DNA of 64,000 nt. Origin: Acidimicrobiia bacterium (lineage in GTDB: Bacteria; Actinomycetota; Acidimicrobiia; Spongiisociales; Spongiisociaceae). Below are positions 1-64,000 of this stretch, one piece after another. The stretch lies in assembly GCA_022827785.1 (NCBI GenBank), contig JAJEIM010000031.1, forward strand, positions 32,549 to 96,548, read 5' to 3'. The position numbers were made by a program, and so were the translations under genes. Each line of letters begins with the position of its first letter. Positions within the stretch are counted from its first letter, which is position 1. A model generated the notes under the pieces. That model did no database searches. It was not told where the DNA came from and saw only the letters and a list, made by a program, of their open reading frames with translations.

Positions 1-595
1 GGATCTGGAGTTCGGTGGCGAGGTCCACCTGTCTGAGATGGATGTCATCGGGTACCCGGAGGACGGTGGGGGCAAAGTTCAGGATGGAGCGCACCCCGGC
101 CTCGACCAGCATGGTCGCCACCTGCTGAGCCGCCCCTGCCGGGGTGGCGATGATCCCGACCGAGATGTGCGTGGTCCGGGCATCGTCGGGTAGCCGGGAG
201 ATGTCGCGGACCTCCACCCCGCCCAGGTAGGTCCCGATCTTGGTGGGAGCGGCGTCGTAGAGCCCCACGATGCGGAAGCCCCGGTTACCGAAACCGGTGT
301 AGTTGGCCAGTGCTGAACCCAGGTTGCCGATGCCCACGACCGCCACCGGCCGGTCGGCGGTCAGGCCGAGGGCATGGCGGATCTGGTCGTTGAGTTCCGT
401 GACCTGGTACCCGACACCGCGGATCCCGAAGGTCCCGAGATAGGAGATGTCCCGCCGGACCCCGGCGGCGGTCAGGTTGCTGAGGCGGGCCAACTCGCGA
501 GAGGAGATGGTCAGTTGCGACTCTGGTAGCCGCTCGATGCATCTCAGGTAGCGCGGCAAGCGCTCGACCGTGGCCGACGGAAGGTCCGACTTCAT
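1..595 (-). CDS. rex: Redox-sensing transcriptional repressor Rex, C-terminal end cut by the window edge
   Basis: The minus-strand translation from the ATG at 595 reads MKSDLPSATVERLPRYLRCIERLPESQLTISSRELA...VAVVGIGNLGSALANYTGFGNRGFRIVGLYDAAP. This carries the Rex winged-helix motif (ATVxRLPxYLR) and a Rossmann GxGxxG. The ORF track does not list it because it runs off the window. Confidence 0.85.
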   Translation of the reverse strand, partial: MKSDLPSATVERLPRYLRCIERLPESQLTISSRELARLSNLTAAGVRRDISYLGTFGIRGVGYQVTELNDQIRHALGLTADRPVAVVGIGNLGSALANYTGFGNRGFRIVGLYDAAPTKIGTYLGGVEVRDISRLPDDARTTHISVGIIATPAGAAQQVATMLVEAGVRSILNFAPTVLRVPDDIHLRQVDLATELQI

Positions 596-738
596 CGGCG
601 AGAGGTTAACGGCGTCAGGGAGGGCCGGATCCGCCCCGAAGTCATGCGTCCAGGGGACCGCTGCCGCTTGAGGGGTGTCGGTCAAGACGCCTGCGCGGAG
701 GACTATCGTCAGAGTATGTCGACCCGGCGCCATCGGCG

Positions 739-2934
739 ATGAAGCCGACCAGGATATCGGGGAAGGGGGCCGGGCCGGGCATGCGTCGCAATACTGTCCG
801 GGTCACGCCCCTCATTGCTGCCGTGCTCGTGCTGTCCTTGCTCATTCCCGCACCACCTGTCGCAGCCGCCGAGCCGGAGGAGCGCCTGCAGCGGACCGCC
901 CAGACCGATGGCGCAGACGGAGCTCAGGCGCTACCTACCGGCCGGGTGACCTGCGAGGAGGCGTCGGCGCCCTTCGAGGTGCTGTGCGTCGTATACCGCT
1001 TGATAATCGTCAATTATGTAGATGTGGTCGACGTCGAGGAGCTAGCCTCGGCGGCGGCCCAACGGGTGAGAGGCGCTGACCTCGCCGAGCGGACCGACGG
1101 GGAACCACCGCCGTGTCCGGTGCCCTCTCCCGGATTCGAGGAGGTGTGCGAGGCGATCGACGAGATGCAAGACACCGCCGAGGCGGTCGAGGAGGCGGTC
1201 CGGGGGATGGCCGGGTCACTCGATCCCAACTCTCGCTACTTGACCGCCCGGCAATACAGCCGCTTCCGGACGCTCCTCGAAAACCGGGGGACCAGCGGCC
1301 TGGGTGTCGCGTTCAGCCTGGTGGAGAACGGTATGCCCTGCCTCACCGTGACCGCCACCTGCCGGCCGGTGATATCCGAGGTCTATGCAGGAAGCCCGGC
1401 GGAGGAGGCCGGCCTCATGGTGGGCGACGAGCTCATCGAATTGGGGGACAAGTTCCCGGCCGAACTCGGTTGCGAGGATGTGGCCCGCCTGGACCGGTTC
1501 AGGGCCGGCGAGGTGGTGCCGATCAAGGTCCGGCGTGACGCCGTCCTGACGGGAAGGATCAGGGCGGCGGCGCTGGCCATACCGGTGGCGAGGGGAATGG
1601 TCGTGGATGGCAACATCGGCTATCTCAGCCTTGACGTCTTCAGCACGGTGGCGGACGATGCGGTGGCGGAGGTGCTCGGTCAGCTGACGGATCCCCCTAT
1701 CAGCAGTCTCGTGCTGGACCTTCGCGGCAACCCTGGCGGGTACATCGACTCGGCGGTGGGCACGGCCGGCGCCTTCCTACCTGACGTGTCGGCGGTCGTG
1801 CATCTGGTGAGCAGGGAAACGGTGGAGACCGTCCGGGCCCGAGGCAGGGCGGTCTCCTCCGATCCCACCCTCCTGCCGATGGTGGTCGCGGTGGACGGCG
1901 GCAGCGCCTCGGCTTCGGAGATGGTGACCGGCGCCCTCAGCGACCAGGGTCGTGCCACGGTGGTCGGCCAGACAACCTTCGGAAAGAACACCGGCCAGTC
2001 GTCCTATCACGTCGAGCCCGGAGGCATGCTGGCCGGCGTACTCCAGATCACCACCCTCAGGTGGTTCACTCCCCTCTCCCGGAGCGTCACCGGCGGACTC
2101 AGGCCAGAGGTGACCATGGACCTGCCGTCGTGCCTGCTGCCGGCCGAGGTGGCGAGGCGCGCCGTCTCGGCGATCCGCCCGCGCATCGCAGACGTGAGCA
2201 TCACTTCGGAACCCTCGGACGGCGCGGCATACGTGGCCGGCGAGACGGTGATGGTTACCGTGACCTTCGACTCCCCGGTGGTCGTGTTCCGCAACGGTGG
2301 GAGTCCGACCATGAACATCCAGGTGGGCGACAATCGCCGCGTCGCTCTCTACGAGTCGGGCTCGGGCTCGCCGGAGCTGGTGTTCGGGTACACGGTGAGG
2401 AACAGGGATGCCGACCCGGGCGGGATCAGCATCCGCTCCGATTCGCTGCAGCCCGGCTGGGCGAAGATCGGGCTGGTGGCCGGCCTGGAAGCCATCCTGG
2501 GCCACGATGCCGTGGCCGACGATCCGCAACAGCGGGTGGCCGGCGGCCCGGCTCCGCAGACCGGCCCTGAGGTGTTCATCGATATCCGGGAAAGCACCCA
2601 CCGGACCAGCATCGAGCGGATTGTCGCCGCCGGGATCATGAACGGATGCGGCGTGGCGGAGGGCGGTGATCTGTTCTGTCCGGATGTGGCGGTGAGTAGG
2701 GCTGAGATGGCCGCCATTCTCAGCCGGGCTTTGGAGTTGCCGGCTGCGGAGGGGGATTTCTTTGTTGATGATGAGGGGTCTGTGTATGAGGATGCGATCA
2801 ATCGTCTTGCGGGGGCCGGTATCACGCATGGGTGTGATCCTGGTGGTGGTTTGTTCTGTCCGGATGTGGCGGTGAGTAGGGCTCAGATGGCCGCCTTCCT
2901 GGTGAGAGCCCTCGGGCTGGAGCCGCCTGCCTAA
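739..2934 (+). CDS. Secreted S41 family C-terminal processing peptidase with two C-terminal SLH-like repeats
   Basis: There is an N-terminal signal/TM segment (LIAAVLVLSLLIPAPPVAAA), the S41 motif DLRGNPGGYIDSAVGTAGAFL, and a PDZ-like region. Two C-terminal repeats read GCGxxxGGDLFCPDVAVSRAEMAAILSRAL, resembling S-layer-homology domains. The start could instead be the Met at 781. Confidence 0.8.
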   Translation: MKPTRISGKGAGPGMRRNTVRVTPLIAAVLVLSLLIPAPPVAAAEPEERLQRTAQTDGADGAQALPTGRVTCEEASAPFEVLCVVYRLIIVNYVDVVDVEELASAAAQRVRGADLAERTDGEPPPCPVPSPGFEEVCEAIDEMQDTAEAVEEAVRGMAGSLDPNSRYLTARQYSRFRTLLENRGTSGLGVAFSLVENGMPCLTVTATCRPVISEVYAGSPAEEAGLMVGDELIELGDKFPAELGCEDVARLDRFRAGEVVPIKVRRDAVLTGRIRAAALAIPVARGMVVDGNIGYLSLDVFSTVADDAVAEVLGQLTDPPISSLVLDLRGNPGGYIDSAVGTAGAFLPDVSAVVHLVSRETVETVRARGRAVSSDPTLLPMVVAVDGGSASASEMVTGALSDQGRATVVGQTTFGKNTGQSSYHVEPGGMLAGVLQITTLRWFTPLSRSVTGGLRPEVTMDLPSCLLPAEVARRAVSAIRPRIADVSITSEPSDGAAYVAGETVMVTVTFDSPVVVFRNGGSPTMNIQVGDNRRVALYESGSGSPELVFGYTVRNRDADPGGISIRSDSLQPGWAKIGLVAGLEAILGHDAVADDPQQRVAGGPAPQTGPEVFIDIRESTHRTSIERIVAAGIMNGCGVAEGGDLFCPDVAVSRAEMAAILSRALELPAAEGDFFVDDEGSVYEDAINRLAGAGITHGCDPGGGLFCPDVAVSRAQMAAFLVRALGLEPPA

Positions 2935-3112
2935 TCCGGGGTTCGCCTCTCCTCGCCCCGACTCATGAGGCAAGGCGAATGTCCCGAATCCCGGGTTCGT
3001 TCAAGTTCCGCGAGGTCCTGCCCTCCCCGGTGCCACGCCTAAGACAACTCACGCCATTGCCATCCCAACAGCTTTCCCACCGGAGAGCGGCGAATCGCTG
3101 ACGCAGGTCACA

Positions 3113-3350
3113 ACGAAGGGCTCGAATGTGTCACACCCCTTCTATACGTTGTCTATCGCCAAGCACCTACACCGGACGCAAGCGTCTCACCGATCGGAGC
3201 GGCCCGGCCCGCAGGGAACATTCACAGGCTCCAAAGGGCGAACCCGCCGTGACCCGGCCCCAACCCGGGCATGGCCGAACACGCCCCGAGCCAAGGACAG
3301 GTGGTGGCGGGGGAGGGCCCGGCGCGGAGCACCGATTTTCGCGACTTCAC
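3113..3350 (+). repeat. Dispersed conserved intergenic element, copy 1 of 4 (candidate structured ncRNA or MITE-like repeat)
   Basis: Core blocks are shared with the three other copies: gtcacac..tacgttg..cgccaagcacctacaccg..ccgatcgg..ggcccgcagggaaca..cccgggcatggccgaacacgc.ccga.ccaaggacaggtggtggcggggg.gggcccgg.gcgg.gcaccg.ttttcgcg. It lies between the convergent S41 and HpcH genes. Confidence 0.7.
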
Positions 3351-3454
3351 GAACTTTGGGCAGAGGACACCGCTAGCGGTGCCGTGAACCTGAGGTTCCC
3401 CGATTGCCGGTTCGCCGGCGGGCGATGCCCGTGTGCTTTCGGAGGCTTGGGGAG

Positions 3455-4255
3455 CTAGTAGAGGGCCGGGTGGGGACGTTGCTCGTCGGTGAAGGCGGCG
3501 TCGGCGATGCCCCGGGCCAGGGCGGCTCGGAAGGCGGGCAGGTCCACCACCATCGTCACCATCTGGTACCCGCGCGCCACCCGGTCCGCCGCCGTGCCGG
3601 GCGTGGCCTGGATGCCGGGGCGAACGCCGTGGCGGTTACAGGCTTCCACGACATGATCGAGCATGTCGAGGAATGGCTGGGCGCTGGTACCCGGCTTGTA
3701 TCCCATCGCCACTGCGAGGTCCGAGGGCCCGACATATGCCACATCGATTCCCGGAACCGAGAGGATGTTGTCCAGGTCATCGATGGCTTCCATGGTCTCG
3801 ATCATCGGGATGCAGGCGACATCCTCGTTGGCGCGCTCGTAATAGTCGGCGCCCTCCGTGATCAACGCTCGGCCGGCGCCGATGCTGCGGACGCCCACCG
3901 GAGGGAAGCGGGTGTACGACACCGCCGCGGCCGCCTCCTCGGCCGAGTTGACCATCGGGATGATGACTCCCATCGCCCCGGCGTCGAGGACGCGGGAGAT
4001 GTTGGCCGTGGACAGTTCCGGCACCCGCACGATCGGGGTGACATCTCCCGTGTTCAGCGCCGCCAGCATCCGCACCGTATCGTCGAAGCCGATGAAGCCG
4101 TGCTGGCAGTCGATGACTACATAATCGAGGTCGTTGGCGGCTACAGCCTCTGCCACCAGCTGGCTGGGAATCGATACCCAGCTACCCAGCGCAGGCCGGC
4201 CCGCCGCCCATTTGGAACGAAGTGGATTGGGTCGCATGGCGCCAGATATTGGCAC
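3455..4255 (-). CDS. HpcH/HpaI family 2-keto-3-deoxy-acid aldolase
   Basis: NPLRSKWAAGRPALGSWVSIPSQLVAEAVAANDLDYVVIDCQH...VRVP...IPMVNSAEEA is typical of HpcH/HpaI/GarL class II aldolases. Confidence 0.8.
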   Translation of the reverse strand: MPISGAMRPNPLRSKWAAGRPALGSWVSIPSQLVAEAVAANDLDYVVIDCQHGFIGFDDTVRMLAALNTGDVTPIVRVPELSTANISRVLDAGAMGVIIPMVNSAEEAAAAVSYTRFPPVGVRSIGAGRALITEGADYYERANEDVACIPMIETMEAIDDLDNILSVPGIDVAYVGPSDLAVAMGYKPGTSAQPFLDMLDHVVEACNRHGVRPGIQATPGTAADRVARGYQMVTMVVDLPAFRAALARGIADAAFTDEQRPHPALY

Positions 4256-4345
4256 GCGTACTCCGCGTTACCTAATCCCCGTCACGGTCCAGACCGCGTG
4301 CGGCACAGCCGGCGGGAGCCGGTAACGTGAACGCATCTTCGAGGA

Positions 4346-5152
4346 GTGCGCCTTGCATCTGCCGTATCCCATAGGTCGACCGAGTCGAGCCGGTGCGCCG
4401 GTGGCGGGGCCGGGCGCGCACGGCTGATGGAAGCCCCTCGATCCCCTAGGCGCGTGGCCATCGCGGTAGTGGTCATGCTCGTGCTGCTCGCCGGAGCGAT
4501 CGGGGTGTCCCGGCTGGTATCTGGCGACCGTGAAACGGTTGCGACCAGTGGTCCTACCGATACGTCTCCTCCAAGCGTCGACCCGGCCTCGGTCGGCACC
4601 ACCACGGCAGCAGGGGCGACCACGACCGCTCCGCCCGTCACTGAGGCCTCCGCGACTTCGACCGCGCCGGCCACCACCGCGCCGATCGATCCACCCCCCG
4701 TGCTCAAGGAGACGCATCCGCCTCTCAAGGAGATCGACGGCTGGCTCCAGGCGGACGTCACCTCGCTGGAGGAGTTGCGGGGCAAGGTGGTGATCGTGGA
4801 GTTCTGGACCTTCGGCTGTTACAACTGCAAGAACCGCCTCCCCTACACGCAGGACATCTACGCCGGCTACCGGGATCAGGGCCTCGAGATCGTCGGCATC
4901 CATTCCCCGGAGTTCGCCTACGAGAAGGAGGTGGACGCCATAGTCGAGGCTCTGGACCGGCTGGGGGTCACCTGGCCCGTCGTGCTGGACACCGATCGGC
5001 GCACCTTCCGGGAGTGGCAGGGGTCACCGGCCTACTGGCCCCGCACCTACGTGCTGGACCATCTGGGCCGGGTGCGCTTCGATCACATAGGCGAGGGGGC
5101 CTACAAGGCGCTGGAGGACACCGTGGTGGCGCTGCTGGCCGAAGTCCCGTGA
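4346..5152 (+). CDS. Membrane-anchored TlpA/ResA-like thiol-disulfide oxidoreductase (thioredoxin fold, CxxC = CYNC)
   Basis: A TM segment and a Pro/Thr/Ala-rich linker precede VVIVEFWTFGCYNCKNRLPY...VVLDTDRRTF...TYVLDHLGRV. The start is GTG at 4346 or ATG at 4427. It is translationally coupled to ccdA downstream. Confidence 0.8.
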   Translation: MRLASAVSHRSTESSRCAGGGAGRARLMEAPRSPRRVAIAVVVMLVLLAGAIGVSRLVSGDRETVATSGPTDTSPPSVDPASVGTTTAAGATTTAPPVTEASATSTAPATTAPIDPPPVLKETHPPLKEIDGWLQADVTSLEELRGKVVIVEFWTFGCYNCKNRLPYTQDIYAGYRDQGLEIVGIHSPEFAYEKEVDAIVEALDRLGVTWPVVLDTDRRTFREWQGSPAYWPRTYVLDHLGRVRFDHIGEGAYKALEDTVVALLAEVP

Positions 5153-5727
5153 GCCTCCTGGTCGAGGCGTTCCGCTCCGGACTCCTACCCTGTTCCTGGT
5201 CCATCCTGCTGCTTGCCCTACTGCTCCTCGGCCTGCGGAAACAGGGCGAGCGAGGCGAGGTGCTGGGACTCTTCTATCTGGCGACCGTACTCCTGGCCTG
5301 GCTTCCGCTGGCAGGCGTCAACCTGATGCTCGACCACCGGCTGGGAGGGGCCGCGGTCCTGGCCGCCGGTCTGGCCCTGACCGCAGGACGGTTCCGGGCC
5401 GGGGTAGGCGGCGCCGCCCTGGTGGGCGCTTTCGCCGGCGCCACCTGGGTGCCATGCGTGGGTCCCGAGTTGGGTTCGGTCCTGACCAGAGGCCTGGCCG
5501 AGCCTTCCACCGCCGTTCTTCCGCTGGCCCTCTACCTGGCCGGGGTGATGGTTCCATCGGCCCTGATCTACCTGCTGGCGGCGAAGGATGCCGGCTTCCG
5601 GAGGCTCCTGGAACGCCCCCGGGTCAGGATCGGCTTCAAGGTGGCGGCGGCACTGCTGCCCGTCGCGGTGGCTACGGGCGTCCACGACCGGCTGGTGGGA
5701 GAGCTGGCCCGCCTCTCCAACCTGTAG
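5149..5727 (+). CDS. ccdA: Cytochrome c biogenesis / disulfide-reductant transporter CcdA (DsbD family)
   Basis: The GTG at 5149 overlaps the upstream stop (GTGA). CcdA has two Cys motifs: LPCSWSIL and TWVPCVGPELGS. The protein is polytopic. Confidence 0.75.
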   Translation: MSLLVEAFRSGLLPCSWSILLLALLLLGLRKQGERGEVLGLFYLATVLLAWLPLAGVNLMLDHRLGGAAVLAAGLALTAGRFRAGVGGAALVGAFAGATWVPCVGPELGSVLTRGLAEPSTAVLPLALYLAGVMVPSALIYLLAAKDAGFRRLLERPRVRIGFKVAAALLPVAVATGVHDRLVGELARLSNL

Positions 5728-5877
5728 CAGTGGACCGGAATCGGTCGTACACCGACGCTCCGGCCGCAACGAAGCGCTTCCGGGACTTCCACAAGCAATA
5801 ACTGCCTGAGCTACCCAATCCCCACGGATGGGCCAACCCAAAGGTAGGACCGCGGCCGTCTAGCATTCTTGTTTCTC

Positions 5878-7152
5878 ATGGGCATTTCTCCATCCGATAC
5901 TCCTGTGGCCGGCGCGATGCGGGGCACCCCGCATGGCGGGAACGCGCTGGGGGTCGTGGTCGGGGAGGTGGCGTTTCCCCCCGGGTTCGGGCTGCATACC
6001 GGCAACATCGGGATCAAGGACCGGACCGAGGACGTGATGATCCTCTCCGCCCCACCGGGAACGACGGCCGCCGGGGTCTTCACCAAGAGCCGTTTCTCGG
6101 GGCCGAGCATCACGCTGAGTCGAGCCCATGTCGCCGATGGTCGGGCCCGCGCGGTGGTGATCATCTCGAAGAACGCCAACGTGGCCACCGGAGCGGTGGG
6201 GGATGAGAACGCGGCGGAGGTGGCCGAGCTCACCGCCCGAGTGGTGGGTTGTGACACGCCCGAGGTGATCGTCGCCTCCACCGGCGTGATCGGCGTTCGC
6301 TATCCGATGGACCGGATCCGCGCCTACATGACCCGCCTCGGAACCACCGGTGACGATGCGTTCGATGAGCCCGGTTCGGCCACCACGGCGGCCACCGCCA
6401 TCATGACCACCGACACCCACGCCAAGGTGGCGACCGCCCGCGCCGGCCCGGCTCGGGTGGTGGGTATCGCCAAGGGGGTGGGGATGATCGAGCCCGACAT
6501 GGCGACGATGCTGGCTGTCATCACCACCGACGCGGCCGCCGAACCGGCCTCCCTCGATGCCATGTTCCGGCGGGTGGTGGACCGCACGTTCAACGCCGTG
6601 AGCATCGACACCGACACCTCCACCAGCGACATGGCGGTCGTGCTCGCCTCGGGCCGGGCCGGGCGCGTGGAGCGGACCGCGCTGGAGGACGCCCTGGGCG
6701 AGGTGTGCCTGGACCTGACCAGGCAGTTGGCGGCCGACGGTGAGGGCGCCGAGACTCTCATCGTGGTGACGGTGGAAGGCGCCGGGGACGATGCCCAGGC
6801 CAAGCGGGTGGCCAAGTCGATCGTCAACTCACCTCTGGTGAAGACGGCGGTCCACGGCCGTGATCCCAACTGGGGCCGGGTCGCGATGGCGGTGGGGAAG
6901 TGCTACGAGGATGACATCCTGGCGGATCGGATCACTATCCGCTTCGGGGGGACGGAGGTCTATCCGGCGCCGATCACGCCCGAGGTGCTGGAGGAGCTGG
7001 AGCGGTACCTGGCGTCTCCGGAAGTGCTCATCCATGTCGACCTGGGTGTGCCGGGGGACGGTCCGGGCTCCCAGGGGACGGGCGCCTTCACCGTGTACGG
7101 GTGCGACCTGACCGACGGTTACGTGCGCATCAACGCCGACTACACGACTTAG
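5878..7152 (+). CDS. argJ: Bifunctional ornithine acetyltransferase / N-acetylglutamate synthase ArgJ
   Basis: PPGFGLHTGNIGIK, the autoproteolytic site PDMATMLAVITTDA (cleaved at A|TML), and the C-terminus YVRINADYTT all fit ArgJ. An AT-rich patch just upstream looks like a promoter. The start could also be 5869 (TTG) or 5917. Confidence 0.8.
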   Translation: MGISPSDTPVAGAMRGTPHGGNALGVVVGEVAFPPGFGLHTGNIGIKDRTEDVMILSAPPGTTAAGVFTKSRFSGPSITLSRAHVADGRARAVVIISKNANVATGAVGDENAAEVAELTARVVGCDTPEVIVASTGVIGVRYPMDRIRAYMTRLGTTGDDAFDEPGSATTAATAIMTTDTHAKVATARAGPARVVGIAKGVGMIEPDMATMLAVITTDAAAEPASLDAMFRRVVDRTFNAVSIDTDTSTSDMAVVLASGRAGRVERTALEDALGEVCLDLTRQLAADGEGAETLIVVTVEGAGDDAQAKRVAKSIVNSPLVKTAVHGRDPNWGRVAMAVGKCYEDDILADRITIRFGGTEVYPAPITPEVLEELERYLASPEVLIHVDLGVPGDGPGSQGTGAFTVYGCDLTDGYVRINADYTT

Positions 7153-7184
7153 GAACGCGGCCGCGTCCCCGTCACTCCGCCTAG

Positions 7185-7676
7185 CTAGCTGTCCGCCTGG
7201 GCGGGTTCGGGGATCAGCAGCACCGGCAGGCTGGACCTGGCGGTAACGGTCATCGACACGCTGGTCCAGGACATCTCGTTGAACAGGCGTCGGGTGGCGC
7301 CCATCACGATGGCGTCGGCGCCCACCCGATCGGCGGTGTCGATGATGGCCTGCGCCACGTCCTCAGCCTCCACGAAGAGCGTCGCGGGCGCGACGTCTCG
7401 AAGCTTCAGCGCCGCCACCACCGGAGCCACGATCTTCGAGCCCCGCTCCTGTATGTACCGGTCGGCCTGCCGTGCGGCGCGGTCGGGGTCGCTCCGGCCC
7501 GCCGGAGCATCGAAGGGCCGCCAAGGGCCGTCCTCGAATTCATCGAGAAAATCGGCTGGAGCCTGGGTCACGTTCATGACGATGACCTTCCCCCGGGGAC
7601 CCGCCAGCAACTCCACGAAGTCGGCGACCGGCCCCGGCGGTAGCACCCCGGCCGTGGCGACCAGCACGTTCATCAA
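7185..7676 (-). CDS. Universal stress protein (UspA family)
   Basis: MMNVLVATAG...ADAIVMGATRRLFNEMSWTSVSMTVTARSSLPVLLIP has the USP fold and a G-rich ATP loop. Confidence 0.75.
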   Translation of the reverse strand: MMNVLVATAGVLPPGPVADFVELLAGPRGKVIVMNVTQAPADFLDEFEDGPWRPFDAPAGRSDPDRAARQADRYIQERGSKIVAPVVAALKLRDVAPATLFVEAEDVAQAIIDTADRVGADAIVMGATRRLFNEMSWTSVSMTVTARSSLPVLLIPEPAQADS

Positions 7677-7766
7677 GCTGAATCTAGTGGCAGATCACTA
7701 CCCAGGGCCTGCCGGATACGCCTGTCAGACGGCGTTTCGGCCTCTCCGCGGCTGTGCGCTCGGCAT

Positions 7767-8669
7767 TCAGGGTGGCGGAGCGTCGGCCAGACGGGTCATC
7801 CTGACGTCCACATCCAGGCCGGAGTTGGCGCCTCCTTCCACCACCCCGCGGGTCGGCGGGACATCCCGATAGTCCCGGCCGACCGCTGTTCGCACGTAGC
7901 GGTGGTCGACCAGCGTGCGGTTGGTGGGGTCGAACTCCACCCATCCCAGTTCGGGGAGCCGGCATTCGACCCAGGCATGGGTTGCGGTGCTGGCCGGCCC
8001 GTGCACCCCGTCCGGAGCGTCGTCCACATGTAGGTAGCCGGACACGTAGCGCGCGGGGACGCCCCATGAACGGGCGATCGCGATCATGACGTGGGCATAG
8101 TCCTGGCACACGCCCCTCCGGGTCGAAAGGATCTCGTCGATCGGCGAATCCACCGATGTCGAGCCCGACACGTAGTCGAAGTTGTCGTTCAAGGCTAGGG
8201 CGAGTCCCACCAGATCGGTCAGCGGATCGGACCCCGGCTCGATTCCTGTCTCGGCGACGAAGCCGGTGAGGGCCGGAGTGGGACCGGCGCCGGGACTCGG
8301 GTTAGTGAATTGCCAGGAGGCCAGGTCGGTGGCCCACGATCGCACCACTTCCCACGCTTCTGGCCCGAGGCGTTGCGGCAGTGCCGGCGAGGGGGACACC
8401 TCGACGGTGGAGACGGAGACCACCTCAAGGGTGTCGTGCGTCTCGTTCACGGTGAGGACGTGCCTGGTGTTGCCGAACGGGTCGGTCTCGGCGGTCAGCC
8501 GCCCCGTAGGGGAGGTGGTGATCGCGAACTCCAGTACCCGCTGGCGGTCGCCGTCGAGGGGCCGGAGGCAGAGCGACATGGCGCATCTCCGCACGGAAGA
8601 GATATAGCCGAATCTGGTGAGGTGCTCGATCCGGTAGCGTGTCGCACGAGCCGGACCCGCACTGCTCAC
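7767..8669 (-). CDS. Transglutaminase-like cysteine protease family protein with Bact_transglu_N domain
   Basis: RYRIEHLTRFGYISSVRRCAMSLCLRP matches the bacterial transglutaminase N-terminal domain. The core RRGVCQDYAHVMIAIARSWGVPARYVSGY...H...D gives the Cys-His-Asp triad context. Confidence 0.8.
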   Translation of the reverse strand: MSSAGPARATRYRIEHLTRFGYISSVRRCAMSLCLRPLDGDRQRVLEFAITTSPTGRLTAETDPFGNTRHVLTVNETHDTLEVVSVSTVEVSPSPALPQRLGPEAWEVVRSWATDLASWQFTNPSPGAGPTPALTGFVAETGIEPGSDPLTDLVGLALALNDNFDYVSGSTSVDSPIDEILSTRRGVCQDYAHVMIAIARSWGVPARYVSGYLHVDDAPDGVHGPASTATHAWVECRLPELGWVEFDPTNRTLVDHRYVRTAVGRDYRDVPPTRGVVEGGANSGLDVDVRMTRLADAPPP

Positions 8670-9652
8670 TGGTCGAACTCTCCGATGCGAGCCGACCGGG
8701 TTACCACCGGATAGTCGAAGTAGGTTTCGGTCACCAGGTCGTGGAGCCGGCGGCCGGCGATCCTGAACTCGGCGAACAGGCCTTCGGCGTCGGATGTCCT
8801 GGGCCAGACGAAGCGAAGCAGGTCCGACATGTGGTCCACCTGGGACCGGGCCTGGGAGGTGGCGGTCCGGTCGGGACCGTCCCCGATCGCCGACAACTCC
8901 CGATGCAGTCCGAGAACCGACATGCTCAGCGAGTCGGGGAGGTGCGGGTCGGATACGAGCAGGTCCAGCACCCGGCCGGCGTCGATCGCCAGGCCGTCGC
9001 CCTGCTGGTACGCCTCGAAGGCATGAAACAGGCGGAGCAGGCTGGTCCAGTAGGCGTCCGCGGGCACAGCGAACAGCCGCACCGCGGCGATCTGGGCGCC
9101 CAGCACCGAGGCCACCAACTCGGCTCGTTCCAGGAGGCTACCCATGCGGATGAAGTGCCAGCCCTGATCCCGATACATGGTGGAGGAGCTGACGCCCCGG
9201 AACGTATCGATGTCCGCCTCGACGTTCGCGTAGAACTGCTCCGGCGTCGACGCCCAGATGTCCTGGATCTCCATGTCGCGGAGGCGGAGATACGGCCGGT
9301 TGAGGGATGCCCACATCTCCGCGGAGATGCGGTGGCGCACCTGCCGGGCGTTCTCCCGAGCCAGGGAGAAACAGTTCCGGATGGAGTCGGGCATCGTGGC
9401 CTCAAAGGTGAGATCATCGGCGAGGGTGAAAGAGTCGGCCAGCGTGTAGTACTCGTCTCCTTCCGTGTCTAGGGGCCCCGTATGCGGTCGCCTTCCCAGC
9501 GTGCCGTAGATCCGGTGCCATCCGAAGTAGATGTCACGAACCGGGCTGTCCACCAGCGACTCCGTCTGCTGGCGCATCAGCCGGGCGAGATGGCTGGCCC
9601 TCTCGAGGTACCGGCCGATCCAGTAGAGGCTCTCGGCGCTACGTGCCAGCAT
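8666..9652 (-). CDS. Alpha-E domain protein (DUF403)
   Basis: MLARSAESLYWIGRYLERASHLARLMRQQ... is the typical alpha-E start. It overlaps the downstream transglutaminase gene by 4 bp. Confidence 0.8.
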   Translation of the reverse strand: MLARSAESLYWIGRYLERASHLARLMRQQTESLVDSPVRDIYFGWHRIYGTLGRRPHTGPLDTEGDEYYTLADSFTLADDLTFEATMPDSIRNCFSLARENARQVRHRISAEMWASLNRPYLRLRDMEIQDIWASTPEQFYANVEADIDTFRGVSSSTMYRDQGWHFIRMGSLLERAELVASVLGAQIAAVRLFAVPADAYWTSLLRLFHAFEAYQQGDGLAIDAGRVLDLLVSDPHLPDSLSMSVLGLHRELSAIGDGPDRTATSQARSQVDHMSDLLRFVWPRTSDAEGLFAEFRIAGRRLHDLVTETYFDYPVVTRSARIGEFDQ

Positions 9653-9736
9653 CTCTAGACCACTACCGCGTCCGTCTGGGGAGTTGCTGTGCGGGATGAC
9701 CGCCGGGGCGTACCGAGTCGTCTCGCAGGCGGATCA

Positions 9737-11173
9737 CTACCCCTCCTCCAGTACCCAGAAGTCCTTGGCGCCTCCCCCCTGGCTGGAGTTAACGACCAGG
9801 CTCCCTCGGCGCATGGCGATCCGGCAGAACGCCCCCGGCACGATGCGGGTCTCGCCCCCCGACAGAATGAAGGGCCGCAGGTCCACGTGGCGGGGCTCGA
9901 GGCGGCCGTCGATCAGGCAGGGCGCCCGGGACAGGGCCAGGGTGGGTTGGGCAACGAAGTCGGCCGGATCCTGGCGCAGGAGGGATGCGAACCGGTTCCG
10001 TTCCTCGGCGCTCGCATGGGGACCGACCAGCATCCCGTAGCCGCCGGACTCGCCCACTCGCTTGACCACGAGATGCTCCAGGTTGTCCAGGGTGTACTCC
10101 AGATCCTCGGGGCGGCGGCAGAGGTAAGTTTCCACGTTAGGGATGAGCGGTTCCTCCGCCAGGTAGTAGCGGATCATGTCGGGGACGAAGGCGTAGACGC
10201 TCTTGTCGTCGGCTACGCCCGTGCCCGGGGCGTTGACCACCGATACGTTGCTCAGCCGGGCGGCATGCAACAGGCCGGGGGCGCCGAGCAGAGAGTCCGG
10301 ACGGAACACGAGGGGGTCGAGGAAGTCGTCGTCGATCCGGCGGTAGATGACGTCCACCCGCCGCAGACCCGCCGTGGTGCGCATGTACACGTAACCGTCC
10401 TCGACCACCAGGTCCCGGCCCTCCACCAGTTCGGCGCCGATCTGGCGCGCCAGGAACATGTGCTCGTAGAAGGCCGAGTTGTATACCCCGGGGGTGAGGA
10501 GGACGACCGTCGGGTCGTCGCAACCCTCGGGCGCCATCTCGTGGAGGGTCCGGCGGAGGACCAGCCCGTAGTCCTCCACGGCTCCCACCCGGGAACGCCG
10601 GTAGAGGAGGCGCATGGCCGACTTGGTGGCCTTGCGGATGGCGATCATGTAGGAGACGCCTGAGGGAACTCGCAGGTTGTCCTCGAGAACCCGGAAGCCG
10701 TCCACGGTCCGGACCAGGTCGGTGCCGCAGATGGCCACCCAGATCCCCCTGGGGGCCTCGAATCCCTGCATCTCGATGCGATACTGGGGGCAGCCGAAGA
10801 CCATGTCCGGCGGGATTACCCCATCGGAGACGATCCGGGCCGAGTCGTATATGTCCCGTAGAAAGGCGTTGAGAGCGGCCAGGCGCTGCTCGAGTCCCCT
10901 CGCCAGGCCTCGCCATTCCGCACCCGCCATCACCCGCGGGATGCAGTCGATCGGGATGATGCGCTCGTCGGCCTCGTCGTCGCCGTACACGGTGAAGGTG
11001 ATGCCTTCGTGGGTGAAAGACCGGGTGACCCATTCGCCGATGGCGTTCATGTCGTCGTCGGAAGCCTCCAGGAGGGTCTCGTAGAGGTCCCGACCGTGGG
11101 AACGGGGGGTTCCGTCGCTCCGGAACAACTCGTCGTAGACGCCCGCGTCGAGGTCGTAGCCGTCGAACTTCAT
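9737..11173 (-). CDS. Circularly permuted type-2 ATP-grasp protein (DUF404/DUF407)
   Basis: Starting at the internal Met (MKFDGYDLDAGVYDELF...), at 11173 by codon arithmetic, the protein matches the circularly permuted ATP-grasp family that always partners with alpha-E and transglutaminase. The ORF track's extended N-terminus (to 11362) is low-complexity. Confidence 0.75.
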   Translation of the reverse strand: MKFDGYDLDAGVYDELFRSDGTPRSHGRDLYETLLEASDDDMNAIGEWVTRSFTHEGITFTVYGDDEADERIIPIDCIPRVMAGAEWRGLARGLEQRLAALNAFLRDIYDSARIVSDGVIPPDMVFGCPQYRIEMQGFEAPRGIWVAICGTDLVRTVDGFRVLEDNLRVPSGVSYMIAIRKATKSAMRLLYRRSRVGAVEDYGLVLRRTLHEMAPEGCDDPTVVLLTPGVYNSAFYEHMFLARQIGAELVEGRDLVVEDGYVYMRTTAGLRRVDVIYRRIDDDFLDPLVFRPDSLLGAPGLLHAARLSNVSVVNAPGTGVADDKSVYAFVPDMIRYYLAEEPLIPNVETYLCRRPEDLEYTLDNLEHLVVKRVGESGGYGMLVGPHASAEERNRFASLLRQDPADFVAQPTLALSRAPCLIDGRLEPRHVDLRPFILSGGETRIVPGAFCRIAMRRGSLVVNSSQGGGAKDFWVLEEG

Positions 11174-11334
11174 GCCGCTGATCCCGTCACCCGCACCGGA
11201 GCGACCACCCTTCTCCAAAGGTTTGTTCGCTGCCCGCCGACCACCCTCTCGTCCTGTTCGACCAACCGGTGCCGGAAGCATACCGACACCGGACCGAGCC
11301 GGGCGCCCGGGTGTAACGTGGGCTCCGAGGCCGG

Positions 11335-11847
11335 ATGAGGAGGGACCCGATGGACGCGGCATTGATCAACCGGGTCACTTGGATGATCCCCAATGCTCTG
11401 GCTCTGGTGGGCTCCCGGGCCGGCGACCGATGGAACGGGATGACCACCTCCTGGATCACCCAGCTGTCGATGGAGCCGGTGATGATCGGGATCGGGGTTG
11501 ATAACAAGGCGGTTACCCATCGGCTGATCTCGGACGGAGGTTCTTTCAGCGTCAACCTCTGGTCGCCGGACGATCGGAGGGTGTTCGTGAAATTCTCGAA
11601 GCCCGCCGCCAAGGAGGGCATGTCCCTCAACGGCCGGGCCATCCGGGAAGGTGTAACGGGAGTTCCGATCTTCGAGGATGCCATCGCCTGGATGGAGTGC
11701 GAGGTGAGGCGAGCCATCGACTTCGGGACGCACACGTTGTTCGCCGGCGAACTGGTGTCCGCGGGCGTGATGGACCAACCGGGGCGGGCGGCCTGGATGG
11801 GTGACACCCGTATGAAGTACGGCGGCGTGAAGCGGGGCGGCCACTGA
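11335..11847 (+). CDS. Flavin reductase-like (NAD(P)H:FMN oxidoreductase, HpaC family)
   Basis: LALVGSRAGDRWNGMTTSWITQLSMEPVMIGIGV...SFSVNLWSPDD...LFAGELVS. The gene diverges from the ATP-grasp operon. Confidence 0.7.
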   Translation: MRRDPMDAALINRVTWMIPNALALVGSRAGDRWNGMTTSWITQLSMEPVMIGIGVDNKAVTHRLISDGGSFSVNLWSPDDRRVFVKFSKPAAKEGMSLNGRAIREGVTGVPIFEDAIAWMECEVRRAIDFGTHTLFAGELVSAGVMDQPGRAAWMGDTRMKYGGVKRGGH

Positions 11848-11875
11848 TGAGCCGGCCCGGGCCGGGCGGCTGAGC

Positions 11876-12634
11876 ATGGAGGCGCGCCTCGACGGTCGGG
11901 TGGCGGTGATCACCGGCGCCTCGCGGGGGATCGGCGAGGCTACCGCGGCCGCCGCGCTGGCGGCCGGAGCTCGCGGCGTGGTGATCACCAGCCGCAAGCC
12001 GGAGAACCTCGCCGGGGCGGCCGACCGGCTGGGCGAGCCGGACCGGGTGGCGCCGGTGGCGGCCCGCTCGGACACCGAGGATGGCGCTGCGGAGGCGATC
12101 GGTACCGCCATCGATCGCTTCGGGTCCTGTGACGTACTGGTCAACAACGCCGCGACCAACCCTGCCTACGGGCCGCTCACGGATGTAGACCTGGGCGCCG
12201 TGAAGCGGACCTGGGAGATCAATCTGCTGGGCCCGCTCCTCTACGCACGGGCTGCCTGGGCCGCCGGGATGCGCGATCGCGGCGGGGTGATCTGCAACAT
12301 CGCCTCCGTGGGCGGTCGGTTGCCGGGTCGGGGCATGGGGGCCTACAACATTTCCAAGGCCGGGCTGATCTACATGACCCGGCATCTGGCCTACGAGATG
12401 GCGCCCACCGTCCGCGTGGTCGGGGTGGCGCCCGGCGTGGTCAGGACCCGCCTGTCGAGGGTCCTATGGGAGGACGAGGAACGAGGTGCGGCGATGCACC
12501 CGCTGGGACGCATCGGCGAGCCCGTCGACGTGGCATCGGCGGTGGTGTTCCTGTGCTCCGACCAGGCGTCCTGGGTGACCGGCGTGACCCTCGACGTGGA
12601 CGGGGGGATCGCCCACTCCTCACCCTACGTGTAG
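11876..12634 (+). CDS. SDR family oxidoreductase
   Basis: VAVITGASRGIGEA carries TGxxxGxG, and NISKAGL carries YxxxK. Confidence 0.8.
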   Translation: MEARLDGRVAVITGASRGIGEATAAAALAAGARGVVITSRKPENLAGAADRLGEPDRVAPVAARSDTEDGAAEAIGTAIDRFGSCDVLVNNAATNPAYGPLTDVDLGAVKRTWEINLLGPLLYARAAWAAGMRDRGGVICNIASVGGRLPGRGMGAYNISKAGLIYMTRHLAYEMAPTVRVVGVAPGVVRTRLSRVLWEDEERGAAMHPLGRIGEPVDVASAVVFLCSDQASWVTGVTLDVDGGIAHSSPYV

Positions 12635-12649
12635 CGACCATCTCACCTG

Positions 12650-12930
12650 GTCGGGACCGGGCGGGAAACTCACCGCGGTCGCCCGCCCAGAATCCCGGTT
12701 GTCTCGCACCGGGCCCGGCCCCCGCCACCACCTGTCCTTGGCTTGGAGCGTGTTCGGCCATGCCCGGGTTGGGGCCGGCGTTGGCAGAGTGCTCCTTTTG
12801 AAGCCTGTCTGTTCCCTGCGGGCCGGCCGGTCCGATCGGGGTTGCGTCTTCGGCCGGTGTAGGTGCTTGGCGATAGGCAACGTATAGCGGGCGTGTGACG
12901 GTTTCAAGCCCTTTCTCCGAGAACGCGAAA
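12650..12930 (-). repeat. Dispersed conserved intergenic element, copy 2 of 4 (reverse orientation)
   Basis: The reverse complement aligns with copies 1, 3 and 4 over about 220 nt: gtcacacgcccgctatacgttgcctatcgccaagcacctacaccg...cccgggcatggccgaacacgctccaagccaaggacaggtggtggcgggggccgggcccggtgcg. It lies between the convergent SDR and lhr genes and abuts the SDR stop codon. Confidence 0.7.
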
Positions 12931-12947
12931 AGTCGGGGCTCGGGCGG

Positions 12948-15900
12948 TTACCTCCGGGCCCGGCTGGGAGAGCCTCGATAGGCGAGGCCTTTCGGGCTCA
13001 CTGCGAAACCGCCCTCCAGCAGGATGGCGCCGAGCGGGTGGTCGCCGGCCGGGAGGCCGTTGATGGTCTCCACGGTCAGCCGCCGGTGGCGGACTCCGAT
13101 CTCGGTCAGGGCGTCGGCTGCGGGGTTGTGGAGCTCGTCCGAGTCGGTGAGGAGGGTGGCGGTCTTGCCGCCCCGTTCCAGGAACAGCAGGGGCCGGCCG
13201 TCGTGGAGGATCACGTATGCGCCGGCCGAGCGGGAAGCCCGGCCCCGGGCCTCTTCGGGCCATGGCAGCAGGGTCCCGTACGGGTTGGCGGGATCGGCGG
13301 CGGCGAGGATCACGGTCCCTTCCTCGTTCTCTGCGGTCCGGAGCCGGTCAACGGCGCCCGGCAGCGCGAATTGAAGTCCCCCGAGACCCTCCACGAAGTA
13401 GCCACGGCGGATGCGTCCCGTCTCCTCCATGTGGTTGAGGATGGGGTAGAGGGTGGTCAGGCCGCCGGGGACGCTCTCCGCCCTGGCGCCGGCCCGGGTC
13501 ACCACCCCGTGGCGTTCCAGCAGGAGTTCCGTCCAGGCCGCACCCCACTCGGCATCGGCCACCTCGGTCGCACACAGATCGGCGACCAGGGACCACCTTC
13601 CCGACGATGAGGGAGGCATGGCGGAGGGCAGGCGGCGCCGGGAACGCCCGGAGCGGGACCGGGCCAGGCGGCGGATCCCTACGGCGCGCACAGGGGCGAG
13701 GGTGTCGTTGGTGACCTCTCCCGACCACACCAGGTCCCAGAGCGCATCGAGCGTGTCATCAAGGCGCTTGCCCCGGACTGCGAGGTGGATGTCCCGGAAG
13801 AAGCTGGCGCCCCGCTGCGAGAGGTGGGACCGGATGGCATGGTGCAGGTCCGTGTCGGGCAAGTCGTCCGCGGCGGGTCGATGGAGGACCGGTAGCTGCT
13901 CGCGCAGGTAGAGGGCCACCCTCCCGTCCCGGGGGCCGATGGCGCCCCGGCCCACCCACACCACCTCGCCAGACGCCATGAGCTGGTCGAGCATGGCGGG
14001 CGCGTAGTCGAGCCTCGCCGCCAGGACATCCCGTTCGAGGATCGAGGCGGGAACGGGAAGGCCCTGGAGGGTGCGGATGGTCTCGACCAGGGCCGACAGG
14101 TGGTTACGCCCGGTGCGGCCCACGCCCTGCCAGGCGGGCAGGAACCGCCCCAGGGTGGCGGCCTCGACCGCTTCGATCTCCCGGCGGAGCGCCGCCAGGC
14201 TCCGCCGCTTCAGCCGTCGCAGCACCCCGGTGTCCACCCATTCCTGGCCGGCCTCGCCCGGCCGGAAGGCGCCCCGGGCCACCGTTCCGGCCTGCTCGAG
14301 TGCCACCAGGGCCGCGCGGATGGCCGCCGGGGGCAGGCCCAGGGCCGAGCCGGCCTCCTCGGCGGTGAACGGCGCGTGGGTGCGCGCGTACCGTCCCACC
14401 ACCTCACCGAGCGGGTCCGGGCCGGTCTCCAGGTAGGCATGAGGAACCCCGGCCGGCGGTTGGACCCCCAGAGCGTCCCGGAGCCGTCCGGCATCCTCGA
14501 TGGCCGCCCAGCTCTGCGCGCCGGCCACTTGAACCCGGACGGCTCGGCGGCGCTTCTCCAGCTCGCGAAGCAAGCCGGATGCGGAGCCATCGGCGAGCCG
14601 GTCGGCCGCCGCCCGGCTGGTGAGCGGCCCGAGCGCCCGCAGCAGGTCGTGCAGCCCGTCCAGCCCCCTGGCCCGGCGTTCCGGGGTCAGGTACTGGAGC
14701 TCCAACTCGACGGTGGCGATCACGTCTTCGTCGAGCAGGTCGCGGAGTTCTCCCTCTCCCAGCAACTCGCGGAGCAGCTCCCGGTCGAGCGTGAGGGCCG
14801 TGGCCCGCCGTTCCGACGGGGCGGCGTCTCCCTCGTACAGGTAGGAGGCCACGAACTCGAAGAGGAGCGACGAGGCGAACGGTCCGGCCGAGGTGGTGTC
14901 CACCTCCACCACCCGCACCCGGCGGGCCGCGATGTCTCCGAGGAGCTCCCTCGCCGAGGGAAGGTCGAACACGTCCGAGAGGATCTCGCGGTAGGTCTCG
15001 AGCAGGATCGGGAACGAGCCGAAACGGGTGACGATGGCCATCAGGTCGGCAGCCCGGCGCCGCTGGAGCCATAGGGGGGTGCGACCGCCGGGGCGGCGGC
15101 GGGGCAGCAACAGGGCTCGGGCGGCGGCCTCCCGGAAGCGGGCAGCGAACATGGCCGTGCCGGAAAGTTCCTCGATGAGGATCGACTCCAGCTCGTCCGG
15201 GTCGAGGAGCAGGTCGTCGAGGGAGGGCAGGTCGTCGGTGTCGATGAAGCGGAACGAGATGCCGTCGTCGCTCCAGATGACGTCCAGATTGCGGCCGTAG
15301 CGGTTCCGTAGCCTCTGACTGATGGCCATTGCCCACGGCGCGTGGACCCGGCCGCCCAGAGGCGAGAGGATGGCAATCCGCCAGTCCCCGATCTCGTCAC
15401 GGAAACGTTCCACAACCACCGTCCGGTCGGTGGGAAGCACCCCGGTGGCGTCACGCTGCTCGCCGAGGTAGGCGACGAGGTTGCGGGCCGCCCACTCGTC
15501 CAGGTGGTACCGGTGCCGGAGCGTTTCCACCGCCCGGTCGGGCTCCATCGCCCCGACGGTGCGGATGAAGCGGCCGATCGCCCGCCCGGTCTCGACGGGA
15601 CGGCCCACCCGGTCGCCCTTCCAGAACGGCATCCGGCCCGACTCGGCGGGGGCGGGGATCACCTCCACCCGGTCGGCGGTGATGTCGCTGATCCTCCACG
15701 CCGACGTGCCGAGGACGAACACGTCGCCGGGACGGGACTCGTAAACCATCTCCTCGTCGAGCTCTCCCACCCGGCTGCCGTCAGGGAGGTTGACGGAATA
15801 CAGCCCGCGGTCGGGAATGGTTCCGGCGTTGGTCACCGCCAGGCGCTGGGCCCCCGAACGCGGGGTCAGCGTGTGCGTGACCCGGTCCCAGACCAGGCGG

Positions 15901-17354
15901 GGGCGCAACTCCCCGAACAGCTCGGACGGGTAGCGGCCGGCCAGCATGTCGAGGACCGCCTCGAACGGTCCGGGCGCCAGGTCGCGATAGGGGGCGGCCC
16001 GCCTGACCAGTGAGAGCAGGTCGTCCGCCTTCCATTCGTCCATCGCCACCGCCGCCACCACCTGCTGCGCCAGCACGTCGAGCGGACTCTGGGGAACGGC
16101 GGTGGGCTCCACCGACCGTGCCAGCATCAGGTCGGCCACCACGGTGGCCTCGAGGAGGTCCCCGCGGAACTTGGGGAAGATCTTGGCCACGCTGGTCGCT
16201 CCCACCTGATGGCCCGCCCTCCCCACCCGCTGCAGGCCGGAGGCCACGCTGGTGGGGGATTCGACGTGGATCACGAGGTCGACCGCCCCCATGTCGATGC
16301 CCAGCTCCAGCGTCGAGGTCGCCACCACCGCCGGCAACTCGCCTCGCTTGAGCAGGTCTTCGATGACGATCCGCTGCTCGCGCGACACCGACCCGTGATG
16401 GGCGCGGGCGATCTCATCTCCCGCCAGGTTGTTCAGTTCGGCGCAGAGCCGCTCGGACAGCCTGCGGGAGTTGGCGAACACGATGGTGGACCGGTGCGCA
16501 TTGACCAGGTCCAGCAGCGCCGGATACACGGAGGGCCAGATGGACCGGTAGCCCGGGTCGGCGGGTTCGGAGTTGAGCGGATCGGGCGGCGTCGGCGCGG
16601 CCATGTCTTCGACCGGGACGATGATCTCCACCTCCAGACCGCGCTTTCCGGGGGCATCGACGACGGTCACCGGTCGCGGCGTCCAGGTGTCGCCATCCAT
16701 GGTTCCGCCGCCCATGAACTCGGCAATCGTCGAGAGGGGTTGCTGGGTGGCGGAGAGCCCGATGCGGAGGGGAGGGACGGCGGCTATCTCCTCGAGCCTC
16801 TCCAGCGACAGGGCCAGGTGCGATCCCCGCTTGGTCCCGGCCACGGCGTGGATCTCGTCGAGGATAACCCACCGGACGGAGGCCAGCATCTCGCGGGCGG
16901 CGCTGGTGAGGATCAGGAACAGGGATTCAGGGGTGGTGATGAGGATGTCCGGGGGGTGGCGCCGCATGCGCTGGCGGTCGGCGGGCGGGGTGTCCCCGGT
17001 GCGGATGGCGGCGACAACCTCCGGAGGGGGCGATATGCCGTGGCGGTCGGCGGCGTGGGCGATTCCGGTCAGCGGCGCCCGGAGGTTGCGCTCCACGTCA
17101 TGGGCCAGAGCCTTCATCGGGGAGATGTAGAGGACGCGGCAGCGCCGGGACTTGGCGGGAACCGGTTCGGTGAGGAGGCGGTCGAGCGTGTAGAGGAACG
17201 CGGCCAGCGTCTTGCCCGATCCGGTGGGGGCGTGGATCAGGGTGTGACGCCCGGCGGCGATGGCCGGCCAGCCGCCGGCCTGGGCCTCGGTGGGGCCGGG
17301 GAAGGCCTCCTCGAACCAGGTGGCGGTGGCGGGGGAGAACAGGTCTTTCAGCAC
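12948..17354 (-). CDS. lhr: Lhr-like large ATP-dependent helicase (DEAD/DEAH superfamily 2)
   Basis: At 1468 aa, with Walker A HAPTGSGKT, LDEIHAVAGTKRG (DExH), and a long C-terminal extension typical of Lhr. Confidence 0.85.
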   Translation of the reverse strand: MLKDLFSPATATWFEEAFPGPTEAQAGGWPAIAAGRHTLIHAPTGSGKTLAAFLYTLDRLLTEPVPAKSRRCRVLYISPMKALAHDVERNLRAPLTGIAHAADRHGISPPPEVVAAIRTGDTPPADRQRMRRHPPDILITTPESLFLILTSAAREMLASVRWVILDEIHAVAGTKRGSHLALSLERLEEIAAVPPLRIGLSATQQPLSTIAEFMGGGTMDGDTWTPRPVTVVDAPGKRGLEVEIIVPVEDMAAPTPPDPLNSEPADPGYRSIWPSVYPALLDLVNAHRSTIVFANSRRLSERLCAELNNLAGDEIARAHHGSVSREQRIVIEDLLKRGELPAVVATSTLELGIDMGAVDLVIHVESPTSVASGLQRVGRAGHQVGATSVAKIFPKFRGDLLEATVVADLMLARSVEPTAVPQSPLDVLAQQVVAAVAMDEWKADDLLSLVRRAAPYRDLAPGPFEAVLDMLAGRYPSELFGELRPRLVWDRVTHTLTPRSGAQRLAVTNAGTIPDRGLYSVNLPDGSRVGELDEEMVYESRPGDVFVLGTSAWRISDITADRVEVIPAPAESGRMPFWKGDRVGRPVETGRAIGRFIRTVGAMEPDRAVETLRHRYHLDEWAARNLVAYLGEQRDATGVLPTDRTVVVERFRDEIGDWRIAILSPLGGRVHAPWAMAISQRLRNRYGRNLDVIWSDDGISFRFIDTDDLPSLDDLLLDPDELESILIEELSGTAMFAARFREAAARALLLPRRRPGGRTPLWLQRRRAADLMAIVTRFGSFPILLETYREILSDVFDLPSARELLGDIAARRVRVVEVDTTSAGPFASSLLFEFVASYLYEGDAAPSERRATALTLDRELLRELLGEGELRDLLDEDVIATVELELQYLTPERRARGLDGLHDLLRALGPLTSRAAADRLADGSASGLLRELEKRRRAVRVQVAGAQSWAAIEDAGRLRDALGVQPPAGVPHAYLETGPDPLGEVVGRYARTHAPFTAEEAGSALGLPPAAIRAALVALEQAGTVARGAFRPGEAGQEWVDTGVLRRLKRRSLAALRREIEAVEAATLGRFLPAWQGVGRTGRNHLSALVETIRTLQGLPVPASILERDVLAARLDYAPAMLDQLMASGEVVWVGRGAIGPRDGRVALYLREQLPVLHRPAADDLPDTDLHHAIRSHLSQRGASFFRDIHLAVRGKRLDDTLDALWDLVWSGEVTNDTLAPVRAVGIRRLARSRSGRSRRRLPSAMPPSSSGRWSLVADLCATEVADAEWGAAWTELLLERHGVVTRAGARAESVPGGLTTLYPILNHMEETGRIRRGYFVEGLGGLQFALPGAVDRLRTAENEEGTVILAAADPANPYGTLLPWPEEARGRASRSAGAYVILHDGRPLLFLERGGKTATLLTDSDELHNPAADALTEIGVRHRRLTVETINGLPAGDHPLGAILLEGGFAVSPKGLAYRGSPSRARR

Positions 17355-17417
17355 TTTGATGGCAGGCTATCGCGTGCCTGTGACAGAGCGACCTGCGAGG
17401 GCCGGTTGCGGGAGCTG

Positions 17418-18194
17418 TCAGGCCCGGCGAGCGGCCTGGACGAGCGCCCGGGCTCGGGCCGGGTCCACGGGGCGGCGGACATCGCCCTCCTCCTTGATGT
17501 CGGTGCCCACGATCACGCCGTCGGCGGTCCCGAGCAGGGAGGCGACGGTTTCCCCGGTGACGCCGGATCCCACCAGCAACCGGGCGTCGGGGACCGCCTG
17601 CCGGACCTGGCGGATCATCTCCCGGTCCGCCGGGAGGCCGGTCCCGCGCCCGGAGAGGATGATGCCGTCCGCCATCCCGCGGTTCCGCAGGTCGGCTGCC
17701 GCGTCCTCTATGCGGAGGCCGGGCGGGGGAGTGGCGTGCTTCACGAACAGGTCGGCCAGCACCTCGATCTCGGGGTTCAGCGCCGCCCGCAGCCGGGACA
17801 GCCGCGCGGCCTGGCCGACTATCGGACCCTGGTCGGTGTACATCATGGACGAGAGGACGTTCACCCGGATGAACCGGGCATCGCAGGCGGCGGCGATCGA
17901 GAGGGCGGCGACGGCGTCGTTGCGCAGCACGTTCACCCCGACGGGAACGTCCACCGAAGCGCGGACGGCGGCCACGACCCGGGCCAGGGATGCCACGGTG
18001 ATCGGAGGCACCTGATCGGCGAAGAACGGGGCGTCCCCGAAGTTCTCGACCAGGACCGCATCGAAGCCGCTCTCCTCGAGGAGGACCGCGTCGTTGACGG
18101 CGCGCTCCACGATGGGCCCGGTGGGCGGGTGGTAGGAAGGCGAGCCGGGGAGCGGCAGGGCGTGCACCATCCCGATGAGTTGGCGGGAGGCCAT
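17418..18194 (-). CDS. BtpA/SgcQ family TIM-barrel protein
   Basis: MVHALPLPGSPSYHPP...AVLVENFGDAPF matches the BtpA family signature. Confidence 0.7.
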   Translation of the reverse strand: MASRQLIGMVHALPLPGSPSYHPPTGPIVERAVNDAVLLEESGFDAVLVENFGDAPFFADQVPPITVASLARVVAAVRASVDVPVGVNVLRNDAVAALSIAAACDARFIRVNVLSSMMYTDQGPIVGQAARLSRLRAALNPEIEVLADLFVKHATPPPGLRIEDAAADLRNRGMADGIILSGRGTGLPADREMIRQVRQAVPDARLLVGSGVTGETVASLLGTADGVIVGTDIKEEGDVRRPVDPARARALVQAARRA

Positions 18195-18931
18195 CAGAAG
18201 ATGCGCATCTCCTGGAAGGCTATCTCGGCGGCGTCGCCCTTCAGGATCACGTTCTCGGCGTCATCCGGGTGGAGTCGTCCGACTGCTACCCGGCAGATCT
18301 CACCGGCAGGTCCGCGGATGAGTTGTTCAGCGTCGTCGGGGCCGGCCACGTACTTGGCATACATGGGCCCGATCCCCTCGATCCGGACCGGCTCCGTGTA
18401 GTCGTACCCGGCCAGGTCGAAAGCCCACGGGAGGGTCATGTGGGCGAACCAGATGACGTGGCGCAGGCGATCCGTGTCCTCCAGATCTTCTTCCATCGCC
18501 TCGTAGATGTCGAGGCCGTGGGCCCACACCTCCGCCAGCTGGAGGGTGGCAAAGGTCTTGGCGGACATGTCCGAATAGACCCATGGGACGCGGTCGGCGG
18601 CCGAGGTCCGGCTCAAGGCGTCCACCACCTGTGCGCGGCCGAGCCGCCACCACTCGATCACGTCCTGGGGGCGCATCTGCCGGCCTCGCTCGACGCCGAT
18701 CTCGGCGAGGTCGTCGACGCTCTCGTACTCGTCGAGATCGTCGAGCATGGTGCCGTCCTCTGCGATGGCGTTGTAGGCGTACTCCTGAAAGTGGGCCAGG
18801 TGGGAGATCGTGTCGCGGATGGTCCACTCGTCGTGGGGGAGGCGGATGCCCCACTTGCTGACGGTGATCCTCTGGAGAAACTGGTCGAGCTGCTGCTGTT
18901 CGGCAACGAGGTCAGACAATACTTCCCGCAT
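18194..18931 (-). CDS. Maleylpyruvate isomerase N-terminal domain / DinB-like (mycothiol-dependent enzyme family, TIGR03083-like) protein
   Basis: TISHLAHFQEYAY...WAHGLDIYEA resembles the His-rich DinB_2/MDMPI_N fold. It overlaps the upstream stop by 1 nt. Confidence 0.55.
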   Translation of the reverse strand: MREVLSDLVAEQQQLDQFLQRITVSKWGIRLPHDEWTIRDTISHLAHFQEYAYNAIAEDGTMLDDLDEYESVDDLAEIGVERGRQMRPQDVIEWWRLGRAQVVDALSRTSAADRVPWVYSDMSAKTFATLQLAEVWAHGLDIYEAMEEDLEDTDRLRHVIWFAHMTLPWAFDLAGYDYTEPVRIEGIGPMYAKYVAGPDDAEQLIRGPAGEICRVAVGRLHPDDAENVILKGDAAEIAFQEMRIF

Positions 18932-19039
18932 GGTGGCAAGTTTACCACCGCCGCACCCCCTAATCGCCGTGGATCACCCCGCCCGATCAGGCCGGAGCGG
19001 ACCCCGGTGCAGGTCGCCCGAGGCGGATTCCGGGAGGGC

Positions 19040-20137
19040 TCAGGCTGTGTGCGGTCTGGGTAACGGACCCTCGAAACCGGGAGTCTCGTACACGTAGCTG
19101 TTGAGCCGGTCGACCAGCAGGCGCAGGCGTCCCAGGCTCCGCCGGTCGAACCACATCGCCAGCCGGGCACAGTCGAGAGCGTCTCCGTCGCTGATCTCGG
19201 CCTGGAGGGGGCCGACTGCCTCGATCCGGCCTCCGGCGAGGATGTCTGCGAACTCGTCGTTGAGCTGCTCTACCTGCCGCTCGGTGGGGGCGTGTCGCAG
19301 CCGGAGCACCAGCCGCCCGTCCACGTAGCGCTGGGAGTGGTAGTTGGCGTAGAACCGGCAGATCTCGTCAGCGGCGGTCACCGCGTCGCCGGCTCGCACG
19401 AACAGGTTGGTGTCCGCCGGGCTGATCATCCCGCCCCGTTCGAGGCGGTCGTCGACGAAGGCCTGCCATGAGGACCAGTAGGACGTGCCTGCCTCCATCA
19501 GGACGACGGGCTGGATGGGCGCCTTCCCGGTCTGGATCAGCGTGAGAAGCTCGAATGCCTCATCCATGGTGCCGAAGCCGCCCGGGAAGATGGCGAAGGC
19601 GTGGGACTCCTTGACGAAGCCGAGCTTGCGGGTGAAGAAGTACTTGAAGTTGATCAGCCGGGATTCGGCGACATAGGGGTTGGGCGCGGCCTCGAACGGC
19701 AGCCGGATGTTGACGCCGAAGGAACCCTCCCGGCCGGCGCCCCGGTTCCCGGCCTCCATGATCCCCGGTCCGGCGCCCGTCACCACCATCCATCCCCGCT
19801 CCTGCCACATCAGGCGGGCGAAGTCGCTGGCCAACCGGTAGTCGGGATGGTCCGGCGGCGTGCGCGCCGACCCGAAGATGGTCACCTTCGGCGTGCAGTC
19901 ATGCGCCCTGAATACCTTGGAGGAATACCTCATCTCCTTGAGGGCACTATTGAAGAGCTTGATCTCCCAGCGGTCCGCCCGGTCCCGGTGGAGCTTGAGT
20001 GCGGTGGTCATGAGCTCGGCGATAAGGTCCTGGTTCTCACCGTTCCCGGCCCGAGCGACAAGATCGCGGATCATCCTGTCGAGTTGCGGGTTTCCCATGC
20101 TGTATCGAGCCATCGCCCCTCCCGTGTCCGCTCCCAA
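19040..20137 (-). CDS. LOG family protein (TIGR00730 Rossmann-fold nucleotide-binding, long form)
   Basis: IFGSARTPPDHPDY...VVTGAGPGIMEAGNRGA...FAIFPGGFGTMDEAFELLTLIQTGK carries the PGGxGTxxE LOG motif. An extra C-terminal domain of about 130 aa follows. Confidence 0.8.
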   Translation of the reverse strand: MGADTGGAMARYSMGNPQLDRMIRDLVARAGNGENQDLIAELMTTALKLHRDRADRWEIKLFNSALKEMRYSSKVFRAHDCTPKVTIFGSARTPPDHPDYRLASDFARLMWQERGWMVVTGAGPGIMEAGNRGAGREGSFGVNIRLPFEAAPNPYVAESRLINFKYFFTRKLGFVKESHAFAIFPGGFGTMDEAFELLTLIQTGKAPIQPVVLMEAGTSYWSSWQAFVDDRLERGGMISPADTNLFVRAGDAVTAADEICRFYANYHSQRYVDGRLVLRLRHAPTERQVEQLNDEFADILAGGRIEAVGPLQAEISDGDALDCARLAMWFDRRSLGRLRLLVDRLNSYVYETPGFEGPLPRPHTA

Positions 20138-20231
20138 GCTAGTTAATCGTGGTCATTCTGAGTGACCGACCACGGGGACCCGCGATAATGAGCAAGCGCG
20201 CATAGCGTGAACACGTCCTAGTTGTCGAGGC

Positions 20232-21128
20232 TCAGTTGGCGCTGTCCGCCAATGCCAGGCATACCCCGTCGAGGATGTCGTAGCCGGTGACCGTGATCGT
20301 TTCCAGGCCGAGAACGCGTAGGGCGGTCTCGGCTACGACCGCGCCGCCGAGGATGATCGGAGCCCTCCTCGGATCGAGGGAGGGAATGGCCTCCTTCTCC
20401 TCCAGGCTGAGCGAACCCAGCCATGCGACCATCCGCTCCAGGTCCGCCAGGCCGAGGGTGGCCCCCTCCACCTCTCGGGAGTCGTGGGTGTCCAGGCGCA
20501 GATGCATGGCCGCCAGGCTGGTCCAGGTGCCTGCTGTTGCCATCGCTCGGGATCGCCGCGGCGGATCGGCGGTGCCCATGGCGTGAGCAGCCTCACGGCG
20601 GGCCGAAGCGAGGTGTCCGGGAGCGGCTGGGTGGGTGGGCAGGCACCGTTCGGTCAGCCGGATCGACCCGATGTTCACCGAGACGCCGCCCTGATCGGTG
20701 ACGATCTCGGTGCTCCCTCCCCCGATGTCCAGCACCAGTATCCGGCCGGGGTCGCCATCGCGGGCGGTGGCGCCCCGGAAGCAGAGCTCGGCCTCCTCCT
20801 CGCCGCTGATGACATCGGGCCGGAAACCCAGCGCCTGCCGGGCCGCCTCCAGGAACTCCTCGCGGTTGACCGCGTCACGGGTGGCGGCCGTGGCGACCGC
20901 CCTCGCCCGGGTGACGTCCGCCGACCCGATTCGCCGCCCGTACCCGGCCAGCACCCGGGCGGTCCGCTCGATGGACTCCGGCGCCAACCGTCCCGATCGG
21001 GTCGAGCCGCGCCCCAACCCGGTCACCTGCTCGATCCGCTCCACATCGGCCATCCCGTGGCGCGCGATATCGGCGATCAGCAACCGGGTGGAGTTGGTGC
21101 CGATATCGACCGCCGCGAACCGTGGCAC
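20232..21128 (-). CDS. Ppx/GppA family exopolyphosphatase / guanosine pentaphosphate phosphohydrolase
   Basis: AAVDIGTNSTRLLIAD...LVLDIGGGSTEI is the ASKHA fold of Ppx/GppA. Confidence 0.8.
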   Translation of the reverse strand: MPRFAAVDIGTNSTRLLIADIARHGMADVERIEQVTGLGRGSTRSGRLAPESIERTARVLAGYGRRIGSADVTRARAVATAATRDAVNREEFLEAARQALGFRPDVISGEEEAELCFRGATARDGDPGRILVLDIGGGSTEIVTDQGGVSVNIGSIRLTERCLPTHPAAPGHLASARREAAHAMGTADPPRRSRAMATAGTWTSLAAMHLRLDTHDSREVEGATLGLADLERMVAWLGSLSLEEKEAIPSLDPRRAPIILGGAVVAETALRVLGLETITVTGYDILDGVCLALADSAN

Positions 21129-21137
21129 CGCCGCCGG

Positions 21138-22145
21138 CTACGACCCGAACGGAGGCTCGGCCGGTCCCTTGCGCACGCAGGCCGCCCACACCGTCTCGTA
21201 GTGGTCGATGTCGTAGGGATCGATGTGGTGGAGCACCATGGCCTCCCACGCCGTGCGGAGCGGGTCCTCCCACTCCCTGTACACCATCAGGCCCACCGGG
21301 AGGCGGTCGAGAACCGTCCGCAGGCTGATCGGGGTCTCCACCCTGGTGCCGGGGTCGGTCGAGAGGAACGACCGGTTGATCTCGGTGGCCAGCCTGCTGA
21401 TGTGGCGCACGTACACGTCGCGCATCGACGGGTAGCGGCGGTCCAGCATGGCCTCGATCTCGGTGATGTCGGGAAAGTCCTTCTCCCAGATCACCCACCG
21501 GTCGGCGAAGGCCTTGTTGAGGGTCTGGGTGCCGGCGTAGTCGCGCAGGTCGGTCGGGTTCATCGTCCCGAACAGGCGGACATCCTCCCGGAGGGGCACC
21601 GTCTCGCCGGTCGGCAGGTCCAGCGCCGCGTAACGGTCGAGCAGGCCGTGCAGGGCGAAGAGGGTCTCGGCGCCGGCGGCGTTCAGCTCGGACAGGTTCA
21701 CGAGGGCGGTTCCTCGCAGCGCCCTCGTGATATCACCGTCCTCCCAGCGGCTCTCCGTGCCGCCGAGGCCGTCTCCGTAGAGTTTCACCGAACCGATGAG
21801 GGTGATGTCGCGCACCTCGCCGGTCAGCGGTATCCGGTAGTAGGGCAGGCGCAGCAGGGCGGCGAACTGCTCGATGTCGTGGTCCTTGCCGGTCCCCATG
21901 TGGCCCCGCACCGCCAGGTGGAGCGGCACCGTCCCCTCGGGCTGCTCCCGCCGGATCTTCTCCACCTGCGCGAAGCGGTAGAGCATGCCTACGTCGACGT
22001 AGTGGGGGTCCGGTTCGGGAATCTTGTTGATGCGCTGCTCGTAGTCCCGCACGCCGCTCGTGGGAACCGCGACCGTGTCCAAGGTGATGGGCCGGCCCGT
22101 TCCGGTCGGGTCGGTGAACGTGACCTTGGTGGGTTGTTCAGGCAC
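21138..22145 (-). CDS. CobS-like AAA+ ATPase
   Basis: LHLAVRGHMGTGKDHDIEQFAALLRLPYYRIPLTGEVRDITLIGS...DRWVIW aligns closely with aerobic cobaltochelatase CobS (YHGTGKSTHIEQVAARLNWPCVRVNL...DRWSIV). It overlaps the upstream VWA gene by 8 nt. Confidence 0.65.
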   Translation of the reverse strand: MPEQPTKVTFTDPTGTGRPITLDTVAVPTSGVRDYEQRINKIPEPDPHYVDVGMLYRFAQVEKIRREQPEGTVPLHLAVRGHMGTGKDHDIEQFAALLRLPYYRIPLTGEVRDITLIGSVKLYGDGLGGTESRWEDGDITRALRGTALVNLSELNAAGAETLFALHGLLDRYAALDLPTGETVPLREDVRLFGTMNPTDLRDYAGTQTLNKAFADRWVIWEKDFPDITEIEAMLDRRYPSMRDVYVRHISRLATEINRSFLSTDPGTRVETPISLRTVLDRLPVGLMVYREWEDPLRTAWEAMVLHHIDPYDIDHYETVWAACVRKGPAEPPFGS

Positions 22146-24282
22146 TGCGTAGCTCCGGCATGAGAGGGCTGTTCCCGGTCTGCTGGCGGCCGGCCCGGAT
22201 CCACCAGGTGTCCTCCCCGTCCAGGGCCAGGCCTCGGCGGAGCGCCATCCTCACCCCGGCCACCATTGAGTTGGCCAGCTCGTCCGGACGCGAGATCACC
22301 TGGTGGTGACGGTAGGCGGAGACCACTGTATCGTCCCCCACGCCGATACCCAGAACCGTGGTGCCCCGGCCGTCCACCTCCTCGACCGACCGGGCCAGAG
22401 CCTCCACCGACCCCCTGGTCATCCCGTCGGCCAGCACCACCATCACCCGAACCCGGGCGCCGTGGTTGGCCAGGCGCTCGGCAGCGTAGGTGACGTTCAA
22501 CTCGTCCACGTTGGCCCCCTTCTCGAACAGCGACACGGGCGGGGTCGAGCGCGGGTTGCGCCGCGCCTCGATTCCCGCCTCACCCGTGCGGGCTGCCGTC
22601 CAGAACAAGCCGGCGAGGAGGTCGTCGGACCGCCGCCAGGGTTCGTGGAAGGCCGACAGGACGTAGTGATTGACGGTGGAGGTGAGCCGGTCGGCCGCCG
22701 CTCCGTGGCTCTGGCGCAACTCGCTGATCGCGGCGGACCGCCGGCGGGAGTACGTCCATTCGGTGTCGTCCACCTGGGCGGCGAAGGCCCGGTTGAAGAG
22801 GGCCACCTCGAAGTCCACCCGGAGTTCGTTGCACATGGCCGCCAGGGTCCAGGCGCCGAGCATGGCGGCCGCCAGACCCCAGGGGCGGCGGTCGCGGGGC
22901 GCCGACAGGCGCCTCGGCTGGAGCATGGAGGCCGATCCGTCGACCAGGACGCTGACCGCGTAGGACCGCCGGGTCGAGACGGACCGGCGCTCGAACATCC
23001 GCTGGTACAGGCCGCCTCCCAAAAACAGCGCGGCGTGGGGTGACAGGTCGCCGGCATCGAAGCCCGATCTCAACCCGCGGCGCTGGTTGGCGATGAACAG
23101 GGGATGCAGCTCGCCCCCCACCCGCCGCTGATCGACGTTCCACTCCCGGGCTGCATCCACGAGGGCGGTCCTCCCGCGGTGGGAGAAGCTGCGGAAGGAG
23201 TCGGGGACGCCCGCCACGGCCAGCTTGCCGCTCTGGCCGTTGGGGAGGTAGATGACCGGGGCCTGGCTGACCATCAGCAACTGGTCGGTTCCCTCGCCGG
23301 AGGTCCGGTCCATCCGGGCGGCTCTCAGTTCGAGGCCGGTGGGATCCTCGGCACCCCGCCGGATCTCGTTGTAATGATCGGCGTCCTGGACGGCGGGGGA
23401 GAAAAGCCTGACCCGGTCGAGACCGTCGGTCATGGCGTCCTTCTCGGCCTGCTCCCGTTCCCGGCGAGCCTGGGGCTGGTCGTCCGGCCGGGCCTCCTGT
23501 ACCAGGCTGTGCGCCCTCGCGATGGCGAGGAGTTGCATCGCGAGGTCGCCGGTGTCCCACGGTCGGGCGGCGACCGCTGCCTCGTCGAGAACGGCGCGGG
23601 AGTCCGCCCACGCGGCCCCGGACCGGGAGTCGAGGAGCCGTTCCAGACTGTGGGCGGGCACGTAGCCGCCCACGGACATGAAGCAGGCGATGGTGAACCG
23701 GATGAGCGGGCCGCGGCCCGCCAGCGCTCCCCGGAGGGAGGACCGGTACAGGTCTTCGAGAACGGAGCGGGCGCCCGGGTAGTCGGCCAGGCCCTGGCGT
23801 TCCTGGCGGGCGTCCTCGATCGCGAAGAAGAGGGCCTCGGCCGGGGGACCGCCGGTCCGGTCGAGAGCCTCCAGCAGGGTGAAGTCCTCCCCGTCATTCG
23901 GGCCGGGCTGGTCGTCCAGGAGCCAGTGGTCGGGTATGGGACGGCGCTCGTCGAAGTCGGAGGAGACCAGGTGGATCACCTCGTGGAGCGCCGAGGCGAG
24001 TGCGGTCTCCTCGGCGGTCACGGGAGCTCTGCGCCCGTAGGCCGCCTGGAAGAGTCCGGGGTCGATGACCACCTCGTCCCCGGACGCCCGGCTGGAGGCG
24101 CCGAGCATCACCCGCAGTTCCTCCCTACCGGTCAGGGTGCGGGCGACACGGGTGACGGCGCCCGCCACCCGCTGGTACCGGCCGACCACCGACTCGATGG
24201 CGCGTTCTTCCGGGGGAAGGATCTCGGCCAGCAGCGAGCGATCTCGAGGTGTCACAAAGCTCCATTGTCGCAGGTGTCGCAC
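22138..24282 (-). CDS. VWA domain protein, CobT-like, with N-terminal HExxH motif
   Basis: The MIDAS-type VWA motif SVLVDGSASM sits in the C-terminal third. The N-terminal region has ALHEVIHLVSSDFDE, an HExxH...D pattern. At 714 aa it is directly upstream of, and overlapping, the CobS-like ATPase. Confidence 0.6.
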   Translation of the reverse strand: MRHLRQWSFVTPRDRSLLAEILPPEERAIESVVGRYQRVAGAVTRVARTLTGREELRVMLGASSRASGDEVVIDPGLFQAAYGRRAPVTAEETALASALHEVIHLVSSDFDERRPIPDHWLLDDQPGPNDGEDFTLLEALDRTGGPPAEALFFAIEDARQERQGLADYPGARSVLEDLYRSSLRGALAGRGPLIRFTIACFMSVGGYVPAHSLERLLDSRSGAAWADSRAVLDEAAVAARPWDTGDLAMQLLAIARAHSLVQEARPDDQPQARREREQAEKDAMTDGLDRVRLFSPAVQDADHYNEIRRGAEDPTGLELRAARMDRTSGEGTDQLLMVSQAPVIYLPNGQSGKLAVAGVPDSFRSFSHRGRTALVDAAREWNVDQRRVGGELHPLFIANQRRGLRSGFDAGDLSPHAALFLGGGLYQRMFERRSVSTRRSYAVSVLVDGSASMLQPRRLSAPRDRRPWGLAAAMLGAWTLAAMCNELRVDFEVALFNRAFAAQVDDTEWTYSRRRSAAISELRQSHGAAADRLTSTVNHYVLSAFHEPWRRSDDLLAGLFWTAARTGEAGIEARRNPRSTPPVSLFEKGANVDELNVTYAAERLANHGARVRVMVVLADGMTRGSVEALARSVEEVDGRGTTVLGIGVGDDTVVSAYRHHQVISRPDELANSMVAGVRMALRRGLALDGEDTWWIRAGRQQTGNSPLMPELRSA

Positions 24283-24313
24283 CCGTGCGGACCGGAAAAA
24301 CGCCGGTCGTGTC

Positions 24314-25132
24314 TCACGCCACGAATACGGCCAGCAATCCCGCCAGGAGGACTATGGAGGGCACGAGGGTCCGCGCCAGATCGGCGCCGGGGCCCGGCGG
24401 GATCCTCTGCCAGGCCCCCACGATGAGCATCCCGGCCAGGAGACCGCCCACGTGGGCTTCCCATGCGATCCCCGGAACCAGGAGGGGCATCGCGAGGTTG
24501 ATCGCCAGTAGGAGGAGGAGCTGGCGGAACCGGGCGGCGCCGGCCGCGGTGTGGCGGAGGGGGTAGGTCCCCACCAGAACGGCGCCGAAGAGCCCGAAGA
24601 TGGCGCCCGAGGCCCCCACGGCGCCGCCGTCCGACAGGTACTGGAAGAGCACCCCTCCCGCCACCGCGCACGCGAGGTAGAGCGCCACGAAGCGGACAGT
24701 CCCGGCCTGCCGCTCGATGTACGGCCCGAACAGGTAGAGGGCGTACATGTTGAAGAGGATGTGGACGATGCTGCCGGTGGAGTGCAGGAAGGTGGCGGTG
24801 ACGACCCGCCACCACTCGCCGGCGCTGACCGCCACGGTTATGTGGGCGTAGTCGATGGTGAACCGGGCGTTCACGCGCTGGGCGAGGTAAGCAGCCACGG
24901 ACACCAGGATGATGGTGAGGACCGCCGGGGTGATGCCGGAGCGGATGCTGCGGGCGGGCACCACCCGCGTCGTGGCGCCGGCGCACTCCGGGCATCGCTG
25001 GCCCACGGGTGAGTCCCGGGAACATTCCCCACAGATGTGACGGTCGCACCGCGAGCACCGCAGGTAGGTGGTCCGCTCCGGGTGCCGGTGGCAGGTGGCC
25101 GGGCCGCCGGCGCCGGAAGTTCCGTTGTCCAT
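24314..25132 (-). CDS. Rhomboid family intramembrane serine protease with N-terminal zinc-ribbon
   Basis: The Cys-rich N-terminus is CHRHPERTTYLRCSRCDRHICGECS...CPEC. Rhomboid motifs GASGAIFG (GxSG) and AHVGG are present. The start is the Met at 25132; the ORF track extends to 25213. Confidence 0.8.
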   Translation of the reverse strand: MDNGTSGAGGPATCHRHPERTTYLRCSRCDRHICGECSRDSPVGQRCPECAGATTRVVPARSIRSGITPAVLTIILVSVAAYLAQRVNARFTIDYAHITVAVSAGEWWRVVTATFLHSTGSIVHILFNMYALYLFGPYIERQAGTVRFVALYLACAVAGGVLFQYLSDGGAVGASGAIFGLFGAVLVGTYPLRHTAAGAARFRQLLLLLAINLAMPLLVPGIAWEAHVGGLLAGMLIVGAWQRIPPGPGADLARTLVPSIVLLAGLLAVFVA

Positions 25133-25268
25133 GCGGCCATTGTACGGGCGGAACGGCGAGCACCCGGCGGGGTTGCGCCGGGGTGAGGGAAGGCGAACCT
25201 CCTCGGGAGGCATGCCATTCCCGGCGGCCGGTCAACCTGCAACCGCCGAGCCTGTACCATGCCCGCCC

Positions 25269-26519
25269 ATGCAGGTTGAGATCTCCCGGACGTCCACGGG
25301 GCTGACGGTCGTGACCGAACCGGTGCCGGGGGTCCGGTCGGTGGCGGTCGGGTGCTGGATAGACACCGGTAGCAGGGATGAGCGGCCCGGCGAGGCGGGC
25401 GCCGCCCACTTCCTCGAGCACCTCCTCTTCAAGGGGACCGAGGAGTTGTCGGCCCGCTACATCTCCGAGACGTTCGACGCCATCGGCGCCCAGAGCAATG
25501 CCTTCACCTCCAAGGAGTACACCTGCTTCTGGGCCCGCATGCTCGACAGCGAGCTGGATACCGGCATGGATCTGCTGGCGGAGATGCTCCAGCGTCCCGC
25601 GTTCCGGCCGGATGAGATCGACTCCGAACGCAACGTGGTGATCGAAGAGATAAACATGAACGAGGATGACCCTTCGGATGTCGCGGGGGAGACCTTCATG
25701 CGGACTCTCTTCGAGGGACATCCGCTGGGCCTGCCGGTGCTGGGGACCCGGGAGTCGATCGGTGGCATGACCCCGGAGGATCTGAGAGGCTACTGGCGGA
25801 GGCGCTACGGCGCGGGAACAGCGCTGGTGGCCGTGGCAGGCAATGTGGAACACGAGAAGGTGGTGGAGATGGTGGAGTGCCGGTTCGACGCCTGGGAGGC
25901 GGAGGACGGCGCCCATGACCTGGCCGCACCCCGGGTCGGCCCCGCCGCGAGCGTGGTGGAGCGGGACACGGAGCAGGTCCACCTGGTCTACGGGGGCGAG
26001 TCGATCCACCGCACCGACGGGGGCAGGATCGCCGACGGCGTGATGCATCACATCCTGGGCGGCGGGATGTCATCCCGCCTGTTCCAGAAGATCCGCGAGG
26101 AACGCGGCCTGGCCTACGCGGTCCACAGCTTCACGATGCGCTTCGCCGAGACGGGCGGGTGGGGCGTGTACGTGGGCACCACGCCGGCCAATTCCCACAC
26201 GGTCATGGAGATCCTCGCCGAGGAGATCGGGCGGATGGTCTCGGAGGGAGTGACGGAAGCCGAACTGGACAGGGCCAAGGGACACATGCGGGGCGCCGTG
26301 GCCCTCTCGATGGAGGACACCAACGCCCGGATGATCCGCCTGGGGCGCAACCAGATGTTCGGACTGCCCCATCTCTCCCTCGACGAGCGCCTGGCCCGGG
26401 TCGAGGCCGTCACCAGGGCGGACATCGCGGGCATGGCCGCCCGCAATCTGACCGGTCCCCGGGTGGTCGGCGCCGTGGGTCCGCTGCCCGCCGGCGAGTT
26501 CGAGCGATACCTGTCGTGA
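25269..26519 (+). CDS. pepR: M16 family zinc peptidase (PepR-like, insulinase family)
   Basis: The inverted zinc motif HFLEHLLFKGT (HxxEH), starting from MQVEISRTSTGLTVVTE. The Met at 25269 comes from codon arithmetic. Confidence 0.8.
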   Translation: MQVEISRTSTGLTVVTEPVPGVRSVAVGCWIDTGSRDERPGEAGAAHFLEHLLFKGTEELSARYISETFDAIGAQSNAFTSKEYTCFWARMLDSELDTGMDLLAEMLQRPAFRPDEIDSERNVVIEEINMNEDDPSDVAGETFMRTLFEGHPLGLPVLGTRESIGGMTPEDLRGYWRRRYGAGTALVAVAGNVEHEKVVEMVECRFDAWEAEDGAHDLAAPRVGPAASVVERDTEQVHLVYGGESIHRTDGGRIADGVMHHILGGGMSSRLFQKIREERGLAYAVHSFTMRFAETGGWGVYVGTTPANSHTVMEILAEEIGRMVSEGVTEAELDRAKGHMRGAVALSMEDTNARMIRLGRNQMFGLPHLSLDERLARVEAVTRADIAGMAARNLTGPRVVGAVGPLPAGEFERYLS

Positions 26520-27286
26520 TCTCGGTAGGGATCTCGGGCGCCCCCGGACGGATGGGGCTCCTCTCGCAGGCGGCGATCGAGCCGCTCGACGATCTGGTCA
26601 TAGGCGGCCTGTACGCACCCGGCCATGACGGAGAGCCGCTCGCCGGGGGTACCTGCTCGGGCGATCCCGAGGCCTTGCGCCGGTGCGATGTGATCCTGGA
26701 GCTCACCCACCCGGAGGCGGCGCCGTCCAACGTGAGCCGCTGGAAGTCCTTCGGCGCCCATGTGGTGATCGGAACTTCGGGGTACGACTCCTCCCGCATC
26801 GCCAGGCTCCGGGACGAGTGGGCGGGGAGCGGCCGGCGGTGCCTGGTGGTCCCCAACTTCTCCCTGGGCGCGGTGCTGATGATGCGGTTCTCGGAGATGG
26901 CGGCGCCGTTCTTCGCGGCGGCGGAGATCATCGAGATGCATCACGACCGCAAGCGCGACGCACCCTCCGGAACCGCTCTCAACACCGCCGCCCGGATGGG
27001 ACGGATCCGCCGCGAGGCGGGCATTCGCCCGACCGATCGGGGTCGGGAGTTGGAAGCCGGCGCTCTGGGCGCCGAGGTCGAGGGTGTTCCCGTCCATTCG
27101 GTCCGCTCGGCGGGCTTGCTGGCCCACCAGGAGGTGATCCTGGGTGGGGTGGGCGAGTACCTGACCATCCGCCATGACACCACAGACCTCGCTTCCTTCG
27201 CCGCCGGAATCGTCCTGGCACTGCGGTCGGTGGCCTCCCTGGAGGAGCCGGTTACGGTGGGCCTCGACGACTTGCTGGGTCTCTGA
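26516..27286 (+). CDS. dapB: 4-hydroxy-tetrahydrodipicolinate reductase DapB
   Basis: The GTG start overlaps the pepR stop (GTGA). VISVGISGAPGRMG, and EIIEMHHDRKRDAPSGTA is the DapB signature. Confidence 0.85.
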   Translation: MISVGISGAPGRMGLLSQAAIEPLDDLVIGGLYAPGHDGEPLAGGTCSGDPEALRRCDVILELTHPEAAPSNVSRWKSFGAHVVIGTSGYDSSRIARLRDEWAGSGRRCLVVPNFSLGAVLMMRFSEMAAPFFAAAEIIEMHHDRKRDAPSGTALNTAARMGRIRREAGIRPTDRGRELEAGALGAEVEGVPVHSVRSAGLLAHQEVILGGVGEYLTIRHDTTDLASFAAGIVLALRSVASLEEPVTVGLDDLLGL

Positions 27287-27406
27287 TCACGACCCGGACA
27301 CGACCGTTCCGGATGTCCCGGCGGGCGGGGCAATGCTCCTATGATTGAGCCGGAGCGGTAAACGATTGGCCGGCTCCCAGGCAGGCCACCCGCGAGAGGA
27401 ACGAAC

Positions 27407-28288
27407 TTGGCCCTGACTGCCGGCTTGACCACCGCCATGATCACCCCTTTTTCGGGCGACGGTTCGGTCGACTACGGCCGGATGGCCCGTCTGGCTATCC
27501 ACCTGGTCGAGAACGGGCACGACGGTCTGCTGGTCACCGGAACCACCGGTGAGTCGCCCACCCTGACCGATGCGGAAAAGCTGGCCCTCTACTCCACCGT
27601 GGTGGAGGCTGTGGGGGGCAAGGCAGTGGTGATCGCCGGAACCGGTACCTACGACACCCGGCACTCGGTCGAGATGTCCAAGAAGGCGGCCGAGCTCGGA
27701 GTCGACGGCCTGATGGCGGTCACGCCCTACTACTCGAGGCCCAGCCAGGCCGGCCTCCTGGCCCACTTCCTCGCCATCGCCGACGCGACCGACCTTCCCC
27801 TCATGATCTACAACATTCCCAGCCGCACCGCCAGGTTGATCGAGGTGGAGACCCTCGCCGAGATGGCGCAGCATCCCAACATCGCCGCCACCAAGGACGC
27901 GGTGGGCGACCTCGAGTTCACCAAGGCCAGCATGGAGTTGCTGCCGGATGATTTCATGGTGCTCTCGGGGGATGACTCGGCCACCCTGCCGATGATGGAG
28001 TTGGGTGGTCAGGGCGTGGTCTCGGTGGCGGGACATCTGGCCGGCCGCCAGATCAAGCGGATGATCGAGGCCCACCGGGCCGGGGACGCCGCCGAGGCGT
28101 GGCGCCTCCATCACGGGCTGATGCCCCTCTTCGACGCCTGTTTCGTGGAGCCCAACCCGATGCCCACCAAGGCGGGCCTCAACGCCCTCTGGGAGCCGGT
28201 CGGGGACCCGAGGCTTCCGCTGATCCCGGCTTCGCCCGAGACCCGCGACATGGTGGTTGCCGCGGTAGGTCGAGCGCAGAGGTTGTGA
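27407..28288 (+). CDS. dapA: 4-hydroxy-tetrahydrodipicolinate synthase DapA
   Basis: ITPFSGDGSVDYGRMARLAIHLVENGHDGLLVTGTTGESPTLTDAEK with the Schiff-base lysine region. A TTG start is preceded by a gaggaa Shine-Dalgarno-like sequence. Confidence 0.85.
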   Translation: MALTAGLTTAMITPFSGDGSVDYGRMARLAIHLVENGHDGLLVTGTTGESPTLTDAEKLALYSTVVEAVGGKAVVIAGTGTYDTRHSVEMSKKAAELGVDGLMAVTPYYSRPSQAGLLAHFLAIADATDLPLMIYNIPSRTARLIEVETLAEMAQHPNIAATKDAVGDLEFTKASMELLPDDFMVLSGDDSATLPMMELGGQGVVSVAGHLAGRQIKRMIEAHRAGDAAEAWRLHHGLMPLFDACFVEPNPMPTKAGLNALWEPVGDPRLPLIPASPETRDMVVAAVGRAQRL

Positions 28289-29916
28289 GCGTCCGGGTTA
28301 CGTTCCTGGGGGGTCTTGGCGAGATCGGCCGCAACTGCGCCGCGGTCGAGATAGACGGCCAGATCGCGCTGGTCGACTGCGGCCTGATGTTCCCCGAAGA
28401 GCACATGCGGGGTGTGGATCTCGTCCTCCCGGACTGGCGCTGGCTGGTCGAACGGCACGAGGACGTCCGGTGCGTGGTGCTGACCCACGGCCACGAGGAC
28501 CATATGGGTGGCCTCGGCTACTTCCTGGCGGAGTTGCCGGTCCCGGTCTTCGGCACCGAGCTGTCGCTGGCCATTGCGGCCGGGCGGGTGGACGAGATGC
28601 GAATCAAGAGGGACTTCCGGCCCACGCCGGACGGTCGATGGGTCAGGGAGGGCCCGTTCCGGTTCCAGTTGATCCCGGTCTCCCATTCAGTCCCGCAGGG
28701 GAGCGGGGTGGTGTTCGACACGCCGGAGGGTCTCATCCTCCACACAGGGGACTTCAAGCTGGATCCGACGCCGATCGACGGGCGCCGCGCCGACCTGCCC
28801 GCCTTCGGACGGTTCGGGAACCAGGGCGTGCGCCTCCTGCTGTCGGACTCCACCAACGCCGAGCGGGCCGGATTCGTGCCTTCCGAGAAGTCGCTCGAGT
28901 CGCCCATCCTCACCATCGTCCAGCAGGCACCGGGCCGGATCATCAGCACCTGCTTCTCCAGCCACCTGCACCGGGTTCAACAGCTGTCCGACGCCGGCCT
29001 CGCCGCCGGTCGCTACCTGAGCTTCATCGGCAGGTCCATGGAACGCAACGTGGCGATCGGGATGGATTTGGGCGTTCTCCACATCCCCGAGGATCGGGTG
29101 ATCAGCATCACCGATGCCATGGACCTGCCCGCCGACGAGGTGATGATCATCACGACCGGTTCGCAGGGGGAGCCGTTCGCCGCGCTGTCGCTGATGGCGG
29201 TGGGACGGCATCGCTTCGTGACCCTGAACGAGACCGACACGGTCCTCATCTCGGCCACGCCGGTGCCGGGCAACGAGACCGCCGTTTCCAGGGTCATCTC
29301 CGACATGATCCGGCGGGGCGCCGAGGTCTTCCACGGGGGGAACGCCAACGTGCACGTGTCGGGCCATGCTTCGTCGGAGGAGCTGAAGACCTTCATCAAC
29401 CTGGTCCGTCCCGATGCCTTCGTGCCGGTCCATGGCGAGTACCGCCACCTGCGAGCGCACGCCGACCTCGCCATCGACATGGGCGTCCCGGACGTGCTGG
29501 TCCTGGAGGACGGGGACGCGGTGGTCCTGGACGGCGAGACCACCCGGGTCGAACGTGATGCGGTGGACGCGGGCTACGTGTACGTGGACGGCTCGGGGGT
29601 GGGGGATATCCGGCCGGGTCTCCTGCGGGAGCGGGCCCGGCTCAGTGATGACGGGGTGCTGGTGGTCGCGCTCCTCCTTGACGGCGAGGGGGAGGAGCTG
29701 GTGAGGTTCCCGCAAGTGATGAGCTACGGGCTGATGGCCGAGCCGACGCGTGTGATGGACGATGTCGCCGAGGCGGTGATGGACGCGGCCGAGAGGGACC
29801 CTGCCCGGTTCTTCCGGGACGTGGACACCGCTGTGCGCCACGCCGCGCGCCGGGTGATCAGGAACGAGATCCGCCGCAAGCCCGTGGTCATGCCCGTGAT
29901 CTCCTACCTCGATTAG
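28285..29916 (+). CDS. rnj: Ribonuclease J (beta-CASP metallo-beta-lactamase RNase)
   Basis: The GTG start overlaps the dapA stop. VLTHGHEDHMGG has the HxHxDH motif, with beta-CASP and C-terminal domains. The dapA-rnj adjacency is conserved in actinobacteria. Confidence 0.85.
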   Translation: MSVRVTFLGGLGEIGRNCAAVEIDGQIALVDCGLMFPEEHMRGVDLVLPDWRWLVERHEDVRCVVLTHGHEDHMGGLGYFLAELPVPVFGTELSLAIAAGRVDEMRIKRDFRPTPDGRWVREGPFRFQLIPVSHSVPQGSGVVFDTPEGLILHTGDFKLDPTPIDGRRADLPAFGRFGNQGVRLLLSDSTNAERAGFVPSEKSLESPILTIVQQAPGRIISTCFSSHLHRVQQLSDAGLAAGRYLSFIGRSMERNVAIGMDLGVLHIPEDRVISITDAMDLPADEVMIITTGSQGEPFAALSLMAVGRHRFVTLNETDTVLISATPVPGNETAVSRVISDMIRRGAEVFHGGNANVHVSGHASSEELKTFINLVRPDAFVPVHGEYRHLRAHADLAIDMGVPDVLVLEDGDAVVLDGETTRVERDAVDAGYVYVDGSGVGDIRPGLLRERARLSDDGVLVVALLLDGEGEELVRFPQVMSYGLMAEPTRVMDDVAEAVMDAAERDPARFFRDVDTAVRHAARRVIRNEIRRKPVVMPVISYLD

Positions 29917-30030
29917 TCCGACCACGGGACGACGGGACCCGCGACAACTAGCTGGTCACGCGGGGGATTCACCCGCCCGCATCCGATAGCCGCCGGCTCG
30001 ACCTCAGGTTGGTGTAGTCTGGTCGGCTAC

Positions 30031-32529
30031 ATGGCCAAGGCGACATCCACCCGTGGGGACACGGGGCGGAGACGGGTGTCACAGGTACATGCGAATCGCA
30101 GGAGGGAGCGGCCCGGGTCGCGCTCCGGAGCGCGTGGTGGCACCGCTGCCCGCCATAGCTCCGCTTCCAAGCCGGCCAAACCGCAGGCGTCCGGGCGCGC
30201 AGCGCGGCAGGGTCGGCAGACCGCACGTTCCAAGCAGGCTCCGCGGGACCGGCGCGGTGAGCGTCGTGAGTCGCTCCCCGCTCTGCTCTACGAGCGCCTC
30301 CGCTTCGGGATCGGCCGCCAATCCCACCACCTGATCGGGCTGGCGCTGGCTCTCGCCGGCGTGGTGGTGGCCCTCGCCTTCTTCCAGGCCGCCGGCCCGC
30401 TGGGCCAGCACATGCTGGATGGCCTGCGGCTGCTGCTGGGCATGTGGGTCTACCTCTCGCCGCCGGTCCTGCTGGGGCTGGGAGGCGTTCTCCTGCTCGG
30501 CCGTTCCACCGAGGGCTACCGCAGGATCCTCTTCGGGACGCTGGTATGGCTGGTCGGGTTGGTGGGTCTTTTCCATCTCATGACCGGCAATCCTGCCCTG
30601 GCCGCCGGTACCGACGGGGTGAAGCAGTCCGGAGGGGTGGTCGGGTCGCTGGTCGCCTTCCCGCTGGAGCGGACGATCGGCTTCTGGGGCGCGTTCGTGG
30701 TGCTGGTGGCGGTGGCGTCCGGCGGGGTGATGATCGCCATGCGGGCCTCGATAGGTGAGGTCCTGATCGCGTCGGGTGAGCTGAGCGTCTATACGGTGAG
30801 GCTGGTTCGAGCCCGGCTCGGCAACGCTCGGGCCCGTTTCGCCGGCATCGCAGGCGGGTGGGAGGAGCGCCGCAGGGCCGTCCCCACCGAGGTGTCGAGA
30901 CCTCGCCGGCCGGACCGTCCACCGCAGCCCGCCCCGGTGACCGCCTCCGGGTCGGACGGTGTCGTCACGGCTCCCAAGCGTCCCGATCCGGCCGCCTCCA
31001 ACGCCCCCAAGGCGAAGGCCGCCGCGCAGGGGAGAGCGCGGCGGAAGGCGTCCCCGGCCGCGACTCCACCCGATGCGGGCGGCTACCGGCTGCCGCCTCT
31101 CGACCTGCTGGACACACCCAAGGCCGAGCGCCGGAGCGGGAGGATGGTCCAGGAGACCGCCCGCCAGCTCGAAGCCACGCTCAAGGATCATGAGGTCAAC
31201 GCCCGGCTTACCAACGTGGTGTCCGGACCGACCGTCACCCGCTATGAGATCGAACTAGCCGCCGGGGTCAAGGTGGCCCGGGTCACCAACCTGGCCGGTG
31301 ACATCGCCTACGCCCTGGCGACCCCTGACGTGCGGCTCCTGGCGCCCATACCCGGCCGGTCGGCGATCGGGGTGGAGGTTCCGAACCGGCGCCGCCGGCT
31401 GGTCACGCTCGGCCATGTGCTCGCTTCGGAGGAAGCGGCCGGCAACAGCCATCCGCTTGCGGTCGGTCTGGGAGAGGACATCTCGGGGCGGCCCGTCCTG
31501 GTCAACCTGGCCGAGTTGCCGCACCTGCTCATCGCCGGCGCGACCGGTGCCGGCAAGTCCTCGTGCATCAACTCGATCGTCACGTCCATCCTGATGAGGG
31601 CCAAGCCGGAGGATGTCCGGTTGATCATGGTCGACCCCAAGCGGGTGGAGCTCGGCCAGTACAACGGGGTTCCCCACCTGCTCACCCGGGTGATCACCAA
31701 GCCGAAGAAGGCCTTGGAGGCTCTGCAGTGGGCGGTCGGGGAGATGGACCGGCGCTACGAACTGCTCGCGGAGAGCGGGGTGCGGGACATCACGGGTTAC
31801 CGGGAGAAATACGACGCCGGAGGTCTGGAGACGGCCAAGTTCGATCGCTTCCCGTACGTGGTGGTGGTTGTCGACGAGCTCAACGATCTGATGATGGTGG
31901 CGGGGCGCGATGTCGAGTCGGCCATCGTCCGCATCGCTCAGATGGCCCGGGCGGTCGGGATCCACCTGGTGATCGCCACCCAGCGGCCCTCGGTCAACGT
32001 GATCACCGGCGTGATCAAGGCCAACATTCCGAGCCGGTTCGCGTTCTCCGTGGCGTCCCAGGCCGATTCCCGCGTGATCATCGACGTGGTGGGCGCCGAG
32101 AAGCTGGTGGGAGTGGGGGACATGCTGGTCATCACCGCCCGCGAACCGCGCCCCCAACGGGTGCAGGGCTCCTGGGTGAGCGAGGGTGAGGTGGCGGCGG
32201 TGGTCAAGTGGGTGCGGGATCAGAAGAAGGTGGAGTACCGGAAGATCGAGGAGGAGGTCCGCGAGTCCAAGCGCCAGGACGCCACCGATGAGGACGAGGG
32301 CGAGGACGCCGACCTGATCCGGCGGGCCTCCGAGCTCGTGGTTCGCTCGCAACTGGGATCGACATCCATGTTGCAGAGAAAGCTCCGGATCGGGTTCGCC
32401 CGGGCAGGGCGGATCATGGACATCCTCGAGACCAGGGGGATCGTCGGGCCTTCCGAGGGCTCCAAAGCCCGCGAAGTGCTGGTCACCATGGAGGAGCTGG
32501 AACAGGAACGCCCGAAGGTGCCCGTCTGA
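30031..32529 (+). CDS. ftsK: DNA translocase FtsK
   Basis: A polytopic N-terminus is followed by a Pro/Ala-rich linker, the motor with Walker A GATGAGKSS and Walker B VVVVDELNDL, and a C-terminal gamma winged helix (MLQRKLRIGFARAGRIMDILE). Confidence 0.85.
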   Translation: MAKATSTRGDTGRRRVSQVHANRRRERPGSRSGARGGTAARHSSASKPAKPQASGRAARQGRQTARSKQAPRDRRGERRESLPALLYERLRFGIGRQSHHLIGLALALAGVVVALAFFQAAGPLGQHMLDGLRLLLGMWVYLSPPVLLGLGGVLLLGRSTEGYRRILFGTLVWLVGLVGLFHLMTGNPALAAGTDGVKQSGGVVGSLVAFPLERTIGFWGAFVVLVAVASGGVMIAMRASIGEVLIASGELSVYTVRLVRARLGNARARFAGIAGGWEERRRAVPTEVSRPRRPDRPPQPAPVTASGSDGVVTAPKRPDPAASNAPKAKAAAQGRARRKASPAATPPDAGGYRLPPLDLLDTPKAERRSGRMVQETARQLEATLKDHEVNARLTNVVSGPTVTRYEIELAAGVKVARVTNLAGDIAYALATPDVRLLAPIPGRSAIGVEVPNRRRRLVTLGHVLASEEAAGNSHPLAVGLGEDISGRPVLVNLAELPHLLIAGATGAGKSSCINSIVTSILMRAKPEDVRLIMVDPKRVELGQYNGVPHLLTRVITKPKKALEALQWAVGEMDRRYELLAESGVRDITGYREKYDAGGLETAKFDRFPYVVVVVDELNDLMMVAGRDVESAIVRIAQMARAVGIHLVIATQRPSVNVITGVIKANIPSRFAFSVASQADSRVIIDVVGAEKLVGVGDMLVITAREPRPQRVQGSWVSEGEVAAVVKWVRDQKKVEYRKIEEEVRESKRQDATDEDEGEDADLIRRASELVVRSQLGSTSMLQRKLRIGFARAGRIMDILETRGIVGPSEGSKAREVLVTMEELEQERPKVPV

Positions 32530-32594
32530 TCCGTCCCGGCGGCGGGTGACGTTACGCGGTCGATGGGCGAGCGGGTGGCCCGGCTCGCGTACTA

Positions 32595-33788
32595 TTGGAC
32601 CCGATGCCCTACGTGTTCGAACTACCCGACATAGGTGACGGCCTCACCGAGGCCGACATCGTCCGGTGGCATGTTGATGTGGGCGGGCCCGTGGAGGCCG
32701 ATCAGGTTCTGGTCGATGTCGAGACGGCCAAAGCGGTGGTGGAGATCCCCGCGCCCGCCGGAGGGACGGTCCTGCACCACGGCGCTCGAGAGGGTGAGAC
32801 CCTGGCGGTGGGAGCTGTGCTGGCGGTCATCGGCCGGGCCGGGGAGGTCTGGCCCGATGGCGACCCACCCCGTGACGCAGCGACCGGTTCGCCGCGGTCC
32901 ACCGGGCCGGGAGGCCGGGACACCGGCGGCGCGAAGCCGGCAGGGGAGGGCTCCGTCAAGGCACTGCCTGTAGTGCGGCGGCTCGCCCGGGAACACGGCA
33001 TCGACCTGTCCTCCGTCCGGGGGACCGGACCCGGCGGGAAGATCACGAGGGATGACGTGATGGCGGCTGTCGACGGCGGCCCGCCGGACAGTGCCGTGGC
33101 ACCGATCGCGGGCGAGCGGGTACGCCTCTCGATGCTCCGCCGCACCATCGCCGGCCACATGACGGCCTCATGGCGGGAGATACCCCATGTGACCGTTTTT
33201 CATGACGCCGATGCCACCCGCCTGCTGGCGGGTCGGCGGGCGCTGGCTGCCCGCCACGGGCGGAGCATCCCGATGGAGGCCTTGGTGATCAAGGCCCTAG
33301 TTCCGGTCCTGGAGGAGTTCCGGGTCTTCAACGCAACGCTGGAGGGTGACGAGCTGGTGTTCCACCCCTCCATGGATATGGGGATCGCCGTGGACACCGA
33401 TGAAGGCCTGCTGGTGCCGGTGATCCGCCAATCGGAGAAGCTGGGCCTCATGGAGCTGGCGGCGACCATCGCCGACCTCGGAGTCAAGGGCAAGGCCCGG
33501 TCGCTCGGCCCTGACGACCTGACCGGCGCCACCTTCACGGTCTCCAACATCGGAGCCCTGGGAGGCGGGAGGGGTACCCCCATCATCCCCTCGGGGACCA
33601 CGGCCATTCTCGTCATCGGCAGGGCCGCCGACACCCCGGTGGTCCGGGACGGCGCGGTGACCGTGGCGCCCATGATGCCGCTGTCGCTCGGTTTCGACCA
33701 CCGGGCGATCGACGGGGGCCTCGGGCAGCGGTTCCTGAACAGGCTGGTCGAGAACCTGGAGGAACCGGCCCTGTTCATGGCCGGCTAG
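32595..33788 (+). CDS. 2-oxoacid dehydrogenase E2 component (dihydrolipoamide acyltransferase)
   Basis: A lipoyl domain (VETAKAVVEIPAP), a peripheral subunit-binding domain (PVVRRLAREHGIDLSSVRGTGPGGKITRDDV), and a catalytic domain with DHRAIDG. Confidence 0.8.
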   Translation: MDPMPYVFELPDIGDGLTEADIVRWHVDVGGPVEADQVLVDVETAKAVVEIPAPAGGTVLHHGAREGETLAVGAVLAVIGRAGEVWPDGDPPRDAATGSPRSTGPGGRDTGGAKPAGEGSVKALPVVRRLAREHGIDLSSVRGTGPGGKITRDDVMAAVDGGPPDSAVAPIAGERVRLSMLRRTIAGHMTASWREIPHVTVFHDADATRLLAGRRALAARHGRSIPMEALVIKALVPVLEEFRVFNATLEGDELVFHPSMDMGIAVDTDEGLLVPVIRQSEKLGLMELAATIADLGVKGKARSLGPDDLTGATFTVSNIGALGGGRGTPIIPSGTTAILVIGRAADTPVVRDGAVTVAPMMPLSLGFDHRAIDGGLGQRFLNRLVENLEEPALFMAG

Positions 33789-33932
33789 CCCGGCATCCTC
33801 CCGGGTTTCTCAGCGGGCAGGAGGCGGTCCGATCCGTACCCGGCCAGCCGGTCTGTCTCGGTAGCATTGTCGGGTGACCGGGGATCGAAGGCCTAAGGCA
33901 CCGGCGCGCACCTACCCGGGGGGATTCCGGCG

Positions 33933-34751
33933 GTGGTGAGCGCAGCCTCGCGTGACCCGGCGCTGGTGGACCGCCGCCACCGGTCGCTGGCGCCCGTTCG
34001 CGAATCCGATTTGCCGAGCCGGGTCATGACCATCCCGGGATGCGAGGGCCGGATCGAGGCCCGGACCCTCTCGAAGGACATGTCGGGGCCGGCGACCCGT
34101 CTCGTCATGCTGAGTTCGGGATGGGGGTCGGGCGTGGCGGGGGCGTTCACCGCCGACGTCGAGCTGTTCGTCATACGCGGCGACCTGATGGTGGCGGGAG
34201 AGCGAGTCGGCCAGTACGACTACGCAGCCGTCCGATCGGGCGAGGTGATCCCCGGAATACGGGCACTCTCATCCACGCTGGCGCTCCTGATGACCTCGGC
34301 GCCGGTCCGGTACGACAGCTCCGCGGGCGGGATGCTCGCCAGGGCCCTGATCGGCTCGGCGAGCGGGTCTCCGTGGGTGCCTGTCAGCGAACTGCCGGGC
34401 CGGTTCATCCGCCCCCTCGCGGACGGTCTCCACGGTCAGGTGTGGCTGGCGGGGGGTCGCGGCTGGACCAACGAGGACGGTCCGTGGCATTCCCACCCCG
34501 GCGCGGAGGAGGTCTTCGTGCTCGACGGGGAGTTCACCGTCGCCGAGCGCCTGTCAGACCATGACCCGGATACCCCCGGCGGTGGGGCACGCGATCAGAT
34601 CCACCGATGGGAAGCGGGGACGTACACCTACCGCCTCCCGGGGCAACTCCACGCCGGCCCCGGCTCGAGCTCATCGGAACTGGCCCTCGCCTTCCACCGC
34701 ATGCACGGTCCGCGGGACTGTCTGTGGACGGACGGCATACCGGCCACCTGA
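33933..34751 (+). CDS. Cupin domain-containing protein
   Basis: WHSHPGAEEVFVLDGEF fits the cupin fold with His-rich motifs. Its function is unknown. Confidence 0.45.
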   Translation: MVSAASRDPALVDRRHRSLAPVRESDLPSRVMTIPGCEGRIEARTLSKDMSGPATRLVMLSSGWGSGVAGAFTADVELFVIRGDLMVAGERVGQYDYAAVRSGEVIPGIRALSSTLALLMTSAPVRYDSSAGGMLARALIGSASGSPWVPVSELPGRFIRPLADGLHGQVWLAGGRGWTNEDGPWHSHPGAEEVFVLDGEFTVAERLSDHDPDTPGGGARDQIHRWEAGTYTYRLPGQLHAGPGSSSSELALAFHRMHGPRDCLWTDGIPAT

Positions 34752-35729
34752 TCAGATCAGGCCCATGACCTCCCGGGCGGCGGCCACGATCTCATCCGCT
34801 CCCGGAACGACCGCTCCTTCCAGCGGCGGGCTGAACGGGATGGGTGCTTGGGCGGCGCCCACCCGCACCGGGGCGGCTCGTAACCGGTCGAAGACCTCGA
34901 CGGTGATGGCGGCCACCAGCTCGGCGCCGAACCCACCGAACTCCCAGGCCTCGTGGGCCACCACCACCCGACCGGTCCTGGCCACGGAGGACAGCACAGT
35001 GTCGAGGTCGAGCGGGACCAGCGACCGGAGGTCGATCAGTTCGGCCTCGATACCCATCCCGGTCAGCTCGGAACAGGCCTTCTCGGCATGGAGGGCCATC
35101 ACCGAGTAGGTGACGATGGTCAGATCCGTGCCCCTGCGGCGAACCGCGGCCGAACCGAGCGGAACCACATGGTCGCCGACCGGTACCGGCCCTCGTTTGG
35201 CGGTGATCCGCTTGTTCTCCAGGTAGACCACCGGGTCGTCGTCCGCGATGGCCGCCCGCAGCAGGCCCTTGGCGTCGGCCGGGTTGGAAGGGGCCACCAC
35301 CTTCAGGCCGGGCAGGTGGGTGAAAAGGCCTTCCAGGCTGGACGAATGCTGGCCGGCCGATGAGCGGAGCACCCCGTCGGAGGCGCGGAGCACCAGCGGG
35401 ACCGACACCTGCCCGCCGAACATGTAGCGGAACTTGGCCGCCTGGTTGACGATCTCGTCCATGGCGCCGAGGGTGAACTCGACGAAGCTCATCGACGCCA
35501 CAGGACGCAGTCCGGTTACCGCCGCCCCGACGCCGACCGCCATGATGATCGCCTCGGAGATGGGCATGTCTATGACCCGGTCGTGTCCGAACTCGTCCAC
35601 CAAGCCCCGGAACTGCCCGAAGTTGCCGCCCCAGCTGATGTCCTCCCCGAGCACCACCACCCGGTCGTCCTCTCGCATGGCGAACCTCGTGGCGTCCACG
35701 GTCGCCTGGCCGAAGCTCATCCTCCGCAT
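34752..35729 (-). CDS. 2-oxoacid (pyruvate/acetoin/branched-chain) dehydrogenase E1 beta subunit
   Basis: The transketolase-like region reads FAMREDDRVVVLGEDISWGGNFGQFRGLVDEFGHDRVIDMPISEAIIMAVGVGAA. The start at 35729 is the Met at position 74 of the track ORF, preceded by a GGAGGG Shine-Dalgarno. Confidence 0.8.
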   Translation of the reverse strand: MRRMSFGQATVDATRFAMREDDRVVVLGEDISWGGNFGQFRGLVDEFGHDRVIDMPISEAIIMAVGVGAAVTGLRPVASMSFVEFTLGAMDEIVNQAAKFRYMFGGQVSVPLVLRASDGVLRSSAGQHSSSLEGLFTHLPGLKVVAPSNPADAKGLLRAAIADDDPVVYLENKRITAKRGPVPVGDHVVPLGSAAVRRRGTDLTIVTYSVMALHAEKACSELTGMGIEAELIDLRSLVPLDLDTVLSSVARTGRVVVAHEAWEFGGFGAELVAAITVEVFDRLRAAPVRVGAAQAPIPFSPPLEGAVVPGADEIVAAAREVMGLI

Positions 35730-35796
35730 CGTCCCGTCCCTCCGAGCCATCTCTAGCGGGAATGGACCGGGCAGCGACCGGATGGCATACCGGTGG

Positions 35797-36801
35797 TCAT
35801 GCGCGTCCAGTCGCAGGTACAGCGGTCGCCCCGGTGAACACGTCCTCGAGGGCGGTGCCGCCCTCCGGATACGGACTCGTCTCGGCGAAGCGCACTGCGG
35901 CGGACACTTCCTCTGCGGCCTCGGCCCATACCGCCTCACGCGGTCCATCCTTCATGAGCCCCTCGTCGGTAAGCGTCCGTTCCCACCGGACGATCGGATC
36001 CGCCCAGCGGCGGGCCTCCACTTCGGCGGACTCCCGGTAGACCTCGGCATCCCCCACGTAATGGCCTCCGAAGCGGTAGGTCTCCATGTTCAGCAGGGTC
36101 GGCCCCCCTCCCTCGCGGGCGCGGGCTACGGCTTCGAGCGCCTCGTGGTAGGTCGCCGAAGGGTCGTTGCCGTCCACCGTGACGCCGGGGATCCCGTAAG
36201 CAGAGGCCCGGACGGAGAGGTCTTCCACCGCGGTGGTGCGGAGTCGGGAGGTGAACTGGGCGTACTGGTTGTTCTCGCACACGAACACCACCCCCAGGCG
36301 ATGGGTGGCGGCGAAGTTGAGCGCCTCGTGGAAGGTTCCCTTGTTGATGCCCCCGTCCCCGAAGAATCCCACCGCCACCTGGCGGGTGCCCCGGTAGCGG
36401 GCGGAGAGGGCGGCCCCGGCGGCGATGCCCAGGCCGCCGGCCACGATCCCGTTTGCCCCCAGCATCCCGACCGAGAAGTCGGCCACATGCATCGAACCGC
36501 CCCGTCCGCGGCACGCGCCGGTCTCCTTGCCGTACAGCTCAGCCATGATCGGACCGAGCTCCATGCCCTTGGCGATGGCGTGGCCGTGACCGCGATGGGT
36601 CGAGGTGATGTAGTCGTCACGGTTCAGGGCGGAGCACACGCCTGCGGCGATGGCCTCCTGGCCGATGTACGTATGGACGAAACCGGGTAGCTCGCCGGCC
36701 TTGAACAGCTGCTCGACCCGGGACTCGAACACCCGGATCCGCACCATGGTCCGGTGGATGCTGAGGGCCAGGCCGGGAGACATCGTCTCGGTAAGGCTCA
36801 T
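35797..36801 (-). CDS. 2-oxoacid dehydrogenase E1 alpha subunit (TPP-dependent)
   Basis: YIGQEAIAAGV...HRGHGHAIAKG...GDGGINKGTFHEALNFA carries the TPP-binding GDG...N motif. Confidence 0.8.
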   Translation of the reverse strand: MSLTETMSPGLALSIHRTMVRIRVFESRVEQLFKAGELPGFVHTYIGQEAIAAGVCSALNRDDYITSTHRGHGHAIAKGMELGPIMAELYGKETGACRGRGGSMHVADFSVGMLGANGIVAGGLGIAAGAALSARYRGTRQVAVGFFGDGGINKGTFHEALNFAATHRLGVVFVCENNQYAQFTSRLRTTAVEDLSVRASAYGIPGVTVDGNDPSATYHEALEAVARAREGGGPTLLNMETYRFGGHYVGDAEVYRESAEVEARRWADPIVRWERTLTDEGLMKDGPREAVWAEAAEEVSAAVRFAETSPYPEGGTALEDVFTGATAVPATGRA

Positions 36802-37550
36802 TGGGCGGTGTATCCCCCGTCGACGGCGATGATCTGGCCGGTGATCATCGCAGCGGCGTCACCGGCCAGGAACACCACCGGTCCGGCGACATCGGCCGGG
36901 GTTCCCAGCCTCCCTATCGGGGTGCGGGTGAGGAAGAACTCCTTGAGGTGTGGCTCCACCTCCCATTGCCTCCGCACGAGGGCGGTGCCTATGTGTCCGG
37001 GGGCGATCGCATTGACCCGGACCCCCGACGGCGCCCACTCCACGGCCAGGGTCCTGGTCATCTGGACCACCCCGCCCTTGCTGGTCTGGTACCCGACGCT
37101 GCCGGGGAAGGCCACCAGCCCGCCGATGGACGCGATGTTGATGATCGAGCCGCCGCCCTGTTCGATCATTCGACGTCCCACCGCCTGGCACATGTAGAGG
37201 CTGCCCTTGACGTTCACGTCTATGACCCGCGCCAGCAGGTCAGGTGAATAGTCGGTTGCGGCGCCGCGGCCACCGATGCCGGCGCTGTTGACCAGCACGT
37301 CGATCGGACCCAGGTGGGTGCTGATGTGGTCGACCGCCGCCTCGACGCCCTGCTGATCGGAGACGTCCAGGGTCACGGCGGTTCCCGCGACAGAACTCGC
37401 CACCTGCCGGTTGGCCGCGCTCGCGATGTCCGCACCCACCACCTCGGCGCCGGCCGCCGCGAGGGCCAGGGCGATGGCCTTGCCCAGGCCGCCGGCCGAT
37501 CCGGTAACCAGCGCCCTCCGACCCTCGAGGCCGAATCCGGGAGGGTTCAC
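36798..37550 (-). CDS. SDR family oxidoreductase (acetoin reductase/2,3-butanediol dehydrogenase-like by context)
   Basis: ALVTGSAGGLGKA, NASAG, and YQTSKGG (YxxxK). It overlaps E1 alpha by 4 nt. Confidence 0.7.
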   Translation of the reverse strand: MNPPGFGLEGRRALVTGSAGGLGKAIALALAAAGAEVVGADIASAANRQVASSVAGTAVTLDVSDQQGVEAAVDHISTHLGPIDVLVNSAGIGGRGAATDYSPDLLARVIDVNVKGSLYMCQAVGRRMIEQGGGSIINIASIGGLVAFPGSVGYQTSKGGVVQMTRTLAVEWAPSGVRVNAIAPGHIGTALVRRQWEVEPHLKEFFLTRTPIGRLGTPADVAGPVVFLAGDAAAMITGQIIAVDGGYTAQ

Positions 37551-37801
37551 GGGTCGATGTAGGCGAGGGTCGCGCCCACCGGCACCTCGTCATCGGAGGC
37601 GGGCGCCACGATCTCGATGGTGCCGCTCGCCGGTGACTCCAACGCGACCTCGGCTTTCTCGGTCTCCACGACGACCACCTCCTGGCCCTCGACCACGGCG
37701 GAGCCCGGGTCGACCAGCCATTCGATCACCACCACCTCCTCGACCACTCCCATCTGCGGGACGGTCAGGGGCAGGCGATGGGAAGGGTCAGATGCGCTCA
37801 T
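37547..37801 (-). CDS. Stand-alone biotin/lipoyl attachment domain protein
   Basis: GQEVVVVETEKAEVALESPASGTIEI has the lipoyl-lysine motif ETEKA. The start is taken at the internal Met at 37801 (GGAGG upstream); the track ORF extends to 37867 (GTG). Confidence 0.55.
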   Translation of the reverse strand: MSASDPSHRLPLTVPQMGVVEEVVVIEWLVDPGSAVVEGQEVVVVETEKAEVALESPASGTIEIVAPASDDEVPVGATLAYIDP

Positions 37802-37859
37802 CAGGACGGATGCCTCCGGGATCTTGGCTGTGGCAGGCCGATTCTCGCACGTCCGGGCT

Positions 37860-39221
37860 TCACTCACATGCTTCGGCCGAGCGAGCGCGGAACCTCCAGA
37901 TCAGCATCATGGCCATGGCGGCCGCGAAGTTGAGAACTACACCTGCCCAGGGTAGGTCATAGGTCCCGAACGTGTCCACGCCCCATCCGAAGACCACCGG
38001 TCCTATGGTCAGGCCCACGGCGAACCCGAGCACGATCGACCCGGTGCTCTGTCCGGTCTGCTTGGGCCCGGACACCATGATGGCGGCCATCATGCCGACC
38101 GACATCCACGCGCCCGTGCTCGCCCCGACCAGCACCGCCCCGATCCAGATCAGGTAGGGGCTGGTGTAGGCGGCCACCCAGGTGGCGGCGAAAGCGCCCG
38201 CCGAGATGGCGCCGATCGCCAGCAGCGGGACGGAGGGATGCCCGGATCGTTCTGCGATCCATCCCCACACCACGCGGCACAAGGCGCCGGACCCGCCCGA
38301 TACGGCGATCACGGTGCCCGCCAAGGTGACACCCATGTCCAGGTTCTCCTGGGCGAAGAGAGGTACGAAGGCCGAGTACGTACCCACCCCGATCCCCATC
38401 GTGATGCCGTAGGCGGAGAGCCAGCGGACGGCCACGGGTAGACGGCTCCGGCGCATCCCGGCCTCCCTCGCCGGAGCCGGAGCGCGGGGTGCGGAGGGCA
38501 CGACGGCGAGAGTGGAGGCTATTCCCACCAGCGCCACCAGGGAGGCAAGCACCAGCGCCATCCGCCATCCCACCCGCTCCGCCGTCACCGGCAGGGTCAA
38601 CCCGGCGACCAGGATCCCGATCTGCACCCCCGACTGCTTGATCCCGGTTATCCAGCCGCGGGATCCGGCCGGAACGTTGTCGACGATGATGTTGTTGGTG
38701 GCCGAGTTGGCCCCGGCGGCCGGCAGCCCGGCTATCCCGCCGAACACCAGCAGGGACCAGAAGTCCCAGGAGAAGGACATGGTCATCAGGCCCAGGAAGA
38801 CGAACAACAGCATCAGGACCTGGGTGTAACGGCCGCTGAGCCGGTCGGCCAGTACCCCGAACGGGATGCTGGTGATCATGATCGCGAAAGCGTGGAAGGT
38901 GGCAATCGCTCCGATTTCGGTCCTGGTGAGGCCCAGGTCATCGATGAAGAACCGGGACAGTATCCCGATGACCGGGCCGGGTGTCATCGAGAGGGCCATC
39001 GCCCCGGCGAGGACGGCCGATAGTCCCACGAGGCCGACCCTGCGGGGTACTACGGGGTCCGGATCGAGAGGATGGTCGATGCTGTTGCTCTCCCTCGTTG
39101 GCAGGCGGGAGGGTACTCCCCGTCCGGGCCCGGTCGCTGCCGGCGAGCTGCTACCCGTCCCCGTCGACGCGTAGTCCCGACACCGAGCCGTCCGGCGCCA
39201 CTCCCAGTCCTGGGGCGTCAC
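37860..39221 (-). CDS. MFS transporter
   Basis: About 12 TM helices with the MFS motif GVLADRLSGRY. The N-terminal ~50 aa of the track ORF are low complexity, so the true start is probably further downstream. Confidence 0.7.
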   Translation of the reverse strand: MTPQDWEWRRTARCRDYASTGTGSSSPAATGPGRGVPSRLPTRESNSIDHPLDPDPVVPRRVGLVGLSAVLAGAMALSMTPGPVIGILSRFFIDDLGLTRTEIGAIATFHAFAIMITSIPFGVLADRLSGRYTQVLMLLFVFLGLMTMSFSWDFWSLLVFGGIAGLPAAGANSATNNIIVDNVPAGSRGWITGIKQSGVQIGILVAGLTLPVTAERVGWRMALVLASLVALVGIASTLAVVPSAPRAPAPAREAGMRRSRLPVAVRWLSAYGITMGIGVGTYSAFVPLFAQENLDMGVTLAGTVIAVSGGSGALCRVVWGWIAERSGHPSVPLLAIGAISAGAFAATWVAAYTSPYLIWIGAVLVGASTGAWMSVGMMAAIMVSGPKQTGQSTGSIVLGFAVGLTIGPVVFGWGVDTFGTYDLPWAGVVLNFAAAMAMMLIWRFRARSAEACE

Positions 39222-40320
39222 CCAGGACCAGTGCCCCGTTCACAAGCTGTGGGAAGGGCTGGGCCAGGCCTTCGCGGAGCGGGTTGGGATTGGAGTCGAC
39301 CTCGAGCATGCCGTCACCACCCGCTGCTGCCAGCAGGTGAGCGGAAGCCACGACCCCGATTCCCGCCCCGAGATGGTGGGGGCAGTAGCGGCGGCCGGCT
39401 GCCAGGATCCGCCTGGCGACCGGCAGGCATCCCGAGATGCCGCCCCACTTGGTGACGTCCGGCTGGATCACGGCCAGCGCCCCGGTGGCGATCGCCCTGC
39501 CGAAGGCCGCTTCGCCGTACAGGTTCTCGCCGCCCGCCAGGGGGATGGGAGAGTCGTCGGCCAGGCTCCTCCAGTCGGCGCCGGGCCGGTCGGCGGGGAT
39601 CGGTTCCTCCAGCCAGGCCGGCGCGTAGGGCGCAAGCGAGCGGATCATCGACCTGGCCACGTCGGGGGACCAAGCCTGGTTGGCATCCAAGGCGACGGTG
39701 GTTTCCCGGCCCAACTCGCTCCGCATCCGGTCGAGGTTGGCGAGGTCGCGCCGCTCCCCGAAGCCGACCTTCAGCTTGAAGGCGCGGTGGCCCTCCGCCC
39801 GGGCCGAAGCGGCCTGTCCGGCTGGATCCTCCGGTCCTATCCCGCTGGCGTAGGCCGGCACCCGCCCGCTTCCCGAATCGCCGAGGAGCCGCCAGAGCGG
39901 CAGGCCGGCCCGCCGCGCCACCATGTCCCAGAGTGAGATGTCGATGCCGGCGATGCACTGGGCGAACGGTCCCGGTTCCCCCGCCTGGATGCCGAGCAGT
40001 CTGGAGCTTTCCGTCAGGTGATCGAACACGGCCTCGGGCCCGGACCACTGCCTGCCGACGATGGCCGGTGCCAGCACCCGGGAGATCAGGTCGGCCCGGT
40101 AACCGGCGGCGGGTTCGGGAAAGTTGCACCACACCTCCCCGTATCCCGTGGTTCCGTCGTCGGATCGGGTGGTGACCACCACCGCCGGACGGTCTTCCAT
40201 GGTCCCGAAGGAGGTCCTTACCGGGCGGGCGACGGGGGCGCGGTAGACCTGGACCGCCAGCGACTCGATGGTGAACGGGTCGGTGGCGGGGCCGCCGCAA
40301 GTGGTGTCGATAGCGCTCAT
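39151..40320 (-). CDS. Enolase-superfamily enzyme, mandelate racemase/muconate lactonizing enzyme family
   Basis: KLKVGFGERRDLANLDRMRSELG...VALDANQAW...LEEP...DVTKWGG are the MR/MLE metal-ligand and KxK motifs. It diverges from the sulfatase gene. Confidence 0.75.
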   Translation of the reverse strand: MSAIDTTCGGPATDPFTIESLAVQVYRAPVARPVRTSFGTMEDRPAVVVTTRSDDGTTGYGEVWCNFPEPAAGYRADLISRVLAPAIVGRQWSGPEAVFDHLTESSRLLGIQAGEPGPFAQCIAGIDISLWDMVARRAGLPLWRLLGDSGSGRVPAYASGIGPEDPAGQAASARAEGHRAFKLKVGFGERRDLANLDRMRSELGRETTVALDANQAWSPDVARSMIRSLAPYAPAWLEEPIPADRPGADWRSLADDSPIPLAGGENLYGEAAFGRAIATGALAVIQPDVTKWGGISGCLPVARRILAAGRRYCPHHLGAGIGVVASAHLLAAAGGDGMLEVDSNPNPLREGLAQPFPQLVNGALVLGDAPGLGVAPDGSVSGLRVDGDG

Positions 40321-40365
40321 GGTCGCGAGTATGGTTACCGCCGTCGGCAAAGGCCAGGAAGGTCG

Positions 40366-42615
40366 ATGAGCCCCAGCACTGATCCGGGCGCAGCGCAGGA
40401 CGCTCCGAGCTACCCGGAGCCGGATTTCGAGGGTGTGATCGGGCCCGACTTCCGGGAGTCGGTTCCGTGGTGGCCGGCGATGGCGAACGATGCCCGCGGC
40501 AAGCCGGACGTCGTGCTGGTGGTGCTGGACGATGTCGGCTTCGCCGGTCTCGGGTGCTACGGGGCCGAGGTGGATACGCCCGTTATGGATGCGCTGGCGG
40601 AGCGGGGGCTGCGTTTCAACGACTTCAACGTCACCCCGCTGTGCTCACCGACCCGCGCCTGCGTGCTCACCGGGCGCAACCATCACAGCGTAGGGATGGC
40701 CTACCTGTCGAATGTCGACTCGGGGTTCCCCGGACACCGCGGCCGGGTGACGAAGTCGGCCGGCAACCTGGGAGAGGTGCTGGCGGGTGCCGGCTATGCA
40801 ACGATGGCGATCGGCAAGTGGCATCTGGCGCCCCTCGAGGAGACCACTGCCGCCGGTCCCTACGACGAGTGGCCGCTGGGACGCGGGTTCGGTCGCTACT
40901 ACGGCTTCCTCGACGCCCTCACCGATCATTTCTACCCTGACGTGGTGGAGGACAACCACCGGGTGGATCCGCCGGGCAGTCCCGAGGACGGCTACCACCT
41001 GACCGAGGACCTGATCGACCACGCCATCTCCTACGTGAGCGACCAGGTCTCGGTCAAGCCCGAGCAGCCCTTCTTCCTCTACGCGGCCTTCGGCACGGCT
41101 CACTGTCCCCACCAGGCCCCCCAGGAGTATCTGGACAAGTACCGCGGGCGTTACGACGAGGGTTGGGACGTGGTTCGCGAGCGCCGCTTCGCCCGCCAGA
41201 AGGAGATGGGGATCGTTCCCGAGGATGCGGTTCTGGCGCCGCTCAACCCGGGCGTGGAGGCTTGGGCCGACCTCACCCCTAACCAGCAGAAGCTCTTCGC
41301 CCGTTTCCAGGAGGCATACGCAGCCATGCTGGACCATACGGACGCCCAGTTGGGTCGGCTGGTGGACTTCCTGGAGTCGATCGGGCGGCTCGACAACACG
41401 GTCTTCGTGGTCCTTTCCGACAACGGGGCCAGCCAGGAGGGAGGGCCGGACGGCGGGGCCGACATCGTGACCTACGAGGAGGACCGCTTCTGCACCGTGG
41501 ACTTCAACATGGAGCGGTTCGACACCATCGGCGGCCCGCACTCCCAGACCAACATCCCGTGGGGATGGGCGCAGGCCGCCAACACCCCCCTGCGCTGGTA
41601 CAAGCAGAACACCTACGCGGGCGGGGTGCGGACCCCGATGATCGTCTCCTGGCCGGAAGGCCTGGCGGACACCGGCGGCGTGAGAACGCGGTTCGTCCAC
41701 GCCATCGACATCGCCCCCACCATCCTGGATCTCGTGGATGTGGCGCCCAAGTCCTCGTACGGCGGTGTGGACCAGATGCCCTACCACGGTGCCAGCATCC
41801 GCGATGTGCTGGACGACCCCGGCGCTCCCGCCCCTCGCGACCGGCAGTACTTCGAGATGATCGGCCACCGGGCCATGTGGCAGGACGGCTGGAAGGCCCT
41901 CACCCGGCACCGGCGGAACGAACCCTTCGAGGACGATCCTTGGGAGCTGTACCACATCGACTCCGATTTCTCCGAATGCAAAGATGTGGCCGCCGAACAC
42001 CCCGACAAGCTGGCCGATCTGGTTGGGCGGTGGTCGGAGGAGGCCTCCCGGTACTCGGTGTTCCCGCTCGACGACCGCTACCTGGCGGTGAGGGCTTCCA
42101 CTTTCCAGACTCCCGGTACGCCGAGGGCGAGGGACACGTTCTCATACCTCGGCGGTTCGAGCCGGGTGCCGGGCGCCGCCACCCCGCTGGTGTTCAACCG
42201 GGACTTCAGGATCACGGCCCGGATCGCCCCACTGGGCGCGGCTGACGAGGGGGTGCTGGTGGCAGTGGGCGATGTGAGCGGAGGCTACGTCCTGTACCTG
42301 GCCGGCGGGCACCTCGTGTTCGAGTACTGCTACCTCGGTGAACGCCAGACGCTTGCCTCGTCCGATCCGGTGATCCCAGGGGCGACCGAACTGTCGTTCC
42401 GGTTCGCGAGGACCGGGGACTACCGGGGCATCGGCCGGCTGGAAGCCGACGGCCGGACTCTCGGCGAGATGGAGATGGCCTCCATGGCCCGGGGCATGAT
42501 CTCCTGGGGGTCTCTCAGCGTCGGCGCCGACACGCTGTCCCCGGTGAGCAGTTCTTACGAGGGCGAGTTCCCCTACACAGGAAGCCTGGAGAGAGTCGAC
42601 TTCGACCTCGGCTGA
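40366..42615 (+). CDS. Arylsulfatase (formylglycine-dependent sulfatase family)
   Basis: VVLVVLDDVGFAGLGCYG...TPLCSPTRACVLTGR carries the C-x-P-x-R motif. The ATG at 40366 has a ggaagg Shine-Dalgarno; the track ORF's longer N-terminus overlaps the divergent gene. Confidence 0.8.
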   Translation: MSPSTDPGAAQDAPSYPEPDFEGVIGPDFRESVPWWPAMANDARGKPDVVLVVLDDVGFAGLGCYGAEVDTPVMDALAERGLRFNDFNVTPLCSPTRACVLTGRNHHSVGMAYLSNVDSGFPGHRGRVTKSAGNLGEVLAGAGYATMAIGKWHLAPLEETTAAGPYDEWPLGRGFGRYYGFLDALTDHFYPDVVEDNHRVDPPGSPEDGYHLTEDLIDHAISYVSDQVSVKPEQPFFLYAAFGTAHCPHQAPQEYLDKYRGRYDEGWDVVRERRFARQKEMGIVPEDAVLAPLNPGVEAWADLTPNQQKLFARFQEAYAAMLDHTDAQLGRLVDFLESIGRLDNTVFVVLSDNGASQEGGPDGGADIVTYEEDRFCTVDFNMERFDTIGGPHSQTNIPWGWAQAANTPLRWYKQNTYAGGVRTPMIVSWPEGLADTGGVRTRFVHAIDIAPTILDLVDVAPKSSYGGVDQMPYHGASIRDVLDDPGAPAPRDRQYFEMIGHRAMWQDGWKALTRHRRNEPFEDDPWELYHIDSDFSECKDVAAEHPDKLADLVGRWSEEASRYSVFPLDDRYLAVRASTFQTPGTPRARDTFSYLGGSSRVPGAATPLVFNRDFRITARIAPLGAADEGVLVAVGDVSGGYVLYLAGGHLVFEYCYLGERQTLASSDPVIPGATELSFRFARTGDYRGIGRLEADGRTLGEMEMASMARGMISWGSLSVGADTLSPVSSSYEGEFPYTGSLERVDFDLG

Positions 42616-42694
42616 GGCTCGCCAACCTCCTCCGCGAGGCCATGCTGAAGCGAGTCCTTCCGGCCTTCGGCTTGGCGGGAGTTGTTATCGTCGG

Positions 42695-46241
<3,547 letters not shown>

Positions 46242-46285
46242 GATCGCGTTCACATGCGGCCCGATTCGCCGGAACCGCTCGCCCC

Positions 46286-47485
46286 ATGAGCGACACCGTC
46301 CTGGTGGTCGGGGTTGGTATGACCCCGTTCGTGGGCTTCCGGGCGGATGCGAGCGTCCGCGACATAGTGGTCGAGGCGTCCCGGGAGGCTCTGATCGACG
46401 CAGGCACCCGGGCGGGGCCGGTCGACATGGGCGTTGCGGCTTACGAGAGCGACCACTTCAACCGCCAGATGAGCCTGGGCCATATCCTCCAGGATGCCGT
46501 CGGGCTCGCGGGCAAGCCCATTGTCCGTGTCGAAGGCGGCGGCGCTACGGGAGCGCTCGCCATACGGACCGCGGTCATGGCGCTCCGGGCCGGGGACGCC
46601 CGGGCCGTTCTGGTCTACGGAGGTGAGACCAACGGCCACTCGGTCGATCGGGCCACCGCGACGGAGCTTCTCGCGCTTTCGGCCGATTTCGAGTGGGAGA
46701 CCCCCGTGTTCGGGACCTTCGCCGCTCCCTACGCGCTGATGATCACCGAGCACATGCGGCGGTACGGGACCACGACCGAGCAGTTCGCCGAGATCGCGGT
46801 GAAGAACAGACGCATCGCCCTGGACAATCCCTGCGCCCACAAGGGCATGTCGATCACGGTGGCGGACGTGCGTGGCTCGTCGCCGCTGTCGGATCCCTAT
46901 CGACTGTTCGACGCCAGCCTGCTCAGCGACGGCGCTGCGGCCGTGCTGCTCGCCACGCGGGAGTGGGCCGAGCAGCACTCGTCCACGTTCTCCGAGCGTC
47001 CTCCGGTGGCGGTCCTCGGCTCCGGGTCCTCCACCGACCTTCCCCGTCTCTCCGACCGGTCGGATGAACTGTTCCCCCACTTCGCCGCCAAGCGGAGGGC
47101 GGCCCGGGACGCCTACCGGATGGCCGGTATCGAGGATCCGGCGCGGGAGATCGACGTGGCCGAGGTGTACGACTCCTTCAGCGGAGCGGAACTCCAGGCC
47201 TACGAGGATCTCGGTCTGTGCCTGGTGGGGGAGGGCGGTGTGGCCGCCGCCGAGGGTCGTTTCGACCTGGGCGGCCAGGTCTGGGTCAACACTTCGGGCG
47301 GGCTGCTGGGCAGGGGATCGGCGGTCGGGGCCACCGGAATCGCCCAGGCCGTGGAGGTGGTCCGCCAACTCAGGGGAGAGGTGGCGGGCTCCCGAGCCGT
47401 TCCGGATGCCCGCATCGGAATCACCGACACCCACGCCGGCGTCGGCTCGCTGGCAGTGGTCAACGTGTTCGGGCGCACCCGATGA
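46286..47485 (+). CDS. Thiolase-like protein (SCP-x/nsLTP-type thiolase family)
   Basis: LVVGVGMTPF...thiolase fold...GLLGRGSAVGATG. It partners with the downstream DUF35 OB-fold protein. Confidence 0.75.
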   Translation: MSDTVLVVGVGMTPFVGFRADASVRDIVVEASREALIDAGTRAGPVDMGVAAYESDHFNRQMSLGHILQDAVGLAGKPIVRVEGGGATGALAIRTAVMALRAGDARAVLVYGGETNGHSVDRATATELLALSADFEWETPVFGTFAAPYALMITEHMRRYGTTTEQFAEIAVKNRRIALDNPCAHKGMSITVADVRGSSPLSDPYRLFDASLLSDGAAAVLLATREWAEQHSSTFSERPPVAVLGSGSSTDLPRLSDRSDELFPHFAAKRRAARDAYRMAGIEDPAREIDVAEVYDSFSGAELQAYEDLGLCLVGEGGVAAAEGRFDLGGQVWVNTSGGLLGRGSAVGATGIAQAVEVVRQLRGEVAGSRAVPDARIGITDTHAGVGSLAVVNVFGRTR

Positions 47486-47537
47486 GCCTGATCGAGCGGC
47501 ACTTGAGACGCTCACCGCGCGAGTTCGCCAAGCGTAG

Positions 47538-47785
47538 ACGGCAGAATCTGTCACACCCTCGTTGTACGTTGGCAATTGCCAAGCACCTACACCGACCGCA
47601 AGCGTCTCACCGATCGGAGTGGTCGGCCCGCAGGGAACATCCAGAGGCTTCACAGGGAGCGACCCGCAGACACCCGGCACCAGCCCGGGCATGGCCGAAC
47701 ACGCTCCGAACCAAGGACAGGTGGTGGCGGGGGAGGGCCCGGCGCGGGGCACCGGTTCGGCGGGGTGGCGATTTTCGCGTTCTCG
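47538..47785 (+). repeat. Dispersed conserved intergenic element, copy 3 of 4
   Basis: tgtcacaccctcgttgtacgttggcaattgccaagcacctacaccgaccgcaagcgtctcaccgatcgg...cccgggcatggccgaacacgctccgaaccaaggacaggtggtggcgggggagggcccggcgcggggcaccgg...attttcgcg is nearly identical to copy 1 over the core. It is inserted between the thiolase and its usual DUF35 partner. Confidence 0.7.
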
Positions 47786-47960
47786 GCTCGTTCCTTCTTG
47801 CCGCACGCCATGTAATGGCCCTCGTTTTCGCACCTCGGAGAAGGAGGCCCACGCGGTACTTGCGGCTCGGTCTCCGCGGGGCTGGCGCCTGATGCGGGTG
47901 ACGGGTGCCGAGCGGGGGGCCACTCCATCAGGGGATCGGTACTCCTTGATCCACATCGAG

Positions 47961-48368
47961 ATGGCCCAGCGGTACCGCCATGCGGTCGGATCGGCCGATC
48001 CTTTCTACCAGGGCCTCGAGAACGGAGTGCTGCGGGCCACCGAGTGTCCGGAGTGCGGGTCGACCTGGTTCCCCCCGCGACGGTTCTGCGATGCCGACCT
48101 GTCCGAGACCGACTGGTACGACCTGCCGGGCACGGGCAGGATCGTGGCCGCCACGCGTGTCCATATCCCGCCACCCTTCGGCGGCATCGAGGTTCCCTAC
48201 ATTCTCGCCTCGATCCGGCTCGACGGGGTGGCAGGGGGTATCACCCACCGGGTGGTTGGCAACGAAATACCGGAGCAGGGTACGGTGGTGGCGGTGACGT
48301 TCAGCAACCGCCAACCCGCCCATCCACTTTTGCGAACGGCCTTCACAGTCAAGGAGGAGACCGCGTGA
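47961..48368 (+). CDS. DUF35 family Zn-ribbon/OB-fold protein (thiolase partner)
   Basis: LRATECPECGSTWFPPRRFCDADL is the Zn ribbon, followed by an OB-fold. The start could alternatively be 47892. Confidence 0.6.
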   Translation: MAQRYRHAVGSADPFYQGLENGVLRATECPECGSTWFPPRRFCDADLSETDWYDLPGTGRIVAATRVHIPPPFGGIEVPYILASIRLDGVAGGITHRVVGNEIPEQGTVVAVTFSNRQPAHPLLRTAFTVKEETA

Positions 48369-49207
48369 CCCGACCGGTAGGCATCGAGATTTTCTACTGG
48401 CTCGACAGCTGGTCGGACGACCAGTCTGCGGCCTTCGCCAAGGCCGCCGAAGCCGGCTACGACGGGGTGGAGATCTCCCTCGTGGCCGGCCTCGATGTCG
48501 GCGTCGAGCGGATGGCGCGCACCGCCCGGTCGCTGGGCCTCGACGTGCTATGCAGCACCGGGCTGAGCCCGGCCATGGACATCTCCAGCCCCGATGCCGC
48601 GGTCCGCAGGGCCGGTGTCGATCATCTGCGACGGTGCCTCGACGACTCGGCCCGGCTGGGCAGCCCGATCCTGGGGGGAGTCACCTACGCCACCTGGATG
48701 GGTTTCTTCGACGGTGATCCGGACGGCTACCGAGAGCGATCGGCCGCAGCCATGCACGAGGTGGCCGAGTACGCATCGACCCTGGGCATTGATGTTTGTC
48801 TCGAGGTTCTCAACCGTTTCGAGACCTTCATGTTCAACACCGTGGCCGGGTGCCTGGAATACATGGAAATGGTGGGCCATCCTTCCGTGAAGGTGGAGCT
48901 GGACACGTTCCACATGAACATGGAGGAGGACGACCTCGCCGACGCCGTTCGCCTGGCCGGGAGCCGCATCGGCCATGTCCAGGTGGCCGCCAACAACCGG
49001 CGGGCGCCCCAGTACGGCCACATCGACTGGGCCTCTTTCCGCCGGGCGCTGGATGAGGCCGGTTACGAGGGTTGGGTGGTGTTCGAGACCTTTCCCAATT
49101 CGAGGGTCGAGACCGGCCGGTCCACCTATGCCTGGCGGGATCTGACCGACCGCCCCGATCAGGATGCGGCCGAGGCGGCCCGCTTCATCCGGGAGAACAT
49201 CGCATGA
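48365..49207 (+). CDS. Sugar phosphate isomerase/epimerase (xylose isomerase-like TIM barrel)
   Basis: The GTG start overlaps the upstream stop. IEIFYWLDSWSDD...AGYDGVEISL...VELDTFHMNMEE has the metal-binding His/Glu/Asp pattern of the AP endonuclease-2/xylose-isomerase fold. Confidence 0.7.
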   Translation: MTRPVGIEIFYWLDSWSDDQSAAFAKAAEAGYDGVEISLVAGLDVGVERMARTARSLGLDVLCSTGLSPAMDISSPDAAVRRAGVDHLRRCLDDSARLGSPILGGVTYATWMGFFDGDPDGYRERSAAAMHEVAEYASTLGIDVCLEVLNRFETFMFNTVAGCLEYMEMVGHPSVKVELDTFHMNMEEDDLADAVRLAGSRIGHVQVAANNRRAPQYGHIDWASFRRALDEAGYEGWVVFETFPNSRVETGRSTYAWRDLTDRPDQDAAEAARFIRENIA

Positions 49208-50217
49208 GTATCCGCACCCGGCGCTTCCTCAACGACCCCAGCCGTGCGGTGGCGGAGATGCTGGAAGGGTATGTCGCGGCCCATGCCGGCATCATCTCGC
49301 TGAGGGACGGCATGGTGGTCCGCACCGCTCCCAAGGCCGAGGGCAAGGTGGGCCTGGTGATCGGCAATGGCTCCGGCCATGAGCCGGCCATGATCGGCTG
49401 GGTGGGGGTGGGTCTGTTCGACGTCAACGTTGCGGGTCCGATCTTCTCATCGCCCGGACCCGCGGCGATCCTCCGCGGCATCGAGGCGGCAGACCGGGGC
49501 GGTGGGGTCCTCCTGCTGGTCTCCAGCCATGCCGGAGACATCATGAACGCCGAGTTGGCCATTGACGAGGCGGAGGACGGAGGCATCGAGGATGTCGAGA
49601 TGGTGGTCCTGTACGACGATGTAGCCTCGGCGCCCAAGGACCGGATCACCGAGCGCAGGGGCGGGGCCGGGCTCTTCTTCGTCTGGAAGATGGTGGGAGC
49701 GGCGGCCGACCGCGGCGACTCTCTGGAGACGTGCGCCGCGGTCGCCCGCAAGGTCCGGGATCGCACCCGCTCGCTGTCGGCGGCGACCGGCACGGTGGCC
49801 CACCCGGTGAGCGGGCAGCCCCTCGGGGACCCCGAGGACACCACCCTGTCGGTGGGTATGGGAGTCCATGGCGAGCCGGGCCACCGTCTCGGCGAGGATG
49901 TTCGGGCGGACGAGATCGCGAGCCTGATGATCGACCGGCTGGCGGACGATGCCGACCTGCCGTCCGGCGCGCAGGTGGGGCTGCTCCTCAACAACGCCGG
50001 CTCTCTCACCCTGATGGAGCTATCGGTCCTGTACCGGGGGGCTCGCGCCGCCCTGGAGCGAAAAGGCCTCGAAGTGGTCCGTTCCTGGATGGGTCCCTAT
50101 GCCACCACCCTCGACATGGCGGGATTCTCTTTCGCCATCTGCCACATGGACGGCGAACTGATCGAGCTCTACGACCGGCCCGCCAGGGGAGCGGGCTTCA
50201 CGATGGCCGGCCGGTAG
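49204..50217 (+). CDS. dhaK: Dihydroxyacetone (or related ketose) kinase subunit DhaK
   Basis: LVIGNGSGHEP...HAGDIMNAELA; ATGA overlap with the upstream gene. Confidence 0.85.
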   Translation: MSIRTRRFLNDPSRAVAEMLEGYVAAHAGIISLRDGMVVRTAPKAEGKVGLVIGNGSGHEPAMIGWVGVGLFDVNVAGPIFSSPGPAAILRGIEAADRGGGVLLLVSSHAGDIMNAELAIDEAEDGGIEDVEMVVLYDDVASAPKDRITERRGGAGLFFVWKMVGAAADRGDSLETCAAVARKVRDRTRSLSAATGTVAHPVSGQPLGDPEDTTLSVGMGVHGEPGHRLGEDVRADEIASLMIDRLADDADLPSGAQVGLLLNNAGSLTLMELSVLYRGARAALERKGLEVVRSWMGPYATTLDMAGFSFAICHMDGELIELYDRPARGAGFTMAGR

Positions 50218-50222
50218 CGGCG

Positions 50223-50864
50223 ATGATCGACCGGGACCTGGCGGTCCGGCTGGTGGTTGCGGCCAGCCGGAGGGTGGACGACCACCGGGAGGAGTTGTCC
50301 CGGCTCGACTCGGTGGCCGGTGACGGTGACCACGGGGTCAACATGGCGGCCGCCCTGGCGGAAGCGGCCCGCCGCGCCGGGGAAGACGACCACGGTAGTG
50401 CTGCCGAGGTGATGCGAGCTACCGGATCCGCCTTTCACGAGACCGTGGGCGGTGCCGCCGGCGCGCTGTTCGGCGCCTTCTTCGGAGCCCTCGCGGGTGG
50501 CCTATCCCGGTCATCGGCGCCCGACGAGAGTGGGCTCGTAGCCGGGATGGAGAAGGGTCTGGCCCGGGTGGCGCGGATCGGCAAGGCCGGACCGGGAGAC
50601 AAGACGATGATCGATGCCCTGGCCCCCGCCGTGAGCGAGGCCAGGGAGGCGATGGAGGGGGATGGCGACCTGGCGTCCGTATTGGCCGCGGCGGCCCGAG
50701 CCGCGCGAGAAGGCGCCCGGGCGACCGCGGGCATGCGGCCCTCTGCGGGGCGGGCCCGGTTCGCCCCCGATCACAGCATGGGGACCGAGGATCCCGGCGC
50801 CAATACGGTTGCCCTGATCCTCGAGTCCTGGGACGAACAGTTGAGCAGCGAGGTGACGGCATGA
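50223..50864 (+). CDS. dhaL: Dihydroxyacetone kinase subunit DhaL
   Basis: DSVAGDGDHGVNM is the DhaL ADP-binding motif. Confidence 0.85.
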   Translation: MIDRDLAVRLVVAASRRVDDHREELSRLDSVAGDGDHGVNMAAALAEAARRAGEDDHGSAAEVMRATGSAFHETVGGAAGALFGAFFGALAGGLSRSSAPDESGLVAGMEKGLARVARIGKAGPGDKTMIDALAPAVSEAREAMEGDGDLASVLAAAARAAREGARATAGMRPSAGRARFAPDHSMGTEDPGANTVALILESWDEQLSSEVTA

Positions 50865-52300
50865 GTGGCCAGCGACTCCGGGTCGGATACGTGGGGGTGG
50901 CGTTCGAGAGTTACTACGCCGACGAGCACGACCAGTACCGGCGGGCCACCACCGGCCTCCGCCGCCTCGCCGACGAACTGGACTTCGACCTGGTGGCCAT
51001 CGACCACGGGATCGGTGATCTGGAGGCCGCACGCGAGGCAGCCGGCCACCTGTCGTCCCAGCAACTCGACTTCCTGGTCCTCCAGGCCGCGGCCTGCGCG
51101 TCGGGCGAGTTGCTCGAACCGCTGGCGGCGGTTGCTCCCCGGCTCGGCCTCTGGGCCACTCCCGAGCCGGTCCTGGAGGGATCGATCCAGCTCCACTCCC
51201 TGGTCTCGACCAACCACTTCGCCTCGATAATCCGCCGCTACCTGCGAGATCGGGGGACACCCTACAAGTGGTTCCTCGGCCACATCGACGAGCCGGACAC
51301 GGAACGGCGCTTCCGCGTCACCTTCCGCGCCCTGAAGGGGATCAAGGCGATGGCCTCGGCGCGGATCGGCTGGATAGGCGGCATCTCTCCCGGTTTCTAC
51401 AACATGCTGTTCGACGAGGAGAGCCTGGAAAGCCGGTTCGGAACCACGGTCGGCACGCACACCATCGAAGACGTAGTCCAATCGGCTCGGGCCGTCGAGA
51501 CCGGCCCGGCCGCATCCGTGGTGCGGAAGGCCACCGACCTGGCCACCGAGGTGACCGCTCCCTCACTCGGCATGGACCGCAATGCCCGCCTCTACCTGGC
51601 CCTCCGCCGGATCATCGAGACGGAGGGGTACGACGCCCTGGCAGTCCAGTGCTGGCCCAGCTTCCAGGAGGACTTCGACATGGCCCCGTGCATGGCCTAC
51701 AGCCTGCTGGGCTCGGAGGACGGTGTGGCGGTGTCCTGCGAGGGGGACGTGCCCGGGGCGGTGACGATGCTCCTGATGAACTCGATGTCGCCCCATCATG
51801 GTTCCGCCACTCTGCTGGACCTGACCACCCTCGACCTGGAAACCGACGCCGCCCTGCTCTGGCATTGTGGGGTCACGCCCCGCCATTTCGGCGCAGGCAA
51901 CGGGATCCGCTGGGTGGATCATGTGACGCTGGGACGCAAGTCGGACATCCGCTACGGCGTGTCGGGCGACCTGTTGTTCGCTCCCCAGCAGACGACCATC
52001 TCCTATGCGGGGGACGATTTCCGCGAGCTGTTCATCGCCACGGCCGAGGTGGTGGACACGGGCAAGGCCGGGTTCGACGGCACCCGCGGCTGGTTCACCC
52101 GGTTCCGGCTCAACGGGGAGCCGATCGAGTTGATGGACCTGGTCAACACCGTGATGGTCCAGGGCCGCGAGCACCACTACGCGGTGGCGCAGGGAGACCT
52201 GTCCTCGGAGCTGGCGGAAGTGGCCGCCTGGCTCGGGATGCGCACCACTAGGCCCATCCCGATGCGGGACTACCTACAGATCGATGACCTGAGCGGATGA
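50861..52300 (+). CDS. L-fucose/L-arabinose isomerase family protein
   Basis: A ~480 aa protein with RVGYVGVAFESYYAD...IGWIGGISPGFYNM...GSATLLDL...WHCG, resembling the FucI/AraA C-terminal domain family. ATGA overlap with dhaL. Confidence 0.6.
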   Translation: MSGQRLRVGYVGVAFESYYADEHDQYRRATTGLRRLADELDFDLVAIDHGIGDLEAAREAAGHLSSQQLDFLVLQAAACASGELLEPLAAVAPRLGLWATPEPVLEGSIQLHSLVSTNHFASIIRRYLRDRGTPYKWFLGHIDEPDTERRFRVTFRALKGIKAMASARIGWIGGISPGFYNMLFDEESLESRFGTTVGTHTIEDVVQSARAVETGPAASVVRKATDLATEVTAPSLGMDRNARLYLALRRIIETEGYDALAVQCWPSFQEDFDMAPCMAYSLLGSEDGVAVSCEGDVPGAVTMLLMNSMSPHHGSATLLDLTTLDLETDAALLWHCGVTPRHFGAGNGIRWVDHVTLGRKSDIRYGVSGDLLFAPQQTTISYAGDDFRELFIATAEVVDTGKAGFDGTRGWFTRFRLNGEPIELMDLVNTVMVQGREHHYAVAQGDLSSELAEVAAWLGMRTTRPIPMRDYLQIDDLSG

Positions 52301-53214
52301 CGGGACTCCCCGAAGGCCGGTCGGAGGTGGGCTCGCGTCGTCTCGGGCGGGTCGCAACGACGACCGGTCTCTTCACGGTCCTGGCGATCGACCATGTGGG
52401 CTCATTCGCCCAGACCGTGAGCCCGGCCCGCCCGGAGAACATGACGGCCGACGACATCAACGCGGCCAAGCAACCGATCATCGAGGCGCTCGGGCCGATA
52501 AGCCGGGCCGTCCTGATCGACCCCGGCTATCTCGTGGCCACGGGGTCCGCGGTTGGTGGCCGCCCGGAGGGTCTGGGCCTGATCCTCGGTATCGAGGACG
52601 GGGACTACGCTGACGTTCGAACCTCCCCTCGCCTCCTTCCCGGCTGGAACGTGGAGCGGGCGGCCGAGATGGGAGCGGACGCCGTCAAGATCTCCGTCTA
52701 CTACGACCCGGACGGGGATATGTCAGCGGCGGAACGGTTCGTGACGGCTGTGGTGAGGCAGTGCCGGGAGGTCGGGTTGCCGCTCTTCTGCGAGCCTCTG
52801 GCGCTCTACGAGGATCCCGCTGACAGGAAGCGCGCCGTGATGGAAGGAGTTAGACGGCTCGGCCCGCTGGGGGCGGAAGTGCTGAAGCTGCAGTTTCCCG
52901 TCATGCCGGAGGCCGGCCGGCACGCTCCCGAGGAATGGGCCGAAGCATGCGCCGAGGTCGACCGCTCGAGTCCGGTTCCCTGGGTCATCCTGTCCGAGGG
53001 CAGTGACTTCGGGCTCTTCCGTGACCAGGTGCGGGTGGCCTGCGCGGCGGGGGCGTCGGGGTTTCTCGGAGGCCGGGCCATCTGGCGCGAGCTTGCCACG
53101 GGCCGACGCGACGCGCACCATGCCGCCCAGCGGATGACCGAGCTGCGTGCCGTCGCCGAGGCTGAAGGGACGCCCTGGTCGACCTCGATGGCGCGGCGCA
53201 ACACGATCCGATAG
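52297..53214 (+). CDS. Class I aldolase family protein (tagatose/fructose-bisphosphate aldolase LacD-like)
   Basis: FTVLAIDHVGSF...AVKISVYYDPDGD...LKLQFPV resembles the LacD/DeoC-type TIM-barrel aldolase pattern. ATGA overlap with the upstream gene. Confidence 0.5.
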   Translation: MTGLPEGRSEVGSRRLGRVATTTGLFTVLAIDHVGSFAQTVSPARPENMTADDINAAKQPIIEALGPISRAVLIDPGYLVATGSAVGGRPEGLGLILGIEDGDYADVRTSPRLLPGWNVERAAEMGADAVKISVYYDPDGDMSAAERFVTAVVRQCREVGLPLFCEPLALYEDPADRKRAVMEGVRRLGPLGAEVLKLQFPVMPEAGRHAPEEWAEACAEVDRSSPVPWVILSEGSDFGLFRDQVRVACAAGASGFLGGRAIWRELATGRRDAHHAAQRMTELRAVAEAEGTPWSTSMARRNTIR

Positions 53215-53227
53215 CCCGGTAAGGCCC

Positions 53228-53980
53228 ATGGTGGGAAGCCTGCGCCTCTATTCCGACCTGGCCTACCTGTGGCCGCTGGTAAGCCCGCCGGAGGACTACG
53301 CGGAGGAGGCCGTTCACTGGAGGGAAGCCATCCGGGCCCGGCTGGGTGAGGGCCTCTATCGCATCCTCGAGCTCGGCGTGGGCGGTGGCCACAACCTGTC
53401 GCACCTCACCTCTGACTTCGAGGCCACCGGTGTTGACCTGTCTCCGGAGATGCTGGAGCATTCCCGGCGGTTGAACCCGGACGTGGAGCACCATCTGGGT
53501 GATATGCGGACGGTGCGCCTGGGGAAGGTGTTCGACGCGGTGCTCATCCACGATGCGGTCTCCTACATGCAGACCGAGGACGACCTGCGAGCGGCCTTCG
53601 CCACCGCCCGGGCCCACCTGCGAGCCGGCGGTCTGCTCCTGGTGGCGCCGGACCTGGTGGCGGAGTCGTTCGACGAGGGCCGGGTCTTGCGCTGGGATAT
53701 CCCACCACCCTCCCGGCCCGGCGACCCGGAGGTGGAGGTCGAAGAGCGGCTGACCGACCCCGATCCGACCGACACCACCATCGAGTCCTGGATCACCTAC
53801 ACGATCACCGAGGGAGGCGTTCGCCGGACGGAGACCGACCTCCATGTGACCGGCCTCTTCCCCCTGGCAACCTGGGTGTCGCTGATGGAGGAGGCCGGCT
53901 TCGAGACCCGGATACTCCCTCTCCCGGGTGACGGGGACGGATGCGGTGAGCACCTATTCTCCGGGATCCTCCGGGGGTGA
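53228..53980 (+). CDS. Class I SAM-dependent methyltransferase
   Basis: ILELGVGGGHNLSHL is motif I (GxGxG), and VFDAVLIHDAVSYM is motif II. Confidence 0.75.
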   Translation: MVGSLRLYSDLAYLWPLVSPPEDYAEEAVHWREAIRARLGEGLYRILELGVGGGHNLSHLTSDFEATGVDLSPEMLEHSRRLNPDVEHHLGDMRTVRLGKVFDAVLIHDAVSYMQTEDDLRAAFATARAHLRAGGLLLVAPDLVAESFDEGRVLRWDIPPPSRPGDPEVEVEERLTDPDPTDTTIESWITYTITEGGVRRTETDLHVTGLFPLATWVSLMEEAGFETRILPLPGDGDGCGEHLFSGILRG

Positions 53981-54054
53981 GTGCTTACATCCAGGTGGTC
54001 GATGCGGCTGCATCGCACTGCGATTAGCGACTCGCACGAAGGTCTCCGGAACCG

Positions 54055-54774
54055 TCACGCGGGGAGGGGCCGTCCTTCTCCCTGTCCGTCCAGGCCGGCG
54101 ATCCACGCATCGAACAGCCCGTAGGAACCCTCGTTCAACTCCGCCCGGGCGTCCTCCATGCCTGCAACGAACTCCTCAGGGGTGCTCCCCGCCCTCTCCA
54201 CCATCTCGCGGGCCCCGTGGTTGGCCCACCGGTTGGCCGTGGAGTTGTGCGTCTCGGGATGGAATTGGATGGCCAGCGCCGATCCCAGTGCGAAGGCTTG
54301 GGGGAACCGGTCGGAGCGTGCCAGCAGCACGCTGCCCGGGGGCAGATCGAACGTGTCCTGATGCATCTCGAACACCCTTCGTCCGGCCACCTTCGACACC
54401 ACCGGATGGCGGTGTCCGGCCTCGGTGAGCTCGACCGGTACGGCGCCGACCTCGGGACGGTCGGCCTTATAGACCCGGCCCCCCAGTGCTGCGGCGAGCA
54501 GCTGGGATCCGAGGCAGATCCCCAGCACGGGAACGTCCCGTTCCACCAGTTCCCGCGCCAGTTCCATCTCGTCGGCGAGATAGGGATAAGCGTCGGTCTC
54601 GTAGGCGCCCATGCGGCCGCCCGTCATCACCAGGATCCCCACCTCGTCGGCCGGCGGGATCGGTTCTCCGTCGATGGCCGTGATCTCGTCCCACTCCATC
54701 CCGGAGTGCTCGAGGCGCTCGACGAGCCTGTCCAAGGGCTCATGGGAGTGCTTGATCACCAACATCCTGCCCAT
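54055..54774 (-). CDS. Class I glutamine amidotransferase-like protein
   Basis: VPVLGICLGSQLLAAALGG has the nucleophile-elbow Cys, and ...FHPE... the catalytic His-Glu. The start is the internal Met at 54774. Confidence 0.75.
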   Translation of the reverse strand: MGRMLVIKHSHEPLDRLVERLEHSGMEWDEITAIDGEPIPPADEVGILVMTGGRMGAYETDAYPYLADEMELARELVERDVPVLGICLGSQLLAAALGGRVYKADRPEVGAVPVELTEAGHRHPVVSKVAGRRVFEMHQDTFDLPPGSVLLARSDRFPQAFALGSALAIQFHPETHNSTANRWANHGAREMVERAGSTPEEFVAGMEDARAELNEGSYGLFDAWIAGLDGQGEGRPLPA

Positions 54775-54889
54775 CGCCCGGGAGCCTACCGCGGACCGTG
54801 AGGTGTTCGGACCCGATGACGCACGGTCAGGAGCCGCGGTCGATGGTCGTGGAGAACCGGAGATGCCTGCCTCGTGACTCAACCCCTGG

Positions 54890-56077
54890 TTGGTCCCATG
54901 CCCGCCGATCATTGGGGCCGATCAGAACTATCATGTGGCGGGTCCCGACCGGAGGGCACTCTTGACAGTATCCGAGCGTTCAGCGGCCGCCCGGTGGCGC
55001 CGCGTCGCATGGGCGGGGTTGGTCACCGTCGCTCTGCTGGCGGCGGGGACCGTTCCGGGATCGGCCACCACCGGCGCGGACGGAGGGTTCTCCGACGTGG
55101 GCGAGGGCGGCACGCATACGCCCGCCATCGAGGCCCTCTCAGCCATGGGTGTGTTCTCGGGCACCGGATGTGGGGACGGCCTCTTCTGTCCCCGCGACCC
55201 GGTGGAGCGGTCGGTGATGGCCGTCTGGCTGATCCGGGTGCTCGGCCGTGAGGTCGACGCCACCGGAACATCCCGGTTCGCCGACGTCGACGCCGACCTG
55301 TGGTGGTCACCCTACGCGGAGGAACTCGCCGACCGGGAGATCACTACGGGATGCGGTACCGAACCACTCCGCTACTGCCCGGAAAAGACCGTCAACCGGG
55401 GGCAGATGGCCACCTTCCTGGTCCGCGCCTTCGATCTCGAACCCGCCGCCGCGGCCGGGTTCATCGATGTTGCCGAGGGCGGAACGCACAGCGCCAGCAT
55501 CGACGCCCTGTACGCGGCCGGCATCACCACCGGATGCGGTACCGATCCGCTCCGCTACTGCCCGCTCAAGGCCGTGAACCGGGGCCAGATGGCCACCTTC
55601 CTGCACCGGGCATTACACATGCAGGCAGAGGAGACCGGGTCCGCGCCTGTCGAGATAAGCGACGACGTCCCGGATGCCGACCTGACCGACGTGGCCACCG
55701 GCGACACCGTGAACCTCCGGTCGGTCTTCACCGGCGACAAGGCGGTCATGTTCTGGTTCTGGGCCGAGTGGTGACCGACTTGCCAGGGGCATGCCCCCGA
55801 GGTCGAGCAGTTTGCTCGAAAAAACGCCGGAAAGGTCACAGTCGTCGGCATCAACCCGCGAACATGGAACAATCTGACCGATGCCAGGAGCTTTGTGAGC
55901 AGGTACGGGTTAACTTTCACCAACCTCTGGGACAGCTCCGATACCGTGCGTAGGCACTATGGCAGCCCCTATACGTCTAGGGCGCTGCTGGTCGACAAGC
56001 AGGGCAACCGGGTGGAGCAGGCTCCGAGCCTCTTCTCCGCCGCCAGGTTCCAGGGGCTGGTCGACAACCTCGACTAG
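54890..56077 (+). CDS. Candidate selenoprotein: a cell-envelope protein with three SLH-like repeats fused to a TlpA/ResA-like thioredoxin-fold domain. An in-frame TGA (55772-55774) sits at the first Cys of the CxxC motif. The alternative reading is a pseudogene truncated at 55774
   Basis: The track ORF 54890..55774 ends ...KAVMFWFWAEW-TGA. The same frame continues without interruption as PTCQGHAPEVEQFARKNAGKVTVVGIN...YGLTFTNLWD...ALLVDKQGNRV... to a TAG at 56075-77; the track ORF 55895..56077 is in the same frame. Together this forms a textbook TlpA fold (FWAxW-C/U-xx-C) with TGA at the nucleophilic Cys position. Three upstream repeats read F[SAI]DV...TGCG...[LR][FY]CP...V.R..MA..L.R. Confidence 0.5.
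55777..55804 (+). promoter_or_regulatory. Candidate bacterial SECIS-like hairpin immediately 3' of the in-frame UGA
   Basis: GACUUGCCAGGGG-CAUG-CCCCCGAGGUC forms a 4 bp GC apical stem (GGGG/CCCC) with a 4-nt loop containing G, plus a lower stem GACUU/GAGGUC. The apical loop lies about 16 nt downstream of the UGA. Confidence 0.35.
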
Positions 56078-56121
56078 GCGGCCCGGCCCCGCTGGCCCGA
56101 CTCCATCATCCCGGGCCGCTG

Positions 56122-56883
56122 CTACTTGGGTCCCATCCTGATCCCGCCGTCCATGCGGATGGTCTCGCCGTTCATGTACTCGTGGGTGACCAGCAGCATC
56201 ACCAGCTCCGCATACTCGTCGGGACGGCCGAGACGCTTCGGGTGAAGAACCTGGCGGCCCAGCGACTCCTTGGCTGGCTCGGGCAGACCGGCCAGCAGCG
56301 GAGTGTCGATGATCCCCGGGGCGATGGTGCTGACCCGGATCCCCAGGACGGAAAGATCCCGGGCGATAGGCAGGGTCATCCCGACGATCCCGCCCTTGGA
56401 GGCCGAGTAGGCGGCCTGGCCGATCTGGCCGTCGTAGGCGGCCACCGAGGCAGTATTGATGATGGCGCCCCGGTCGTTGTTCGCATCGGGCTCGTTCCCC
56501 ATCATCGCGGAGGCGGCGACCCGGATCGTGTTGAACGTCCCCACCAGGTTGATGTCGATCACCTTGCGGAACAGGGCGAGGGAGTGGGGGGTTCCGTCCC
56601 GGGCGAGAGTGCGGCAGGGCGGCCCGATCCCGGCGCAGTTGACGACCACCCGTATCTCGCCCAGCCGGGCGGCCGCATCGACTCCGGCCACCACGTCATC
56701 CTCGCTGGTGACGTCACAATGGGCGAAGATGCCGCCCAGTTCGCCGGCGACCTCTCCGCCGAGGGTGTCATTGACGTCGAGAATCGCCACTCTCATGCCT
56801 TTAGCGGCCAGCGCCCGGGCGGCGGCCGCCCCAAGACCCGACGCGCCTCCGGTCACGACCGCCACAGCTCCGTTGAGGTCCAT
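56122..56883 (-). CDS. SDR family 3-hydroxyacyl-CoA dehydrogenase type-2-like oxidoreductase
   Basis: VAVVTGGASGLGAA, NCAG, and YSASKGG (YxxxK), in an HSD17B10/FadB2x-like pattern. Confidence 0.75.
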   Translation of the reverse strand: MDLNGAVAVVTGGASGLGAAAARALAAKGMRVAILDVNDTLGGEVAGELGGIFAHCDVTSEDDVVAGVDAAARLGEIRVVVNCAGIGPPCRTLARDGTPHSLALFRKVIDINLVGTFNTIRVAASAMMGNEPDANNDRGAIINTASVAAYDGQIGQAAYSASKGGIVGMTLPIARDLSVLGIRVSTIAPGIIDTPLLAGLPEPAKESLGRQVLHPKRLGRPDEYAELVMLLVTHEYMNGETIRMDGGIRMGPK

Positions 56884-57007
56884 ACCGTCCTAGCCTTTCT
56901 TCCGTTGTCAGCCGACGCTACCGGCCGCAAGACTAGACCCGAAACCGGTCCGGGATTCTTCCGGCGCCTCGCCTCCGAACCGGGAGCGAGGACGGGACGC
57001 AGCCGGA

Positions 57008-57622
57008 TTGGTGCCATTATGGTGCCTGCCCCGGACGCCGCCGGAGAGGAATCAAGGCGTGGCCAGACGCAGCACCGGACCCAGCCAGAGCAACCGGACC
57101 CGATCCTCGCGCGGAGCGGGCGAACGGTCGCCGGACCGCACGGTGGTGTACACCGACGGCGCCTGTTCCGGGAATCCCGGCCCGGGAGGATGGGCCTGGG
57201 TGATCCCCGGAGGCCGGTACCGGAGCGGCTCGGAAACACACAGCACCAACCAGCGGATGGAGCTGGCCGCCGCCCTTGACGCGGTGCGAAGTATCGGTGG
57301 CGCGGTGGAGGTCGTCAGCGATTCGGCGTATGTCGTGAACTGCTTCCGGCAGGGTTGGTGGAAGGGATGGCTAGCCCGCGGCTGGATCAACACGAAGAAG
57401 CAGCCGGTGGCGAACCGTGACCTCTGGGAACCACTTATCGACCTCTACCGGTCCAGGCCGGTCAGCTTCCGATGGGTGAAGGGACACGGCGGCAACAAAT
57501 GGAACGACCTAGCCGACCGCCTGGCCGTCCAGGCGTCGCTGGCGCAAGAAGGCGTCGAGGGCGAGGGTACTCCGCCTCCCGGCCATGTAGCCATCTCCGA
57601 CCGCGATGGATGGACGTTTTGA
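57008..57622 (+). CDS. rnhA: Ribonuclease HI
   Basis: VVYTDGACSGNPGPGGWAWVI...NQRMELAAAL...VKGHGGNKWNDLADRLA carries the DEDD catalytic residues. The low-complexity N-terminal ~45 aa of the track ORF may not be translated; an alternative GTG start lies near 57150. Confidence 0.8.
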   Translation: MVPLWCLPRTPPERNQGVARRSTGPSQSNRTRSSRGAGERSPDRTVVYTDGACSGNPGPGGWAWVIPGGRYRSGSETHSTNQRMELAAALDAVRSIGGAVEVVSDSAYVVNCFRQGWWKGWLARGWINTKKQPVANRDLWEPLIDLYRSRPVSFRWVKGHGGNKWNDLADRLAVQASLAQEGVEGEGTPPPGHVAISDRDGWTF

Positions 57623-57754
57623 GCCCCCAGGCTCGTTCCGTTCGTGATTCGCGAGGTCTTCCGGGATCCGGGTGACCCGACCCGGAGATCGTTCGGTCCT
57701 CCCAAGGAACGATTCCCCACCCCTCATATTCGGATCGGCGTGATAGGAGCGGAC

Positions 57755-57995
57755 GAGGGGGTTGAACTTGTCACACCCCCGCGATACGTTGCCTCTCGCC
57801 AAGCACCTACACCGGCCGATGATTCAAGACCGATTCGGCTCGGCCGGCCCGAGGGAACATCGATTGGCTCTGCGGAGCGAAGTGCCGTCCCCGGCATCGA
57901 CCGGGCATGGCCGAACACGCTCCGAGCCGGGGAAAGGTGGTGGCGGGGGCCGGGCCCGGTGCGGAGCACCGGTTTGGGCGGTTTTCGCGCTCTTT
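57755..57995 (+). repeat. Dispersed conserved intergenic element, copy 4 of 4
   Basis: gttgaacttgtcacacccccgcgatacgttgcctctcgccaagcacctacaccg...ccgattcgg...cccgagggaaca...ccgggcatggccgaacacgctccgagccggggaaaggtggtggcgggggccgggcccggtgcggagcaccggtttgggcggttttcgcg. It lies between the convergent rnhA gene and a membrane-protein gene. Confidence 0.7.
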
Positions 57996-58031
57996 CTGAC
58001 TCAGGATGCTGCGCGGATCCCGGTCTCGGCG

Positions 58032-58715
58032 CTAGCGCTCGGCGAAGGCCATCTCCCGGCGGAACTTCTTCCAATCGCCGACTCGCGTGGACCAGAGGAT
58101 GTCGGTGACGATCGACACCACGCCCACGGCTACCAGGAGGACGGTCGCCCACGCGGGGACGCCGGCGATCAGCCCGGCTGGGATGAGCGCGAAGGGCACG
58201 ATCTTCGACACCAGGGCACCCGAAGCATGCATCCAGGCCCGCCGCTCGGCTGCGGTGGTCAGGTAGGTGGCGTAGTCGGTCTTCACCCCCGGCTGCGGTC
58301 GGGTGACGGTGCCGACGAACCAATGCGTGAACCGTATGCCCACGAGTCGCCCCACCACCAGGTGGGCCAGGCCATGGGTGGTCACGAGCAGGACGCCGGT
58401 CCCGGCAAGCAGGAGTAGGCCATTCCACGGTTCGGGGGCGTTGTAGGCTAGGCCGACCAGCACCAGCCCCACCACGGTTCCGGCCGAGGCGGCCGCGGTG
58501 CCCGTTCCGAGGGGAACGGTAAGCAGAGCCCACCGTTCGAAGGCGGTGCGGTCGATCGCGGCGATCCGCTCGGCGAATGCCCCTACCAGGTCCGGAGCCT
58601 TCTTGGCGGCGCCGACGACCTTCCAGAAGCCGGATCCTTTCAGACCTGCGGCAGGGTCCGACGCCAACCGTTCCTCGACGGCGCTCAACACCCGTTCGGC
58701 CTCACTCCGCTCCAT
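58032..58715 (-). CDS. Hypothetical polytopic membrane protein
   Basis: Several hydrophobic helices (LLTVPLGTGTAAASAGTVVGLVLVGLAY, LLLAGTGVLLVTTHGLAHLVVG, IPAGLIAGVPAWATVLLVAVGVVSIV). No family was recognised. Confidence 0.4.
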   Translation of the reverse strand: MERSEAERVLSAVEERLASDPAAGLKGSGFWKVVGAAKKAPDLVGAFAERIAAIDRTAFERWALLTVPLGTGTAAASAGTVVGLVLVGLAYNAPEPWNGLLLLAGTGVLLVTTHGLAHLVVGRLVGIRFTHWFVGTVTRPQPGVKTDYATYLTTAAERRAWMHASGALVSKIVPFALIPAGLIAGVPAWATVLLVAVGVVSIVTDILWSTRVGDWKKFRREMAFAER

Positions 58716-58814
58716 GTCCGATCTCCCCGCTACGGCCGTCCCGATGCTAATTAGACGCGCCCGCTAGCTGTCTCTGGTCGAAGGTCACTGTGCCCAGCTG
58801 GGGGACGCTCCCCA

Positions 58815-59699
58815 TCAATCCAGGCCGGTGAGGAACGCCGGGTTTTCCTTGGTCATCTTCTCGAGGGCGCCGTAGTCCACACCCTCGTCGAGAAGCGAGT
58901 GGAGCAGCATCCGCATCCCTTCCGGATGGGGTGGCCCCGAGGCCTGGCCCAGATCGGAGCTGAGGATCAGCCGCTCTCCGGCATGGGCATCGATGATCGG
59001 CGCCAACTCCGCCGGGGTCTGCTCCTGGAACAGAGGCGACACGCAGGTGGCGGCGACGATCTCGAGGTAGGCGCCGCTTGCCACCAACTCGCGCTGGACG
59101 TCGAGATCGTACTTGGTCAAGCTCAGGTTCACGTGGGTGACGAGCAGTTTCTCGAGCCCCACCCGGTTGGCCTCCGCGATCACCAAGCGGGTCTCCTCGA
59201 GGCTGAGATGGCCCGTGCACAGGCACGCGTCTGCATCGGCCACCAGCCTGATCGCTGCCTTAGCCTCCCCGGTCAGGCGGCCGTCCCCGTCGAGCACGGT
59301 GACACCAGGGCCCGGGAGTTGCGACTGGCGGCGGCCCAGTTGCGGGTAGTCCGGGGTCCCGTAGTAGTCGTCGTGATGCTTCGAGTGGTTGGTGGGCATC
59401 CAGACCACCCTGGCCCCGTATTGGAGGGCGGCCTCCACGACGTACGGGTCGATGCCGCCGACCGAGCGGTTCAGCACGATGGCGCCGATGGGGTCGAGCT
59501 CGGGCATGGAGCGTTTGAGGCTGGCGGCGCGGTGGAATGTGGCGCTGTCATGGTCCTTGAGGACGAAACCGCGCAAGCCGTAGTCGAGTGCGAAGCGGCC
59601 GAGGTCCTGGTCAGTGACGGGGCGGGGAAACAGGGAGGGGGCGCTGTGGGCATGCATGTCGACCGCACCGCGCACCAACTCCAGATCCCGTCGCCGCAT
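58815..59699 (-). CDS. Amidohydrolase-family TIM-barrel metal-dependent hydrolase
   Basis: The N-terminus has VDMHAHS (an HxH metal motif), and later ...HVN...ILSSDLGQ with a conserved Asp, an amidohydrolase_2-like arrangement. Confidence 0.5.
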   Translation of the reverse strand: MRRRDLELVRGAVDMHAHSAPSLFPRPVTDQDLGRFALDYGLRGFVLKDHDSATFHRAASLKRSMPELDPIGAIVLNRSVGGIDPYVVEAALQYGARVVWMPTNHSKHHDDYYGTPDYPQLGRRQSQLPGPGVTVLDGDGRLTGEAKAAIRLVADADACLCTGHLSLEETRLVIAEANRVGLEKLLVTHVNLSLTKYDLDVQRELVASGAYLEIVAATCVSPLFQEQTPAELAPIIDAHAGERLILSSDLGQASGPPHPEGMRMLLHSLLDEGVDYGALEKMTKENPAFLTGLD

Positions 59700-59881
59700 C
59701 AGGCGCCTCCCAAGTGCTCGTGTCCTACCGGTTCCGGCGGGCTGCCGGCCTTCCCAAGGGGTCTCAGAGCGTCCGGTAGCCGTCGGCGGAATGCTACAAA
59801 GGAGGCATGGACCGGCTCAACCGGGAAAGAGTCCACTCCGGGGTACGGGAGGGCAGTCAGATGTATCCGGCCAGCTCGAAG

Positions 59882-61291
59882 TCAACCGCCGAGCAGATCG
59901 CTCAACCACTGGGCCGGGTGCGGCGACAGGCCGGGCACTGGCCGAACCTCGGTGCCGAGGGCGGCGAGCGCCTCGGCGGTGTCCGAGGCCGATCGGGCCA
60001 TCTCTGCGGGGTTGTGCCCATCCCTCGGGTAGAGGGCGTCGACGATCTCGAAGGTCGCCCGGTTCACCCTGGTCGGGGTGTGCGAGATCGAGGTCACCGA
60101 CCAGCGGCCGGTGGCCGGGTCCTCCGTGACGGTCAGCCGGAGGATCACGCCGTCCTGGGTTCCGGGTTTGCGGGCCCCCCACTGGGGGGATTGGTTGGAG
60201 AGGAAGTTGCCCAGCCCGTAGGCGACGTATTCACCACCGATCCGGTCCACGGGCTGTACCACGTGGGCATGGTGGCCGATGATCAGGTCCACGTCGGGGG
60301 AGGACAGCAGGCGGGGTCCGAGATCGGTCTGGTAGCGGTCGGGCATGCGGCGGAACTCGGTTCCCCAGTGCAGGGATAGGAGGATGAAGTCGGCTCCGGC
60401 GGCCCGCGCCCGTCCGGCCTCCGCCAGGATGGTCTCCTCGTCGATGATATTGGCCAGGTAGGTGTCTTCGGCGCGGAGCGCCCCGGTGTTCAGCCCGTAG
60501 GTGTAGGAGAGGTGGGCCACGGTCGCCCCGTTCACCTCCAGCAGGTTGAGCGTGGCGCGCTGTTCCGGGGATCGGGCCATGCCGGTGTGGGCGACTCCGG
60601 CCCGATCGAGCGCCTCGACGGTCCCGGTCACCCCTCTCATTCCGGAGTCGAGGGAGTGGTTGGAGGCCAGCGAGCATGTGTCGTATCCCGCGTAGGCGAT
60701 GGCGTCGGCCAGCTGGTTCGGCACGCTGAAGAGAGGAAAGGTGGATAGGTCCTGGTTGTCCAGGGACATCGGTGTCTCGACATGACACACGGCAAGATCG
60801 GCCGCCCGCAGGATCGGCGCCACACTGGAGAACATCGGCGTGAAGTCCCACCCGTCGGGGGTGCGCGCCCGGCGGACTATCGGGCTGTGGATCAGAAGAT
60901 CCCCGGTGGCGGCGATAGTGAACGAGCGGGGCTTGTGGACCACTGGCGCGGTGGCTGGCAGCAATGTCGGATCGGCCTCCGCGGGCGCGGCGGGGCCGGG
61001 GGGCGCCAGGTACGGCTCGGGCGGTGGCGGGGGATTTGCTCCCGCACCCGGCCCCGTGACCATCACAGCCAGAGCAAGGATGCCGGCCAGAACCGTGCCT
61101 GCCGGCCGCCGGTCCCCGGCGGGGCGAGGACCGCGGTCCTCTGCAAGGATTCGCATCGCCCTCAAGGACAGCATGGCCGCCCGGGGGCTTGGAGACCACC
61201 GCCGGCTCCAAGATCCTGGCCGGTTATGACCCTCCTCTCGAGGCCACCGCGATCGCCCGCCTCTGTGACGCGTGGCGCTGGTCACCGGCAA
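59882..61291 (-). CDS. CapA family protein (poly-gamma-glutamate capsule biosynthesis / metallophosphatase-like)
   Basis: FTIAATGDLLIHSPI...ADLAVCHVETP...SLASNHSLDSG...IIGHHAHVVQP...GLGNFLS match the PGA_cap motifs. It has an N-terminal signal/TM segment. Confidence 0.75.
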   Translation of the reverse strand: MPVTSATRHRGGRSRWPREEGHNRPGSWSRRWSPSPRAAMLSLRAMRILAEDRGPRPAGDRRPAGTVLAGILALAVMVTGPGAGANPPPPPEPYLAPPGPAAPAEADPTLLPATAPVVHKPRSFTIAATGDLLIHSPIVRRARTPDGWDFTPMFSSVAPILRAADLAVCHVETPMSLDNQDLSTFPLFSVPNQLADAIAYAGYDTCSLASNHSLDSGMRGVTGTVEALDRAGVAHTGMARSPEQRATLNLLEVNGATVAHLSYTYGLNTGALRAEDTYLANIIDEETILAEAGRARAAGADFILLSLHWGTEFRRMPDRYQTDLGPRLLSSPDVDLIIGHHAHVVQPVDRIGGEYVAYGLGNFLSNQSPQWGARKPGTQDGVILRLTVTEDPATGRWSVTSISHTPTRVNRATFEIVDALYPRDGHNPAEMARSASDTAEALAALGTEVRPVPGLSPHPAQWLSDLLGG

Positions 61292-61524
61292 GCCGACCTG
61301 GATGAGTTAGCCATGGCATCGTCGGCCGATACGTCGGCACACGGGCCTGCCCGCAACCCTTCCATCGTTCCCGATCCTGCGTCCGCTCCCCGCAATCGCT
61401 GGAGGATCAGCCGCAACCGAACCACGAAGCGAAAAGTCTGGCCATCCAGGCGAGGGTAGTTCGATTAGAAGTCACGATTAAGGGCGGAGTGAGGTACAGC
61501 CCCGGACGGCTACCCTCGCAGGTC

Positions 61525-63444
61525 ATGGAGCCTTCCGATCTCGCCCGCATCACCTCGGTATCCGATCCACAGATCCACCCGGACGGCCGGCGTGTTGCCT
61601 TCGTGGTGACCACCATCGACCTCGAGAAGGACCGGTACAGGTCGGCCATATGGCTCTGGGACGATGAGGCGCGCCAGTTCACCTTTGGGTCCAATGACTC
61701 GTCTCCGCGGTGGTCGCCCGACGGCGGGACCCTCGCCTTCGTGAGGAAAGGCAAGGAACGGAAGGACCCTACCCAGTTGGCGGTCATGCCCTCCGACGGC
61801 GGGGAAGCACGCGTGATCACCGACTTCGAACTCGGCGCCGGCCCGCCGGCATGGTCGCCCGACGGCAACTCCATACTCGTCCCGGGAACCCAGTGGTACG
61901 GGGAGTGGGCCGGCTTGGACGAGGACGAACGGTCAAGGAGGCCCCGGAAGGTCACCGGTTTCGACGTTCGGCTGGACGACGAGGGATGGCTCCACGACCG
62001 CCGAACCTACGCCTACCTGGTCGATCCTCGCGGCGACACCCCTCCCCGCCGGGTGGGGTCCTCCGACGAGCACGAGTCCGGCCCGGCTTGGTCCCCGGAC
62101 GGAACCAAGGTGGCCATGGTCACCAGCCGCGACAACCCGCGGTCTCTGGAGAACGGTTCCGAGGTGGTCGAAGTGGAGGTGGATGGCGGCGCGGAGACGG
62201 TGCGGGCCCGGCGGTCCGGATACTTCTCGGTCGACTACGACCCGTCAGGCAACCTGTACGTCATAGGCGACCCCACGCCTGACTATCCCTATCTCTGTTC
62301 CCTGTGGAGGCTCGACGAACCTCCTACCGATATCACCGGACACCTGGACCGGAGTTTCAACGACCTGCTCACGTCCGGCGCCTTGGAGAAACCGATCTGG
62401 CTGGAGGACGGCTTCCTGGCCGGGTTGACGGACCGCGGCCGGGCCTCGGTGGTCGCCTTCGGCCCGGACGGCGAGGCGCGGACGGTGCTGGGCGGCGACC
62501 GATACATCACCGGGCTCTCGAGGGCGGCATCCGGAAGGCTGGCCTTCACAGCTACCGATCCCACCTGTCCGGGCGAGCTCTATGAACTGACCCCCGACGG
62601 GGAGGAACGGCGCCTGACCGACTTCAACCGGGAGATACGTTCCTCAGGTGGACTGGTCGGTCCGGACACCTTCGCGGTCGAGAGCGCTCCGGGCGTCGAG
62701 GTGGATGCGTGGCTCTACATGCCCGAGGGCGACGGTCCGTTCCCCGTGCTGCTCAACATCCACGGAGGCCCGGCTTCGGAGTACGGGTTCTACTTCTTCG
62801 ACGAGTTCCAGGTCTATGTCTCGGCCGGCTACGCGGTGGTGGCCAGCAACCCGCGCGGTTCGGAGGGACGCGGCCACGAGTGGCTCAGAGCCGTCACCGG
62901 AGACGGCTGGGGCAGGGTGGATGTGGAGGACATCACCGCGGTGGTCGACGAAGCCCTGCGCCGTGACACGCGCCTCGATCCCGCCCGCGTCGGGATCATG
63001 GGGGGTTCCTATGGGGGTTTCCTGACGGCATGGACCATCGCCCGCGACCGGCGGTACCGCTCGGCGGTAGTCGAGCGGGCCCTGATCGACTGGGAATCGT
63101 TCGGCGGCACATCCGACATCAATCGTGACTTCGCAGGCCTGTACCTGGACCCCGCCACCGCCGCGGACCACGAAGCGCTTTGGTCGGCCAGCCCGCTCGC
63201 CTCCGCCGGCCGGATCACCACGCCGACCCTCATCATCCACTCGGAGAACGACCTCCGCTGCCCGATCGGCCAAGCCGAGCAGCTGTTCACAGCGCTCCTT
63301 CGCAAGGGGGTCGACGTGGAGATGGTCCGCTTTCCCGACGAGGGACACGAGTTGAGCCGCAGCGGGGCGCCCCGCCACCGGGTGGAGCGCTTCGAGCACA
63401 TCCTCGCCTGGCACCGCCGGTACCTCGGCCCAAGTCCTCGCTAG
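61525..63444 (+). CDS. S9 family serine peptidase (acylaminoacyl-peptidase/prolyl oligopeptidase-like) with N-terminal beta-propeller
   Basis: TolB-like WD/propeller repeats (WSPDG x3), a catalytic GGSYGGFLTAW (GxSxGG), and ...D...H. The start is taken at the Met at 61525 (MEPSDLARITS). Confidence 0.8.
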   Translation: MEPSDLARITSVSDPQIHPDGRRVAFVVTTIDLEKDRYRSAIWLWDDEARQFTFGSNDSSPRWSPDGGTLAFVRKGKERKDPTQLAVMPSDGGEARVITDFELGAGPPAWSPDGNSILVPGTQWYGEWAGLDEDERSRRPRKVTGFDVRLDDEGWLHDRRTYAYLVDPRGDTPPRRVGSSDEHESGPAWSPDGTKVAMVTSRDNPRSLENGSEVVEVEVDGGAETVRARRSGYFSVDYDPSGNLYVIGDPTPDYPYLCSLWRLDEPPTDITGHLDRSFNDLLTSGALEKPIWLEDGFLAGLTDRGRASVVAFGPDGEARTVLGGDRYITGLSRAASGRLAFTATDPTCPGELYELTPDGEERRLTDFNREIRSSGGLVGPDTFAVESAPGVEVDAWLYMPEGDGPFPVLLNIHGGPASEYGFYFFDEFQVYVSAGYAVVASNPRGSEGRGHEWLRAVTGDGWGRVDVEDITAVVDEALRRDTRLDPARVGIMGGSYGGFLTAWTIARDRRYRSAVVERALIDWESFGGTSDINRDFAGLYLDPATAADHEALWSASPLASAGRITTPTLIIHSENDLRCPIGQAEQLFTALLRKGVDVEMVRFPDEGHELSRSGAPRHRVERFEHILAWHRRYLGPSPR

Positions 63445-63709
63445 AGATCACTACCTGAACGGCGGATCGACGCTCGTGGATGAGGGTCTGCCCATTCATA
63501 AGAGCGAAGTACCGTGTTGCTCAAGACGTTTCCCAATACCTGGCTCATGCGAAGCCGGTCCATGTCCGATGCGAAGGGGGACCCGGCCGGGCGCCTGTGT
63601 TGCGCGACCTCCGGTCCCCTCGAGTTGTCAGAGACCGTTAGTCATGGCGATGGGAGTATCCCCGGGGTCGAGCATCATATGATCCGGCGGCACCGACTAC
63701 GGAGGCGGT

Positions 63710-64000
63710 GTGACCGGTAACAAAGCTGATCCCCAGGAGTTCGGTGGCCTGTCCCGTACACAGTTCGGGTTGATGATCACAGTGATCGGCGTCCTGGTAC
63801 TGAGCTTCGAAGGCGTTCTGATCCGGTGGATCGAAGTCGATTCGTGGACGCTGCTGTTCCTGCGGGGAGTTCTCGCGGCCCCCGGGCTGTTCCTGTTCTT
63901 CCTGGTGGTGGAGAGGCGCGGGTGGCGGTATCAGATACGGTCGATGGGTCTGGCGGGTCTCCTCGCAGCAGTGCTGTTCGCGATCGACAACGTCGGCTTC
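63710..64000 (+). CDS. DMT/EamA family transporter, 3' end cut by the window edge
   Basis: The GTG at 63710 is preceded by ggagg. The hydrophobic N-terminus LMITVIGVLVLSFEGVLIRW...FLFFLVV fits EamA. Confidence 0.55.
   Translation, partial: MTGNKADPQEFGGLSRTQFGLMITVIGVLVLSFEGVLIRWIEVDSWTLLFLRGVLAAPGLFLFFLVVERRGWRYQIRSMGLAGLLAAVLFAIDNVGF

What the first reader, a model, noticed from the sequence alone, without database searches (positions are those of the whole stretch)
55775..55810. Hairpin directly downstream of the in-frame UGA with bSECIS-like geometry
The sequence GACUUGCCAGGGGCAUGCCCCCGAGGUC can fold as a lower stem (GACUU/GAGGUC, with one bulge) plus an apical 4-bp GGGG/CCCC stem capped by a CAUG loop. 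The G-containing apical loop lies about 16 nt after the UGA. That falls within the spacing range described for bacterial SelB-binding elements. The hairpin lies inside the coding continuation of the thioredoxin domain. It is therefore not a terminator for an ORF ending at the TGA.
Basis: seen in the sequence. Interest (0 to 1): 0.6.

Follow-up and report, generated by a model that had tools for sequence, protein, structure and literature searches.

The report
Two-hairpin selenocysteine signal after UGA
The flagged hairpin is real and belongs to the RNA signal that makes the ribosome read an in-frame UGA as selenocysteine in a cell-surface thiol-disulfide oxidoreductase, but the hairpin that best fits the known factor-binding site is the invariant one just downstream of it.

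Summary
The TGA at 55772-55774 replaces the first Cys of the CxxC motif in an SLH + TlpA/ResA-like redoxin gene. All 111 related gene copies examined carry TGA at that codon and keep the reading frame, so this is very likely a genuine selenoprotein. Two hairpins follow the UGA.

In this window it is weak: it is no better than shuffles or synonymous recodings, its register slips, its CAUG loop has no leading G, and it lies 15 nt from the UGA. Across 91 distinct homologous elements, however, a hairpin at this site is always more stable than recoded controls. It shows compensatory changes and is lost in the four Cys-form relatives checked.

HP2 (55803-55819, UCGAGC-A-GUU-U-GCUCGA) is nucleotide-invariant in 90 of 91 elements, with rare codons fixed. 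It meets every criterion of the published bacterial SECIS consensus, and its apex resembles that of E. coli fdhF.

Best reading: a two-part bSECIS in which HP2 binds SelB and HP1 is a structural spacer at the mRNA entrance. This is a new member of a known kind. SelB binding and the Sec machinery were not testable.

The parts
54890..56077 (+). Selenoprotein gene: N-terminal signal-like segment, SLH repeats and a C-terminal TlpA/ResA-like redoxin domain with a U-P-T-C active site. The start codon is uncertain (54890 is the first possible TTG). The stop is TAG at 56075-56077.
   Evidence: Translation reads through a single TGA. Pfam Redoxin 2e-14, AhpC-TSA 4.5e-14 and SLH 5.8e-9. The best NCBIfam match is ResA, below its cut-off. 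GC3 is coding-like on both sides of the TGA. Public gene calls are cut at the TGA (P0003 ends ...FWFWAEW).
55772..55774 (+). In-frame UGA, inferred selenocysteine codon (first position of the UxxC motif).
   Evidence: TGA at the homologous codon in all 31 copies from the genome-contig scan (29) and from contigs fetched for P0009/P0011 (2) and all 82 copies from metagenomes. It aligns with Cys in P0018, P0021, P0023, P0028, P0033 and others. TGA is otherwise the commonest stop codon in the window, at 19 of 32 ORFs.
55781..55783 (+). TGC, the resolving Cys of the UxxC motif; invariant.
   Evidence: T10 and G11 are invariant in alignment A3. C is invariant in protein alignment A2.
55784..55799 (+). 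With flanking pairs it spans about 55782-55803. Inferred role: structural spacer or roadblock hairpin of the bSECIS.
   Evidence: Folds. Family-wide stability exceeds the synonymous null: mean -11.4 against -6.2 kcal/mol, 91 of 91 below their null mean, median p 0.04. Compensatory pairs occur within registers 40, 41 and 44. It is lost in four Cys forms. In this window it is weakened by CGG->CAG.
55803..55819 (+). HP2: UCGAGC(A)-GUU-(U)GCUCGA, a 6-7 bp stem with loop GUU at 55810-55812. Inferred SelB-binding apical hairpin of the bSECIS.
   Evidence: P >= 0.97 in the ensemble. 0 of 1000 synonymous recodings fold as well. The core GAGC[AG]GTT[CT]GCTC sits at +34 in 90 of 91 distinct elements. 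Codons are fixed at GTC 100%, GAG 100%, CAG 100%, GCT 99% (background 8%) and CGA 67% (background 11%). It passes every bSECIS criterion here and in 79 of 91 elements. It is the only exact copy in the window.

Best explanation
The 45 nt after the in-frame UGA (about 55782-55819) form a two-hairpin bacterial SECIS. It recodes UGA 55772 as selenocysteine in an SLH-anchored TlpA/ResA-like thiol-disulfide oxidoreductase.

HP2 (55803-55819) is a 6-7 bp stem with a loop of the form N1-G-U-U-N2, invariant in sequence. It is the element recognised by the C-terminal winged-helix domains of SelB.

It starts 8-10 nt after the UGA, so it sits at the mRNA entrance when UGA is in the A site. By folding, it takes up about 19 nt and brings HP2 within reach of ribosome-bound SelB. 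It may also slow the ribosome and so help Sec insertion compete with RF2.

Shown:
- The UGA is conserved, and it aligns with Cys in homologs.
- Both hairpins are under selection at the nucleotide level.
- Both hairpins are linked to the Sec forms.
- HP2 fits the published consensus.

Inferred:
- SelB binds HP2.
- HP1 acts as a spacer.
- The Sec machinery is present in this genome.
For: Genuine Sec codon:
- TGA in 111 of 111 copies, with conserved downstream protein.
- Cys at that column in Cys-form homologs.
- TGA is otherwise the main stop codon in the window.
- Sec machinery is reported in another order of the same class, Acidimicrobiia (bioRxiv 10.64898/2026.04.03.716425).

HP2:
- It is the only helix kept by RNAalifold.
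- It is invariant in 90 of 91 elements.
- Rare codons GCT and CGA are fixed, and the unpaired loop base G39 is always G at a synonymous site.
- Synonymous null p <= 0.003 in most loci, and 0 of 1000 in the window.
- It meets the loop, stem, G[G|U], spacing (34-35 nt) and energy criteria of the consensus quoted in PMC13188914.
- Its apex GCA-GUU-UGC resembles fdhF GCA-GGUC-UGC.
- The encoded motif E[QR]FAR is present in all Sec forms. Among the Cys-form sequences inspected (8 from the exhaustive search, plus P0081 and P0087) it is kept only in the closely related pair P0018/P0081 and varies in the rest.
- It has decayed at synonymous sites in Cys form L104.

HP1:
- Always more stable than its recodings.
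- Compensatory changes such as CG/UA at 15-29, GC/UA at 17-27 and CG/GC/AU at 17-24.
- Cys forms give -2.4 to -5.6 kcal/mol against a Sec median of -11.6 (Mann-Whitney p = 4e-4).
- HP1 loops differ between paralogs of one genome (CACG against GAG in L012), while HP2 is the same in both.
- Two Sec paralogs (L004:1866, L006:663) have almost no HP1 but keep HP2.
Against: - No SelB, SelA, SelD or tRNA-Sec gene was seen in the window or in any fetched locus. Their presence in these genomes could not be checked.
- No non-homologous selenoprotein gene from these genomes was available, so HP2's identity across genes could reflect shared ancestry plus a protein constraint rather than SelB specificity.
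- The conserved G of HP2 is 36-37 nt from the UGA, at the far end of the 16-37 nt range. The usual distance is about 20 nt (PMC4605307), which is where HP1's loop and the invariant G22 lie.
- In the largest subfamily HP1 itself has an A-GGC-U loop at 16-17 nt and fits the consensus.
- HP2 has no bulged U like E. coli U17.
- All p-values ignore phylogenetic non-independence.
- The Cys-form control rests on four sequences that represent two lineages.
Confidence: 0.6

Rival explanations
1. The reader's hairpin (HP1) is itself the SelB-binding bSECIS hairpin, placed as in E. coli. HP2 is an accessory helix that stacks on it, stabilises it or blocks mispairing.
For: - HP1's loop lies at +18..+23, matching the usual 'conserved G about 20 nt after UGA' (PMC4605307). 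G22 is invariant.
- The E. coli minihelix spans +15..+31 (PMC8659212; fold).
- In the WAPH-U-PxC subfamily HP1 is a perfect 7-8 bp stem with an A-GGC-U loop at 16-17 nt spacing, and it fits the consensus.
- HP1 is selected and is lost in Cys forms.
Against: - The HP1 loop sequence and register vary widely (GGC, AAGCC, CGAAGC, GAG, CAYG and others). They differ between paralogs served by one SelB.
- Only 19 of 91 elements pass all consensus criteria, and the window's copy fails two.
- G22 and C23 are fixed by the Ala codon, which Cys forms also conserve. The free loop positions 21 and 24 vary.
- Two Sec paralogs lack HP1.
- This reading does not explain why an unpaired loop base of HP2 (G39) is fixed at a synonymous site.
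Confidence: 0.25
2. HP1 is an incidental by-product of translating C-R/Q-G-H-A-P-E with G+C-rich codons. Only HP2, or nothing, is functional.
For: - In the window and its closest orthologs, HP1 is no more stable than 6-52% of synonymous recodings. It is within the range of dinucleotide shuffles.
- RNAalifold drops it.
- The null mean is already -6 to -8 kcal/mol.
Against: - All 91 elements lie on the stable side of their null, 56% at p < 0.05.
- Stems of quite different sequence occur, with compensatory changes.
- Rare codons GCT and CCA are used to complete 8-bp stems in L020-type genes, p <= 0.001.
- Cys forms encoding a similar peptide (C-K-G-E-A-P, C-R-T-D-A-P) do not form it.
Confidence: 0.1
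3. The TGA is a true stop, a pseudogene lesion or a sequencing error, or UGA is reassigned genome-wide. On this reading the hairpins have nothing to do with selenocysteine.
For: Public gene callers end the ORF at the TGA. No Sec machinery was seen in the 64 kb window.
Against: - The same TGA occurs in 111 independent copies from many assemblies, with conserved downstream protein and coding-type GC3.
- The position is the catalytic Cys of CxxC.
- No terminator is present.
- TGA ends 19 of 32 confident ORFs in the window, so it has not been reassigned.
Confidence: 0.03

Closest known systems
Bacterial SECIS consensus (bSECISearch model of Zhang and Gladyshev, as summarised in PMC13188914, Fig. 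2 legend)
   Same: A stem-loop inside the coding region just after a Sec-UGA. HP2 has a 3-5 nt loop, a 6-7 bp stem, the loop pattern N1-G-U-N-N2 with N1-N2 able to pair, 34-35 nt spacing and MFE of -9.2 kcal/mol.
   Different: The consensus describes one stem-loop core. Here a second, separately selected hairpin fills the space between the UGA and the consensus-fitting hairpin. The spacing lies at the upper edge of the allowed range.
E. coli fdhF SECIS (fetched as L103)
   Same: It directly follows a UGA-C. Its apex GCA-GGUC-UGC resembles HP2's GCA-GUU-UGC (G-C, C-G and A-U closing pairs, and a G-U in the loop). HP1 occupies the same distance window as the fdhF minihelix at +15..+31.
   Different: fdhF is a single bulged hairpin whose SelB loop lies at +22..+25 and which has an essential bulged U. 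Here the E. coli-like loop lies at +38..+42, neither hairpin has a bulged U, and the hairpin at the E. coli position has a non-conserved loop.
TlpA-like / thiol-disulfide isomerase-like UxxC selenoproteins (cd02966) listed among predicted prokaryotic selenoproteins (PMC13188914)
   Same: A thioredoxin-fold Redoxin/AhpC-TSA domain with Sec at the first position of the CxxC motif.
   Different: It could not be checked whether the listed family is this same E[QR]FAR clade. The window's protein is fused to N-terminal SLH repeats. Related genomes carry tandem arrays of two or three Sec paralogs.
Downstream recoding stimulators (frameshift or read-through hairpins and pseudoknots 6-9 nt past the recoded codon); a resemblance recalled from general knowledge, not tested here
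   Same: HP1 begins 8-10 nt after the UGA, the spacing at which a structure meets the mRNA entrance while the recoded codon is in the A site.
   Different: Those elements act without a dedicated elongation factor. No pausing was measured here.

Membership tests
Bacterial SECIS (bSECIS consensus model) | Lies immediately downstream of an in-frame UGA that aligns with Cys in homologs, inside a continuing ORF | tested here: met
   TGA in 111 of 111 copies. Cys at that column in P0018, P0021, P0023 and others.
Bacterial SECIS (bSECIS consensus model) | Apical loop of 3-9 nt on an upper stem of 4-16 bp | tested here: met
   HP1 in the window has a 4-bp stem and a 4-5 nt loop. HP2 has a 6-7 bp stem and a 3-5 nt loop.
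   The window loop is CAUG or CAUGC. Family-wide, 58 of 91 have a G there and only 20 of 91 have G[G|U].
Bacterial SECIS (bSECIS consensus model) | At least one G in the first two loop positions (typically N1-G-[G|U]-N-N2): tested on HP2 | tested here: met
   A-GUU-U in the window. 91 of 91 have R-G-U-U-Y.
Bacterial SECIS (bSECIS consensus model) | 16-37 nt between the UGA and the apical loop | tested here: met
   HP2: 34-35 nt in 91 of 91. HP1 in the window: 15 nt, just outside the range; 38 of 91 HP1 copies fall within it.
Bacterial SECIS (bSECIS consensus model) | MFE <= -7.5 kcal/mol | tested here: met
   HP2 alone is -9.2. The HP1 region is -9.6 (core -6.4). Both together are -17.6.
Bacterial SECIS (bSECIS consensus model) | Binds SelB and directs Sec insertion | not testable with these tools
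   Needs binding assays or reporter assays.
Bacterial SECIS (bSECIS consensus model) | The genome encodes selA, selB, selC (tRNA-Sec) and selD | not tested
   None found in the 64 kb window or in the fetched loci. Another order of Acidimicrobiia is reported to have the machinery.
E. coli-type SECIS (fdhF/fdnG) | 17-nt minihelix 11 nt after the UGA, with a bulged U17 and G23-U24 in the loop | tested here: not met
   HP1 is at the right distance but has no bulged U and no G-U loop. HP2 has the G-U loop but lies 17 nt further on and has no bulge.
Rfam SECIS families | Match to a curated covariance model | tested here: not met
   No hit at gathering score over the window, and none at E <= 10 in 55740-55860. 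Bacterial SECIS elements are poorly represented in Rfam.
Intrinsic terminator | G+C-rich hairpin followed by a U-run at the end of a gene | tested here: not met
   No terminator-like site in 55500-56300 on either strand. The ORF continues in frame.
TlpA/ResA-like thiol-disulfide oxidoreductase selenoprotein (UxxC) | Redoxin/AhpC-TSA thioredoxin fold with the W-C/U-x-x-C active site | tested here: met
   Pfam Redoxin 54 bits (cut-off 26.6) and AhpC-TSA 53 bits. The NCBIfam ResA hit is below its equivalog cut-off.

The most novel reading that the evidence does not exclude
This family uses a distinct two-part class of bacterial SECIS. A covarying 'spacer' hairpin parks at the mRNA entrance, and next to it lies an invariant 17-nt hairpin that carries the SelB recognition loop about 36 nt from the UGA. 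The RNA requirement is strict enough to have frozen a five-residue protein motif (E-Q/R-F-A-R) in every Sec-containing member across diverse lineages.
Probability: 0.35. Interest if true: 0.6.

Novelty: new member of a known kind. Interest (0 to 1): 0.42.

Why it matters
This corrects a mis-annotation. Public gene calls split the protein at the UGA into a 'hypothetical' SLH fragment and small orphan ORFs. It adds a cell-surface, SLH-anchored TlpA-like selenoprotein to sponge-associated Acidimicrobiia, often present as tandem Sec paralogs.

For SECIS biology it offers a large natural data set. There are more than 100 copies and at least 380 relatives in metagenomes. In them one hairpin is frozen in sequence and the neighbouring hairpin covaries freely.

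This makes two questions directly testable:
- Which part does SelB read?
- How can a SECIS loop 35 nt from the UGA still reach the ribosome-bound factor?

It is also a clean example of an RNA signal dictating a protein motif.

Tried and rejected
- Rfam at gathering threshold (whole window) and at E <= 10 (local region) found no SECIS family.
- ARAGORN on the window and 58 loci found no tRNA-Sec.
- Pfam/NCBIfam annotation of 20 window ORFs found no sel genes. They encode RNase J, FtsK, ArgJ, KatG, a sulfatase, peptidases, an SDR, RNase H and a glutamine amidotransferase.
- Two scans of all held sequence (385 kb) looked for other in-frame TGA genes, with or without consensus-type hairpins. Only this family turned up, so SECIS elements could not be compared across unrelated genes.
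- A single alignment-wide structure for HP1 fails because subfamilies use different registers. RNAalifold drops HP1, and register 40 shows no excess covariation over the whole alignment.
This comes from fixed Pro/Thr/Val/Glu codon letters. Its free site follows background usage and it competes with HP2, so it was rejected as a selected helix.
- The terminator and promoter readings were rejected.
- Literature searches for selenoproteins in sponge Acidimicrobiia or Spongiisociaceae found nothing.
- P0012, the top hit of the exhaustive search, is a 1938-aa repeat protein that matches only through a low-complexity 'APEVDQ' repeat. It is irrelevant.
Full report
**What is at the site**

Coordinates below count U of the UGA as +1 (window 55772).

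- The ORF 54890-55774 (+) ends at TGA 55772-55774, but the same frame stays open to a TAG at 56075-56077.
- Read through, the product has SLH repeats and a C-terminal Redoxin/AhpC-TSA (TlpA/ResA-like) domain.
- The TGA falls exactly at the first Cys of the W-C-x-x-C active site, giving W-U-P-T-C.
- GC3 is coding-like on both sides of the TGA, and no other TGA in the window has this property.
- TGA is the commonest ordinary stop codon in the window, at 19 of 32 confident ORFs. A genome-wide reassignment is therefore excluded.

- GGGG (+15..+18) pairs with CCCC (+23..+26) around a CAUG loop. In a 41-nt fold the lower stem CGACUU/GAGGUCG also forms, at -14.8 kcal/mol.
- Taken alone this is unremarkable.
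  - z = -1.4, with 20 of 200 dinucleotide shuffles folding as well.
  - z = -0.8 on 59 nt.
  - 8-11% of synonymous recodings of the same peptide, drawn from the window's own codon usage, fold as well.
- The G and C runs slip.
- The published consensus is quoted in PMC13188914. It requires:
  - a loop of 3-9 nt;
  - a stem of at least 4 bp;
  - a G in the first two loop positions, mostly N1-G-[G|U]-N-N2;
  - 16-37 nt of spacing;
  - MFE <= -7.5 kcal/mol.
- Against this consensus the window hairpin fails on the loop G (CAUG) and narrowly on spacing (15 nt).
- The lower stem uses U32-G34. In longer folds these bases belong to a second hairpin with probability >= 0.97.

- At +32..+48 (55803-55819) lies UCGAGC-A-GUU-U-GCUCGA, with 6-7 bp and -9.2 kcal/mol.
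- None of 1000 synonymous recodings folds as well.
- It passes every consensus criterion, with loop A-GUU-U and 34-35 nt spacing.
- I fetched E. coli fdhF to compare. Its SECIS apex is GCA-GGUC-UGC at +19..+28, while the window's HP2 apex is GCA-GUU-UGC at +36..+44.

**Relatives**

- One scan of species-representative genomes gave 19 loci, all from Acidimicrobiia MAGs including sponge-associated Spongiisociaceae.
- Every locus that covers the site has TGA there. tblastn then showed one or two additional tandem paralogs in many loci, again all with TGA.
- Small 96-aa proteins from the first protein search turned out to be post-UGA fragments of more distant Sec forms.
- A metagenome scan with a profile found at least 380 relatives. 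The 80 loci kept hold 82 copies, all with TGA.
- The total is 111 copies and 91 distinct 60-nt elements, which align without gaps.

**HP2 across the family**

- The core GAGC[AG]GTT[CT]GCTC sits at +34 in 90 of 91 elements. The exception has GCC in place of GCT.
- At synonymous sites the contrast with background usage in the same genes is stark:

| Codon after UGA | Codon fixed | Observed | Background |
|---|---|---|---|
| 10 | GTC | 100% | 43% |
| 11 | GAG | 100% | 74% |
| 12 | CAG | 100% | 85% |
| 14 | GCT | 99% | 8% |
| 15 | CGA | 67% | 11% |

- The unpaired loop base G39 is the third position of Gln or Arg codons, and it never varies. This points to sequence-specific recognition rather than structure alone.
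- A38/U42 and G38/C42 occur but G38/U42 never does. TTT is enriched about threefold when position 38 is A.
- These counts are not corrected for shared ancestry.

**HP1 across the family**

- No single register fits all sequences, and RNAalifold keeps only HP2.
- Folded one by one, however, every one of the 91 elements is more stable than the mean of its own synonymous recodings. The means are -11.4 against -6.2 kcal/mol, with median p 0.04 and 56% at p < 0.05.
- Stems differ completely in sequence. Examples are CGCCGGGA/UCCCGGCG, CGCCUGGA/UCCAGGCG, CGUCAGGA/UCCUGACG, GUCGGGC/GCCCGAC, GCCGGGCC/GGCCCGGC and UCGGCG/CGCCGA.
- Within each register class there are compensatory pairs:
  - 15-29: CG 19, UA 7.
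  - 17-27: GC 18, UA 8, AU 1.
  - 12-29: CG 12, UA 10.
  - 17-24: CG 19, GC 10, AU 2.
- Registers 41 and 44 exceed all 500 column shuffles for covariation. Register 40 does not.
- The window's copy is among the weakest because CGG has become CAG (an A14.C27 mismatch).
- HP1's loop is not conserved (GGC, AAGCC, CGAAGC, GAG, CAYG and others). It differs between paralogs in the same genome, and only 19 of 91 copies pass all consensus criteria.
- Two Sec paralogs (L004:1866 and L006:663) have almost no HP1 yet keep HP2.

- An exhaustive phmmer search with the post-UGA peptide found Cys-form homologs.
- At the position of E[QR]FAR they read EELAR, AKFAE, EQLSQ, EAFSE, QRFAQ, KRVAT and EAFSK. Only P0018 keeps EQFAR.
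- All 111 Sec forms have E[QR]FAR, so the protein motif travels with the UGA.
- DNA was obtained for four Cys forms:

| Cys form | HP1-region MFE (kcal/mol) | HP2 state |
|---|---|---|
| L104 | -2.4 | Decayed at synonymous and neighbouring sites (GTC->CTG, GCT->GCC) |
| L105 | -3.9 | Intact |
| L106:2202 | -2.6 | Replaced by other sequence |
| L107 | -5.6 | Replaced by other sequence |

- For comparison, the Sec forms range from -17.8 to -5.0 with a median of -11.6 (Mann-Whitney p = 4e-4).
- Contig L106 carries a Sec paralog (HP1 -12.6, HP2 -13.6) directly upstream of a Cys paralog that lacks HP1.
- The four Cys forms represent only two lineages, so this is supportive rather than conclusive.

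**Mechanism**

The evidence supports a two-part bSECIS.

- I assign SelB recognition to HP2 for four reasons.
  - Its loop is fixed even at synonymous, unpaired positions.
  - It is the element shared by all paralogs that one SelB must serve.
  - It fits the consensus.
  - It resembles the fdhF apex.
- HP1 starts 8-10 nt after the UGA. This is where mRNA leaves the ribosome's entry channel when the UGA is in the A site (general knowledge of ribosome footprints, not tested here).
- In the largest subfamily HP1's closing pair C13-G31 abuts HP2's U32 with no linker, so the two helices could stack.
- Folding of HP1 removes about 19 nt from the path. This could put HP2's loop at a through-space distance similar to that modelled for ordinary SECIS elements: about 57 A, or about 13 nt, with a flexible WHD2-3 hinge (PMC4605307).
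- HP1 may also pause the ribosome.
- These mechanistic steps are inference.

**The main rival**

- The main rival is that HP1 is the SelB site.
- It has the canonical distance, an invariant G22 lies in or next to its loop, and in many relatives it has a textbook A-GGC-U loop.
- I give this reading about 0.25.

**What could not be done**

- No sel genes or tRNA-Sec lie in the window or the fetched loci, and the genome collection could not be scanned again.
- No unrelated selenoprotein gene from these organisms was in the 385 kb held. The test that would separate the two readings could therefore not be run.
- Rfam has no matching model.

**Comparison with what is known, and verdict**

- UxxC TlpA-like (cd02966) selenoproteins are already listed among predicted prokaryotic selenoproteins, and bSECIS elements are a known kind.
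- This is therefore a new member of a known kind, not annotated in public records.
- The tandem arrangement of a covarying proximal hairpin and a frozen distal hairpin was not found described in the papers read (single stem-loop core in PMC13188914). It is the part that might prove to be a distinct variant.

Noticed in passing
L004:1866, L006:663 and 1808, L009:1962, L010:1959, L011:1910, L012:1358, L013:1909, L014:1914; L039 and L042 (1609 and 2223): Related genomes carry two or three tandem paralogs of the redoxin gene. Every one has its own in-frame TGA and HP2. The window has a single copy.
   Followed up: partly
window 55769-55771 and the homologous codon in 91 elements: The codon just before the UGA is His in 54 of 91 elements. 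It uses CAT 56% of the time against 15% background, so U is enriched at -1. The base after the UGA is C in at least 70 of 91 (UGA-C). This may be a context effect on Sec insertion against termination.
   Followed up: no
window 55790-55792 equivalent (+19..+21) in alignment A3: When codon 6 after the UGA is Glu, it uses GAA 63% of the time against 26% background. This puts an A rather than a G at loop position +21 of HP1. Unexplained.
   Followed up: no
L105:3001-3825 (P0081) and L104:261-1061 (P0018): Two 78%-identical Cys-form genes still encode EQFAR. One keeps a perfect HP2 next to a TGC codon, and the other has lost it through GTC->CTG and GCT->GCC. This looks like a recent Sec-to-Cys conversion with the SECIS decaying.
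   Followed up: partly
P0003, P0001, P0090-P0124: Public gene calls split these selenoproteins at the UGA. The results are SLH-only 'hypothetical' or 'S-layer homology domain-containing' proteins ending ...FWFWAEW, plus orphan 78-96 aa ORFs.
   Followed up: partly
L049:1900, L061:1927, L080:958: In the WAPH-U-PxC subfamily the redoxin gene is followed at once by a membrane protein beginning ...PLALAFGAGLLAA. It was judged CcdA/DsbD-like by eye only, with no family search run. If so, this would be the usual partner arrangement for ResA/TlpA-type reductases.
   Followed up: no
window 34749-34751: The TGA ending ORF 33933-34751 is followed by 43 more in-frame codons with coding-like GC3. There is no CxxC-type context and no consensus hairpin, so this is probably an ordinary stop with an adjacent or overlapping gene.
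   Followed up: no
window 40018-42615, 43926-46241, 42695-44026, 49731-53214: The surrounding genes encode a sulfatase, a catalase-peroxidase-type peroxidase, a Rieske ring-hydroxylating oxygenase, and a sugar cluster matching DhaL, sulfoquinovose isomerase and tagatose-bisphosphate aldolase (the isomerase and aldolase hits are below curated cut-offs). None is related to selenium metabolism.
   Followed up: partly
P0012: A 1938-aa protein topped the exhaustive search with 19 matched stretches. It is a tandem 'PSVGTVTIAGQAPEVDQA' repeat protein that matches only the APEVEQ segment, so the hit is spurious.
   Followed up: yes
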